Shown here: in pieces, positions 1-64,000 of the stretch
Layout of the letters: each line of letters opens with the position of its first letter
Numbering within the stretch: position 1 is the stretch's first letter
The notes under the pieces: generated by a model
Told to the model about the DNA's origin: nothing
What the model saw: the letters and a program-made list of their open reading frames with translations, nothing else
The model's database searches: none
Position numbers and translations under genes: made by a program
Source: Chara braunii
Taxonomy: Eukaryota > Plantae > Charophyceae
NCBI GenBank assembly: GCA_003427395.1
Contig: BFEA01000020.1
Coordinates: forward strand, 1,687,588-1,751,587
Reading direction: 5' to 3'
DNA length: 64,000 nt

Positions 1-3000
1 AACCTGACCAAGGAAAAAACTTTTATCATTTAAATACCTCCCATCTCAAGATAGATTGTTTCCTTCATTATCTTCGAGATGTTTGGAATTTTTGGAAAGA
101 TCATAGGGATCGTCTTAGAGATGACATTAAATGGTTCAATAACGGTCTATCATTTTTAGGCCGTAAATGCAATGAATATTCTAAGTTATTAGCAAAGCAA
201 AAACATGCGAAGGAAACTGATTTACAAAATAGAATTGCTAAATTACAAAGCAAGGAGGAAAATGAGGTTGATCAAGAGATACTTGATAATATATATGAGG
301 AACTCAAATGTCTAGAGTCCCAGCTTTTGACCCAAATGGAATATAGATGGCAAGGACTAAGAATTAGGGGTAAACTCAAGATTCAGAATATGGAAGGCTC
401 TATGGATGAGCGTTTCTTTGCTCTGGCTAGAGCCAGAACAGGAAGGACCATAATAGAGACTTTAGAGGATCCGACTGACTCTCATAAGGATTTGGTTACT
501 TCGACTGCAACGTGCTCTAAAATTGTCAGGGACTTTTTCAAATCACTTTTCACTTCACAAAATAATCATATTCCTAAGGAACAACGTATACTAGAGATGG
601 AAGAATTCCTATGGCCATTAAATAAATCTTTATCAGAAAAACAAAAGGAATTGATGGACAAACCTGTAGCAAAAGAAGAAATCTGGAAGACACTCTTATT
701 GATGGAGAAAGATAAATCTCCGGGTATAGATGGATTCCCAAAAGAATTTTGGGAAGCAACGTGGGACTTTATGTATGAAGATCTTATGGATTTTTATAAG
801 GCGGTATGAGAATCGGGTGAAATGGGAGAATTTGTAGAACAAGGGGTACTCACTTTATTGTATAAAAAAGGGGACAAGGCAAATATAAGAAATTATCGTC
901 CTATAACCCTTTTGACTGTGGTTTACAAATTCATAGCAAAAGCATTGGCGGATCGGTTGACTGCAATAATTCCAGAAATCATTCACCCAATACCAAACAA
1001 GTTTTATTATAGGAATGAATATTCAAGATAATATTCTTCTTGTAAATAAGCTTCTTAAAATATCTCGTCAATCCAAGCATAATGCAATTTTCATTTTCAT
1101 TGATTTTGAGAAGGCATATGACCATGTTGATTAACTTTTTCTAGACAAATGTCTGGAAAAGATGAATTTTGAGCCAAATTTTAGAAGACGGGTGAGAATT
1201 ATGCATCAGAATGCAACAACAAGGGTAATGGTCAACAACAATGTAGCACCCCCATTCCACTAGAAAGATCAGTAAGACAAGGGGATCTGTTGGCTCCTTT
1301 CATTTTTGTTATAATTATGGAGGCATTGGCAGATTTGCGATACCATAAGGATATTAGAAGAATACAAATTACTAGCATACCAGAAGAGGCAATTCGAGTG
1401 TGCTCTCTATTTGCTGATGACCTATCCATTATGGTAGACGCAACTCAAGAGAATATGGAAGAAATTCATAAGTTGATGGAAATTTTTTTCCGCCTCTCGG
1501 ATATGAGAGCCAATTGGGGTAGTAAAACGACAGGCTGGTGGATACATCATCAAGGTGGTCGTCCTCCTGAATTACCAAGAATAAAGTGGTTGTCATTGGA
1601 TAACCCAATTAGGATATTAGGGATTTTCCTTTCTACTGAGGGCAGGCAAAAAAATCACAATGAATGGATCTCCCAACCTGCTCAGTCTAAAATAGAAATG
1701 TGGAAGAATAAACATACATCCATTTTTGGAAGAATAATAATCATTAATAATGTTATTCTAGCTTCTATATGGTACAAATCAGGAATCTGGTCCTTGGAAA
1801 AACGTTCTATTAAATCTCTCCAGAAACAACTATCCGTCTTTCTGTGGAGGGGCAATCATGAGTATAGTAATGTCATCAACAGAGTGGCATGACAATCTAT
1901 TATCCAACCAAAAGTTGGGGGGGGGGTGAAAATTCTTGATCCTCTGACACAAGTCAAGGCACTCTCAATCCAATGGTTGCAACGTCTTTTATTCAATCCT
2001 CAGACTCGATGGGCACCATTGACATTAAAGCAAATCAGGAGACTTGCTCCTCCAACCCTGAAGGAATTGACCCCTTGACTTGGTTGAAAAATCGATCGTG
2101 GACTATTCATAGGGGAAAATCCAATCCTGTAGCATCAACATTGAGTTCGGATAGACAAGCTATCAGACTTGATTTAAAAAATGATCCTTTTTGGACTTCC
2201 ATGTTGAAAACCTGGAGACAACTCCCTCTAACAGACAAGTTATCGCCAGAAAGGTGGGAGGAAATATGTCAACAACCTTTTTTTGATAATAGATGGATTC
2301 GTGATTCCCAAGGATTTGTCTTTCATTGTATGCATTCACCTTGGAAGGGATGGATTGGAAATGGTATTATAAGGATAAAGGATATTTGGGATACTGATAC
2401 CAATGAGTGGATTGCTCCGGCCAAACTGAAGACAAGGCTAAGGTATTTTCACCATCCTGTAGAAACACTTGAGAAGGTAATTGAACTCATCCCTATTGAA
2501 TGATTTCGTATCCTTAGGAAAGACCCTAAGTTAATAATAAATGATTGGGTAGCCTTCAATGATTAATCTGAGTCTATTGGCTTAATTTTGGATCAAGACC
2601 AAAATGAGAATATTTTTCTACAAAAATTTTCCTTGTCATCCACAAATCTAGTGATTCCTAGGGAGCAAGAGGAAACCTGTTGGGTTCATGTGCAACAGAT
2701 TTTCAGAATAAGGGTAATGAGGATTATGGATTCTTGGGTTGCCTTTAAACCGGAATGTCCCATTTCAAAACTCCCTTTTGACCCGGCTAATTGGGTTTGG
2801 AATTCGGTCATAAGAACAAGGAAGCATAATAGATCATTCAAAAGGTCTATTCACTCTCTTAAGGTCAAATCTGCATATCGGATGCTTAGACCTAGAATTA
2901 ACCTTAAGGACAAGATTTTCACCAGATGGATGAAACATTTTAATATCAGTAGGGAGGAATTAAGGTTGGTTAGGTGGTTCAAAACAATCAAGGATAAACC

Positions 3001-4048
3001 AGCCAAAATAGCTTCTCTTCAGTGGCAAATTGAACATAGATGTCTATCAGTAAATGATTGGCTGATAGACACATCAACACTAGAACAGAGAGGATTGGCA
3101 GAAAGGTGGTGCAAGCTATGCAAAACAGCTTTCCCAAGCAGACTATATGCTGAAACAATAGAGCATATTTTTATGCAATGCCCGGGTTCTGTATGGCTTT
3201 GGAGGTGGTGCGATCGAATCTGGTCACAGTTAATCCCACTGGTGCCTTGGCCATGGAGTTGGAAAGCTATTCTTCTGGAGACCTGGAGTCTTGACCCGGA
3301 TTTAGTGGAAAGTGGTGAGGAACTTGTGGAAAATCTGAAATTTGTGGATAATCTGTTCCGTATGGGTAGAAGAGCGGCGATGTGGACCATATGGATGAGA
3401 AGATGCACGTATGAATGGGAAGGGGCAAGACTAGATGGTGCGGATTTTACAGAAACTATTAAACAACAAGTTCAAACAGATATATTAACCAATTGGGAAA
3501 GAACCAAGGAAAAGGTACAATTTCTCTCGAATAAAGCAGAAATCCAGAGTCATTTTCGAAAATTCAGTCACAAATGGTTGAATGGAAACCAGAGACGGAG
3601 AATTGGATGTGTCACTTGGAATGGTGCTGACAATGAAGATGCTGTTGGGTTTAAAAGAGATTACAAATTGGTTTTTGATGATTGGACTTCCATTGACACT
3701 TCAATTCCCATGAGACCTTTCTCAGATTTCCCAACTCCTTTCCCTCCTCCTGCAACAGCCATGGTTCCAAGTTCCTGGTATGGATTATAAGGATATCACT
3801 GCTAGTTTTACAAGAATATATCTGGCGTCCTGATAAAGGATGAAGAGGTAGTGTTATTTTCAGATTGCCAGGTGGCTGGAGGGTGTCGCTATTTTCTTCA
3901 AAATCTAGGTTCTTGTTCATGCTCTTGATTCCTTTATTTCCATTTTTCAAATTGTACATTCAAGGGACGCTGGACCCGGTCTCCAGCAGGTGATGCTCCC
4001 CACCAATAGATGGAGCTTCTTTTCAAAAAAAAAAAAAAAAAAAAAAAA
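1..4048 (+). mobile_element. Decayed L1/Tx1-type LINE: ORF2 RT and zf-RVT, 3' UTR and poly(A); 5' part outside window
   Basis: RT motifs KSPGIDG, YRPITLL, DFEKAYDHV, QGDLLAP and FADD, plus C-terminal CKLC..ETIEHIFMQC. Several stops and frameshifts (about 809, 990, 1890, 2500). Conserved 3' motif at about 3963-3987 and A24 tail at 4025-4048. Confidence 0.93.
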
Positions 4049-5362
4049 GGATGGGCAAATCACATCTGGAGTAAGAAGGCCCCTGGGAAGCCTTACCCAA
4101 ATCAGGGTAAGGGAATTTTGCAGCGAGAATGGAGATTGACAATGCTCACTGTGGGCAGATGGAACGCCAATCCCAGAACTCAGATTGGACCCCAAGCTGT
4201 GGTCCTGGAGAGGATCCAGGAAATTCATGCAGGAAGCCTGGCTATCAGAGTACAATCCAGCTGGGGGATACGAGCTTTTGCAAACAGGCAGAACACCTAT
4301 CTCAGTCGCTATTAGCAGATGGGCTAAGACCGGCCTGACGACAGAGGAGGCAATCAACGAAGACATCAGCAGATGCTGGAAACAGCTGCAAATGCTGCCT
4401 TTGCAGAGAACGGCAGCCATCCTATGGTTACTATCTATGCTCTCAACCCCCACGGCAGTCTGGCTCGTCGAGAGGGGTATGAGTGTGGGCACGCAGTGCA
4501 CAAGGTGCGGGGGGCCTGCGGAATCCGTCATCCATCTGTGGCTGACCTGCCCTCTATCCACAAGAATCTGGAAATGGTGGATTGTGCACTGGACTCGGAT
4601 CAGCGGCCCGGTGTTCCAATGGGACGAACGGTGGATCTTGCTTGGTGGCATCCCTGAGGGCCTGTCACTGGAGAAGGGCTGGGGCTACGTTGCCCAAGCC
4701 CTCAGAGCATGTTTGTTCCTCGTTATTTGGGAAACCAGGAACAGGACTGTGTTTGAGGGAAGATTCCTCTCAGACAAAGCCATCAAGAGCTTGGTTAAAC
4801 TTCAAATTAGTCGGAGCATCAAGAGTGATTGGCTCAGGAAAGTGTCCAATGCACAACAAAGAGCCTCAGGACTGGTGTGGTTTCTGGAAACCTGGGCTCT
4901 CCTGGGTCGACTAGCAAGGATTCAGAACGGTAAACTGGTTCTTGACGATTGGCTGTTTCAAGCTGAGTAAAAACCTGAACGCTCGGTTTGTTTTCCGCAG
5001 TAGGTAGGCAGTAAGTAAGTGGTTGAGGGGTCCGGAGGGAGCGTTAAATTTTTCAAGGAGGCAGGCTCTGCCCCCGACATAGGGGGCTTAGCAGAGGTTC
5101 TGACAGTTGAAGGCCAGGGTTGTGTTTCCCACCCCAGAACTGTAGAATCCCTCTCCGATGAATGATTAAGAAGGTTCGGACTCAGGGGAGTGCTCCCCTC
5201 GGGGTGTTTTCTTTTCGTCCCCCCGTAAGCGAAACTGGGTAATGCTCCCAGAAGTTGGTTCCTCCGGGTAGACTGTGAGGACCCCGGCCTCAATTGTTGT
5301 TGGAATATACGCCTTGGGCACTGGGCCCGTGATTTGAAAAAAAAAAAAAAAAAAAAAAAAAA
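4049..5362 (+). mobile_element. 5'-truncated LINE of a second family (zf-RVT C-terminus, 3' UTR, poly(A))
   Basis: ORF 4185-4970 has CTRCGGPAESVIHLWLTC and IWETRNRTVFEG, typical of an L1 ORF2 C-terminus. Poly(A) at 5337-5362. Starts directly after the previous LINE poly(A). Confidence 0.88.
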
Positions 5363-5559
5363 GTCCTCCTACGATATTGCCATGATTCAATCATGGAAGG
5401 GCCCGTCCAGCTGCCCTCCCTTCTTTCCCTCGCCCCCCCCTCCAATATGATCATTTTTATTGAACTCTATCCTATCCCGGTGCTGCTAGTGAGAATACTT
5501 TTTTCTTCCTTTGAACCACCAGTACCTTGCGGTCCTTGCCCAGCTATTGAAGCAGAGCC

Positions 5560-6030
5560 TTCATTTTGGCTGGCGTGCCAGCAGTTTTGGTCCAGAAGCC
5601 TGACCCCCAAAAGCTGTGGCCGTATACGAGCCACATATTTGTTTTTGAAGCTGGGCGAAATACTCGCGCCCGAAGTCCATCCAGGCAAAACGGGTTGCAT
5701 GCGTGGCCCGACTTGCCTGGATGGCTTTCAAGCGAAATGACACCCCAGTGCATCCCACCCAATGCGCCAGCATGCACGGCGCTTTTCAGCAAATGGTTGG
5801 GACGTACTGGTGGTCTAAGCCACCAGTACAACTCCGCATCTCTTTTTGCCAAGGCAGATTCCTCCTGTGCGCCAACCACCAGTACATCCGAACCCTTTTT
5901 GCCCAGGGCGGATTCCCCCTGGGCACTAAGTTTTGCCGAAACACCACCGCGGAGCTTCTTTTTTCCCTTTTGGCTGGTGCCGCCAGCCATTTTTGGTCCC
6001 ATAGCCCTGAGCCTCCAAACTTTTTGGGAT
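5560..6030. repeat. Dispersed repeat family X, copy 1 (internally duplicated)
   Basis: Motif ggctggtgccgccagccatttttggtccc..gccctgagcctccaaa recurs at about 5563-5620 and 5968-6025, and at 12600-12735 (inverted), 18540-18680 and 24840-24990. Confidence 0.6.
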
Positions 6031-6489
6031 GAGCCAGTTTCAATTCTCAAGTTTGCCTGGGCCATGTACTGGTTGGTATAAAAAGGGTGTCGGCCTCCCA
6101 GGGAATACAGAGTTACTCCCGTCGGGATTCAAACTCAGGTTGCTCCATTAACAGTTGTATTGGTGCCCAAGATTCTGCGTAAAAGATCTATAAGGTCCGC
6201 CAAGATATAATAATCCAAATATGGCTCAAACTCTTTGGCCATTCTTTAAAATACAGAAAAGAAACAGTTCTTAGCCTGAAGTGCATTATGTCCAATGGAT
6301 GGGTGAAAATCCGGTTTTCTATTTATTTATTTTTTTATGAAGTTTTTTCCATTTTTCGAGAATAATCCAGTGTGATCCAAAGCCAGTGGCTGAGATTGAG
6401 ATCCCACTTACCCAGCATCTTAGTTCCTGACCGTAGATAACATTCAGATTGGCAGCCCGAGAGAGAGAATCCAGGTACTAAGTGGGATC

Positions 6490-6704
6490 TTCCCCTTTCT
6501 CTTAGGGGTCAGTGGTGTGTATTGGGATATTCAAAATAGCACTTTCTTGTATGAGCGTGGCCAGAAATCAAATGATACAGTCCAGGCATAGTCGTGGTAT
6601 GAGCTTTGCTTGGCCGAAGAGCCTTGCTCAGCTCAGTACTGCGGCGATTTTTGTCAGGGACGCGGGGCCCGCTTCCCGGCTTTGGTATTAATAAACAGTG
6701 ACTT

Positions 6705-6757
<53 letters not shown>

Positions 6758-6772
6758 AAAAAAAAAAAAAAT
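6490..6772 (+). mobile_element. LINE 3' tail with poly(A)
   Basis: Conserved GGGACGCGGGGCCCGCTTCCCGGC motif, AATAAA, then A-tract at 6710-6772. Confidence 0.7.
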
Positions 6773-6948
6773 CAAACCGAAGTTACCAAACTAGGTTGAA
6801 CAAATGTGTACCCTATCTCTCTCAGGCGCGGTGTGCCTATATAAGCACTCACAATAGCACTTCACCTGGATTTATATGACCAAAATTCACCAAATGGGGC
6901 ACTCCTTCTTCTTATTCTTTTTTTACAAAAAGACACAGGCCTTCTACT

Positions 6949-7036
6949 CTTTTCTTGTTTTTTGTGAAAGAGGATCAAACTTTATTAATATCAAAAAGGG
7001 GAACCGGGCCTGGCGTCCAGTCACACATGCGAGTTC
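6949..7036 (-). mobile_element. Short LINE 3' tail fused to the 3' end of a U6 copy (U6/LINE chimera)
   Basis: Minus strand after U6 ..AAATGGTCC reads gaactcgcatgtgtgactGGACGCCAGGCCCGGTTCCC..ATTAATAAAAG..cacAAAAAAcAAgAAAAg. Confidence 0.7.
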
Positions 7037-7074
7037 GGACCATTTCTCGATTTATGCGTGTCATCCTTGCGCAG
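7037..7074 (-). pseudogene. U6: U6 snRNA retrocopy, 3' half
   Basis: Reverse complement is CTGCGCAAGGATGACACGCATAAATCGAGAAATGGTCC, matching the plant U6 3' half. Confidence 0.95.
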
Positions 7075-7084
7075 GGGTCTAGTC

Positions 7085-7122
7085 CTGTCTCTTATACACA
7101 TCTAGATGTGTATAAGAGACAG
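7085..7122. other. Nextera mate-pair junction adapter (Tn5 mosaic ends); assembly artefact
   Basis: Exact CTGTCTCTTATACACATCTAGATGTGTATAAGAGACAG. Confidence 0.99.
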
Positions 7123-7184
7123 GGTTTAGTCATTTTGTAGAATATTTTTTTGACGTGAAATCCGTTTTGTAGTATGCATTGGCC

Positions 7185-7260
7185 CTTTTTTTTTTTTTTT
7201 TTTAAGAAAAAGCAACTTCATTATAAAAACCGGGAAATGGGCCCGGTGTCCCTCACATAG
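7185..7260 (-). mobile_element. LINE 3' tail nested in element B
   Basis: Minus strand GGGACACCGGGCCCATTTCCCGGT motif followed by poly(A) (T-tract at about 7185-7202). Confidence 0.65.
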
Positions 7261-9127
7261 ATGCTGATGCCATCATAGGCTAAGAAAGGCACTTCGGCCA
7301 ACCCTATCCCCGACCCCAGCCATCTAGCTACCGAGACCCCGGTCCCCCCCGTACTATCAGTCCCAAGTTGCTAAAAAGAACCTAAGCAACAAAAAGGTAG
7401 TTACCTAAATACAAAGAAAAGTCGAATTCAAACCCTATCTATTACTCAAACGCTGTTTACTATTGACCCGTCATCAAAAAACCGCACAAAACACAAAATT
7501 ACTCGGAATTACACAAACCCTAGCCAGTACTAATTACCGCAAACAATAATGCTAGAACCATAACCACTACTGCCAACCGATGGGAGACATACACTGCTAA
7601 ACTTGGTATCTCTCTTACCCTAATTACTCTCCTATTCAGCCCTGAGGCAAAAGATTCGAATCCATAACTACTAAACACAATAACCAAATAAACCGTAAAG
7701 AAGCACCACTGGACAGCTATAAACCGAAATTTCGAATCTATACCGCAAAAACAATTCGAAGCTATAACTGCTAAGCGCAATAAGCAATGAAATCATCAAA
7801 AGTTGCTCAAACCAATAGATGATCGCACGCTGTAATTACTAATTATGTAAAGTTGCCCAAACCCTGATTGCCACTAGACAGCAATTCTAACCACGATCAC
7901 TAGTCCGATCAACTTCAGAATCACGGATTATATCACAACTATCTAAAGCCTCGCTACCACGGTCACACATATCACAATCGTAAAGTCGTCGAAACCCCAA
8001 GATCAGGAGATCCTGAGCAACACCACGTCCAAAGCAGGAGTAAAAGCAACAGTGGACAACCCTGGTCATAGCTGAAGCCCCGGCCGAGCATTTGTCATCG
8101 TTATAGGCGATACCAATCACAGTGTGTGGTCCATCGTCTCTCTCCCGGAAGTCGACGTTTACCGGTGCACTCTCATCCGTCGTCTCTGGCTCAGCGACTG
8201 AAGACCTAGCCCAAACCATCTCATTCAGCAGCACCATCACGCCGATAGCAGGGGAGGAGCATAATCGATTGATCTGTCGTCCCGAGCCTAGGCACAGCGC
8301 CCAAAAGTCGATGCTAAGGTTCGATACTGAAGATTACGTATCTGCAATCAGCGGGCGAAGCCCCTGATTGGGTCATAATTCTGATATGTACGGTGCGCAG
8401 ATCCTACCCGTTAACCGTCCCCACATCTCTGCCTTCCTCTCACGGTCAATCCAGGATTACCAACAAGCGTTGACCAAGACTGGCTATGGCAGGTGCATGG
8501 TACTGCCCCCTCGAAGCGGCCTCCACCTCGGCGCCCTCGCGCTCTATCACCCCACCGCCTCCGCCATACCCAACAGCAAGCTCTGGCTGAGCATAGCTTA
8601 ACGACAGCTACACCCGTGCGATCCCCCGCTGCCTGCGCACCCTTTTGGTTTGGGCGGGAAGCCATTTTCCATTGAGAAAACTACCCTACCGAGGGTAGGG
8701 TACATTTCTCAACTGCAGTGCCTTTCCTTTTTTTTGTTTTTTTAGACCTGATTGCATCCTGAAACGGAGGAACTCTGACAGCTGTGTTTGGCTGTCTGGC
8801 ATCAAACTCTTTTCCTTCTTTGGGCAATGAATGCATTTGGCCATCCACGTCGTCCCCGTCCATTTTACAAATGGTGACCTCCTGTCCCCTCACCACGGGG
8901 AGTATCCCTTTTTCACGGAGAGTATCCCTTTTTCACGGAGACCTTCACTCCGACTGTTCCAGACATGTTTCATTTCTCCCAGTTACGTTAAAAAAAATAA
9001 GGAGAAAAGCTGTTTCTAGCGTTTTTTTCAGTTTTTTTATTTGTTGTTCCGAATTTATTAATGTCGACATGGCATCACACCGTTGAGTTTTCTAAGCTCA
9101 ACAACCGTAGGTGGGACCAGACCCCAG

Positions 9128-9695
9128 GGGCCAAGTCCGACTAGCGAAGAGTTACGCTTCGCGGCCAGGTTTTCGACGACGTGGGACGTTCTGTGACAGG
9201 TCTCAGTCGCCGATCGGCTGCAGATCCACGCCCAGCGTTGTTGGCCTCAGTTTCATGTAGGGTCGTTTCGTTCGGCTAATAGGATGATTTTAAATTATTT
9301 TGGTGTTGTTTTTGTTGGCCACTTCCGTTGGGCGGGAAGCTTCAATTCTATGTTTTTTTTACCCATGGGGTGTTTTTGAAGCTTCCCGCCCTCATTCTTT
9401 TGTTTTTTTTAATGTGCAGAAATACACAATATCATAATGGCCTGAGAGCAACTACCTTCAGAGGACTCAGCCCATTGGCTGAGTCGAACTCTCATCCAGA
9501 AAAAGGGGCGACGAATGCGATGGCTCACAGCCTACTGGCTGATGCGAGTACCCTCACCTGAATTTCACTTTCTTTAGCTTGTAGAAAGCAAGATTTTTAA
9601 ATCCGAAAACAATACAGAAACCATTTTTCAAATGCCAAAAGCGCGTCACACAACCCTGTTCCACCGTTTTAATCGATGCTAGTGGGACTTGGCCC
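9128..9695. mobile_element. 568-bp MITE A inserted in U6 (Harbinger/Tourist-like, CAG TSD)
   Basis: 18-bp TIRs GGGCCAAGTCCGACTAGC (9128-9145) and GCTAGTGGGACTTGGCCC (9678-9695), 1 mismatch. CAG at 9125-9127 and 9696-9698. Confidence 0.88.
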
Positions 9696-9703
9696 CAGGG
9701 GGC

Positions 9704-9735
<32 letters not shown>

Positions 9736-9753
9736 ACGGATGTCCCGAAGGAC
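9696..9753 (-). pseudogene. U6: U6 snRNA retrocopy, 5' half
   Basis: Reverse complement is GTCCTTCGGGACATCCGTTAAAATTGGAACGATACAGAGAAGATTAGCATGCCCCCTG, including the ACAGAGA box. Confidence 0.95.
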
Positions 9754-9754
9754 C

Positions 9755-9815
9755 TTTTTTTTTTTTGTGGAAAGTTCGCATCTTTATTAAACCACTGGTA
9801 CTTGGCCCAGCTATA
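9755..9815 (-). mobile_element. LINE-like 3' tail whose poly(A) abuts the U6 5' end
   Basis: Minus strand GCTGGGCCAAGTACCAGTGGTTTAATAAAG..A12. A related copy lies at about 12102-12130 (+). Confidence 0.6.
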
Positions 9816-11815
9816 GGCTGCGGGCTTGCCCATTAACGCGGCACAGCCTCAGGAGGTCGGCCGAGAGCAGCGCCCGGTACTTCAGCAAAGGCCGGCCTCA
9901 GGAACTTTCGATGACACTCCCGAATAGGGCGCGCTGGCGCTTAGCGCTAACCTGCGCTGTGGACCGGCTGGCGAGGCCCAGCCATACTCCATGGACTGCG
10001 GTCGTAGTGGTGATTCGCCATAGCTACCCTGGTCATCTTGGTGTCCGCCTGGCCAACCTGTCCAGGTGATGGTGGACCTTCCACCTGGCACATCGGGAGA
10101 CGGTACATCGGTGCTAGGCACCTATTTTTGTTGGATCTGACGGCGCACTTTTTTGTGGGTCGACATGGTTTGGAATGGGGACTTAAGGCGAGGCGCGGCT
10201 GCATGGTTGCTTGCAAGGTGTCATAGAAGAAGGCGGTCGCCGCTTGCAAGAGGTCGTGGACGCTCTGTTCTCGAGTTGTGGGGATCAGTTTGGGGCTGAT
10301 GGGGGGGACAGCTGCACTGGGGCCATGGCCGGAGGTTATGATGAAGCGCATGCTTGATGTCATTTGGGAGTTGGAGGAGGGGCCGGCTCCTCAACTCGAT
10401 GATTTCATTGACTGGCATCAAGCAGGGCTTCTCATGCACGGATGCTACGACATCTTCAGGAAAGGGCAGGATCGTTGTGCCACCTTGGAGGCAGGGCTGT
10501 GGCTGCGCTCTGATGGGAGTGATCAGAGTCTGGGCGCGGGTGAAGGATTGACGGCAACATCGATAACGACAACAACAAATATCATAACAGTGATAACTGA
10601 TGGTGGCCACCACGACAAAGATGAGGTGGACAACAGCAGCAGGGTCAGGAACAACAGCTACGACGTTGAAGATGGTGTGAATAGCAACGTCACTCCAAAT
10701 AACATGTCGGCACTGTATTTGACAACGGTGGAAGCTTCGGCGACGGCGCCTGAGACAATGAGAACATCAGCAATGTCAACACCGGTTACCAAAACGACAT
10801 CCAGCATATTAAAGAAGATCACCACGATATCACCATCACCGCCATCGATGGTGATGGCGACAACAATAACAGCGCGGGATCTGCGGGTCGTGCATGTTGT
10901 GTTCCAGCGCAAGAACGATTGCTTGACTGAGGATGGGAGATCACCGCTGGTGGTCACTCGTCGATACAAAACTAATGGATTTGATACAAAACTCTCCCCC
11001 CGTTCTATGGATGTACATTTGATACAAAACTAATGAGTATGGTGGCATCTCAGGGGAGGCATTGTGATGAGTGGCCGACTGGGAGTTGGGATCGGCGGAT
11101 AACTAGAGCGCCCCTTGGTCTGTGTTGGAAGGGGGTGGGGTAGGCGATGGGCTCCTCGTTAATTAGGGTTGACCGGTCTTTTTGGGCCCTGATTACTTTG
11201 AGCCCCGGAATGTCCTGAGGGTCGGACGCTTTTGGGGGCGGCTTAGGGTTTGATAGGTGGATAGAGTGGCTCCCTGGGATGCTTGATGGAAACATATGTT
11301 GCCTCGTGGGTAGTTGGCAGGGGGTCAACCTTCCCTGCTTCAGGGAAGCAATCAGTGCCCCCTGCTTCACACAGTATTCGATATATGACATGATCCCCTC
11401 GCATAACTCACTTTCATACNNNNNNNNNNNNNNNNNNNNNNNNNNNNNNNNNNNNNNNNNNNNNNNNNNNNNNNNNNNNNNNNNNNNNNNNNNNNNNNNN
11501 NNNNNNNNNNNNNNNNNNNNNNNNNNNNNNNNNNNNNNNNNNNNNNNNNNNNNNNNNNNNNNNNNNNNNNNNNNNNNNNNNNNNNNNNNNNNNNNNNNNN
11601 NNNNNNNNNNNNNNNNNNNNNNNNNNNNNNNNNNNNNNNNNNNNNNNNNNNNNNNNNNNNNNNNNNNNNNNNNNNNNNNNNNNNNNNNNNNNNNNNNNNN
11701 NNNNNNNNNNNNNNNNNNNNNNNNNNNNNNNNNNNNNNNNNNNNNNNNNNNNNNNNNNNNNNNNNNNNNNNNNNNNNNNNNNNNNNNNNCCGGGATTGAG
11801 GCTTTGCCTGGCGGG

Positions 11816-12226
11816 CCGCTCCATCTATTGGTGGGGAGCAACATCTGCTGGAAACCGGGTCCAGCGCCCCTAAATACGTCTTTACAAAACAGAACATCTT
11901 GAGAGTGGCGCCATTGTGCTGGAAACCGGGTCCAGCGTCCCATATCCAATCTATTTTTCCATACCTAACCTGCAGCAGGGTCGGGTATTGGGGGGGGAAG
12001 TACCGGGGGGCACCGGTGCCAGATGTTCGGGAAGTGAACGCCCGCTAGCCCCAGCCTCGGCATGGATCGGCATACCGGTCGGCCAAGGCTTGGACTCGGT
12101 AGCTGGGCCAAGTACTGGTGGTTTAACAGAAGCATCAGAGGCCGAGAGTCCATCCACAAGCAAACCGGAATACTGGGGCCTTTACCGAGCTTCGGCTCAT
12201 GCTGGAAACTGGGCCCAGCATCCCAT
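11816..12226 (-). mobile_element. Cluster of LINE 3' UTR fragments
   Basis: 11816-11872 is nearly identical (reverse complement) to the LINE tail at 3962-4015. The 3' motif repeats at 11917-11943 and 12199-12226. Confidence 0.7.
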
Positions 12227-12599
12227 TCAGCTACCCTGCTTTCCCGAAAACAAATTAAACCTAGACAGCAAATCTAGCCATGACGACGGGAGAGAAGGAA
12301 TTGGAGTTCCTTCATTGGGAGCATTACCCAGCTTTGAATTTAGGAAAACGTATCGGAAGGAGATGGCAGGCAATACTTGAAGCAAAGGTGGACCACTCAC
12401 ACTACCCAACGGTAGAATACTTACTCCACGCCTTCCTGCGATACAAGCAGCCTTGATTACTCCCTTCGGGAAGGATTGACAGCCAGCATGCCTGTACCAC
12501 AGAATCTGACAGACGAAAGGTTCCCTTAGAAACACTCTGAGACCCGGAGGCAGCTTAAGAACAACGAAAGGTTCTCTTAGAAAAACTCTGAGACCTGGG

Positions 12600-12735
12600 G
12601 GCAACTGGACCAAAATGGCTGGCCAGGCCAGTCAAATCGAAATAAGAATGCTGCACTGGTGTTCGGCAAAGTTTGGCGCACAGGGGGAATCCGCCTAGTA
12701 CAAAAGAGGCTCGGATGTACTGGTGGTTTAATGGG
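12600..12735. repeat. Dispersed repeat family X, copy 2 (inverted)
   Basis: ggaccaaaatggctgg..ttcggcaaa..cagggggaatccgcc..tcggatgtactggtggtt matches the reverse complement of 5870-6000. Confidence 0.65.
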
Positions 12736-13266
12736 GTCATCTTCACTCCATTGCCCCCATATGTTGATGCCTCAGTTGCTTTAACCTCTCTCTTTTCCAC
12801 AGCAGACAAATACTATACTCATTAGCCTGCTCACTAATCACTAACCGCCAGCATGTAATGCAATACAACTATAGCCTCACATTTCAGGCAGCTACTGCCT
12901 GCCCTTGCTAGCAAAGAAAAAGATGACCTTCAGCAAATGCTGGGCCTTGCTAACCAGTGAACGGCTGGCCTTGCTAGGACACACACCCCCTTGGGATGAC
13001 GCAGGTTAGCTATTACAGACACTGCTTGCGCACCACCCAAGGGGTAGCTCACGGTTGTTGTATGTTGGGACTGGACGATGATAGGGTATCCTGATGTTCT
13101 TGGTCTACGGGTGGTCACGCGACTGTTGGGTGGTTTGTACAGTCTGGTTTACTCGAGCCCAGCAGAGCACATCTTCAGACTACTTCACAGTGTATGTCAA
13201 TACGACTCAACAGGTTAGGTCATTTGCACGATTCACACGAGGTCCTGTGTTCGATACCAGATTATG

Positions 13267-14065
13267 ACTTAGGGCTGGTCATCCTCCCAGTACGTAGTCA
13301 AGGATTGAGGCTGGCATAGCAGTTCCTTAGTACGGGATGTTGGGGGTGTATACTGCACTTCACCGCGGGGCCGGAACGGGGTCCAGGGACATACGAGGGA
13401 ACAGAGGATTGTCTAGCTCTCACAGTTTATCATACAACACAAGGTTCTCCAGGGTCGATCGATATAGTCCATGATCCAGGACTTAGGGTTGGTTGTCCTC
13501 CTAGTACGTAGCTTAAGGGTTGAGGCTGGCATAGCAGTTCCTTAGTACGGGATGCCGGGGGTGTCAGGAGATACTGCACCATACCACGGGGCCGGAACGG
13601 GCTCCAGGGATATAAGAGGGAACAGAGGATCCCCAGCTCTCTCTATCGACGATTCTCCAGGGTCCATACACATAGTCCATGATACAGTCCATGATTCACG
13701 ACTTAGGGTTGGCTATCCTCCTAGTACGTAGCTTAGGGCTTGAGGCTGGCATAGCAGTTCCTTAGTACGGGATGTCGGGGGTGTTGGGAGATACTGCACC
13801 TTACTGCGGGGCCGGAACGGGCTCGAGGGATATACGATGGAACAGGGGATTCCCAGCCCTCTACCATCAACACAATAAAACACTGCAATCCACACATGAC
13901 TCAGGGTTGGCTATCCTCCTAGTACGTAGCATATAGGGTTGAGGCTCGCATAGCAGTTCCTTAGAACGGGATGTTGGGGGTGTCAGGAGATACTGCACCT
14001 TACCGCGGGGCTGGAACGGGCTCCAGGGATATACGAGGGAACGGAGGATCCCCAGCTCTCTGCCA
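13267..14065. repeat. Tandem array of 4 units of about 200-220 bp
   Basis: Unit gacttagggttggctatcctcctagtacgtag..ggcatagcagttccttagtacgggatg..gcggggccggaacggg..ccagctctc starts near 13267, 13481, 13699 and 13897. Confidence 0.9.
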
Positions 14066-14512
14066 TCCAAAAACGTAACACTGTGCACCCTCATGAAGAC
14101 CTGTAGTAGCATGTTCATACCTAGCTCCCGAAGTCCCCGTGCAATCGGGCTTGCACGGCGTCTGCTTCAACCAGGGCTGAGCAGGGGGGTTAGGTCTCTC
14201 TGCCTAGCCCAGGTGCCTGCAACCGCTGCCTGGTCAGGTCACCCTGCCAATATGGCAATGGGTGATGGTCCCGGGTGGTTAACACTAGGGTAGGACAGGG
14301 GGGGTGGGGGTGCGCCAGGGCAAAAATGATAAGAGGAAGGGTGGGTGGGGTCTTCAGAGGGATTCAGCTGGACAACCGAGTGGCCGAGTATTGTGGATAA
14401 CTGTCATTGGTCTAGCATCCTGCCTCTACAATAACCTGGGCTGAAAAAAAAAAGAAAAAAAAAAAGAAGAAGAAGAAGAAGAATCACGGAACATTACTTC
14501 TTTTTTTTTTTN

Positions 14513-14569
<57 letters not shown>

Positions 14570-14754
14570 ACTTTTTTTTTTTTTTTTTTTTTTTTTTCAG
14601 TTACAGAACATTCCTGCATCCAGAGTTCAGACAAGAACGGCCTGGGCTTGCTTTTTTTTTTCCCTAGAAAATCAAAACGTAAAGACTTAGCAAATGTTTG
14701 CCCTTGCTAATAAAATAAAGGGGCAAGTACATCGATGTTACTTCTGAGTTTCGG

Positions 14755-14970
14755 ATGTGCCAAAAAACATGCGCCTGCAAAGAGAGCAGTCGCCGAGTTA
14801 CGGAAAAGCAACGCAAGTACTGCGTCCGGGTGTCAGAACTACAGGGTCGGCTGTGGTGTCAGACGGGAAAAGGAAAAAAAAAGGGCCCAACGGATCCTTT
14901 TCTACCGCAGTTGCCGTTTCAAACTCGCGCCGTGATATCTTTGCAGGCGCTTCTTTTTTTTGCCTTTGCG
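14755..14970. repeat. Imperfect fold-back inverted repeat (MITE-like remnant)
   Basis: gcgcctgcaaaga (14771-14783) pairs with tctttgcaggcgc (14938-14950); the match extends imperfectly to about 55 bp. Confidence 0.6.
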
Positions 14971-16429
14971 AATTCAAAACCTGCCGTGTCCGCACTCTCT
15001 TCTAATCTAAAGGATAACATTCAGGAAGTACCTGGCCATGCTAAGAAAACAGAGGATTCCTACAGCTGAAGGGAGAACCAAGATTAGCAAGACACTACCT
15101 CCGGTGAGGAGCTAGTGGGGCTGCTTAGGGTGGGCCCGGCTTAGGTGGGCCCTACTGATGCGGTGAAGGATCTGAAAAAGAATAAAACCAAAGAAAGACG
15201 AATGTTGTGATAATCGGACCTTCATATTGTGCTAGCCGATGTACGTTTCCCATTAAGATTCAGCTTTGGCATTTTTATTTTATTTTTAATTTCACGAATT
15301 CACACCTTTTATAAAAAAAAAAAAAAAGAAGAGGGGTGTATCGCACTCTGCACCAGTGCAATACAGAGGCTTGCCACGCTGGATAGGTTGAGTAACCAAG
15401 CTTGCCTGTATGACCCCTCCGTGGCCCAAAAAACAATAATTTAGTATCCTCATCGTCGAGATAATTTCACACAATTCTCATTTCTACACCTTGGCGGTTT
15501 TGCCAATTGAGTCTTGGGTCCGAGTTAACTAGGCTATGGCTTGGTAAAATTGCTTCTCTTGAGCTGCTTCTTTGCACAAGAGTTCGGATATCAACTTTTT
15601 TTTTTTTTTTTTTTAGTTACAAAATCCTTGCTTTATTATCAGGTCAAATCGAGGCCTGTGCTCTTGTGTTTGTTGAACGAGCTTGAGGCTCATAAGCGAA
15701 ACTGGCTGATGCTGCCAGGATAACTGGATATCAACATATCACGCGTGCGCAGGCTGCTGGTTCCCAAAACCCTGCCTAGTACCTACCCCTGTTGTCTGTC
15801 TCGTAATTGACTTTAGACCTCCTCCTTGCAGCCCATTGGCTGGCTGCACATAAGCCGGCTGCGCGAAGCATGGTAACCTGCAGGGTATCTATCGGTTGCG
15901 GTATGCCAGCTTCCCGCCATCACCCTGCCTTTTGAAATGCCACCTCTTCCAACACCCCGACCTTCTCTGACTCCAGTCACTCGACCTATCCGTCTTCCCC
16001 CAACTGACTGTTCGGCAGGGCAGCTGCACCTTCCATACAATACACGCTATTTTAATACGACTTTTCTCCTCCTCCCTCTTTGATTCTGGTTACCATGCTA
16101 TGCATCTGGTCATAGTGCCCGACTGCAGGGTGTGTCCAGGTGGCAAAGGTTCATCGTGCCTGGGCAGAGAGAGAGGATGTGGACCGGCCGCACCCGTAGA
16201 GGTGGTAGGTTGGGTCAAGCCGAGAAGCAGGGTAGAGAGTGGATCTGCGTGACCGCAGTGAGGCCCTCCCCTTTTAATTAAAAAAAAAAAGGAAACTGAT
16301 TGATTGATTGATTGATTGAAAAAAAAAAAAAAAAGTGAGCCTCGTGTTCACACGTGTGTGTGTGTGTATGTGCGTGTAAGTGTGTGTGTGTGTGTTCGCA
16401 GGGGGCATGCGTGTGTGTGTGTGCGCCCG

Positions 16430-16860
16430 CAGGGGGGTGGGCGACACCCCTGCTACCAACCAATCAATCAATAAAAACAAAAAAAAGTTGGAAAAAAAAC
16501 ACAAAAACGCACGGGCGTGTGTGTGTGTTGTGTGCGCGCACGAGCAGGGGGATTGGGCAGCTCCCCTTGCAATCAACCAATCAATCAACCAGCCAACCAA
16601 TCAATCCATCTGTGTTTGTTGATAACGAAAAAAGAAAGAGCAGGGGGGGTGGGCGACCCCCCTGCTACCAACCAATCAATCAATAAAAACAAAAAAAACT
16701 TGGAAAAAGAAACAAAAACGCACGGGCGTGTGTGTGTGTGTGTGTGTTGTGTGCGCGCACGAGCAAGCGGGGTGGGCAGCTCCCCCAACAATCAACCAAT
16801 CAATTAATCAATCAACCAACCGACCAATCAATCCATCTGTGTTTGTTGATAACAAAAAAA
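16430..16860. repeat. Tandem duplication (about 215 bp x2) rich in (TG)n and (CAAT)n
   Basis: gcagggggg.tgggcgac..ccctgctaccaaccaatcaatcaataaaaac..atccatctgtgtttgttgataac occurs twice. Confidence 0.85.
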
Positions 16861-17129
16861 GAAAGAAGAAAAAAAAGGAAGTTAAAAAAACGTTTCTCTT
16901 TTTCAGCTTAAATGCGTACGTTCTTTTTGTTTTTCATTTTTTTTCTAAATAAAAAATGAAGTCCACTTCCAGAAGAAGAAAAAATGGGGTCATAGGTTTT
17001 TTCCCTCTTCTAAGCCTGAAAAAAATGCTGGGACTTCGCAACCGCTGCCCGACTGCCCGAGGTTGAGGCCGCGGTCGTGGTCTCGGCCACCAGCCAAGAA
17101 AAACCCCACGGTCATGACAACGGGGTACA

Positions 17130-17950
17130 CATAGGCTATGTGTGGTGTGGCGGACCCACCGGGTGAGGTGGTCCGCCTGGGATAGAGATGGAGATGGGAG
17201 GACGAGGGTGGAGCAAGATGGCACAGCGCAGCTCCCACACAGACTCCAACGCACGTACTCCAAACTGTGCGACGCACGCGCATGGCCAGCAGCTGCCCAG
17301 GTTCAAAGCCTGGCAGCAGCATGCATCCCGGATCTTGATATAACTAATCCGGGAGTGGGGCGGGGCGGGGCGGGGCAGCGGGGCAGCGTGGGCACGTGAC
17401 GCGTGCGTGTGCGTGTGGGGCGGCCTTGGCCTTGGCGCGCAAGCGCGCACGCGTAGTAATCACCGTCTCTCTTTTCTCGCCACGTGTCACTTCTTCCCTG
17501 CTGCACCTCTCGTCACGATTTCCCGCTGTTTTTCGCTGGAAACGCCCGAAAAACAGCCAAAAAACCCGCTGTCGGGCTTTGCAGTATTTCCTGATATGCA
17601 GGTGTGGTGGGTGGGAGCGGGGAACGTTCCCGCTCTGATACCAGTGTGGCAGAACCACCGGGTGAGGTGCGCCGCCTGGGATAGAGATGGAGATGGAGCA
17701 TGAGGGTGGAGCAAGATGGCACAGCGCAGCTCCCACGCAGACTCCAACGCACATACTCCAAACTGTGCGAATGTAAAATGACCCAAAATACAGACTCTGG
17801 CTGGGGTATCCCCCAGCAGGCTGACTGGACTGGCCTGGACTGGCTGGTACCGACAAAGGTACCGGCCTGGACTGGACTACCCCGAATACAACACAGGCCT
17901 GTGAGAACAGGCCAAGGGGCTGGTCTCACAGGCCAACCAGAGGTCCACTA
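17130..17950. mobile_element. Non-autonomous DNA transposon-like repeat, copy 1 (terminus TAGYGGACCTCTGG)
   Basis: About 600 bp homologous in inverted orientation to 43093-43700. Internal duplication 17158-17270 / 17657-17770. Palindromic subterminal motifs; similarity ends sharply at ..GGTCCACTA. Confidence 0.7.
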
Positions 17951-18539
17951 TAAGAGTTTTCCATGGAATAACTGCGCATAGCACACTGCGAACATACAAA
18001 CAGCAAAAACGGCTAAGTGGACTCGGGTGAAAGTCAAAGCACCAGTACATGAGCACCTGGGCCGCAGGTCTGACACCTCAAATTCTGGAGGCGCGAAACG
18101 AAAATGTGGCCGCCACTTGAGTTTATCGACGGCGGGCCTTGCATTTGACATTTCGGCCTCGTTCTCTTGTGACAACCAAGTTTCGGACTGCCAGGCTGGG
18201 GCCATGTACTTATGGTTTAAGCCCCAAGATGAGCACTCAACCCCACCCCAGCGCAGGTACTTGTTGTCCCCCATGACCGGGTGTACCCAGTCATACACAC
18301 CCAATAGACGCATCGATGCAGCCACCAACCAGTGTTCACGCACTGGCGGATGCTATGATAGTCATATGCCCGAACACGTTTATGAGCCATTCGTGCGAAC
18401 GCGCAAACACGTTCGCCGTGCTAGACATACTTCCAAGGGTTTCCTCTGATTCTGGATCCGAGGAACTTTCATCCGATTCTGGAAACACGCTGGGAGCCAG
18501 TCCTCGGCTTCACAGCTCAATTCAGAGTGGCCCCCCTCT

Positions 18540-18680
18540 GCTAAACCACCGGTACTTCCAAGGCATTTTTCCCAATGCTGGAAACGCGCTGTGAGCCAAA
18601 AAAAAAACAAACCAACACAGCTTTCTTTGGGCCAGTGTTGCCAGCCATTTTGCTCCAATACCCCAGGCCCAAAAATTGCA
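18540..18680. repeat. Dispersed repeat family X, copy 3
   Basis: aaccaccggtacttcc..gccagccattttgctcc..gccc resembles 5874-6020. Confidence 0.5.
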
Positions 18681-19191
18681 GTCCATTAACCGACCAGGGT
18701 GGAAACAAATGGATGGGACAAATCCTGGTGGTTTAAATCTGAGGCTTGCTATTCCAGTTAAGTGTGTGTGAAAAGACCCCTCAAGCTGGTAGTGTGTGTG
18801 AGCAGGACCTCAAGCTGGCAGTACATGTGAGCAGGACCTCAAGCTGGTATGGGAGGTTCCAGCTCAGGACTTCAAACACAAAATCCTCGGCCTCAACCGC
18901 ATAGTTGGGACTGGCCCCACAAGGGAACCGCACTCCACACGGCACAAGATCGCCAATCACAATCTACAAACACCCATCTTGCCTAGTTGAACCTACCTCA
19001 ATATGTCTGGACATAACTAATAACTCAGATACGACTGAAGGGTCCAGGGACATAACTAATAACTCAGATACGACTGAAGGGTCCAGGGCCTCCAGGCCAC
19101 TGGGCGGGAAATAGAGGGCCACATTCTAAATTCAGTGCGCATACAGGAGCCGACATCTGAATCAGGGATCCGATTCCAGAACCTACAAAGA

Positions 19192-19353
19192 CACCAACGG
19201 GGCTAGCTCAGTTGGTACACCCGTGAACTCTCGAAAAACATACTCAAGTTCGGGTCCCAAAACTAGCAGATGAACAAAATAAAATCATTCTGAATTGCCT
19301 GGGGCCGGTCAGTTCAATGATGATATCTCAAGACCGTCACCCTTAAAAAAAAA
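19192..19353 (+). mobile_element. tRNA-derived SINE, copy 1
   Basis: A-box TAGCTCAGTTGG, B-box-like GTTCGGGTCC, body ggtcagttcaatgatgatatctcaa and an A tail. Head shared with 28920, body shared with 36421. Confidence 0.7.
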
Positions 19354-19426
19354 CTAATAAAAAATTAATAATAATTAGTGGTAGGTAGGTAGTGTGAGGT
19401 GAAATTGAGAGAAGAACATAGCTTTG

Positions 19427-19460
<34 letters not shown>

Positions 19461-19553
19461 AGAAAGACGGACAAAATTCACAGGGCCTGGCCCTGAATGT
19501 GGCCATGGGGTAGAAAGGGGCTAGAATTCGGCAGATAGGGCACATAATTCACA

Positions 19554-19894
19554 AGGCCTGACCGTGAATCTGGAGCCCTACTCCACGGGTAGGAAGGGGC
19601 TAGAATCTGGTAGATAGGGTACACAGCAGGGAGGCTTCCCCTTACCATTATCTGCTATTGTTCAACTCTTGCTGGCTAGAAATTATATCTTAGTCCTTCA
19701 GGACATCCGTTAAAATTGGAACGATACAGAGAAGATTAGGCCTGACCGTGAATCTGGAGCCCTACTCCATGGGTAGGAAGGGGCTAGAATCTGGTAGATA
19801 GGGTACACAGCAGGGAGGCTTCCCCCTACCATTATCTGCTATTGTTCAACTCTTGCTGGCTATAAATTATATCTTAGTCCTTCAGGACATCCGT

Positions 19895-19921
<27 letters not shown>
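19554..19921. repeat. 184-bp tandem duplication that includes the U6 5' portion
   Basis: aggcctgaccgtgaatctgg.. starts at 19554 and 19738; about 3 differences between copies. Confidence 0.9.
19693..19739 (+). pseudogene. U6: U6 snRNA 5' fragment (product of the local duplication)
   Basis: GTCCTTCAGGACATCCGTTAAAATTGGAACGATACAGAGAAGATTAG. Confidence 0.92.
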
Positions 19922-19926
<5 letters not shown>

Positions 19927-19964
19927 GGCCCCTGCGCAAGGATGACACGCATAAATCAAGAAAT
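19877..19964 (+). pseudogene. U6: 3'-truncated, tailless U6 retrocopy with TSD
   Basis: U6 from nt 1 to ..AAATCAAGAAAT, flanked by AAATTATATCTTA (19864-19876) and AAATTATATCTCA (19961-19973). Confidence 0.95.
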
Positions 19965-22957
19965 TATATCTCATGTATGTTTTCCACCCCTGGGCCAGTA
20001 CAGCACAGAAATGCACCACGAGGTGCCCAATGAAGAGGCCAGACACACGGTGATTGCTGGCAGCAGGAAGCCAATGATTATCCTGACACAGTAAGGCCTC
20101 CTCCCGACCCATCCTCATGTCAATACCCTACCAGTACTGAAGCACAAGTACATCCAGCTATCGGCCGCGGGCGCCCGTCAGAATCCGGTAGGCAACACAG
20201 GCCACCAATTTTTTTTTTTGACGGCACGCCTGCGCTGTCTTTTTCGGGAGAAACTCGTATGCGACGAGTTTCTTTTCAGCAAGGCTGGGGCCGTGTACTA
20301 GCGGGTAAGGGCAACTTGGACCGAGTAGCAGTGACAAGCACCCAGGCTGGGCAGTACCCAGCCCTAGTGGAAGTGGAAGCGGACGAACCATATGCCGTAC
20401 GGGAACTCTGGATGCCATGCTCATGCAAAGCTGGCACAAGCACCTAGGCAAGGCAAGCTAGCACCCGCAGACATATCCTACCTTCCTTCCCCTGACTTAC
20501 CCAAGGCTAGGCAGAACTCGGACTAGCCGGAGCGGCTTTTATATCCCCACCCTACCCTAGAGTCTATAAGCCATTCAAGAGCAGACCCCCCCCCCCCCTG
20601 ATNCCCCCCCCAGACTAGGCAGTATGTCTTCTACTGGTCGTATAGCCCCCCCTGGAGAAAGCCTCCCCCTGGTTGTATAGAGCCCCTGGAGGTACTCCAC
20701 ATCGACGCAGCAGAGGGCCAACCCTATGTTGTCGACGAATAGACAGCCCCTCCTCCAGGCCCCAGTCATCAGCTGGCCTCCTCGACCCCCAAAGGCACCC
20801 ATGCCTGCTTGATCTATCCTCAGTATTAACTGCCTCCTACCTATCAGCAGATTCCCCCGGTCATCAGCTAGGTTCCTAACTGTAGGGATCGGAAGGGACC
20901 AACAACAAACTCAGTACGTGGTCCACGAACCTATTATAGGCTGTAATCTGAAAACTTGAGACTTGCAAGTGGGCCACCACTTATATTTCCACTAGCCCGT
21001 CGCCTGTCCCTCCGATTGTGCATAGGTATGGTTGTGTGTGTATGTGTAGATGTCTAACCCTGCTGACCAGTTGCATACAGTTGTATAGTCGTATATACAA
21101 TTATACGGTTGTCAGTGCCCGTAGGCAGTGTATGGTAATATGTGTAGTGTATGGAGGCAGTGGCATGTGGGGTATGTGAAGAGACGACAGGCCAAGCTGA
21201 ACAAGGACTCCCATAAAGTCCCCAGCCAGACTCGAACCCACTAATGGTACCTATGTGTAGTATGGCAGACTGGGGAGATCAGCAGAGGAACAGCGACAAG
21301 CAACCCACGCAGTGTCGAGACCCGACATACAGTGGTGCACAGGCAGTGTCCGTAATAGCTTACCTGCGTCAGCCCAAGGGGGTATCCAAGTGACCATACA
21401 TTATGCAAACACCCTCCAGTTCTCGGCACAGAGGTGTGGAGTTTTGAACACACAACCTCAGAGCACAATGCACATAACCACTGAGCCCCAGGCCACTTGC
21501 AGTTTCAAACTCCTCAAGCGCTGGCTGGCAAGGAGGGCTGAAGCTAGCAAAAACCAAAAAATAGTAATAGCCACTGGACGGCCAAGAATGAAACCCTGTG
21601 ACGCTGCTCTTTTTTCTTTTTCTTTTCTTTTTTGAAGAAACACCCCAAGTAGTTGGTAGGGATGCTGATAAGAGCAGTCTCCACTAGCAAGCTCATGGAC
21701 GCTGCTCGTTTGGGTTGCACAGACTTACATCTGGACATGACATTCAAAATAGTGTCCACGACTGCGTGTCTACAACAATCCAGTTCTTTTTTTCCCCATT
21801 ACAAACCTATTTGATATTCACTAGCTACATTCAGTGTGACCAACTTATAACCACTAGACCGAGTGCGGCTGACATGAGAAATGAAGCGCCAGTAATTTTA
21901 TCTGTGGCATAGCTGATTGGCTCCCACTACAGCTCAAACAACAGCCAAGCCATGGAACGGGCAGTAGAGACCTGCTCCATGACCACTGCAAAGAAAACAA
22001 CACTCCACACACAACAAAGAATCAACAAACCCTTAAGAAATTGAAGTCAAATTATACATAGATGTAGATGTTAATAACCAGATCAGTAATTAATCGTGAT
22101 TGACACAATAATGTTAGGTCCTACCACCCCTCACTGGCCCTCAGAGGAGAGCACAAAAGAACAACACTGAGGTGAGAGAAGTCAGCATGGATGTCTCAGT
22201 TCAAACTTCAAACGGAAGAACTCAACAGAAGAAGATGTTCCGTTCCAAATCCAAGACCGGCTGCAAATCACCTGTCAAAATCCATTATGCAATTCAAAAT
22301 GCCATACTAAAACGAGGATCAAATAAGTGCAGCAACAACTAAAAGGTACTAAACTCTATTCTTGCTGCGGAGCCTCGATACACATGGTCTTTTCCCTCTC
22401 CTCTGCCGTTCAACCAAACGGGTTAACAACAACATCGACCCCCATGCACTTCATGTCACTGTACCTACCACTCCACTAACGACCGGCGCCTACAGAAGAC
22501 TCCCAAGCACTGAAAGGTTACACATGCCCGATCCATTCAGACATCATATGCATATGAACCTCTTGACAATCACAGGGATTACAAACTCAGATGCAGCATG
22601 GTAGAATCAGGTAGTTGAGCGCAATGCCCCAAACACAAATATGGCAAGTGTGTAAGCATGTGTGTTCACATGTTTGCTATATGTGTTGTCAACTTATCTT
22701 TGCTATTCACAATACCAAAACAGCATGATTGTCCCAGACAGTTAGCACTTTCACCAACTCATCAGGAGGTTGGTCCAAATACTCCCAGGATGCATTCGAC
22801 TGATGAAAGAGGACTAACCGCATCGCCCAGACAGGGCCAGAGTTAGCAACACCCCTGAGAAAACCCTCAACAAAAATGGCAGCAAGCCCAATGAAGTAAT
22901 CAGTGCAGTAAGGCGGAGAAACAGTGCCATAATACCCACTCTACACCCCCACTCATC

Positions 22958-23041
<84 letters not shown>

Positions 23042-23279
23042 NNNNNNNNNNNNNNNNNNNNNNNNNNNNNNNNNNNNNNNNNNNNNNNNNNNNNNNNNNN
23101 NNNNNNNNNNNNNNNNNNNNNNNNNNNNNNNNNNNNNNNNNNNNNNNNNNNNNNNNNNNNNNNNNNNNNNNNNNNNNNNNNNNNNNNNNNNNNNNNNNNN
23201 NNNNNNNNNNNNNNNNNNNNNNNNNNNNNNNNNNNNNNNNNNNNNNNNNNNNNNNNNNNNNNNNNNNNNNACACGCACA

Positions 23280-23339
<60 letters not shown>

Positions 23340-23416
23340 AGACTTGTCCTACATAGGCAGAGAGACAAACACTGCAACAGTCCAACAGAGAGAGGGACAG
23401 TGCATGCACACACACA

Positions 23417-23461
<45 letters not shown>

Positions 23462-23817
23462 AGGTGAGGTAGAGGGGAGGGAGTTGGATTTTAACACGGT
23501 ACAAATCAAGTCTTTCCAATAACTCAGTTGATTAGAGCGTTTTCTTTTCTTTTATTTGATGTCAATCTAGTCCCCAAAAGAAAATACAATGTTGGACCTG
23601 GAAATTCTCACCACCTTTGTCACTTCGTGACGACCGGCTCACAAAGAACGTACAGTCTCCTCTACACTACCCACTAGCTGCTGACTAAAAGCAGCGGCAG
23701 CCACAACAACGTCAATTTTTATTGACAGCAACGGCTATTCACTTCTTTCAAAAATCAGATTCCCCCCGGGAAATTTGGTAACCTACAAAATCAGTCAAGC
23801 CAAAGATAACAAAAAAA

Positions 23818-23865
<48 letters not shown>

Positions 23866-24182
23866 TGTTTGAGCGGGCGTGTGTGTGCGTGTATGGTGAC
23901 CTTTTTCGTTCTCTCCCTTGGTCTCTCTTCATCATTCTCTAGAATCTCTACCAATCAAACCTCAGGCTATCTAATCTAGTTTAATCCTATCTACATCTTA
24001 TTGACCACACAATGAACAATCGCCCGCTCGAACTCTGAAGACTCTGTGAAGAGTCTGAACCAGTACAAGAAGACTGATGGAGCTGCCAGAGCATTACACA
24101 TGCACACAATCAAAGTGTGCATTTCTTTGTCAGTAGCATCCTCCGTATGATTATCACGCTGCAAGGAATAACTACATCCATT

Positions 24183-24299
24183 TTATATGATGGCGCCGTG
24201 AGGAATGGTTGCATCCTTAATGACGGTCACAATACCACCCTTGATGTAGTACCCCTCCTCTTCCCTCTCGAGTTCCAGCACATTATCCTTGTTGACAAT
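24183..24299 (-). CDS. APS1: ADP-glucose pyrophosphorylase small subunit, exon 5 (last, 117 bp)
   Basis: Translated by hand as IVNKDNVLELEREEEGYYIKGGIVTVIKDATIPHGAII*. CAG acceptor at 24302-24300. Missed by the ORF track. Confidence 0.93.
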   Translation of the reverse strand: MVNKDNVLELEREEEGYYIKGGIVTVIKDATIPHGAII

Positions 24300-24839
24300 C
24301 TGGTCACACACAGCGCCGTGTCACACCCGCACACAACAGACATACAGTGTGAATATCAGTCCAGTAAACACCCAAGTTCAATCAACTCAAGGAAAACTGT
24401 TACGTGTTTTTTTTTAAATCTGCAGTTATGCTATTTAAAAAAAAAAATATACAGTTTCTCCTAAGAGCATACACCACCAATCAGTCATGTATGAATCAAT
24501 TAAAGTATCATTCTTCCAAGACCAAAATGGTATTCAGACTATTTTCCGGGAAACTGACCAGAGCGAGATCCAGTTAAGCGCCTAGAAACAACAAAAAACA
24601 AATTGAAACACTTGGTGCCACACATCATTATGATAAGAACATCTACTTTTGCAAAATCAGAAACAGCCCTTCCCAATAGTCTGCTCAGTGCTCAACCCCT
24701 CCAGATATCCATCATGCACACATGATAACAACATCGAATTCAGAGCGGGAGGAAAAAAAAAGCACATTCAAAGGACACAAATAACCACACACCAGATTAT
24801 GATGACAAACTCGTACGAGTCGTATCCAAAGCAAATCAG

Positions 24840-24990
24840 AAATAGCCCAGTCACCCAAGCCCCTGCTGGCCTTAACACTGCGCCCCAAGCTTTAACTCCA
24901 AGCTGCACCAAGTACAGTTTTCTCTTCTGGCTGGCAGCCTGGCGCCACCAGCCATTGTGGTCCGGTGGCCCCGAGCCTCCAAAATTTCAG
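24840..24990. repeat. Dispersed repeat family X, copy 4 (AGPase intron 4)
   Basis: ctggctggcagcctggcgccaccagccattgtggtcc..gccccgagcctccaaaattt. Confidence 0.55.
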
Positions 24991-25013
24991 GAGTGAACCA
25001 CCGTGTACTGGCG

Positions 25014-25075
25014 ATTTAAATTGCAACAATATAGAGAAGATAAACAAGATGAGATACAAATCAAGAAATGGTCCC
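25014..25075 (+). pseudogene. U6: Highly degenerate U6 retrocopy with internal deletion
   Basis: taaattgcaacaatatagagaagata..gatga..aaatcaagaaatggtccc followed by an A-rich tail; colinear with U6. Confidence 0.65.
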
Positions 25076-26307
25076 AAAAAAGAAAAGAGAAACAGCCCTT
25101 TCAAAGGACACGAAACCCAGTCGCCACTACAGATATCTATCATACACTATGACACATGACAAGTTCATACAACAGCAAATTTATTCTGAAAAAGGAAAAC
25201 GGAAGAAAAGAAACAGAACTAGCCCTCGACGGCAAGGACAAAAATAGCCCGGCCACTGATCCATGTGCAGATAATGCACATGAAAAACATATCTCTGCAC
25301 AACATCCAATTGCGTTCTTTTTTCCACTTCCTTTCTTTTTTTTCCCCTTTTTTTTTTCGATCCTTTTAGAAGGGCAACGACGTTGAGATATCATCATTGA
25401 TTTGACTGGCCCCAGGTATTTCACGATTATTCTGTTCTGTTCATCTGATTCGTTCTGGGTGTACCACTTCTTGCAGTCTTGTTGCTGCCATGCCTTTGCG
25501 CGATGTTTTATCAAATAACACCACCGGACGTGGCCAAGTCAAGCTGAGCATGGCCGAGGCACGAGCGACCAGGGCAGGCTTTTCTTTCCACATTCACCTG
25601 GTAGTAATAGGTGAATCTGGCCCAAATCACGGCCGGTGGCAACTACCGGCTGGTCTTCTGAAGGGCCTTCTACTAGACCCCACGTCACTTGCCAAGCAGA
25701 ATTTTTAAGCCATCGGTCTGATAGATCAACCAAATCCTCCGTGCAGCCCCCCGTCCCTGCGGTGGCCTTCGACAAAACTGCAGTTTTCCTGAGTTCATTT
25801 ATTAGAGGTTACGACTGAACCGTCCACTCTCCGAAGTCTATTTCCTATGGAGAGTACTCCTGCGGGCATACTCAAGGAGCACCCTCCTAAATATAATATA
25901 TTGTCTGCCTGATTACGGCCAGACATGGACGCATCTGGCCACAATCACGTCCACAGCTCGGTCCAAAAAGTCCTGGCGTGACAACGGGCCTCGCTCCACC
26001 ACTCACCACAGCGGCCTTATCTTGTTGCGCCCTTGTTGCACACACCCGCGTGGTGATTCACTCACCCGCACGGTGACAGCAAGAGAAGAGTGTGGTGAGT
26101 GGTGGTGTGAGGGTGACCCTTCTTTTTTCTTTTTTCTTTTCCATTTGAGTTCTTTCAATCTTTTGCAATTAATTTTGGAAACAAGCATGACAGACCGACC
26201 GGTCCGTGTACTTGTTCCTTGTAAACTCGACTTGTTCCTTGTAAACTTGTTCCTTGTAAACTCGACTTGTTCCTTGTAAACTCGACACCGTACAAAATGC
26301 CGCAATT

Positions 26308-26412
26308 GTCCTTCGGGACATCCGTTCAAATCGGAGCGATACAGAGAATGAAGATTATTAGCATGGCCCCTGCGCAAGTAAGGATGACACGCATAAATCG
26401 AGAAATGGTCCC
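26308..26412 (+). pseudogene. U6: Full-length U6 retrocopy with A-rich tail (AGPase intron 4, antisense to the gene)
   Basis: GTCCTTCGGGACATCC..AAATGGTCCC, tail at 26413-26440, possible TSD aaaa(t)gccgca, and three small insertions. Confidence 0.93.
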
Positions 26413-26488
26413 AAAAAATAATAATAATAATAAAAAAAAAGCCGCAGCAGCAGCAGCAGCATGATGTGTCATCCCGGGCGTTCCCTAC

Positions 26489-27103
26489 CTGCACGTTCTC
26501 TCCGACCCTGGCATTCTTGTCGATGATGGCTCGTTTGATGATGGAGTTCTTGCCAATTCCCATGGGCACGCCACCGGTGCTGACGATTTCCTTCCTCTCC
26601 TCGTCCGTCTCGTAGTAATCCGATCCCATCAGCAGCGTGTCCTGAACGACCGCCCCTTCGTCAATCCACGACCGCAATCCTACGACGGAATGTGAAACGG
26701 TGCAATTCTTGATCACACATCCCTCACCAACCACACTGTCGATGACATCGGCATCGATCATCTTCGAAGGCGGCAAGTACCGAGCCTGCGTGTAAATGGG
26801 AGCAGACCGATCGTAGAAGCTGAATTCCGGGTCCAGTTGCTTGGTGAGGGACAGGTTGGCATTGTAAAAGGCCTCGATCGTTCCAATGTCTTCCCAGTAG
26901 CCGTCGTAGAGATAAGCCTGCACATTGAGTCCGCGAGCAGTGGCACCTGGAATGACCTCGCTGCCGAAGTCGTTGGCTTCGGGAAAGTCGTCACGAAGCA
27001 GCTTGATCATGCTCTCCTTGCTGATTACGTAAATGCCCATGCTGGCAATGTAGGGCATCTCCTTGGCACGCTCTTCGTCCAGGCCCAGAATGGTTGTGTC
27101 CAC
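26489..27103 (-). CDS. APS1: ADP-glucose pyrophosphorylase small subunit, exon 4 (615 bp)
   Basis: VDTTILGL..ASMGIY..DFGSEVIP..YWEDIGT..IIDKNARVGENVQ. TTTCAG acceptor, GTAGGG donor. Confidence 0.97.
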
Positions 27104-27396
27104 CTGAAAGTACGGACAACCACACACACAGAGAGCAAACAAAACAAAGCGCACAAAAAGAAACCAGAAAGAAAAAGAGGGATCAGCATGATGTGAGCGG
27201 AATCAGCAGGGAGGCACCAGAAAAAAAGATCAGCATGATGTGAGCGGAATCAGCAGGGAGGCAGGCAGGCAAGCAAGCAACGGTACGAGATACAGGACAC
27301 AAAGAAAGAGAAACCAAACCAAGCCAAAGAAGAGCAAGCAAGTTCACAAGGGTCAAATTTCGAAGTCATGATTTGTTTAACTGCCATTTACATGAC

Positions 27397-27450
27397 GTAT
27401 CTGTTCTGATCAGTCTAATATCTGATCCATGGCCCATCCAGCCACAACGA
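27397..27450 (+). pseudogene. U2: U2 snRNA internal fragment (AGPase intron 3, antisense to the gene)
   Basis: GTATCTGTTCTGATCAGTCTAATATCTGAT..GGCCCATCCAGCCACAACGA resembles U2 GTATCTGTTCTTATCAGTTTAATATCTGAT (stem IIa/IIb region). Confidence 0.8.
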
Positions 27451-28269
27451 AAAAATATGCGAAAAAAAATATATCGGTTACATGTCGGTGCCAGTCAGGC
27501 ATAGGGGTAGTCGAGGGAGGGGGTACGGAGAGACTGTTGTCGCAGTCTTGTGGGTAAAAGTATGGGAGAGGATAGGCACATACCAGGTGCCAGGTGGAAG
27601 AGACTGAAATGCAGTGAACACTGTTACGGACACAATGGTTACATTGCCACAACATGATGGTACGCAGGTGCGAAAGAGTCAGATGAGGGATGCATGCCCA
27701 GAGGGGGGATACCCTGTCAAGGGTTAATTTAGCGAGTGTAATATGGGCAAAAACTGAGCCGAAAATGTGCGAAAACAGTTACTACAAACTACGGTTACAA
27801 ATTGGGTAAACAGAGGGTAGAAATTGGCTGTAGTCATAAATGAGCGAGTGAAAAATGGGCAAACCCGCTGTGAAACACCCGATAATAGCGCGCTTTCTAT
27901 AAGGGTGAATACAGGGTAGAATATAGATGGTCATTATGCGCGAGCCTTCACCGGCAAGCAAGTACGCAATCAGAGGCTTCACAGTGCGCAATTAAAAATC
28001 ATCGCACTCCCGCGAACACTTACACGCGTGTAGTCTAAAGACTCAGCGCACAGGACTCAACTCGTGTATGGGAGACTGCAAGGAAAGGAGAAAGGACATA
28101 CATACGAGACAGAAAAGGAACCACTATGATTGAGAGATGGCCCCTTTGAGCCCCTTGGGACATCGATTACAAACCATATACATACCCTTTGGTCAGATCA
28201 CGATAATAAAAATAACAATGGCCATACACTCACCCCAAAAGAGAAAAATCAATAATAATAAGCCCATAC

Positions 28270-28539
28270 CTGCATATGCTTCAATGCATCTCCCTTGGGT
28301 TTCTCGGCAAATTCCACAATTCTCCCTCTGGAGTCGATCTTCATGAGACCAAAAGCAGTGGCGCGTTTCTCGTCCATGGGCAGCGCTGCGACTGTGATGT
28401 CGGCGTTGGTCACCCGGTGATGCTCGATGAACTTCTGGTAATCCATTCGGTAAAGATGATCTCCCGCCAAAATCAGGTACTCGAGAACATCGCTCTCTTC
28501 AAACAACCACAGATATTGACGAACAGCATCGGCAGTCCC
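28270..28539 (-). CDS. APS1: ADP-glucose pyrophosphorylase small subunit, exon 3 (270 bp)
   Basis: [37 protein letters not shown] acceptor, GTATGG donor. Confidence 0.97.
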
Positions 28540-28673
28540 CTGCAAAAAAAAAAAAAGAGCGCACGCAGCAACCCACCACCCACCCACCCAGCCAGCAATC
28601 AAGTTCGTCAGCTTGAACGCTAACGCGTCGTTTAAAAACTGACAGACTGCCTAAACAGTGCTCTTATCTTATG

Positions 28674-28709
<36 letters not shown>

Positions 28710-28919
28710 CTGCCGGCGCGTTTTTTTTTAATTCCGATTCGTAACAATGTTGTGAGATCCAACGTACTTGACCACTAAAATAACGGCAAAATGAAACGAA
28801 CACGACAGGACTACGTTAGCAAATAAATCGTGATGATAATATAAACAGCTAATATTGCTGCGTAGTAACTAGCTGCCAACTGAAATACGCAATTACCGAC
28901 ATGGGAAGGTGGTAGAACG

Positions 28920-29033
28920 CACCAACGGGCGTAAGCTCAGCTGGTACACCCATGAATCTAAAACCAGACCCCAATTCGAATCCAGATGCAATCAGGACGA
29001 CCAGAGTCAGGGGAAAAAAAAATAAAAAAAAAA
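28920..29033 (+). mobile_element. tRNA-derived SINE, copy 2 (AGPase intron 2)
   Basis: caccaacgggcgtaAGCTCAGCTGGtacacc..TTCGAATCC..A-tract; head matches 19192. Confidence 0.65.
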
Positions 29034-29136
29034 GAGGGTACAGCGCTGAAAACTCTTACTATCACACAAAATAGACAGTAAGCTTATAAAATAGTAATAC
29101 TGTAATAGATGGACTGTTATCTCCGAACGTACATAC

Positions 29137-29433
29137 CTGGAACCAATTGGGGTTCTCGGGACTCTGTTGAGCAGCCAGGACTTCGACGAAACCTTCGTTT
29201 TTATATCCGCCCATGTTGCTTGCATATGCTCGCGAGAGGTGACGATTTAAAGACGCAGAGTTGAATTGGGTGAGCACATAGATTTTGCGAATATTGCTGT
29301 TGATGCAATTGCTCACAGGGATATCGATCAGCCTGTAGTTCGCGCCAAGAGGGACAGCAGGCTTCGCGCGCTTCTTGGTCAGCGGATAAAGCCGAGTCCC
29401 CGCCCCTCCTCCAAGGATAATGCCGAGCACGCT
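29137..29433 (-). CDS. APS1: ADP-glucose pyrophosphorylase small subunit, exon 2 (297 bp)
   Basis: [40 protein letters not shown] acceptor, GTATGT donor. Confidence 0.98.
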
Positions 29434-30394
29434 CTGCAGTCGATTAGCCGGACCACACCACGATACACACCCCACGGAGACCAAAACACAAATCAAACAA
29501 TTGAACCAATAATCTCCCAATCATACGACGAGTACCATTAAAAAATAATCTTCACCTACAACATATCAGATACAGCGCCATACTTCTTTGTCTTTTGTGC
29601 ATGGGGTGAGTGGTGCATCGACGCACATTGCATACTTCTTCTGCTGTGTCCTTTTTTCTTCCTGCTGTGTCCTTTCTTCTCCCTGCTGTGTTCTTCCTTC
29701 TCCCTGCTGTGTCCTTTCTTCTTCGGCTGAATTAGACGTGCTTAGATACAGGTCATAGCACGTCTAACTTTGGGCGAAGGGGATGCAATCTAATAAGAGA
29801 CTCGACTCCTCTCTTAGATAGCCCATGCGGCACAATATATGGTGATAGCACGTCTAATTTGGGCGATGGCATCTCAGAGACTAAAAAACGCGCAATCTTA
29901 GATCGNATGCGGCACAATATATGGTGATAGCACGTCTAATTTGGGCGATGGCATCTCAGAGACTAAAAAACGCGCAATCTTAGATCGGTCAAATCCGTCA
30001 AATTCTTTTACATTGACCACAACATTTTCCAACCCCCTTTAGAGTCGTCGCGCCGATCCACTACAAAATTCTTATAGTCAGCCAAATCATCCAAATGCAC
30101 TGAGCAAATTTGAAACATGACATGCATGACATTGTTCTCACCACAGGGTCACGCTGACAAATCTCTCGACCGACTCTCGGACGTTTGCTACCCTTACACA
30201 CCCGAAACTGATAATGTTGACCAAAAACACGTGTTGACCAAAGAACGAAAAAAAGTGTTTCCCTTGAATGACGATCTCGAATATCGCACAGACGTTACCC
30301 CTTGCCCGCCCCACACTATCGCAGAGACGTATCACGCCGCGTTGTATTCGGCGGTTGAACGGAGGCAGAAACAAAAAAAAGGAGCTCGTTGCTG

Positions 30395-30705
30395 GCCAAT
30401 ACTTCAATTCGACCGTCTTCACCCGAATAGAACGCCCCCCAATACTTGATTTCGACCGTCTTCACCCGAATAGAACGCCCCCCAATACTTCAATTCGACC
30501 GTCTTCACCCGAATAGAACGGCGCCCCCCACGGACATTCCCCCCTGCCCGCCCCCCACGGACGTTACCCCCTGCCCGCCCCGCCCCACACTATCGCAGAG
30601 ACGTATCACCCCGCGTTGCATTCGGCAGAAACAAAGAAAAACCGCAAGAACTCGTTGTTGGCCAATACTTCAACTCGACCGTCTTCACCCGAATAGAACG
30701 CCCCG
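30395..30705. repeat. About 41-bp minisatellite (AGPase intron 1)
   Basis: aatacttcaattcgaccgtcttcacccgaatagaacg occurs 4 times, within a larger duplication. Confidence 0.85.
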
Positions 30706-31329
30706 TCGTCATAGCGGCAACTGGGCCACCCTCCAGTCTAGATGCGCTCACAATGACCGAGATTCTATCGCCCGGGTGAAGACGGTGGTAAAATTCAAAG
30801 GATACCTGACACACACAAATCATCGCTCCCGACCATACTCGACGATCGCGTTCCAATTTGCACCCCGGGCGAACCTTGGCCGGGACTGTTTTCCGCGCGT
30901 GGACGGTACCTACCGTTTGCCGAACCCGGCTGGGACGCAAACTCGCGTTTCTTTCTCCCAACTGGGAATTCTCAGGAATTTCTTTATCCCGACTGGGAAT
31001 TCTCTTGTCACCAGGAGTGGTTGTGTAAATGTTACGTAGCACAACCCCCATGCATTGCGTTCTATTCGACGACCTTGCAATTGACAACCCCCCACGCGTT
31101 CTATTCAATTATAGTCGACAAGCTGACACCGATCAACGCTCTGGCACTGACAAACTTGACAGGCGGACACACGCTGCGTCAGCATACAAGGCAGACAAAG
31201 TGAGCATGCGGCCTTCCACACCGTAGAAGCCTGGCATACATGCACGGTTGCTTAAGGGGAAGCTAGCTAGGCTAAGCTAGCTAGCCGGCACTATCTGAAG
31301 ACAGACATACGCTTCACAACAGAAGGTTC

Positions 31330-31680
31330 AAACACTGCCAAAACAACCAACTAAACACTCTACCAAAACAACCAACTAAAGCCACAACAAAGATCAAACA
31401 CTAACCACACCAACACAAAACAGAAGCCTCAGAAACAGACACGAAAAAAGCATGAGCCACAGAAACAGAGAACAGAGTACAAAAACAACAGAAGCCACAG
31501 AAATAGAAAAACAAACAAAAAAAAAAAAAGCCACAGAAGCAGAGATAAACAAAAGCCATCGAAGCAGAGAAACAAAAGCCACAGAGACCGAGAACAAAAA
31601 CAACAGAGGCCACAGAAACAGACAAACAAAACGACAGAAGCCACAGAAGCAGAAAACGAAATCAAACATGTCAACAAGAG
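31330..31680. repeat. Degenerate A/C-rich minisatellite
   Basis: Recurrent aaacagaagccacagaa units. Confidence 0.75.
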
Positions 31681-32089
31681 CATAAAAGACAACATAGTTC
31701 AAATGTTCCACGGCGTCTCTCCACACTTAACTGAGGTGAGTCATCAGTCAACACGAATCACCGGATGTTACACGGCGTCAGTCAACACGAATCACCGGAT
31801 CTCACAACCCGAAGCACAGACATGCACCCTCCCAACAGCCCCACGACGGCAGTCATGCACGCACACAACAGGCACGGATACAGCCGTGAACTGTAGAAAT
31901 ACCATGCACCCACATTGGGAGGCTATGCACCCATCGACCGACNCGCACACAACAGGCACGGATACAGCCGTGAACTGTAGAAATACCATGCACCCACATT
32001 GGGAGGCTATGCACCCATCGACCGACGCCTCCTCGACCATACACATCCATATATGTGCGCACACACACGTACGCAAACAAACAAGCATA

Positions 32090-33160
32090 GCAAGCGCGAA
32101 CTGAAAAACGACCAGCAAACAATGTGTACGCTTCTGCTCACGAACTGCCTATATGGCTATACAAGCCTACACCATTTCGCCGTATAGCCAGCCCGCGAGC
32201 AGAGCAGACATTTATAATAATAGCATCACTGTACTCAAATGCCGATGCACCCATAGAGCCATGCTAAACAGCATAGCATGCGCGGACTGAAAAACGACCA
32301 GCAAACGATTTGTATGCTCACGATCTGCCTATATGGCTATACAAGCCTAAATCATTTCGCCATATAGCCAGCCCGCGAGGAGAGCAGACATTTATAATCA
32401 CAGCATCAGTGAAATCAAATTGAAGCCGATGCACCCATATAGCCATGTTAAACGGGATATAACCATATGGCTAGCGGACGATTTGAACGATTTGCATCCT
32501 CCTGCTCACGAACTGGCTATATGGCGAAACCGTTTAGACATATAGCTAGCCCGTGCGCAAAGCAGACATTTGACATATAGCTAGCCCGTGCGCAGAGCAG
32601 ACGTTTGGCAGTATGGCAATGGCTGTAATGGTTAGACATATAGCTAGCTAGCACCGATGTATTCAAATTTTGAAACCATGCACACCCATATAGCCATGCA
32701 AAACGCCATCGACATAGCGCCGCGAACTGATTTAATGGCTAGAACACGACTACCGGTATCAAACGATCCGCATCCTTCTGCTCACGAACTTATTAAAGAG
32801 ACATACTGAGAGCTAGCAAACGATTTTCATCCTTCTGCTCACTAACTGGATATGGCTTTTCACCGTTCAGACATATAGCTAGCCCATGGGCAGAGTAGAC
32901 GTCCTGGCTATATGGCTGCAATGTCGCCATATGGCTACGCCCCGACCAGAGCAGACGTACATAGATAATCGGAGCAATCAATGAATTCGAATTGAAACCC
33001 CCGCACCCATATAGCCATGCCAAACGGCATATCGCCATAGAGCCGCAAAGTGACTAAGTGGCTAGCAAACGATTTGCATCATTCTGATCACAAACTGGCT
33101 ATATGGCTATATACAATTTGGACACATGGATACCCCGTGAGCAGAGCCGACGTATAGAAA
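32090..33160. repeat. Degenerate tandem array of about 190-bp units
   Basis: Recurrent ctgctcacgaactggctatatggc, atatagctagcccgtg..agagcagac and gcacccatatagccatg. Confidence 0.8.
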
Positions 33161-33379
33161 TAACCAGAGCATTGTGGTCGCTCCCACATCCAACGACATA
33201 AAACTGCTGACATCATGATATACCCGCACACAAAGGACCGTGAATAACGTTACCACTTGAATTTCCGGTCAACCGCACGCATAGAAATGAAACAAAAAAT
33301 AAACGCATACTCCACAGCCATGACGGGATAAGTCAAACAACCAGCGAGAGAAAAAAAGGGGCGGGCTAGCGAGAGAGAG

Positions 33380-33465
<86 letters not shown>

Positions 33466-33675
33466 NNNNNNNNNNNNNNNNNNNNNNNNNNNNNNNNNNN
33501 NNNNNNNNNNNNNNNNNNNNNNNNNNNNNNNNNNNNNNNNNNNNNNNNNNNNNNNNNNNNNNNNNNNNNNNNNNNNNNNNNNNNNNNNNNNNNNNNNNNN
33601 NNNNNNNNNNNNNNNNNNNNNNNNNNNNNNNNNNNNNNNNNNNNNNNNNNNNNNNNNNNNNNNNNNNNNNNNNNN

Positions 33676-33767
<92 letters not shown>

Positions 33768-33993
33768 CTAGAACACAATATACATGTATGTACACATCAG
33801 AAGCCGACGAATTGGTGTACATTTCTCAGCGACGTGAGAAGACTGGACAATTCGCATGGCGTTGACAGTCAAGCACCAAGCACAGACTGACATTATCTCA
33901 ATTCAAATTCGCGAATGCTGAACTACCACATGGGCACACCTACTTCCGTACAAGTCCAAGACTAGCTAGTGGTAGTCTCTCGCGAAGACTCAC

Positions 33994-34398
33994 CCTTCCA
34001 GCGTCGGGCTCGAGGCAGGTGTCAGGCTGATTGGAATCTGACACGGCCCTTGGCGAGACCACCCGTTTGACAATCCGTGTTGTCTTGCTGGCCATGGAAG
34101 ACGGTGTAGCCATATCCGCCGCATGTCGGAGGAGTTCGCCATCGCTCCCGCCCGACATGAAAGCACTCGCACAGAACGACATCGCTGCAGCCTCATTTGT
34201 CCCCGAGCGCGGTGCAATGCTCAGCGGAGACGAACTAGCCAAGCGCGCACATCCGGCGTACCCTGCGCGCAGCGAGGCGGGCGTTTCGCAAGACGTCGAT
34301 GCCGCCGAATTGACGGCAGCGGGGGACGGAGAGCGAGACTGCAGAGCAAGGCTGGCAACAGCGCACAAGGAGGTAGCCGACGCCATCGCTGCAGCCAT
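33994..34398 (-). CDS. APS1: ADP-glucose pyrophosphorylase small subunit, exon 1 (plastid transit peptide and mature N-terminus, 405 bp)
   Basis: MAAAMAS.. Ser/Ala-rich peptide ending SPRAVSDSNQPDTCLEPDAGR (compare plant SPKAVSDS..TCLDPDAS). GTGAGT donor. The choice of start codon is inferred. Confidence 0.9.
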
Positions 34399-36039
34399 AG
34401 CTGACTTGTGACCTCTGCGCAAACAGCTGCGCCGCGCGCTCAAGACACCAGGTCCCACAGGCGCGCCGAGCAGCTCCCGGCAGCTGCAGTTTCTTCACTC
34501 CCCGCCGCCTCAGCACTGAGTCGCCACGTGCGTTGATGTACTCATATGACCAAAACAGTCTCCGACAGAGAGACCGCGCGCAATCCCATAGCCGACGCGA
34601 ATCGAGACATCCAAAAAATGGCGGGGCGCGTCTCAGCACGCGGTGACGCGAGCTCCGAGTGGCAAAAGCGCGGGAAGCTACGAGCCACAGCGCCAACGGA
34701 GCCACATAGGCGGGACTGATTCGCGGAGGATGAATAAAAGCTGGGAGAAATGGACCGAAGTGGGAGTGCCGCGCATATCCAGTCCTTCGACAAGATAGCA
34801 CAGCACCGTATGTCGCGCAATGGCGTCGCACAATGATCACGGCAGGCACAGTTCTGACATTTATCCACCAGATTCGGTCGGGATGTTGATGCCCCCGCCT
34901 TCCCCTTCCTACTGATCCACGCTCTCCGCTCCCTCCCCTCTCCCTCCCCTCTCCCTCCCCTCTCCCTCTCCCTCTCCCTCTCCGCTATCTCGTCCGTCAC
35001 CCTTTGGCCGCCTTGGGGTCAAGTAACCCCAAAATGGTTTCTGATTTTTCGCGCGCGGGGGATTTGGAGGAGGGGAGGAGGAAGTGGGCCCCGGCAAAAG
35101 GATCTACCCTACTATTTTTTTTTTCCCCCGAGGATCTATCCTGCTCGTGCAACCCCTCTAAAAAAATGGAGGTGCAATGCAAGTTTGTTGTTTGAGGAAA
35201 AAAAAGGCGAAAGAGGAAAAAAAGTCAAGCGTCGAGGGAGAGCTATTCTGGTTAACGGTCATTCAACCGCCCAAATGTTTTCGGCGCGCGCTACAATCAG
35301 TGGATGGGCTTCGCACATGACATGGCAATGAGATGGCGGTCGCTCAGCTGTCCGTCCTCCTTCCTGCCCCTCCTACTCCTCCTCCCCACCCCCTTTTTTC
35401 TTTCTCTCCCCCCCCTCCTTCGCCCTTCTTTCTTATTTTATTTTTTATTTCCCTCGCCCTTCCACCACCGAAGGGTCTTTCCGACAACGACAAATAACAA
35501 ATAAAAATTGGAAAATTGGAAAAGATCAGCTACATATCTTTGATAGGTTGCGAGTCCGTTTCATTTCACAAAAAAAAAAAAAAAAAAAAAACCAAAACAG
35601 TCCCAGTAGCACAGTTTGTAACTGCTCTCCTCCCTCTCTTCCTGCGCCCCTTCCTTTCCTTTCCTTTCCTTTCCTTTCCTTTCTTCTCCATCCTTACCGT
35701 CCCAAGAAAGTCGGGGCAATCAAGAACCAGCTCATGGGACGAAAGCGGTAAGAACCGGCAGTGAAGTAGTTGCAAAAACTTGCATTGCAATTACTTTTCA
35801 TTTTTTCTTATTTTTAACTGCGCGTACTTCAGTGTTCAGCGTCGAACAATCAAGAACTGGCTTATGGACGGTTCCGAGCAATTGCCGGTGGTCGCTGCGA
35901 AATCTGTTGGTTCCATGGAGCCCACGTGGACAGCTCGTGGACAGCTCCACTGTAACGATGAGCACACTCGCAATAGCGCAGCCGCCGTGTGCATGCTGTG
36001 TGCCTGTCTGTATGGGCGAACCGGACCACATCCGTCAAT

Positions 36040-36074
<35 letters not shown>

Positions 36075-36420
36075 NNNNNNNNNNNNNNNNNNNNNNNNNN
36101 NNNNNNNNNNNNNNNNNNNNNNNNNNNNNNNNNNNNNNNNNNGCCTCCAAGGGTGTGTTCACCCTGGGATTTGTTCGACTGATTTTCACGCCGAGTGGCG
36201 TCAAATACATCCCGGAAACTCACATCAGCGAAACCCACCCATCCACACACATACACATAGCAAAAGAGAAAAGAGAGAGAGAGAGAGAGAGAGAGGCAAG
36301 CCTGATCCAACACGTAGCCACGCACGCACACACCAATACAGCGGACTAGAGAGAGAGAGAGAGACGATGCATAGTTAGAAAAATCCAAGCCACTATAATG
36401 CCTGCTGGAGGATATCTGCC

Positions 36421-36576
36421 AACACCCAGAGGAAACGAATGGATATTGGTGTACCAATAAAGTGCTGAATTACAGACCCGGGTTCGAACCCAGAGTTTAA
36501 TCAGACGATTCTGCATTTCCTCGGACAGGGTCAGCTCAATGATGATACCTCAATGCCATCGCGCTTTCGAAAAAAA
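36421..36576 (+). mobile_element. tRNA-derived SINE, copy 3
   Basis: B-box GGTTCGAACCC; body ggtcagctcaatgatgatacctcaa shared with 19307-19331; A tail. Confidence 0.6.
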
Positions 36577-37097
36577 CAAGAAACGACGGACGGTCATTTC
36601 TCGAATCCATAAATAACGGTAGCACACCGACTACCCGTTCCTCCTCTCTACCGCGTTAACTCCTCCTCTCTACCGCGTTAACAATAGAGGCCCCACAGCC
36701 CTATGGTACTGTTCGCTACCGTTGGCCTTCGCAAGATCCATAACTGCCAATTGTTTGTTTTGTTCTTTGCGCAACTGCCTGACCCATAACTGAAAGATTC
36801 TCGGCTATATTGGCACACGGCCATTGGGGGGGGGGGGGGGGGAATCTACGATAAAATTTCTAGATGGAAAAGGTGGGCCACAGGTGAGGCAGTGTGGGAC
36901 CAACCAAGGACACTCCACTACTGTCCTCTGTACAAAAATGGACGGTGGGACATTGTTCCGGTTATTGTCCGCTGTACATGTGCGAAATGGCTTGGACAGT
37001 GGTCAGCAACCCGGTGGAAAGTCGACTGTTTGTGAATGTATGGCTCCCAGCCTGCAAAATTTGTTTCGCGGAAAGTCCTTCAAGGAACTCACCGTTC

Positions 37098-37320
37098 TTT
37101 TTTTTTTTTTTTTTTCCCCTCTCTATTCGTGGGGAGCAGCATGTGCTGGGAACCGGGCCCAGTGTCCCTTACGATTTTTTTTTATTTTTATTTTTTTTTG
37201 CTCCGAACGAATCCTGGGGAGCAGCACGGGCCCAGCCTCCCTTACGAATGTACATCATTTGGAACATGAAAACATCAGGACATGACCACTATGCTGGAAA
37301 CTGGGTCCAGCGTCCCATAT
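37098..37320 (-). mobile_element. Three stacked LINE 3' tails
   Basis: Conserved motif at 37145-37170, 37215-37243 and 37291-37319; T-tracts at about 37098-37114 and 37175-37199. Confidence 0.75.
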
Positions 37321-39408
37321 TCGCAGCCCTAAGGCTGCGGTTTAGTTGGCTTCAGCGACTGTGTCAAGGTGTCGCATTTTTGGCGGCGGGCAACCGCGAT
37401 GCAAGGGGGTTCTTAGGGGGGGGAGAAATTTGGGGACTGGTCCTTCAAGATATTGCGGACTACCTACAGCTAGCTCTTCTAGAACCGGGACTTTTGGAAG
37501 AAGTAAGGACCGCTCCTCGGGTGGAAGTGGACCCCAAAAAGAAGTCAGGGCATGTGAACTGCAAAAGAGCCCTCAGGCCCAGGCGTTGAGGCCTATCTTC
37601 TCAAAACAAGGAGGTCAGGCGCAACGAAACAGGCGTTTTGCAAGAGGCAACTTTGCCAATTTACTTTGCTCCGAGGAATCCGCAGAAAAATCTTAAATTT
37701 TGAGAATCCGTAGATGAGGTCGTATTCTTTCCAGGAAAAATATCAGAACATTTCAGAAAATAATTTAGACCTGTCACGCCGATTCGGCACATTTTCCATT
37801 TTTGCCACTCAGCCATGTCTGGGCCAACTGAAAAAGTACTCCAAATTCAGGGAGTTTTCGCGCTCAGAAGAATGCATGAAAAAACCTGAAAATTGGAGTA
37901 CTCGTAGATTTTGTTGTGATCTTTCCAAGAAAAATGCTAAATAAAATTTAAAAATCCATTCCAACTGTGAAATAGATAGCGACCGCAATTTGACCCAAAT
38001 TTCAATTTTGNNNNNNNNNNNNNNNNNNNNNNNNNNNNNNNNNNNNNNNNNNNNNNNNNNNNNNNNNNNNNNNNNNNNNNNNNNNNNNNNNNNNNNNNNN
38101 NNNNNNNNNNNNNNNNNNNNNNNNNNNNNNNNNNNNNNNNNNNNNNNNNNNNNNNNNNNNNNNNNNNNNNNNNNNNNNNNNNNNNNNNNNNNNNNNNNNN
38201 NNNNNNNNNNNNNNNNNNNNNNNNNNNNNNNNNNNNNNNNNNNNNNNNNNNNNNNNNNNNNNNNNNNNNNNNNNNNNNNNNNNNNNNNNNNNNNNNNNNN
38301 NNNNNNNNNNNNNNNNNNNNNNNNNNNNNNNNNNNNNNNNNNNNNNNNNNNNNNNNNNNNNNNNNNNNNNNNNNNNNNNNAAAAAAAAAAAAAAAAAAAA
38401 AAAAAAACATGCCCTGGCCGTTTCGGATGGAGAGCCACCGGGGGGCACCGGTGGAGTCTTCTTTCATCCCCTTGCCCTGCGAGCCTCATGCTACCTCATG
38501 CTGTCCTCGCGCAATCGTGTGTTGGAAGATGGGTCCGACGTTCCTCTTGAAGGCGTCGAATGCTGAGAAGCGGGCTCAGTTAGAAGGCGCTTCCACAAGT
38601 GGTAACGAGTGGGGGGGGAAAGGGTCCGGGAAGTCGATCGCCGGTATCAAGGGGATGTGAGGCTCTATCGCAGTCAAGTCCCGAAAGGAGAGCTTGTAGT
38701 CTCTGGGCATTTCTCCCTCTGCCTCCCTTCCCTTTCCATGGGGGTTATCCCCTCATCAAGATACGTCCGACATCCATCCCCCCCTTCTTTCCCCCAACCA
38801 TTCTTCGCAGAAGCGTGTGATGATTTTAGCGATGTCCTTCCTGGTATGCACAAAGCTCATTCGCTATCTGACTGTCTGCCACTGGTTAGTAATCTCTGTT
38901 TGTACTAGTTGCATAACCACCTTTGTTACCTGCCCCTCCTCCACCCATGCCCCGTCAATTTTCAGGATGCATCTTCCCACCAAAAAAAAAATATATTTTT
39001 ATTTTTTTTCATGACTCATATAGAGTTAGAGTCCTCCTAAAAAGAAAAACAGGTAGCTTTTTTTTTTTAATCTTCTTCTTTTTTTTCTTCTTTTTCTTCT
39101 TCTTTGCAATTTCTTTTTTTCCGTTTCTTCTTTTTTGCTGTTTTTTATTTCTTCTTCTTCCTTGCTGTTTTTTTTCCCCCTTCATCTTTTTCTTCTTCTT
39201 TTTCATCTTCTTCTTTATCTTTCTCTTCTTTTTATTATTATTTTTAATCTTTTTTTTTTCTTTGTTTTTTTGTTTTTCTCTTCTTCTCCTTCTTGTTCCT
39301 GTTCTTATTCTTGTTCTTGTTCTTGTTCTTGTTCTTCTTCTTCTTCTTCTTCTTCTTCTTCTTCTTCTTCTTCTTCTTCTGGCAATTCGGTGGCGGTCGC
39401 CAGACACA

Positions 39409-39464
<56 letters not shown>

Positions 39465-39544
39465 TGCCACGTGGCAGCTCATTAGAAATCGGCTGCCAAG
39501 TGGCAGCCGGAGAGGAGCCTTTGCCAAGGTGGAGAATGTCATGT

Positions 39545-39735
39545 GCTAAGAAATGAAATCCTTCTCCCGTAGTGACTATGCGAGTTTGATCAGGCACAAA
39601 GTGCAGGCCCATGGGTTGGAGCCATTGTGATAGGAACCCTTGAGCGCCTTGAACAACTCTTCGAGCCTTGTGAAGAACAACGAAATCATCGGCGTATCTT
39701 ACTAGGATAACTCGGCCTTCGGCCGCCTGCAAGTT
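39545..39735 (-). pseudogene. Group II intron reverse transcriptase/maturase fragment (RT domains 5-7)
   Basis: VILVRYADDFVVLH..LSQWLQPMGLHFVPDQTRIVTTGEGFHFL matches the group II pattern RYADDF..GLxLxxxKTRI..GFxFLG. Confidence 0.8.
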
Positions 39736-39953
39736 TCCAGTGGTGATCTTATTTCTATTCAACAAAATTGCAAGTCAACCATCAAACAAAATATAAGATA
39801 TAACCAAGCCATTACTCGCTGACTTAGAGAATCATGTCGTTCAGCCACTACATAATCGAGTTCGTTATCCTCGTTCGTTCCGACTTTTATCTCCCGAGTC
39901 GACCTCGGAGGTGCGAGCCTCCTGTGGGGGGGGGTGCCTTGTGAGTGAAGAAG

Positions 39954-39989
39954 CTGTCTCTTATACACATCTAGATGTGTATAAGAGAC

Positions 39990-39991
<2 letters not shown>
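39954..39991. other. Nextera mate-pair junction adapter; assembly artefact
   Basis: Exact 38-bp junction sequence. Confidence 0.99.
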
Positions 39992-40062
<71 letters not shown>

Positions 40063-40289
40063 ACTCGCCTCACAAGTTTTTTTTTTTTTCTTCACCAAAT
40101 TGGGGGTGCACAACACGTACAACCCGCCCACAATTCTGGAAGTTGTGATTTGGTTTTCTGTTTTTTTTTTACCCATCTGAAAACCAAATTAGTTACCCCC
40201 ATTTTTTATTATTATTATTATTTTTTGGCGGGGGATCCAGGGTCCGTGAGCCCCGATCGCCGGTGCGCGGCTCCGCCTGGCTGTGGCGC

Positions 40290-41350
40290 GGCCGAGGGTA
40301 TCACGTAGGCGGTGGGTCCGTCGACATTTCGTGCACCAAGGCACCGCCCGTCCCTGCAAATACAGCCTGGTATGGTCGATCAACCAGTCATTAGTTGGAA
40401 GGCATCGGTGGGTCACTTGCCACTATAGCGATGAGATCTTGGTCGCCCTCAATTTGGCTCCGTGAAACCATTGAATGGGATGTTGGGTACTCTGATCAAT
40501 GTTGAGATGGTGTTGCCACTTGTCGCCGATTGTGTCCCGCAACTTTTTTTTGGGTTTCAACATACGGTATGTTGTTTTGACCTTCATGTCACAAGACTTA
40601 AAGGTCGTTGTGTAGTCCTTGCTCTCCTGCCTCCCCCCCCCGGGTTCCACTGTCATTCCCAGGGGTCAAAGGGCAGGTTCGCTATTGTTATCATCGGTCG
40701 GAAAGCCCTTTGTTCCCCTCCCATCTGTATGACCCTAACGCGAACCAACACCTCGTTACCACCCACCATGTGTACCATCCCAACCAAACCCGGGTCACTA
40801 GGGAGTCCCACCCAGTCTCCTTATTTCAAAACACGGCCTCTTTTTAGGATAGAGTACCATGCCAGCGAGAAGTGAAGACCCGAATTTGGAGAGTGTACAT
40901 TGAGTCTGGGCGGACAAAACCCTATGGATGCCCTGTCTTGGCGTTCTATCACTACGTCTGGTAGTGAACTCACGAATTTGAGAGGTGTACACCGGACAGC
41001 AAGCGAAGCAATGCCGCGTTTTTCCCGATTTTGAACTCTCTGACTGCTCTCTGTAAACTATCAACAAATTCGTACAGTGGACAGTAGTGGAGTTAGGCCC
41101 TTAGATCTTTTCTTTCTTGAGAGAAAAATCCGATAACTGAAATTAGGGCGGGACAATGCCCCACTTGGAGAGGTTTGGTTTTGGTTTGGAGTCGTGTGAC
41201 AACCCAGATGGAAAAAAAAAATGAGGTTGCTCGCATTTGGGGGCTAGAAACGAGAACCGTCTCCTTTTGTCCCTCAAGTGGCTGATGTATCTGCAGAATG
41301 TCGTGGTTTGGTCCACCAGTTGTCAGGTACACTGTCCCAGTTTTTTTTTC
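40290..41350 (-). mobile_element. Decayed LINE ORF2 C-terminal fragment related to the LINE at 1-4048
   Basis: KVKTTYRMLKPK..KISSL*WQVTHRCLPTNDWLID..WCTKC aligns with KVKSAYRMLRPR..KIASLQWQIEHRCLSVNDWLID..WCKLC. The upstream boundary is approximate. Confidence 0.8.
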
Positions 41351-41571
41351 ATCTTTATTTTTTTGAGAAAACTACGACGCAGTCAAGGTTTAAGTTTCAA
41401 GATGCACTTCATGGCAACCTTGCTTCGACCGTCGCTATGCGCTCTGCCAAACCTTATTGGGTTCGGCAGAACTCGACGACCCGTGCTGTTGTCCAAGGTG
41501 GTACCAGTGAGATATCGTCTTGGTGTCTCTTCACCACACACCCTAGGGGGGATATGGCGTCATACTAGCCA

Positions 41572-42077
41572 CTGTGTAGCATTGTGTTCGGGTTCGGTGA
41601 CCGAACCCGAACATTCGGGACCGAACGCGAACGAGCGCCGAAACACTTCGAACGCGAACATAAAAATATTATTTAAAAAAAAATAAAAACAATTTCTTCG
41701 AAAAATTTGAAACAAATAAATGTTATGTAAAATAATAATACAAACAACGTTTGCCTTGGAGGTTTGGTCAAATTCGTAACCAAACTCGAGTTAAAAATCA
41801 AAAACCAAAAAACAGAAGTTTTTTTTTTTTTTTTTTTTTTTTTTTTGTTCGGCTGAACACGTTCTGGTGGCGTTCGGCCTAACACCCGAACATGTTCGAA
41901 CGTTCGGAAAAGCTCCGAACATGTTCGCTGTGCTACACAGGTTGGGGCCTAAGCATTTGTCCTTAGTCATACTGTTGATTGTCGCCATTAATTCTGACAT
42001 GTCAAAAACGGTCAAGAGCTGTCTCTTATACACATCTAGATGTGTATAAGAGACAGCATGTTCGGTGTGCTACACAG
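41572..42077. mobile_element. MITE with 8-bp TSD (hAT-like)
   Basis: TIR CTGTGTAGCA / TGCTACACAG; TSD ACTAGCCA at 41564-41571 and 42078-42085; many CGAAC/GTTCG subterminal repeats. The right end is duplicated around an adapter. Confidence 0.85.
42019..42056. other. Nextera mate-pair junction adapter; assembly artefact
   Basis: Exact 38-bp junction sequence. Confidence 0.99.
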
Positions 42078-42249
42078 ACTAGCCATAGGTGTAGAGGAGA
42101 CAGACAGAGAGAAGTGTCTTCCTTCGGCTTCAGTTGGCAAGAGGGGGAGAATTGACTGGATGTGCAATTGGAGTGTCGAGTCCAAAAACGACCACAAAGA
42201 ACATTGGTAGAAAGTAAGGGTAGAATAACGATGGAGTCTACTTCCAAGC

Positions 42250-42610
42250 AAGATGGAACGGGGCGATCCCCCTCTCCTGCACCGCACGAAGAGAGAAATT
42301 ACTAAGAGGATGAAGACAAAATCAAGGAGCTGCTGGCAATGTGTTTCGACAATGGGGTCTATCCGACAAAGATAGACCCGGGCGAAATGGTGGTTGAGGG
42401 TAGGGAGGTGCGAAACACCTCGCTCGATGATATCAAGGTCAAATGGTTGAAAGAGTGAACAGTCACAGTCATCTATATGGATTCTACAATGACACAACAT
42501 GATTTCTACCGAAGAATATCAAGGATGACCTGATTCATGTGTTTGAAGATGGGTAGTGCTGGGGAACGAGAACCTAACTGAGAATACAAGACTTGGGAGA
42601 ATCAAAATAC
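42250..42610 (+). pseudogene. Decayed coding fragment, probably LINE ORF1 (DUF4283-like)
   Basis: EDEDKIKELLAMCFDNGVYP..DPGEMVVEG..LDDIKVKWLKE*TVTVIY..LPKNIKDDLIHVFEDG* with stops and frameshifts. The family assignment is from recollection. Confidence 0.45.
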
Positions 42611-43092
42611 ACCACTAGATCCCCCAATCGGCATTAGGCAGAGTCTGTTGATGTTCGTAGGGGAGAGGACCCTGGACCTGAGGGGAGGCACAAGCATCGG
42701 TCCGGTTGGCATAGTCCCTGATGCTACCAGGCTATTACCATTTGTCCCCTAGCCGGTATCGCCTACCTGCAGATCGGGAGCAGCCCCCCGCATGTTCTCT
42801 CGTGAACACGATTTTGGCTGCTATGGGGTTCCCCATATGACTACAATTAGGAGTAGTGGTAGGTAGGTAGTGTGAGGTGAAATTGAGAGTGCTTACTGTA
42901 AACTGCAAGTACACGGCCCCAGCCTTACACAAAGTTTTTGTCACTACAAGCAAAACTTGGAGGGGCCGCGCGACGTGGGGTGCCGTTGAAAAAAAAAAAT
43001 CTTATGCCGTATTCAAGTGGCTTCCTAGGCCACATGCTAGGTCCTCATGTGTCGGCACCAAGGCGCTATTTTCCTTAGTGTCGTTGGCCCTG

Positions 43093-43700
43093 TAGCGGAC
43101 CTCTGGTTGGCCTGTGAGAAGCCCCTTGGCCTGTTCTCACAGGCCTGTGTTTTATTCGGGGCAGTCCAGTCCAGGCCGGTACCTCTGTCGGTACCAGCCA
43201 GTCTAGTCCAGTCCCATCAGTCCGCTGGGGTATACCCTAGCCGTTGTCTGTTTTCGAGATCATTCTACACTTGCACGATTTTGGAGTACGTGCGTTGGAG
43301 TCTTGCGTGGGAGCTGCGCTGTGCCATCTCGCTCCTCCCTCATCCTCCATCTCTATCTGTATCCCAGGTGGAGCACCTTCCCGGTGGGTCTGCTACATTG
43401 GTATCGGAGCGGTAACGTTCCCCGCTCCCACCCACCACCCCGTACAACTGGGAATACAACAAACCCGACAACGGGTTTTTTCGCTGTTTTTCGGGTGTTT
43501 TCCAGCGAAAAGGAGGGAAAAAGCAGGCAGCTGCAGAAGACAACACGTACGCCAAGGCCAAGGCCGCCGCACGCGCGCGCGCGTCACACGTCCACGCTGC
43601 CCCTCCCCGCCCCGCTCCGCTCTGCTCCCGGATTTACATTATGAAGATCCAAGATTTTTGTTGCCACTGGGGTTTGAACCCAGGCGCCTGCTAGGCCATG
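43093..43700. mobile_element. Non-autonomous DNA transposon-like repeat, copy 2 (inverted relative to 17130-17950)
   Basis: Starts TAGCGGACCTCTGG and is colinear with the reverse complement of about 17280-17950. Confidence 0.7.
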
Positions 43701-44913
43701 CGCGTATGTAAGCACCCTGATAACACACTCGCCACAGTGTATACANNNNNNNNNNNNNNNNNNNNNNNNNNNNNNNNNNNNNNNNNNNNNNNNNNNNNNN
43801 NNNNNNNNNNNNNNNNNNNNNNNNNNNNNNNNNNNNNNNNNNNNNNNNNNNNNNNNNNNNNNNNNNNNNNNNNNNNNNNNNNNNNNNNNNNNNNNNNNNN
43901 NNNNNNNNNNNNNNNNNNNNNNNNNNNNNNNNNNNNNNNNNNNNNNNNNNNNNNNNNNNNNNNNNNNNNNNNNNNNNNNNNNNNNNNNNNNNNNNNNNNN
44001 NNNNNNNNNNNNNNNNNNNNNNNNNNNNNNNNNNNNNNNNNNNNNNNNNNNNNNNNNNNNNNNNNNNNNNNNNNNNNNNNNNNNNNNNNNNNNNNNNNNN
44101 NNNNNNNNNNNNNNNNNNNNNNNNNNNNNNNNNNNNNNNNNNNNNNNNNNNNNNNNNNNNNNNNNNNNNNNNNNNNNNNNNNNNNNNNNNNNNNNNNNNN
44201 NNNNNNNNNNNNNNNNNNNNNNNNNNNNNNNNNNNNNNNNNNNNNNNNNNNNNNNNNNNNNNNNNNNNNNNNNNNNNNNNNNNNNNNNNNNNNNNNNNNN
44301 NNNNNNNNNNNNNNNNNNNNNNNNNNNNNNNNNNNNNNNNNNNNNNNNNNNNNNNNNNNNNNNNNNNNNNNNNNNNNNNNNNNNNNNNNNNNNNNNNNNN
44401 NNNNNNNNNNNNNNNNNNNNNNNNNNNNNNNNNNNNNNNNNNNNNNNNNNNNNNNNNNNNNNNNNNNNNNNNNNNNNNNNNNNNNNNNNNNNNNNNNNNN
44501 NNNNNNNNNNNNNNNNNNNNNNNNNNNNNNNNNNNNNNNNNNNNNNNNNNNNNNNNNNNNNNNNNNNNNNNNNNNNNNNNNNNNNNNNNNNNNNNNNNNN
44601 NNNNNNNNNNNNNNNNNNNNNNNNNNNNNNNNNNNNNNNNNNNNNNNNNNACTGCCACGTGGCAGCTTGTGGTGGAACTGAAGACCCTCCTGCTTAGGGG
44701 GCTGCTCTACACTGGTGAGGGCCTGCTCACACAACAGACCCTAGATCTGCAGATCTGCAGAACTGCTGCTAGGGGCTGATCAAGATCTCAGCCCCCTCTC
44801 TCCTCCGCCTGGCTTGCTGCAGCGAAGGCCAAGACCCTCCTGGTCTTGGTACACCTTGTGCCCTTGGAGACACCAAGGGCCAGGTATCACTTCTCACCTC
44901 TCCCTACTAACCC

Positions 44914-44971
<58 letters not shown>

Positions 44972-46188
44972 ACTCATACCCCTCTCCCCACCTCACCTTT
45001 TCTCCCACCACCCATTCTTTCTCTCTTTTCTTCATTTATGTTCTTTTCTTTCCTCCTTCTTTTCTCTTTGCTTCTTGATCCCTGTCCACCTTTCCCCATC
45101 CCTACTCTCCCCCAACTACCACCACATCATCCCCCTACCTCCCACTTCCATCTTTTTCTCTCTCCCACTCATTTCTCTCTTCTCTCCTTCACCTTTTCAT
45201 CCCCCTTCCCCCCAACTTCGAAAATTTCTGTTTTTTTCTTTTTCTTCTTTTTATCTTCTCTTGATTTATATTTCCTCTCATTTCCAAAAAAAAATGAATT
45301 ATGTTATTCCCCACCCTCTTTTCTGATTTTGTGATTTATTTAATTTTCTTTTTTTTATTCTGAAAAATCGATTTTCTTTACGACAATCCTAAATCTGATT
45401 AGGTGTTTGTCTTTCTTGCTTTCGGCACATGTTTTAACCCCGTGGGGGTAACGAAGTGTTGCCGAAATTTTTTTATTTTCTCTGACTTAGTCTTTTCGAC
45501 ACACTTCGACCTCATGGGGGTAACGAAATGCTGCCAAAATTTTTGAAAAATCAGATAACCCATCTCTCTGCACCTCCTCACCCACTCATTTACTTATTTA
45601 TTTATTTATCTATTTATTTATTATTATTTTATTTATTTTCTGATTTTTTTAATTTGTGGCAGTTTGAAACCTAGTGTGCCTATCTTAGTCTCTTCTTTCC
45701 CCTTGGCACATTCTTGACCCCATGGGGGGTAGGGAAATGCTGCCGAAAATATTTAAAAAATACATCTTATTTTTCTTTTCACATTTTGTTTACTTCTTCC
45801 TTTAATTATTTTTATTATTTATTTTTTTTTGTTTTTTTTTTGAAATCTCGCTGCTTATTTATTTTTCTCCCGCCTTCCCCCCCTATGCTTGCTATTTTAT
45901 TTTCTTGATTAGGTCACCGGTACCCTACCTTAACCACTCAAACTCCGGTTAGGGTTTTCCTAGGGTTTTTCTAGGGTTTAGGGTTCTTCAACCCCCCCCN
46001 NNNNNNNNNNNNNNNNNNNNNNNNNNNNNNNNNNNNNNNNNNNNNNNNNNNNNNNNNNNNNNNNNNNNNNNNNNNNNNNNNNNNNNNNNNNNNNNNNNNN
46101 NNNNNNNNNNNNNNNNNNNNNNNNCCCCTACGCCCTCCGCTCACGCGGACCTCCTCTGACCCCCTCCAGTCCGGCCCGTCACCTCCCC

Positions 46189-49100
46189 ATGGCCGACGGT
46201 GTGTCACACGCCGCCGACGCGACAACGACCACGGCAGCGGGCTCCACACCCGTGCCGGCGGACCAGGGCCATCAACCCCAGGGGGATCTGCACACCCTCC
46301 TCACTTCCCTCCTCGCGCCCATCCAGGCACAACTCGCAGTCCTCGCACCCTTACAGGCGCAGGTGGCGACCCTTGCCGCCGGCATGCAGCAACTCCAGGA
46401 CGCTGCGTGTCCTTCATCTCCTAGCTCCCAGTCCGGCTCCCCCGTCCTCCGACAGGGTGGCCACGGTGGAGCTTCCTCCTCCATTGACCCCGACCCGGCC
46501 ATCTTGGTGACTGTCCACGCCCCTAGCACGACGGCTGCCACGAGCCAGACCCTCCTTCAGTCTACGGATGCACCCGCCCAGATTCCGGTCACTATGGCCA
46601 CGGGACCACAACCCGCTACCATGGTCTCAACTTTTCTGGGTGCCCCACTTCTCCCCCCCCTTCGCACGACCGCAGCGTCACCTGGCTCTCCCCCCTTTAG
46701 GATGCCCCGCGCCGCTTGTGCGTCCACTTCCTCCACTCTTCCTCCTGCCACTCCTCGCTCGATCCACGTCCAACGTCTCGAGGATGAGCTTGTCCAGATC
46801 CAGGCCGACCTCGCCCTCTTACGCCTTCAACCATCCCCACCCTCACAGGTGGCCGCGCCTTCGGGCGCACCTCCTCCTTCCTCTACCCTTCCTTCCATGC
46901 AGGCTCGCTTTCCTCGTCCTGCACCCTATCCAGCCCCATCCTACCTTCTTCCTGTTCCCTCGGTTGCTGCGACCTCTTCTACTGCAGCTCCCTCGCAGCC
47001 TGCCGAAGTTGGCCCCGTCACTCCCCCATGGGGCCCAGGCGCACAGTCAGCTGCGCCCCTTTCTCCAGGACCTGCGCCGACTTACTTAGCCGTGGCACAG
47101 GCCTCTGCTCCTCGATCCCCTCGCCGCCAAAACGGTGGCGCACCACTCGTCCGCTTGTCGGACATTGCCCTGTATGACGGTACAGGTATACGCGTGTCTC
47201 GGTGGTTGCAGTTTGCCACCCGCGCGCTCCAGCTCATGGGCGCCACACCCAACACGTGGGTAGGTCACCTCTCCACGCGCCTGCGTGGCGGTCCTTTCGA
47301 GGCCTTGGAGGATTTCTACGCGCACTCCCTCCGCGCGGGTCGGACCTCGACCTTCATGGATTTCCAGGCGTTCCTTGAGGTTTGGAGCTCGGCATGACGT
47401 GACTGACGCCTTCGAGCGTGTCATCACTACACGCTGGTCCGGCTCTGGTGGCGCTGCCGGCCTGGATTGCCACATCCAGGTCTTTCAGGACGCCCGCCTC
47501 ATTTGTGACGTGGCGTTCCTCCCCGAGGCTGCCCTTATCGATCGTTTCTTGGCCAGCCTCCCGCTCGAGTAACGCTCCGAGTAATGGCGGTACGAGTTCA
47601 CATCGACTCCACAGGCTTACGAGGCCGCCAGAGACCATCAACGGATGCGGACCCGTCTTCACCCCGCCTCCTCCTCCCAGCCCCAACGTACTGGTTACGC
47701 CTCCTCCTCCTCTCACGGCACTTCCCAGCGCCGTTCCCCTTTCCGCGGTCGCCCCCGCCGTTCCGCGCAGCAGGGCCGCCACTTCTCACGCCGCTTCAGC
47801 GCGCTCGAGGATGGTGAGCAGGACGCTGGTGCCCCGCTGTCGCCAGAGGGTGACCATAGCGACGACGTCGACCTCGGCGAGACCGTCCACCACCACCTGG
47901 AGGACTCTACTCTCCCTATGGTTGAGCGCCTCCAGCTCATCCTCTCCAACCTTTCCCGAGCACGCAGCCGCCCTGGTCACGCTGGCGTGTCGCCCCCTGA
48001 GGTCCCTCCAAGTCAGCAGGACCTCCCTCAGGGCTTTGTCCCTCCTCGCGGTGTCCTTTCCGCTGAGGAGCGTGCGACTATTTTGGGCCGGCATGGGTGT
48101 TTGCGATGCCGTCAGGACGGTCATACCTCCTCGCGGTGCCCTTACACCAACGCCCTTGACCGCCATTACGCTGACCTTTCCCACCAACGTCGTGCTCAGT
48201 CCCGCCCTGCCGCCTCGTATGCTCGCGGCACCTCGCATGCCCGCGGCGCCTCGCATTCCCACGGCGCCTCCTATCCACGGTGCAGTGTACACTTGCGCCC
48301 TCCTCAGTACTCGGCTTCTCGACATCCCCGTCACGGTTTGCCCCTCTCGCTACTGGAGTTGAGGTCTCGCAGGATCCGATAGAGTGTATTCAACCCTCTT
48401 TCGTAGTACCGTCTGGGCCTCCGCAGACCACCGTCTCCCCTTCTACCCCTCCGCGACTACCGACGCGTCGAGCCATTCGCTCAGCCCGTTGCAGCGAGCA
48501 GCTCGCTACTCGCGAGGACGTTGTGTCCTCTCTTCTGGACTTGAGCATCCTCCAGGCTCGTCAGGAGCGACTCACCCTCCATGTTGCTGCACTGCGTCAC
48601 CTCCTCACCATCCTCTCTGACCCTGATTGCACCCTCCCGATCATCCCCGTACGGCTGCGGACTTCCACGAGGGTGTACTCAGCGTTGTGGGATTCCGGTT
48701 CTCAGGGCGACTTCATTCACTCACGTGTGGTGAAAGAAACCCGCTTACCCACGACAGGGTCTCCGACTCCCATCTCCGTCACCCTAGGGGATGACAAGAC
48801 TCAGCGCTTCTTCGATCAGACGGTCACCGACCTCCCTTTCTTCCCCACTCTCGAGCCAACTGATCGTTCCCCGGCGTCTTGTCACCACCGCTCCTCTGCA
48901 CATTTCGATGTGATGGAGACGGGGTACGACTTCATTCTCGACATTCCGTTGTCTCGTCGGTTCCGCAGCACCGACGCCGATTGGGCGACCAACACTCTCG
49001 TTCTCAAAACGAAGTGTGGACAGACGTATCGAGTACCTTTCATAGGTACCACTGCGACACCACGCCCCGTCCTCCTCCCCCGGAGCCTTCCGTGCCCACA

Positions 49101-52075
49101 CCATCTCCTTTTATCACTATCACCTCGCCTCGGCAGTTCGCCCACTTCATCCGACAGGACAACGTCACCTTCTTTATGGTAAACGTGACGGATCTCTTAC
49201 ACTATGATCCACCCTGTCCCAACGCCGAGCTCATCCATCTAGAGCCAGATCCTCCTTCTATCTCCATGGCTCCCATCTCTACTTCCGTCCCTCCGCCATT
49301 CGTCGAGTCCACCCCGCCGTCGCGCGCTAACGCTGACGCTGAGGAACTCGCACGATATACGGCTGACCTGGAGCCCGCAGTTCGTGACCTCATTCGAGAG
49401 TACCACGACGTTTTCCCATCGTCGTTCTCGTACGCCGGCATCCCACTGATGCTCGACGTAGAGCACTATATCCAGCTTGTGCCTGACTATCGTGTTCACC
49501 ACCAAGCACCCTATCGACTCTCGATCCCCGAGGCCACCGAGCTCAAGCGTCAGCTTCAGGAGCTCCTGAGACTGGGTTTCATTAAACCCAGCAACTCCCC
49601 GTGGGGTGCACCCGTCCTCTTTGCTTGCAAAGCGGATGGAACTCTCCATCTCTGCATCGACTATCGTGGTCTCAACCGCTACACGGTTAAGAACAACTAC
49701 CCCATGCCTCGTTCTGACGAGCTGTTCGACCGCCTAGCAGGCAACCGCTTCTTTACGAAGATTGATCTCCGTAGCGGTTACCATCAGATCCACGTCGCTG
49801 CAGTGGACCAGCCGAAGACAGCGTTCCGATCGCGCTTCAGCCTTTACGAGTTCACGGTGATGTCATTCGGTCCCACCAACGCACCCGCTACCTTTCAGAA
49901 GGCGATGAACTACATTTTCAGGGACATCCGAGAGCAGTATGTTCTCGTCTACCTCGACGATATCCTGGTCTACAGTCGTACCCTTGAGGAACACCTCAGA
50001 CACCTCCGTGACGTCCTTGACCGCTTGCGCAGACATTGCTTCTACGCCAAGCTGAGCAAGTGCCGCTTTGCCCAGCACAAAGTGGATTTCTTAGGACACT
50101 ACGTGTCTGATCAGGGTCTCTACATGGACGGCGTGAAGATCACTGCTATTGGGGAGTGGCCCGTCCCCACATCCGCCAAGCAGCTTCGCAGCTTCCTAGG
50201 CTTTACCAACTACTATAGTAATTTCATCCAGGAATACGCTAGGTATTCCTATGTCCTTACCTCCACCCTCCTCCGGAAGAACCCACCCTGGGCTTGGACA
50301 CCCCTCCACGAGGACGCCTTCCGCGCCCTCAAGAAGGTGGTGACATGCGCACCGGTTCTTCACCTACCCGATTTTGATCGCCCTTTTATCCTTACCACCG
50401 ATCCGTCAGACTTTGTTGTAGGAGCAGTGCTTTCTCAGATCTTCCCCTGCTCTCCTGATTCCTCTCATCCTCGTATCCCTCGCTTCCCACCACCTACCCC
50501 TACCACTGCTTCCCGGCTGACGCCTACTCGTCCAGCTACTAACGAGCCTTCTATTGACTATTCTCCTACCATCACCGAGGACGGCACTGTCGAGTCTCGC
50601 TCAGGTGATTGTCTGATAGCCTTGTACTTCCGTCAGCTCCTACCCGCCGAGATAAACTACACCGCTGATGAACGTGAGGTTCTCGCAGTAATTTATGCCG
50701 CTCGACACTGGCGTCACTACCTGCACGGGGCACCGTCCAGGGTGCGTACGGACAGCTTTGTTGTCCAGACTTTTCTGACAAAACCGAAGCTCACTCCTCA
50801 ACAGGCTCGCTGGTGGCGCGACCTATCCGAGTTTAGCTTCACCACTTAGCACATCAAGGGTGAGACTAATCAGGTTGTAGATGCCTTATCCCGGCACTCT
50901 GACCACAACCAGGAGCAGATCCAGCTCTCTTCCATCTCGGTCACCACTGTCCACCCCTCGGTGATCGACGAGTTTCGCACTCAGTACCGCCACTGCCCCG
51001 ACTATCGCGACATCCACGCGACCCTTCAAAATGGCAAGACCGTCCTGAACTACTCTCTCGGGGACAACGGTCGTGTATTGGCACTGTTCACAGGGCACCA
51101 GGGAGCCCCGTATTTGCGTTCCCTCCACTGGACAACTACGTGTCCGAGCAGTAGCAGAGTTCCATGACCAGGCAGCCGCCGGTCATATGGGCTTCCACAA
51201 GACGTTGGCTCGTGTGAGCCGCCTGTACGTCTGGCCGAAGCGCAAGGACTTTGTGAAGGACTACGTCGCAGAGTGTCCCACCTGTCAGGAGGTGAACAAT
51301 GCCAACCACTTGCATTATGGTTTGCTCCAGCCTCTTCCTATCCTTGAGGGTCGTTGGCAATTCCATCTCGATGGACTTTATCGGTCCTCTTCGTCCTCCG
51401 ACCCCCCGCGGTCATGATGCTATCCCGGTCGTCGTCGACTGCTTCACGAAGCGTGCACGCTTTGTTCCGTGCTGTTATGTCATCAATGCATGTGAGGTCG
51501 CCGACATCGTGTTTGACCGAGTCGTGCGTGACCACGGCTTACCGCTGAGCATCATATCTGACCGTGACCCGCGCTTTAACAGCCGATTCTGGCGACCGTT
51601 CCACGAGGTTTACGGCACCCAGCTCCGCTTCTCCTCGGCTTACCATCCTCGGACTGATGGTCAGACCGGGATCACGAACATTACTCTCGGAGATATTCTC
51701 TGAAAGATTGTTCGTGATGACCTGCAGTGGGATCTCCATCTTGCCCACGCGGAGATAGCCTACAACCACGCCGTCTCGCCAGCCATGGGGATGTCGCCTT
51801 ACNATTGCGACCTTGGCTATCACCCTTGTGTTCCCGCGGACTTCCTTCGACCGCCGCAGATGCACCCCGACACGAGTTGTCCCGCGCTGGATGATTGGGT
51901 TGCACACATGATGTCGATCATGAAGATCGTACATGAGCACATAGCAGCTTCCCAGACTCGCATGGCAGCACGTGCGAACCGATCGAGGATGGATCATTCA
52001 TTCAAAGTCAGTGATGATGTGCTTATCGACGTCTGCCACTTACAGCTCGAAGCGGACACGCTTCGCAAGTTTCGG
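46189..52075 (+). mobile_element. Decayed Ty3/gypsy retrotransposon 1 (gag-PR-RT-RH-IN), 3'-truncated
   Basis: Zn knuckle CLRCRQDGHTSSRC, protease LWDSGS, RT CIDYRGLN / KIDLRSGYHQ / YLDD, RNase H TTDPS, integrase H..GH..CPTC and ISDRDPRF / HPRTDGQT. Multiple stops and frameshifts. LTRs not resolved. Confidence 0.95.
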
Positions 52076-54051
52076 CTTCGCCACCAGCCGGTGAGGCCTG
52101 CAAGGCTACAAGCAAGATAGGCCTGCTAGGCCACAGGTAGGCAGGTTTTGCGGGCCTCATGCAGGCAAGGCCTGCAAGGCCGTAGGTAGATTGCCTACTG
52201 GCATTATAGCCCTTCATATATGAGGGTTGCTCCTATCCTGATGTGAAATAGGAGCTAGCCCAGTAAGTAACGTACCAGCCTGATACACCGTAGATGCGGG
52301 GATCGAAGCCAATAGGCCATTGGGCTAGCTCCTTCCTTTTGGAGCAGCCCAACTTTATGGCGCGGCCGTTTTCGGTCGTGCGATCGATAAAATCGCACGG
52401 CTGAAAAACAGCCGCGCAGAGAGTAGCATGACCGACGCAAGGATGACATGATTTTTTGTTTTCTGAAAATTTGAAATAGCAGCAGCCTCGCGGGTTGACG
52501 AGGCACTGCTTCTTCCCATAGGAAAGGGGGAAACTCGTTTTCATTTTGCACATCTGGTGAGTAGGGTGGTGAGGGTCATTTTTCATGAGGTTGCACAACC
52601 CCACCATGCCCTGAATCCATTTGGATTTGAACTCTGGTCTGCATTTCAACAGTTCATGGCTGGGCCTTGGAGCCACAGCCTTCCAAAGGGCGCTGTTAGG
52701 CCAATGGGCAAAAAGGGAAAAGAAAAAAGAAAAAAGAAAAAAAGGAAAAAAAAAAAAAAGTGGATCAAGATTTTGAGAAAATCTGTATTTTGCAGTTTGC
52801 GCCTATATTTGTTTGGTGGCGTAAATGATTTTTGTTGGCTCTAAAAAAAATTCTCTGAGTAGGTGGGCACCTATGCCACGCGCATGAATTTTTTCAGATG
52901 TTTTCATTTGACGAAATTTTAATTAAAAATCGCCAGAGTCGGGGTACTTCGTGCATCCCACTCTGAGCCTGTCGAGATCTTAGCTCGTGATTATCACGAG
53001 TCATTCTTCCCCCCCCCAGCCTTAGCACTGAGCTGGCACCCCTCAAAACGGGTGCCAGACAGAAAAAAGGTAGCCAATGGCTGTCCAAGAGTTAGCTGTA
53101 GCCATTTGGCTGCCTATTTTTAATGTGGAAGACCAAGGTGGAAAAAACAAAACGTAGAGAAAGACCATGGCTGGGAATTCTCCAACCCATAACCACAGCA
53201 AGAGAGTGCAGCTCTGGCCTTTTTAAGGTCTGCCTGTGACTCTTGCCTCCAGCAGCAGACTGAGCCTTCAAGGCTTTGAAGCCTCCAAATTGGCAGCCCT
53301 CCAGATAGCAAAGGGCTTGACTTATCCGCCTTGTATTGAAGCCCTATGAGGGCTGCTTGGGCTCAAACCCATGCGAACTGAGTTTGCCCCCATTTTTAAT
53401 GAGAGGCTGCTCCGGAACTTGGGTCCAGAACCCGATGAGACAGCTTGAAGCCATCATCACAGGATGTACAAGCCTGCAGAGGGACATGTATATATATACA
53501 CAAGGCGAAGCAAGCTAGACAATGAAAGTTATGGGTCACAACAACTCTGATTCCACGGTGATAGCAGAGGAAGCAAGGAGAAGGGACAAGTGGCAGTCAC
53601 AGAGTGATTTCGGGATTCAACAGCTCGAGTGAAGGCAGATAGAGGCACATATGGACCCATAACTAAAGTGATGTGAGTGCCCCACCTCCACGACTATATT
53701 AGGAAGGGGTGGACCCAAGCAAAGGCATAGCAGAGCAGCAGCTTGACATAGCATATGAGGCTATGGGCGCGTAGTGAGACCTAAGGCTTGATACGTGACA
53801 CTCATGAGCTTAGGAGTGGACTGAGCTCCGGGAGCAGCTAAGCACAGCTAGGAGGGGAGTGGAGGAGCTGCCGGTGGGAAGTGCTGCTGCTAGAGGAAGT
53901 GTTGTCTGGAGGAGGAGAGTGGAGGTCTGCAATAGAGGCTGAGAGAGGAGGCTCCCATAGCCACCATCTCAGCAAGGGTGGAGGTGCTGCTGGCTATAGC
54001 CACAGTCATAACGACGGTCGTGGGGGAGGCACTGCTACTTTTTGCGGCAAC

Positions 54052-54262
54052 TGTGGCGGCGATGCAGGCTTTTACGGCGGTGGTACGGAAGTGCTGCCGA
54101 ACTTTTGCGGCCGCGACGCAGGCTTTTACGGCGTTGGTACGGAAGTGCTGCTGAACTTTTGCGGCGGCGACGCAGGCTTTTACGGCGGTGGTACATAAGT
54201 GATGCCGAACTTTTGTGGCGGCAACGCAGGCTTTTACGGCGGTGGTACGAAAGTGCTGCCGT
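54052..54262. repeat. 54-bp tandem repeat, about 4 copies
   Basis: ggcggcgacgcaggcttttacggcggtggtacggaagtgctgccgaacttttgc. Confidence 0.9.
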
Positions 54263-54463
54263 TTCTTGTCGGTGTTATTTTCTGCCCTGTTTTCTTTATG
54301 TTTTTTTTTTAATAAAGAAAACATACAAACCACAGTGTGTATGCAACCTCATAATACTGGAACCTGCAACTCGTCAAAGTTCATGCCTCATCCTTAATGC
54401 ACAGACAATTGCTTTCTCACAATTGCAGCACGTTCTACCCGTTCATTCCTTCACCAGTCCAGT

Positions 54464-54525
<62 letters not shown>

Positions 54526-56109
54526 TTTTTTCAACAGAGCAACTTGAAAGGTACCCCAGGTTAAACCCACGACACCTATGCCTACCACGATAACCAATGC
54601 AACTTCTCCCGTCATAATTTTATAATGCCCAAAGTGCAAGGAACCCGACTGTTCATCACTTGCTGGAGTGCATTAGATCACATGCATATACACAAATTTC
54701 ACAGATTGCGATGTCTCACACAAAGCCCAATAGAAATGAATGAGAACCAGGAAGCAACTCAATTATCAAACCCAGAATTAGAGAGAGAACATCGTGAGTT
54801 CAAAGTGTACAGCGCCAAGCAGAGTTACAAGTGTTCTTCAATCAACATAAACTCCCAGGCCTGGCGCTCATCAGCACCAGCTACCTAACGTCAAAAGTGC
54901 CTCAACAGGTAAGTATGATCTCTCTCTTCTCGTCCTCTGTCTATAGTCCTAGTCTACTCTCACTCATCATTCATGCACACTCCCTATCACACGAGGATCT
55001 ACTCTAAATACTACTCACTGGTGTCTCCTACTGACTATCCCTACTAACATACTAACTAGCGCTGGTGCAACTATGGCTGCCTAGCGTTGTCGGTGCGAAT
55101 ACCCTTACAAGGGTATCCGCCCTGTTTTGTTTTGCAAACGACAAAAACTAAATTTGGCTTAAAGTTCAAAGTATACCGCACGAGGCGCGGTTGTGTCTGT
55201 GGTTTGCGTTGACGAGATGGTTGATTAGAATGGAGAGCATGTGAGCGCGCAGGATTTAAGGCGCGCATAATTCTTTTACTTGTTGATGATTGAAGAGCTG
55301 GCGCGATCGCCGACCATATTTATTTTGGAGTAAACTAGGATTAAAAATATTTTGTCTCTTGATTGGTCCACCTACCTGCAACATGTGTGTGCATACGGAG
55401 GACGATATCGACGACAATGTGACTTTGAAAACATCTCAGTAGGTCTGCGCGTCTCGCAGTATCCGTTTGTTTAAGCGTCCGTCAGAACTAGACCCAACCT
55501 TGGGCCTAACACTATTGGTTACGGCGTCAGGCTTTCATCAGAGAGATTCAGGGATCAAGGTTGAGCGGCGACGGCGCGGGGGTATCAGAATAGCGCGAAT
55601 GGGTCGAGGGATCGAAGACCCGGCGGGACTATCCCCCTTGATTCTTGTGGTCAGCATAGTCAAAGTGGTACTAGTGGTTCCTCTTTCCTCGTTGTCGTTC
55701 TCTGATGATTGAAATTTTCTTACATATTCTATTTTACTTTTATTTTTGTATTATTTAAATTATATGCCTTGACGTTTCGTTAAGTCAAGCGCGACACGAC
55801 CACGGGTGGCCGTCGCGGCAGCCAAGGATCTTGAGCCCGCGCCTCCTTTGGCGAGCCCGTTCAGGTTTCGACGTGTTCGGATGTTGACGGAGTTCCCCCG
55901 CCCCTCCCGTCTTGAAGTATGGGCTGCGGAGGTTACTGTACGGGAGAAGGGTGGATAGGGGTCGAGCGCCTTAGAGTGAGGATGTCTGGGGCTCTGTGGC
56001 GAGGCCCCACAGCGGTACCACGACATGCGGCGGTTTACGTGGAACCCACTTCCACTTTGGCCTTTAAAGCTCCCAATTGAATGTTTGATACTACCGTCGA
56101 GGCGTTGTC

Positions 56110-56423
56110 CCGAACGCGAACAAGCGTCCAAAACCCTCCGAACGAGAACATAAAAAACATTACAAAAAACAAAGTTCTCAGAAAAATCTGAAAAAAATCT
56201 ATGTTATGTAAAATAATGATACCAGCAATTTTTGCTTTGGAGGCAACGTTGAAATTCGTAATCAATCATGAGTTAAAAATAAAAAAACAAAAGATTTTTT
56301 ATTTATTTTTTTTTACGAAAAAAATATGTTCGCGTGAACATGTTCACGAGCTGTTCGCGCGAACGTGCCTAACTCGTTCGCGCGAACGTGAAGGGGCGCG
56401 AACATGTTCGCCGTGCCACGCAG
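56110..56423. mobile_element. Partial copy of the CGAAC-rich MITE family (see 41572-42077)
   Basis: cgaacgcgaac..gaacataaaaa..atgttatgtaaaataat..gagttaaaa..gaacatgttcgccgtgccacgcag. Confidence 0.75.
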
Positions 56424-58605
56424 GTTTAGAGAAGTTAGATTATATTTTGACAGGTGACAATCTTGGAAATCCACTCTGTATATAGGAGATTCTATTAGGG
56501 TCTACCTTTCTTTTGACATTTGCTTAAAGGTAGACTCATGACTAGTTAGATAGAATGATCCTCAGTGAAAGCATGATATGGAGGTTACTCTCGATTTGAA
56601 CTCATAAATTTAGTTTAGGCATTGACCTGTCCTGTGTTACAGGTCGTCGTGATCATTCGATTCAGGATCTGGAGTAAATTCAGCTTGATCCTACAAGGAT
56701 CACCTTTTGTTATCACTTATAACAGGTCGGCTGCCAATTCGTCGGTCTACGACTCAACTCCAATTCATCCTCAACACTCAACCTAAAAGGCTTCAGCCCT
56801 GGTGATTTTTATTGTTTTATTAAGGTTTTCACCCGGACTTTTATTGAATGGCCATTTAACGAAGGTACTGAGTATTTAATTATGGTTAGTTGGACAGAGG
56901 TTGGGGCTTGCATGACTAAAGCGAAGGGTATGAGTGTAGAGATTGGTTCGAGTTGACTCCGTGTAGTGCGTGAACTCTTGTTTGACTCTTTGATGTGATT
57001 GCAAGTATGTTCTGTGATTATGATTTTGGATATGACTGTCTGCGATCACACACATATATATGGCTGTGAGGAGTCCGACTGTGACTGTGAGAAGTGGTCG
57101 TCACATACTCATTCCCCTATATATGTATATATGTAAATATATATGTGTACTTATGCAGGGTGGTCGCATGGCCTGAGGGGCCTACGCTTAAAGGTTAGAT
57201 GGGGGTTGAGATCGAGAAGAGAAAGAAAACCCCGTTTTATTGTTGAATGCTTCTTGGCCTGGATTCGAGGTCCTTGTCCAGGACATCCCAGGCCCTAGAC
57301 TCTTCATGGAAGGAATCTGCCCCCGTGCAGAGCCTATTTGCCCTGTCCACCGAGACACTCAGCTTAAAGGCCGGAGGAGGTCTCGCGGCGGCCGCACGGT
57401 TATTCCTTCAGCCGTACAATATTGTGAAGGGGCAAGCCTTCACAATACTTCGAGTCTGATACCTGAGTGTCATAAGCGGTACTCGGATCCACGAAGGACC
57501 GCTCGATTATGGGCACTACACAGTGCGCCATCATTGTGACTGCTTGCGGATGATTGCATTGCTGGTCGATATGAGTAGGCCCTGCGCCCGTGCGGTTTTA
57601 TACTAAGTCTCGCGCGCGACGCCCATCCGATTTCCACTTCGGAGAGTTATGGGATGGCTACCTAGGGACTAGGAGCGTTGTCGCGTCGTTTGTTTTGTGT
57701 CGTTTTGTGTATGTGTATGTGTGTGTGGTGTTTAATTTTTTTCGTTCTTCATAGTGGTGTATGTGTGGTGCGTGAAATGCGTCCTAGTCGACAGGCGACG
57801 AGTCGCGCTTGGGACCTCAACCTCCCCCATATGTCGGTTCGCATACGGATCCGATAGAGGCGTATTATCGCGCATACCCCCCTATGCTACAACGAATGAG
57901 AAACGCCCTCGACTGGTCCACCTCTGCGATTGCAGCTGATTAACTTTCGTACTGTGGACTGGTAGCTCGGCGGGGATACGCCCACCGAAGGGAGGTGACA
58001 ACTCCCGTAAGGTGGAGGTAAGTCGTGCCTCGCATAGGCCCTATCCTGTCGTAGGGGCTCGTGAGAGGTATGGCTGGTGCACTCGGTCGGAGCGGCTTGC
58101 GGAAGCTCCATTGTGAATTTTCGCGGAAGGTGTAGACCAACTCCTACGTGACGCGGCCGGGAGGGTTCCGCGCTACCTTGTGCGGTGCTGGACCGATGCG
58201 CTCGACAGGTGGCGCTGTTGCCGGGGATAACGGAAGCCTACCGTTGTCCTTGGTGGAACGACATCCGGGTATAAGATTGAGGGAGAAAATAGGCATAGAA
58301 GGAAAGACGGAGTACGTAAGGTCTTGCTAGGCTAATGGTAATAAAGAGATTTACTAATATAATAGGTTTATTTTTAATCTGGTTGATTGCCTGGGTTGGA
58401 AAGTCATGAGGGAGACCCTATAGGGAGAAATGGGGCTTATTAAAATAAGATCTATGGGATTGGAAATAGGGTAGGACCTGTTAGGCCTGGACCGTGGGTT
58501 GGTTATAGTAGGGGTCTGATGTGGAATGTGATAGGATCAGACTCCTGAATGAGGTGGTATGTTTTTCTTAAAATAGGGAAAGTCGAGTAAAGACAGCCTG
58601 CAAAA

Positions 58606-61600
58606 ATGGCAGGGCCTATAGCGGATTGCGAGGGGAAGGTCCTAGCGCTCGAGGACCTCATTGAGGCTATGGATAAGCGAAAAAGGACGCCGAGTAATGT
58701 CCCCAAAGTCGATACTTTCCATTTTAATGGTGAGCGAGTTTCTGATTGGCTGGACTTGGTGGAGCAAGCCTTGGTGGGGTTATTGGATGCGGTGAAGTTC
58801 CAGCGCATTCTGAAGTATGTGTTTCATGGCCACCATCAGGAGGTGGAGAAAATTATAAATGCGGCCAATGGTAGTTGGATCAGGTTCAAAGATGGGATGC
58901 AAAGAAAGTATAGGTTAGGTGATGGGCTGTTAACCACGACAGATTTGGAGGCCATGAACAGAGACGACTTCACTACGGTGGGGGTGTTCGTGCAAGAATT
59001 TAAGAAGAAGGCAAGGAAGGTTCATGGCATTTGAGAGGAGGCTCAGTGCGCTATCGTTTTGGAGAGACAGTTAACGGGGGCCCAAATATTTGCCGTTTTC
59101 GTCGGCAATATTGATCCAAACATGTCAAAACTGCACACATGACGTACCCTATAGCACATATATATCACACAAAAAGAAAAACAAGAAAAAAAGCAAAAAA
59201 TCAGCACAATATGACAGTTTCAGTGTAATTCGGTGCGAAATTCATCGAAAATAACACCCCTGGTTAACCACGTGTGTCTTTTTGGGGCTGCTCACCGCTT
59301 GGGAGGCTGCAGAACTGACAAGTCATGAAGGAGGAAGCGAGAAGCTCACCTGGGCCACTATTGATAAAGGTGTGGCAGAGGGAAGTTTGGACGAGGTGGA
59401 ACAATATCAGATGCGCCTGCAAAGGCGTAGGAGGAAGGAGAGGGATGACACACCGTCTGGAACCCCAGGAGTAAGACGGATCGTCACTGACGTACTGACA
59501 GAACTGGGCTATGGAAAAAATGTGGTAATACAGAAGAAGGTAGTGACGGCGATCCAAGGAAAAGGAAAGGATCAAGTGGTGGAGGAAGCCGTCCAAGAAG
59601 AGTGGGAAGAAGAAGAGTCGGTGCCTCAACACCTTTCGAAGGCGCTAGGGAAGCAGCGCAACTTAACCCAGGGGAGGCAAGGCTCAGGAAAGGGGCAGGC
59701 GCCCCAAACAGTGGTAGTCGCACCGCCAGACGCATCGGCTCCATCAAGTAGTGCGGGACCTTCGCAAGCGGCGGTACCACCACTCGGGCAGTGGCCATGA
59801 CCTATGTACAATAACTTTGTACTATGGGGAAGTCCGGCTCCGCCTGGGCAGATGGTACCATACGCTGGGCCCCAAGTAAGCATGCCGCCTCCAAGTTATC
59901 CCACCGCTCAACCCCAACCCATGGTGCCACCTCCGTCGCCTGCACCTAGCTCACAAGGTAGTGTGGCTGGTGAAGGTAATCAAGGCCAGGGTAATCAGGG
60001 GAATAGAGGGAAAGGCGGTGGAAGAGGACGGGGCAGAAATGGCGGCGGCCGAGGAGGTCAATGGGACAGCCAAGGTTACCAAAGCCAGAGAAATCAAGGT
60101 AATCAAGGGAGCCAGGGAAGCGGGAGAACCCGTTTCGATTGGAGAACCACCATATGTCAGCATTGCGATAAACAGGGTCATACCATATGGTTCTGCAATA
60201 CTAGGCGGGAAGATGAAAGAGTGAGATTGATGTACTCCAATATGGACAACGATATATACGATCAGTTTAGAGATTATATTGACAGGAAGGTCCCTGGCGG
60301 AGTAAGGGCGGAAGAAGGGTAGCTGCACGACAAGCGCCGCCTGCCACGTTCAGATTATGGCAGGAAAAGGAGGATCCACCAATTAAGGTAGAAGAAGTGG
60401 AAAGTGATGAGGAGGTGACTCAGAGGCTACAGGCAGGAGATATAAAGGAAGAGCCCATAGTCATTGAGTCAGAGGAAAAAAGTGAGGAAGAGAAAGTAGA
60501 GCCCGCATCAATCCTGCTAGGAAAGATGGAAGACTTGTGGGGGAAGATGGGGATATACCAACAGAAGTTGGTAGACCTCTATGAAGAAGTGAAAGGATGG
60601 AGGGCTGATATCCCCAAGGTTTTCCTCTACGAGTCTGGCCCAGAATCGATGCCAGGGCGACCCGGGGTAACTACCATGGGGTTAGGCCCCCGGTCAGGGA
60701 TGATCACTAGACCTCCCACGACACAAGGAAGACTGGCACAAGCAGCTCGTACCCGAGGCCAGACCAAGGCCAGTGCAAGCCAGGAACCTCCACGAAAAGA
60801 GTTGGAGCCAGATAAGAGAAAGGAAGCCGTGGAGGTAGAGGATGAGGAGGAGGAGGAAAAAGAAGATGAAAGGTTGCACCAGGAAGAAGACCAGAGGGCG
60901 GAACAAAGGGTTAGGAAGAGAGAAGCCCGTGAAGAAGCCGAGCCGATTCTGCACGATGTGCTGCCAAAGAAAAAGAAATATGCGGTCCGACTGGAGGAAG
61001 GATTTGACGTGGAAAGGGTAATTGATATGTTGTTGGAGGGCCACAACAATAGTGGATACGGGAGCGGAAATGAATATTATCCGTGAAGCTGACGCACTTA
61101 GATTTGGATTAAAAATAGACCGCTCTGATTGCAGCATTCTACATGGAGTTAACTGCAAGGCAGTGTTTTGCGGAACAACTTCGAATGTGCTTATTGAGGT
61201 TGGAAGAGTAAAAGCCAGAGCCTGCTTCTTCGTTATGCCAGACGTGGATCATGAAATCCTTCTGGGGAGATCGTTTTTGTGCAGGACAGAGATGCTTAAT
61301 AAGCACGACGAAACTCTGATCCTAATCATATGTGATCCTGCCTGTGGAAACTACGAGGTAATCACCTGCAGGAATACAGGACCACGGAGTATAAGGAACT
61401 GGCTCAATCCTGGCTCATTCACGATCGAGGAGTCAGAGGACGAGCGTCGGAGGCTCCTTATGGAGCCAGAGGAGGAAGAAAGAGGCGAGGCATTTTCCCT
61501 CAGTTTATCGGACGTGAACAAGGCCATGGATATAGTGACCACGCATGAGATGGCGGATCCAGACGCCATCCAGGCATTGAGGGAACAGGTCATGGAATGT

Positions 61601-64000
61601 CCCCAGGCTGGGGAGGTGGAGTTGGTATATCTGCTTCTAGGTGGTGCAAGAAGGGACCCTGCGTTAATGCAAGCGCAAGCTGTAAGCCGACCTTTTTTAG
61701 GGGACGACTCAAGCAGGGTTTCCAAAGGCGGTACAAGACGATAGATAAAAAGTGCCGCCCAGTTCCCGTCCTCGTTACCGAAGATGAGGAGGTATACTAC
61801 GAGCGGGAACGAGGATTGATACGGCAGATGAAGGAGTCATGCCGCATCAACGAAGAAAACGAAGGAAAGTTGATAATAGGAGAGTCCGACTTCCTACTGC
61901 CCCAGGAAAGAGCGTTAATGGTAGAATTAATGAAGAAAAGGCATCGCGCCTATGTGTTTAGCAATGAGAAGCGCGGCAGGTTGGATGTAGATAAGATTCC
62001 TATGATCCGCATCCATACCGTGCCGCGTGAGCCTTGGAATTTGAGAGGGGCACGATATCCTAATCCTGACGAGGAAAAGAAGGTGGTAGATTACCTCGAC
62101 GACAAGATACTTACGCCTATCGCCGATTACTCAAGTGGGTCATACGCATCCCCATGGTTTTGTTTCATTAAACCTAATGGGACGCTGCGATGGGTGCAAG
62201 ATCTGCAGCGGCTGAATACGGTGACTGTGCGAGATGCGGGAGGATTGCCAAATGCAAATGCGCTGGAAGGCTTATAATTTCGCTTATAGACCTTTATTCT
62301 GGATGTGACCAGTTTCCGGTCTATCCGCCATACAGGCCGGTAACGGCAATGCATACGCCTCGAGGGCTGATCCATATGAATGTGGCTCCCCAAGGGTGGA
62401 CCAACGCAGTAGCAATGGTTCAGCAGGCTATGATTCGGACCATGCAGTCGGTCAGTCCGCATATTACCCAGCCCTATATTGATGACTTGGCAGTGAAGGG
62501 GCCAACGGTGAAAGAGAATGACGAAGTCTTGCCGGGAGTGAGGCGTTTTGTCTGGAGACATATTCAGGACCTTGACAAAGTCCTAAATTTGTTTGAAGAG
62601 CATAGCCTCACTGCAAGTGGGGCCAAATCCAAACACTGCATGAGGGAAGCTACCATCTTGGGGTTCGTCTGAAGTGAGAAAGGTCGTCGGCCGGATGTAA
62701 AGAAGATGGACAAGATTATCGAGTGACCGGTACCATTTCACTCAATAACTGATGTTAGAAGCTTCCTCGACACGTGTGGGTTTTGGAGGACCTTCGTCAA
62801 GAATTTCGCCGCCAAGACTGAGCACTTGAGAAATTTGGTTCGTCAGGATCAAGAATGGATCTAGGGTGAAGAGCAGGAAAGAGTGGTGGCAGAAATAAAG
62901 GAAGAATTCCGAGAAGGGGGATTTGTATTGGGAGCGCCAGACTATGATGCCACAGAAACAAGACTATTCATTGTTGAGACGGATGCTGGACCGACTGCCT
63001 TGGGTGAAGTTTTGATTCAGGTAGATATGGAAGGGAAAGAGAGACCACTGCGATTCGAGAGTCAAACTCTCCGTACGACTGAGAGAAATTACTCCCAGTT
63101 CAAGAGGGGGACTCTCGCCGTCCTTCAATGCCTGCGAATCTTTCGAAACTATATCCTTGGCAGGAGATTCATATTGAGAGTAGACCCGACTACGCTAGCT
63201 TATTCCTTGAGGAATTATGTTCCGTCAGATCCAACTGTTGCCAAGTGGCTAACGTACATCTGGATGTTTAATTCTGAGCTGGAACGGATCCCTGGGAACA
63301 AGAATAGGGCGGACGGGCTGAGCCGTATCAACTGGCATAAGCAAGAGGGAGAGGCAGTAGAGAACACGCCCCGAGTTGATGGCTTCCTGGATCAGGAAGA
63401 GGACATCCGCCTCCACATTAATGAGTGGTCTCCGTGAGTGCCTAACTGCGTTGGTCATCCCATCTGGCATGCGCCAAACGGGTATGAACAGAAGGCAGAG
63501 TTGGTGCTCAAGAGGAAGATCCATGAGGCATCAAAGATGTCCAATGGATGATGAAGTTGACATTGGCAGGTTCGCATAGTCTGGTAGAGGAGGTGAGAAC
63601 TATAGAGGAAGGACCAGATCGGGTAGAGAGGCACGAGGAATTGATGGGAGGGATGTATCTCCTCGTCAATACACTTCTGCAGGAAAACTTCGATCAGATA
63701 AGCTCGTTGAATCCAGCCGAGAATGAGGATGTGGTGCCAGAGAGCCAGGACGACGAGTTCGAGGAAGGAGAGATCAGAGAGGCATTCCATACAAAAGAGT
63801 ATGATGGAATCTACCTGGAACTGAGACTACTCCTACCATGTGAGACGCGGGATAGGGATGCAAGTGAAAGGGCCCAAAAGATGAGGCATCTCTATTTAGT
63901 AAGAGATGGTCATTTTTTTGTAAAAAAGCAAGTAGGAAATCCCAGGAGAGTCATATGTGGCAGGAACCGTCAGATTGATGTTATAGCTGCGCTTCATGAT
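58606..64000 (+). mobile_element. Decayed Ty3/gypsy retrotransposon 2 (gag-PR-RT-RH; continues past the window)
   Basis: Gag FHFNGERVSDWL, knuckle CQHCDKQGHTIWFC, protease IVDTGAEMN, RT WVQDLQRLN / PQGWTNAV / YIDD, RNase H IVETDAG..NRADGLSR. Many stops. Confidence 0.92.
59063..59279. mobile_element. 217-bp insertion interrupting gag of gypsy 2
   Basis: Flanked by TTTTGG (59057-59062 and 59280-59285); imperfect TIRs containing GTTAAC..GGGG. Removing it restores AQCAIVLG-LLTAWE. Confidence 0.75.

What the first reader, a model, noticed from the sequence alone, without database searches (positions are those of the whole stretch)
7037..9753. U6 copy split by two tandem TIR transposons at one site: candidate U6-targeting Harbinger-like family
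Seen in sequence (minus strand): U6 5' half ..TAGCATG(C)CCC-CTG-[MITE A 9695..9128]-CTG-[element B 9124..7075]-CTG-CGCAAGG.. U6 3' half. Removing both inserts restores a full-length U6 with one mismatch. The two elements have different but related TIRs (GGGCCAAGTCC and GGGTCTRGTC) and share TTGGGCGGGAAGC internally (8650-8662, 9328-9340). Established knowledge: G-rich TIR starts with 3-bp TWA or CWG TSDs are typical of PIF/Harbinger. The known U6-specific DNA transposons (Dada-U6) lack TIRs and, from memory, duplicate the adjacent GCGCAA. Inference: a TIR family that repeatedly hits this U6 internal stem-loop site would be a convergent, apparently undescribed snRNA-targeting system. Alternative: a general CCC-CWG-GGG preference, since the first insertion creates a palindromic site for the second.
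Basis: partly seen in the sequence, partly recalled or inferred. Interest (0 to 1): 0.9.

Follow-up and report, generated by a model that had tools for sequence, protein, structure and literature searches.

The report
Two MITEs in dead U6 copy
Two small Harbinger-type jumping genes sit back to back inside a dead copy of the splicing RNA U6 in the alga Chara; such copies are very common in this genome and carry the short sequence these elements seem to prefer, so true U6 targeting is possible but not shown.

Summary
The split U6 is real in the assembly: U6 5' half / CTG / element A (568 nt) / CTG / element B / CTG / U6 3' half. The genome is Chara braunii. Two corrections. B is not a 2-kb element: it holds a nested 1,457-nt poly(A) insert, and a Nextera adapter replaces at least 95 nt of its 3' end. 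The U6 is a promoterless retrocopy; such copies occur about every 38 kb (8 in 301 kb of other Chara DNA). CWG duplications with GGG-starting TIRs match the NuwaI group of Harbingers, reported only from animals in 2015. No transposase was found, so membership is unproven. The only two other element flanks I saw in reads keep CCC-CTG but are not intact U6. Best reading (0.62): a short motif preference, with U6 hit because it is abundant and carries the motif, and the second element using the site the first recreated. Strict U6 targeting stays open (about 0.18); the genome-wide flank count could not be run. The scan noted related cases on other Chara DNA: CWG chains, and a Harbinger MITE twice in one U6.

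The parts
9696..9753 (-). U6 snRNA retrocopy, 5' half (U6 1-58), ending in the first CTG (9698-9696); one G-to-C change at U6 position 52; preceded by an A run, no plant U6 promoter seen upstream
   Evidence: Rfam RF00026 54.1 bits; promoter check
9128..9695 (-). Element A: 568-nt non-coding MITE, 18-nt TIR starting GGGCCAAGTCC with one mismatch, internal hairpins; low copy number
   Evidence: (fold z -4.4); read depth
9125..9127 (-). Second CTG, shared between A and B
8640..9124 (-). Element B, 5' part (485 nt), TIR starting GGGTCTGGTC; shares the first 14 bases at 10 of 14 and an internal 13-mer plus GGCCAA with A; high-copy family
   Evidence: depth 6,000-40,000 against about 27-50 for single-copy stretches
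7183..8639 (-). Nested poly(A)-tailed insert in B, 1,457 nt counting one copy of the 7-nt duplication AAAAGGG (copies at 8646-8640 and 7189-7183); non-LTR-like, unidentified
   Evidence: joints and loose ends at 8640 in runs X2 and X5; 3' tail 71% like 6610-6725; no Pfam hit
7123..7182 (-). Element B, internal 3' part; other copies continue at least 95 nt beyond 7125
   Evidence: loose ends at 7125 (X2, 15 contigs; X5, 95 nt)
7085..7122 (.). Nextera mate-pair junction adapter (assembly artefact) standing in for the missing part of B
   Evidence: the same 38-mer occurs three times in the window and in L016 and L021
7075..7084 (-). Last 10 nt of B (3' TIR), 9 of 10 complementary to its 5' end
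7037..7074 (-). U6 retrocopy, 3' half, beginning with the third CTG (7074-7072)
6949..7036 (-). Non-U6 tail ending in an A-rich run, fused to the U6 3' end (retrocopy chimera)
   Evidence: tail origin not identified; also noted as s1-570293

Best explanation
A and B are non-autonomous MITEs of two related NuwaI-type (CWG-duplicating) Harbinger families in Chara braunii, moved in trans by a DDE_Tnp_4 transposase with a Myb/SANT partner encoded elsewhere (inferred; no such gene found). They prefer a short motif around the CWG, at least CCC-CWG and possibly TGGCCC-CWG (inferred from two flanks). U6 carries TGGCCC-CTG, and Chara holds tens of thousands of dead U6 retrocopies (extrapolated), so U6 copies are frequent targets without the system being U6-specific. 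The first insertion left a new good site: either CCC-CTG-GGG (B first), or A's own end TGGCCC followed by CTG-CGCAA, which copies the U6 site (A first). The second element used it. The order cannot be told. A poly(A) retroelement later or earlier entered B. Shown: the anatomy, the nested insert, the adapter, the retrocopy abundance. Inferred: the enzyme, the motif and the cause of the stacking.
For: TSD and TIR features match NuwaI. The NuwaI member Harbinger3_DR is known to use a long CWG-centred motif, not a gene. U6 copies: 8 in 300,687 nt, 27 per Mb, 95% interval 11-52, with poly(A) tails and no promoter in those inspected. U6 supplies 1.1% of CCC-CWG sites, 9% of GGCCC-CWG sites and 3 of 5 TGGCCC-CWG sites in that sample. 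An A copy in an unrelated soil sample (X5, 234 nt aligned) is flanked by CCC-CTG, which only 1.7% of CWG sites are, and then by sequence that is not intact U6. A B copy in X2 is flanked by TGGCCC-CTG and then non-U6 sequence.
Against: Only two outside flanks. The X5 flank has the U6 word GATTAGC five bases further out than in U6 and could be an altered U6. The X2 flank may have been laid only because it matches the reference onward. Both flanks could be ends of other elements stacked in a U6. Human-like contigs are dropped silently by the reads tool, which biases against U6 flanks. An unchecked note (s1-574132) reports a Harbinger-like MITE twice in another U6 copy. No autonomous partner was found.
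Confidence: 0.62

Rival explanations
1. A and B belong to a lineage of TIR Harbingers that specifically or strongly targets the U6 site at CCC/CTG, next to the Dada-U6 site, and stacks in tandem there as Dada families do; flanks that are not U6 are ends of other stacked members.
For: Two different families at one U6 position. Tandem insertions at one target are known for Dada. Harbinger3_DR shows that this group can read 15 bp. U6 is 3 of 5 TGGCCC-CWG sites in the sample. The X5 flank contains GATTAGC. Note s1-574132 (unchecked) describes another U6 with two Harbinger-like MITE insertions.
Against: Neither outside flank is intact U6. Stacking needs no U6 once the first element is in. Note s1-549799 (unchecked) describes a CWG chain whose title names no U6. 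Other notes report U6 copies split by unrelated elements at other positions, as expected for any abundant repeat. That 0 of 10 other U6 copies are split here is uninformative, because U6 copies far outnumber the elements.
Confidence: 0.18
2. The elements prefer the ends of their own kind (TIR end plus CWG), forming chains; U6 is hit because its sequence 5' of the CTG (TGGCCC) mimics the end of element A.
For: A's right end and the U6 5' side share TGGCCC before CTG. Both outside flanks read GGG when written as a TIR. Note s1-549799 reports chains joined through CWG.
Against: The two flanks align only weakly to the A or B TIRs (scores 2-5). A plain CCC-CWG preference predicts the same chains without any recognition of element ends.
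Confidence: 0.12
3. The locus is an assembly chimera: the adapter joins B's interior to the end of another B copy at a different U6, or the gap filler built a mosaic from several copies.
For: The adapter at 7085-7122 joins non-adjacent sequence; only 10 nt of B lie beyond it; the window has 12 N gaps and three such adapters; single-copy-depth contigs differ from the window at several places in all three runs; no shown contig bridges a junction.
Against: Both halves restore one U6 exactly. The U6/A and A/B junctions lie 2 kb from the adapter. If the two sides came from different loci, that would mean two U6 copies split at the same site, not none.
Confidence: 0.08

Closest known systems
NuwaI group of the PHIS (PIF/Harbinger) superfamily, e.g. 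Harbinger3_DR = NuwaI-2_DRer (PMC4482050, PMC3016246)
   Same: 3-bp CWG duplication; TIRs begin GGG; A's TIR of 18 bp lies in the 12-61 bp range; non-autonomous members exist; preference for a motif centred on CWG.
   Different: Reported from 16 animal genomes only in 2015; this is a charophyte alga. The flanking preference here looks like CCC-CWG rather than AAACAC-CWG-GTCTTT. No transposase or Myb gene tied to A or B.
Dada-U6 DNA transposons (PMC3706591, PMC8869645)
   Same: Cut-and-paste element inside U6 at almost the same place (Dada duplicates GCGCAA just after CT; here CTG is duplicated); tandem insertions occur at Dada targets.
   Different: Dada has no TIRs, makes 6-7-bp duplications, has 9-bp subterminal repeats matching U6, is 4.7-11 kb and coding, and its specificity is shown over many copies. 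Here: TIRs, 3-bp duplication, short non-coding elements, specificity not shown.
Tourist-like MITEs of plant PIF/Harbinger
   Same: Short, non-coding, TIR-bounded, 3-bp duplication, moved in trans (established knowledge; PMC2836001 abstract).
   Different: Plant PIF/Tourist duplicate TWA (PMC4482050); these duplicate CWG in a G+C-rich context.

Membership tests
NuwaI (PHIS/Harbinger) | CWG target-site duplication | tested here: met
   Three CTG triplets; removal restores U6, with intact paralogues as empty sites
NuwaI (PHIS/Harbinger) | TIR begins with GGG | tested here: met
   All four ends
NuwaI (PHIS/Harbinger) | TIR 12-61 bp | tested here: inconclusive
   A: 18 bp, met. B: only 10 nt of the 3' end survive the adapter
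NuwaI (PHIS/Harbinger) | Autonomous partner with DDE_Tnp_4 transposase and Myb/SANT protein sharing these TIRs | tested here: inconclusive
   No Harbinger motif in the window or in L016-L026; B ORF searches blank or spurious; whole genome not searchable
NuwaI (PHIS/Harbinger) | Transposase falls in the Nuwa clade | not testable with these tools
   No transposase sequence linked to A or B could be obtained
Dada-U6 | No terminal inverted repeats | tested here: not met
   A has an 18-nt TIR
Dada-U6 | 6-7-bp duplication GCGCAA/GCGAAA | tested here: not met
   Duplication is CTG; GCGCAA occurs once
Dada-U6 | Most copies inside U6 | tested here: inconclusive
   Two outside flanks, neither intact U6, one ambiguous
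PIF/Tourist MITE | TWA duplication | tested here: not met
   CTG

The most novel reading that the evidence does not exclude
A NuwaI-type Harbinger lineage in Chara has evolved a target motif that coincides with the U6 internal stem-loop, so that most insertions fall into the genome's abundant U6 retrocopies: a second, independent, TIR-bearing route to U6 targeting beside Dada-U6.
Probability: 0.18. Interest if true: 0.78.

Novelty: new member of a known kind. Interest (0 to 1): 0.4.

Why it matters
On the best reading it is a modest result: CWG-type Harbinger MITEs in a plant-lineage genome, where the 2015 survey had found that group in animals only, and a genome with an unusually large load of U6 retrocopies that other elements insert into. 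If the flank count showed real U6 enrichment, it would be a snRNA-targeting DNA transposon outside Dada, for which my paper searches found no report. It would also give a direct test of how gene-specific targeting can grow out of a loose motif preference when the target has multiplied as dead copies.

Tried and rejected
TIR pattern scans of viral and metagenome contigs: no hit, and 15 hits with no similarity to A or B. Back-translated Harbinger motifs in viral contigs, to get a seed protein: none. Harbinger transposase motifs in six frames of the window and 301 kb of other Chara DNA: none convincing. Protein searches with two B ORFs: blank, and one unrelated repeat protein. A search with window ORF 2567-3787 to reach more loci: blank. 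A or B copies in L016-L026: none. TIR-like words in L021 and L026 lie inside other fold-back repeats and have no matching second end, so I did not count them. I first read the near-identical 9-mers on both sides of the adapter as a Tn5 duplication, meaning B was complete; rejected because other B copies continue for 95 nt or more at that point. Extended TIRs that include CCC-CWG: rejected because A and B would overlap and no duplication would remain. Including the adapter in the one read call swamped the loose-end table, so only 24 of 923 rows were shown.

Full report
Source. The window is a gap-filled short-read assembly with 12 N runs and three Nextera mate-pair junction adapters. Its Gypsy reverse transcriptase has about a hundred relatives, mostly 75-90% identical, named Chara braunii, which confirms the organism given in earlier notes.

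Observation. On the minus strand the order is U6 1-58 (9753-9696), element A (9695-9128), CTG, element B (9124-7075), and the U6 3' part (7074-7037). The three boundary triplets are all CTG, and removing both inserts gives 93 nt of U6 with one mismatch against an intact Chara copy. A has an 18-nt TIR with one mismatch and folds back strongly (z -4.4). B's ends match at 9 of 10. A and B do not align over their length but share 10 of their first 14 bases and an internal 13-mer followed 8-9 nt later by GGCCAA. They are two related families.

Corrections to element B. Read contigs from the organism's own runs and from a soil metagenome join position 8640 to about 7175. The skipped 1,457 nt end in poly(A) and are bounded by a 7-nt duplication, so they are a nested retro-insert. 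Fifteen contigs in run X2 and one in X5 continue past 7125 with other sequence, for at least 95 nt. The adapter at 7085-7122 therefore replaces part of B, and only B's last 10 nt lie beyond it. The native B is roughly 650 nt or somewhat more (inference), a MITE like A. B's 5' part has a summed depth of 6,000-40,000 where single-copy stretches have about 27-50; A has 40-900. Overlapping contigs inflate these sums, so I read them only as tens to hundreds of copies for B and a few to about twenty for A. No contig among those shown bridges a junction.

The target. The split U6 has no plant U6 promoter upstream, follows an A run, and ends in a foreign tail with an A-rich end. It is a retrocopy. The window holds two more copies spanning the site and further fragments. 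In 300,687 nt of other Chara DNA fetched around Gypsy-containing gene models there are 8 more: 27 per Mb, 95% interval 11-52. The seven inspected lack a promoter and most have A tails. With an ungapped assembly of about 1.4 Gb (from memory) that is tens of thousands of copies; the sample is small and not random. None of the ten other copies is split at the CTG, which says little, because U6 copies far outnumber these elements. In the sample U6 supplies 1.1% of CCC-CWG sites, 9% of GGCCC-CWG sites and 3 of 5 TGGCCC-CWG sites. So the stricter the motif, the more a plain motif preference looks like U6 targeting in this genome.

Other insertion sites. The single read call showed two outside flanks. 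In soil run X5 a 250-nt contig aligns to A's left end over 234 nt, keeps CCC-CTG, and then departs from U6. Only 1.7% of CWG sites are preceded by CCC. This flank does carry GATTAGC five bases further out than U6 does, so an altered U6 is not excluded, nor is the end of a third element. In run X2 a B left end is preceded by TGGCCC-CTG and then non-U6 sequence; this row may have been kept because it matches the reference onward. The tool drops human-like contigs without notice, and U6 matches human U6 over 34 nt or more (from memory), so U6 flanks may be under-represented.

Mechanism. A CWG duplication with GGG-starting TIRs of 12-61 bp defines the NuwaI group of the PHIS superfamily, whose autonomous members encode a DDE_Tnp_4 transposase and a Myb/SANT protein and were found in 16 animal genomes only (PMC4482050). 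Its member Harbinger3_DR inserts into a 15-bp motif centred on CWG (PMC3016246). I infer that A and B are moved in trans by such an enzyme with a CCC-CWG-type preference. After a first insertion the duplicated CTG sits beside the element's own CCC or GGG end, which recreates the motif. If B came first the new site is CCC-CTG-GGG; if A came first it is TGGCCC-CTG-CGCAA, the same as U6. Either explains the tandem without U6 recognition. I found no transposase for these families, so the enzyme is inferred. Unchecked notes report three-gene Harbingers in this genome, a chain of Harbinger-type elements joined through CWG sites, a Harbinger-like MITE twice in another U6, and U6 copies split by unrelated elements. 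These are leads that cut both ways, not support.

Comparison. Dada-U6 lacks TIRs and duplicates GCGCAA immediately after the CT of this site (PMC3706591); it fails two defining tests here, so this is not Dada. The elements work like NuwaI Harbinger MITEs; membership rests on TSD and TIR only. My paper searches found no report of a Harbinger targeting an snRNA gene, or of CWG-type Harbingers in Chara; the library lacks most subscription journals and Repbase.

Verdict. Real feature, partly mis-described. Motif preference in a U6-rich genome 0.62, true U6 targeting 0.18, self-end targeting 0.12, chimera 0.08. New member of a known kind; interest 0.4. A genome-wide flank table would settle it.

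Noticed in passing
window 26308-26419 (+): A full U6 retrocopy lies antisense inside what appears to be an intron of an ADP-glucose pyrophosphorylase gene and carries three small duplications of 3-4 nt, like transposon excision footprints, none at the CTG site.
   Followed up: partly
window 19554-19978 (+): A 184-nt tandem duplication gives a 47-nt U6 5' fragment at 19693 in front of a full U6 copy at 19877; the copy is flanked by a repeated 12-nt AT-rich word, a likely target duplication.
   Followed up: partly
window 25018-25080 (+): A decayed U6 copy with its middle missing, followed by an A run.
   Followed up: no
L016-L026 (Chara scaffolds): U6 retrocopies at about 27 per Mb; the sheer load looks unusual for any genome and may deserve its own count.
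   Followed up: partly
window 7085, 39954, 42019; L016:6076; L021:56470: Nextera mate-pair junction adapters are built into the public assembly and can replace real sequence.
   Followed up: yes
window 7884-7961 and 9240-9255: Single-copy-depth contigs in all three runs differ from the window at several bases while neighbouring stretches are identical; assembly mosaic, strain difference or a near-identical second copy. In two runs a contig ends exactly at A's last base, 9128.
   Followed up: no
window 7183-8639 and 6610-6725: The nested poly(A) insert and a nearby poly(A)-tailed stretch share a 120-nt 3' tail at 71%; an unidentified non-LTR or SINE-like family.
   Followed up: partly
window 9798-9811 and 12102-12120: A recurring repeat word resembling A's TIR (one mismatch) sits 45 nt upstream of the split U6 and again at 12105; similar words follow the U6 at 19989. 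It seems part of a common hairpin repeat family.
   Followed up: no
window 2567-3787 (+): A 407-codon open frame between L1-like RT and zf-RVT fragments with no Pfam hit and no homologue found.
   Followed up: partly
L021:54366-54544: A 180-nt fragment of large-subunit rRNA far from any rDNA array, another likely retrocopy.
   Followed up: no
L026:30479-30855 and L021:4513-4760: Fold-back repeats (120-nt arms in L026) with an internal word similar to A's TIR core but no CWG-bounded second end.
   Followed up: partly
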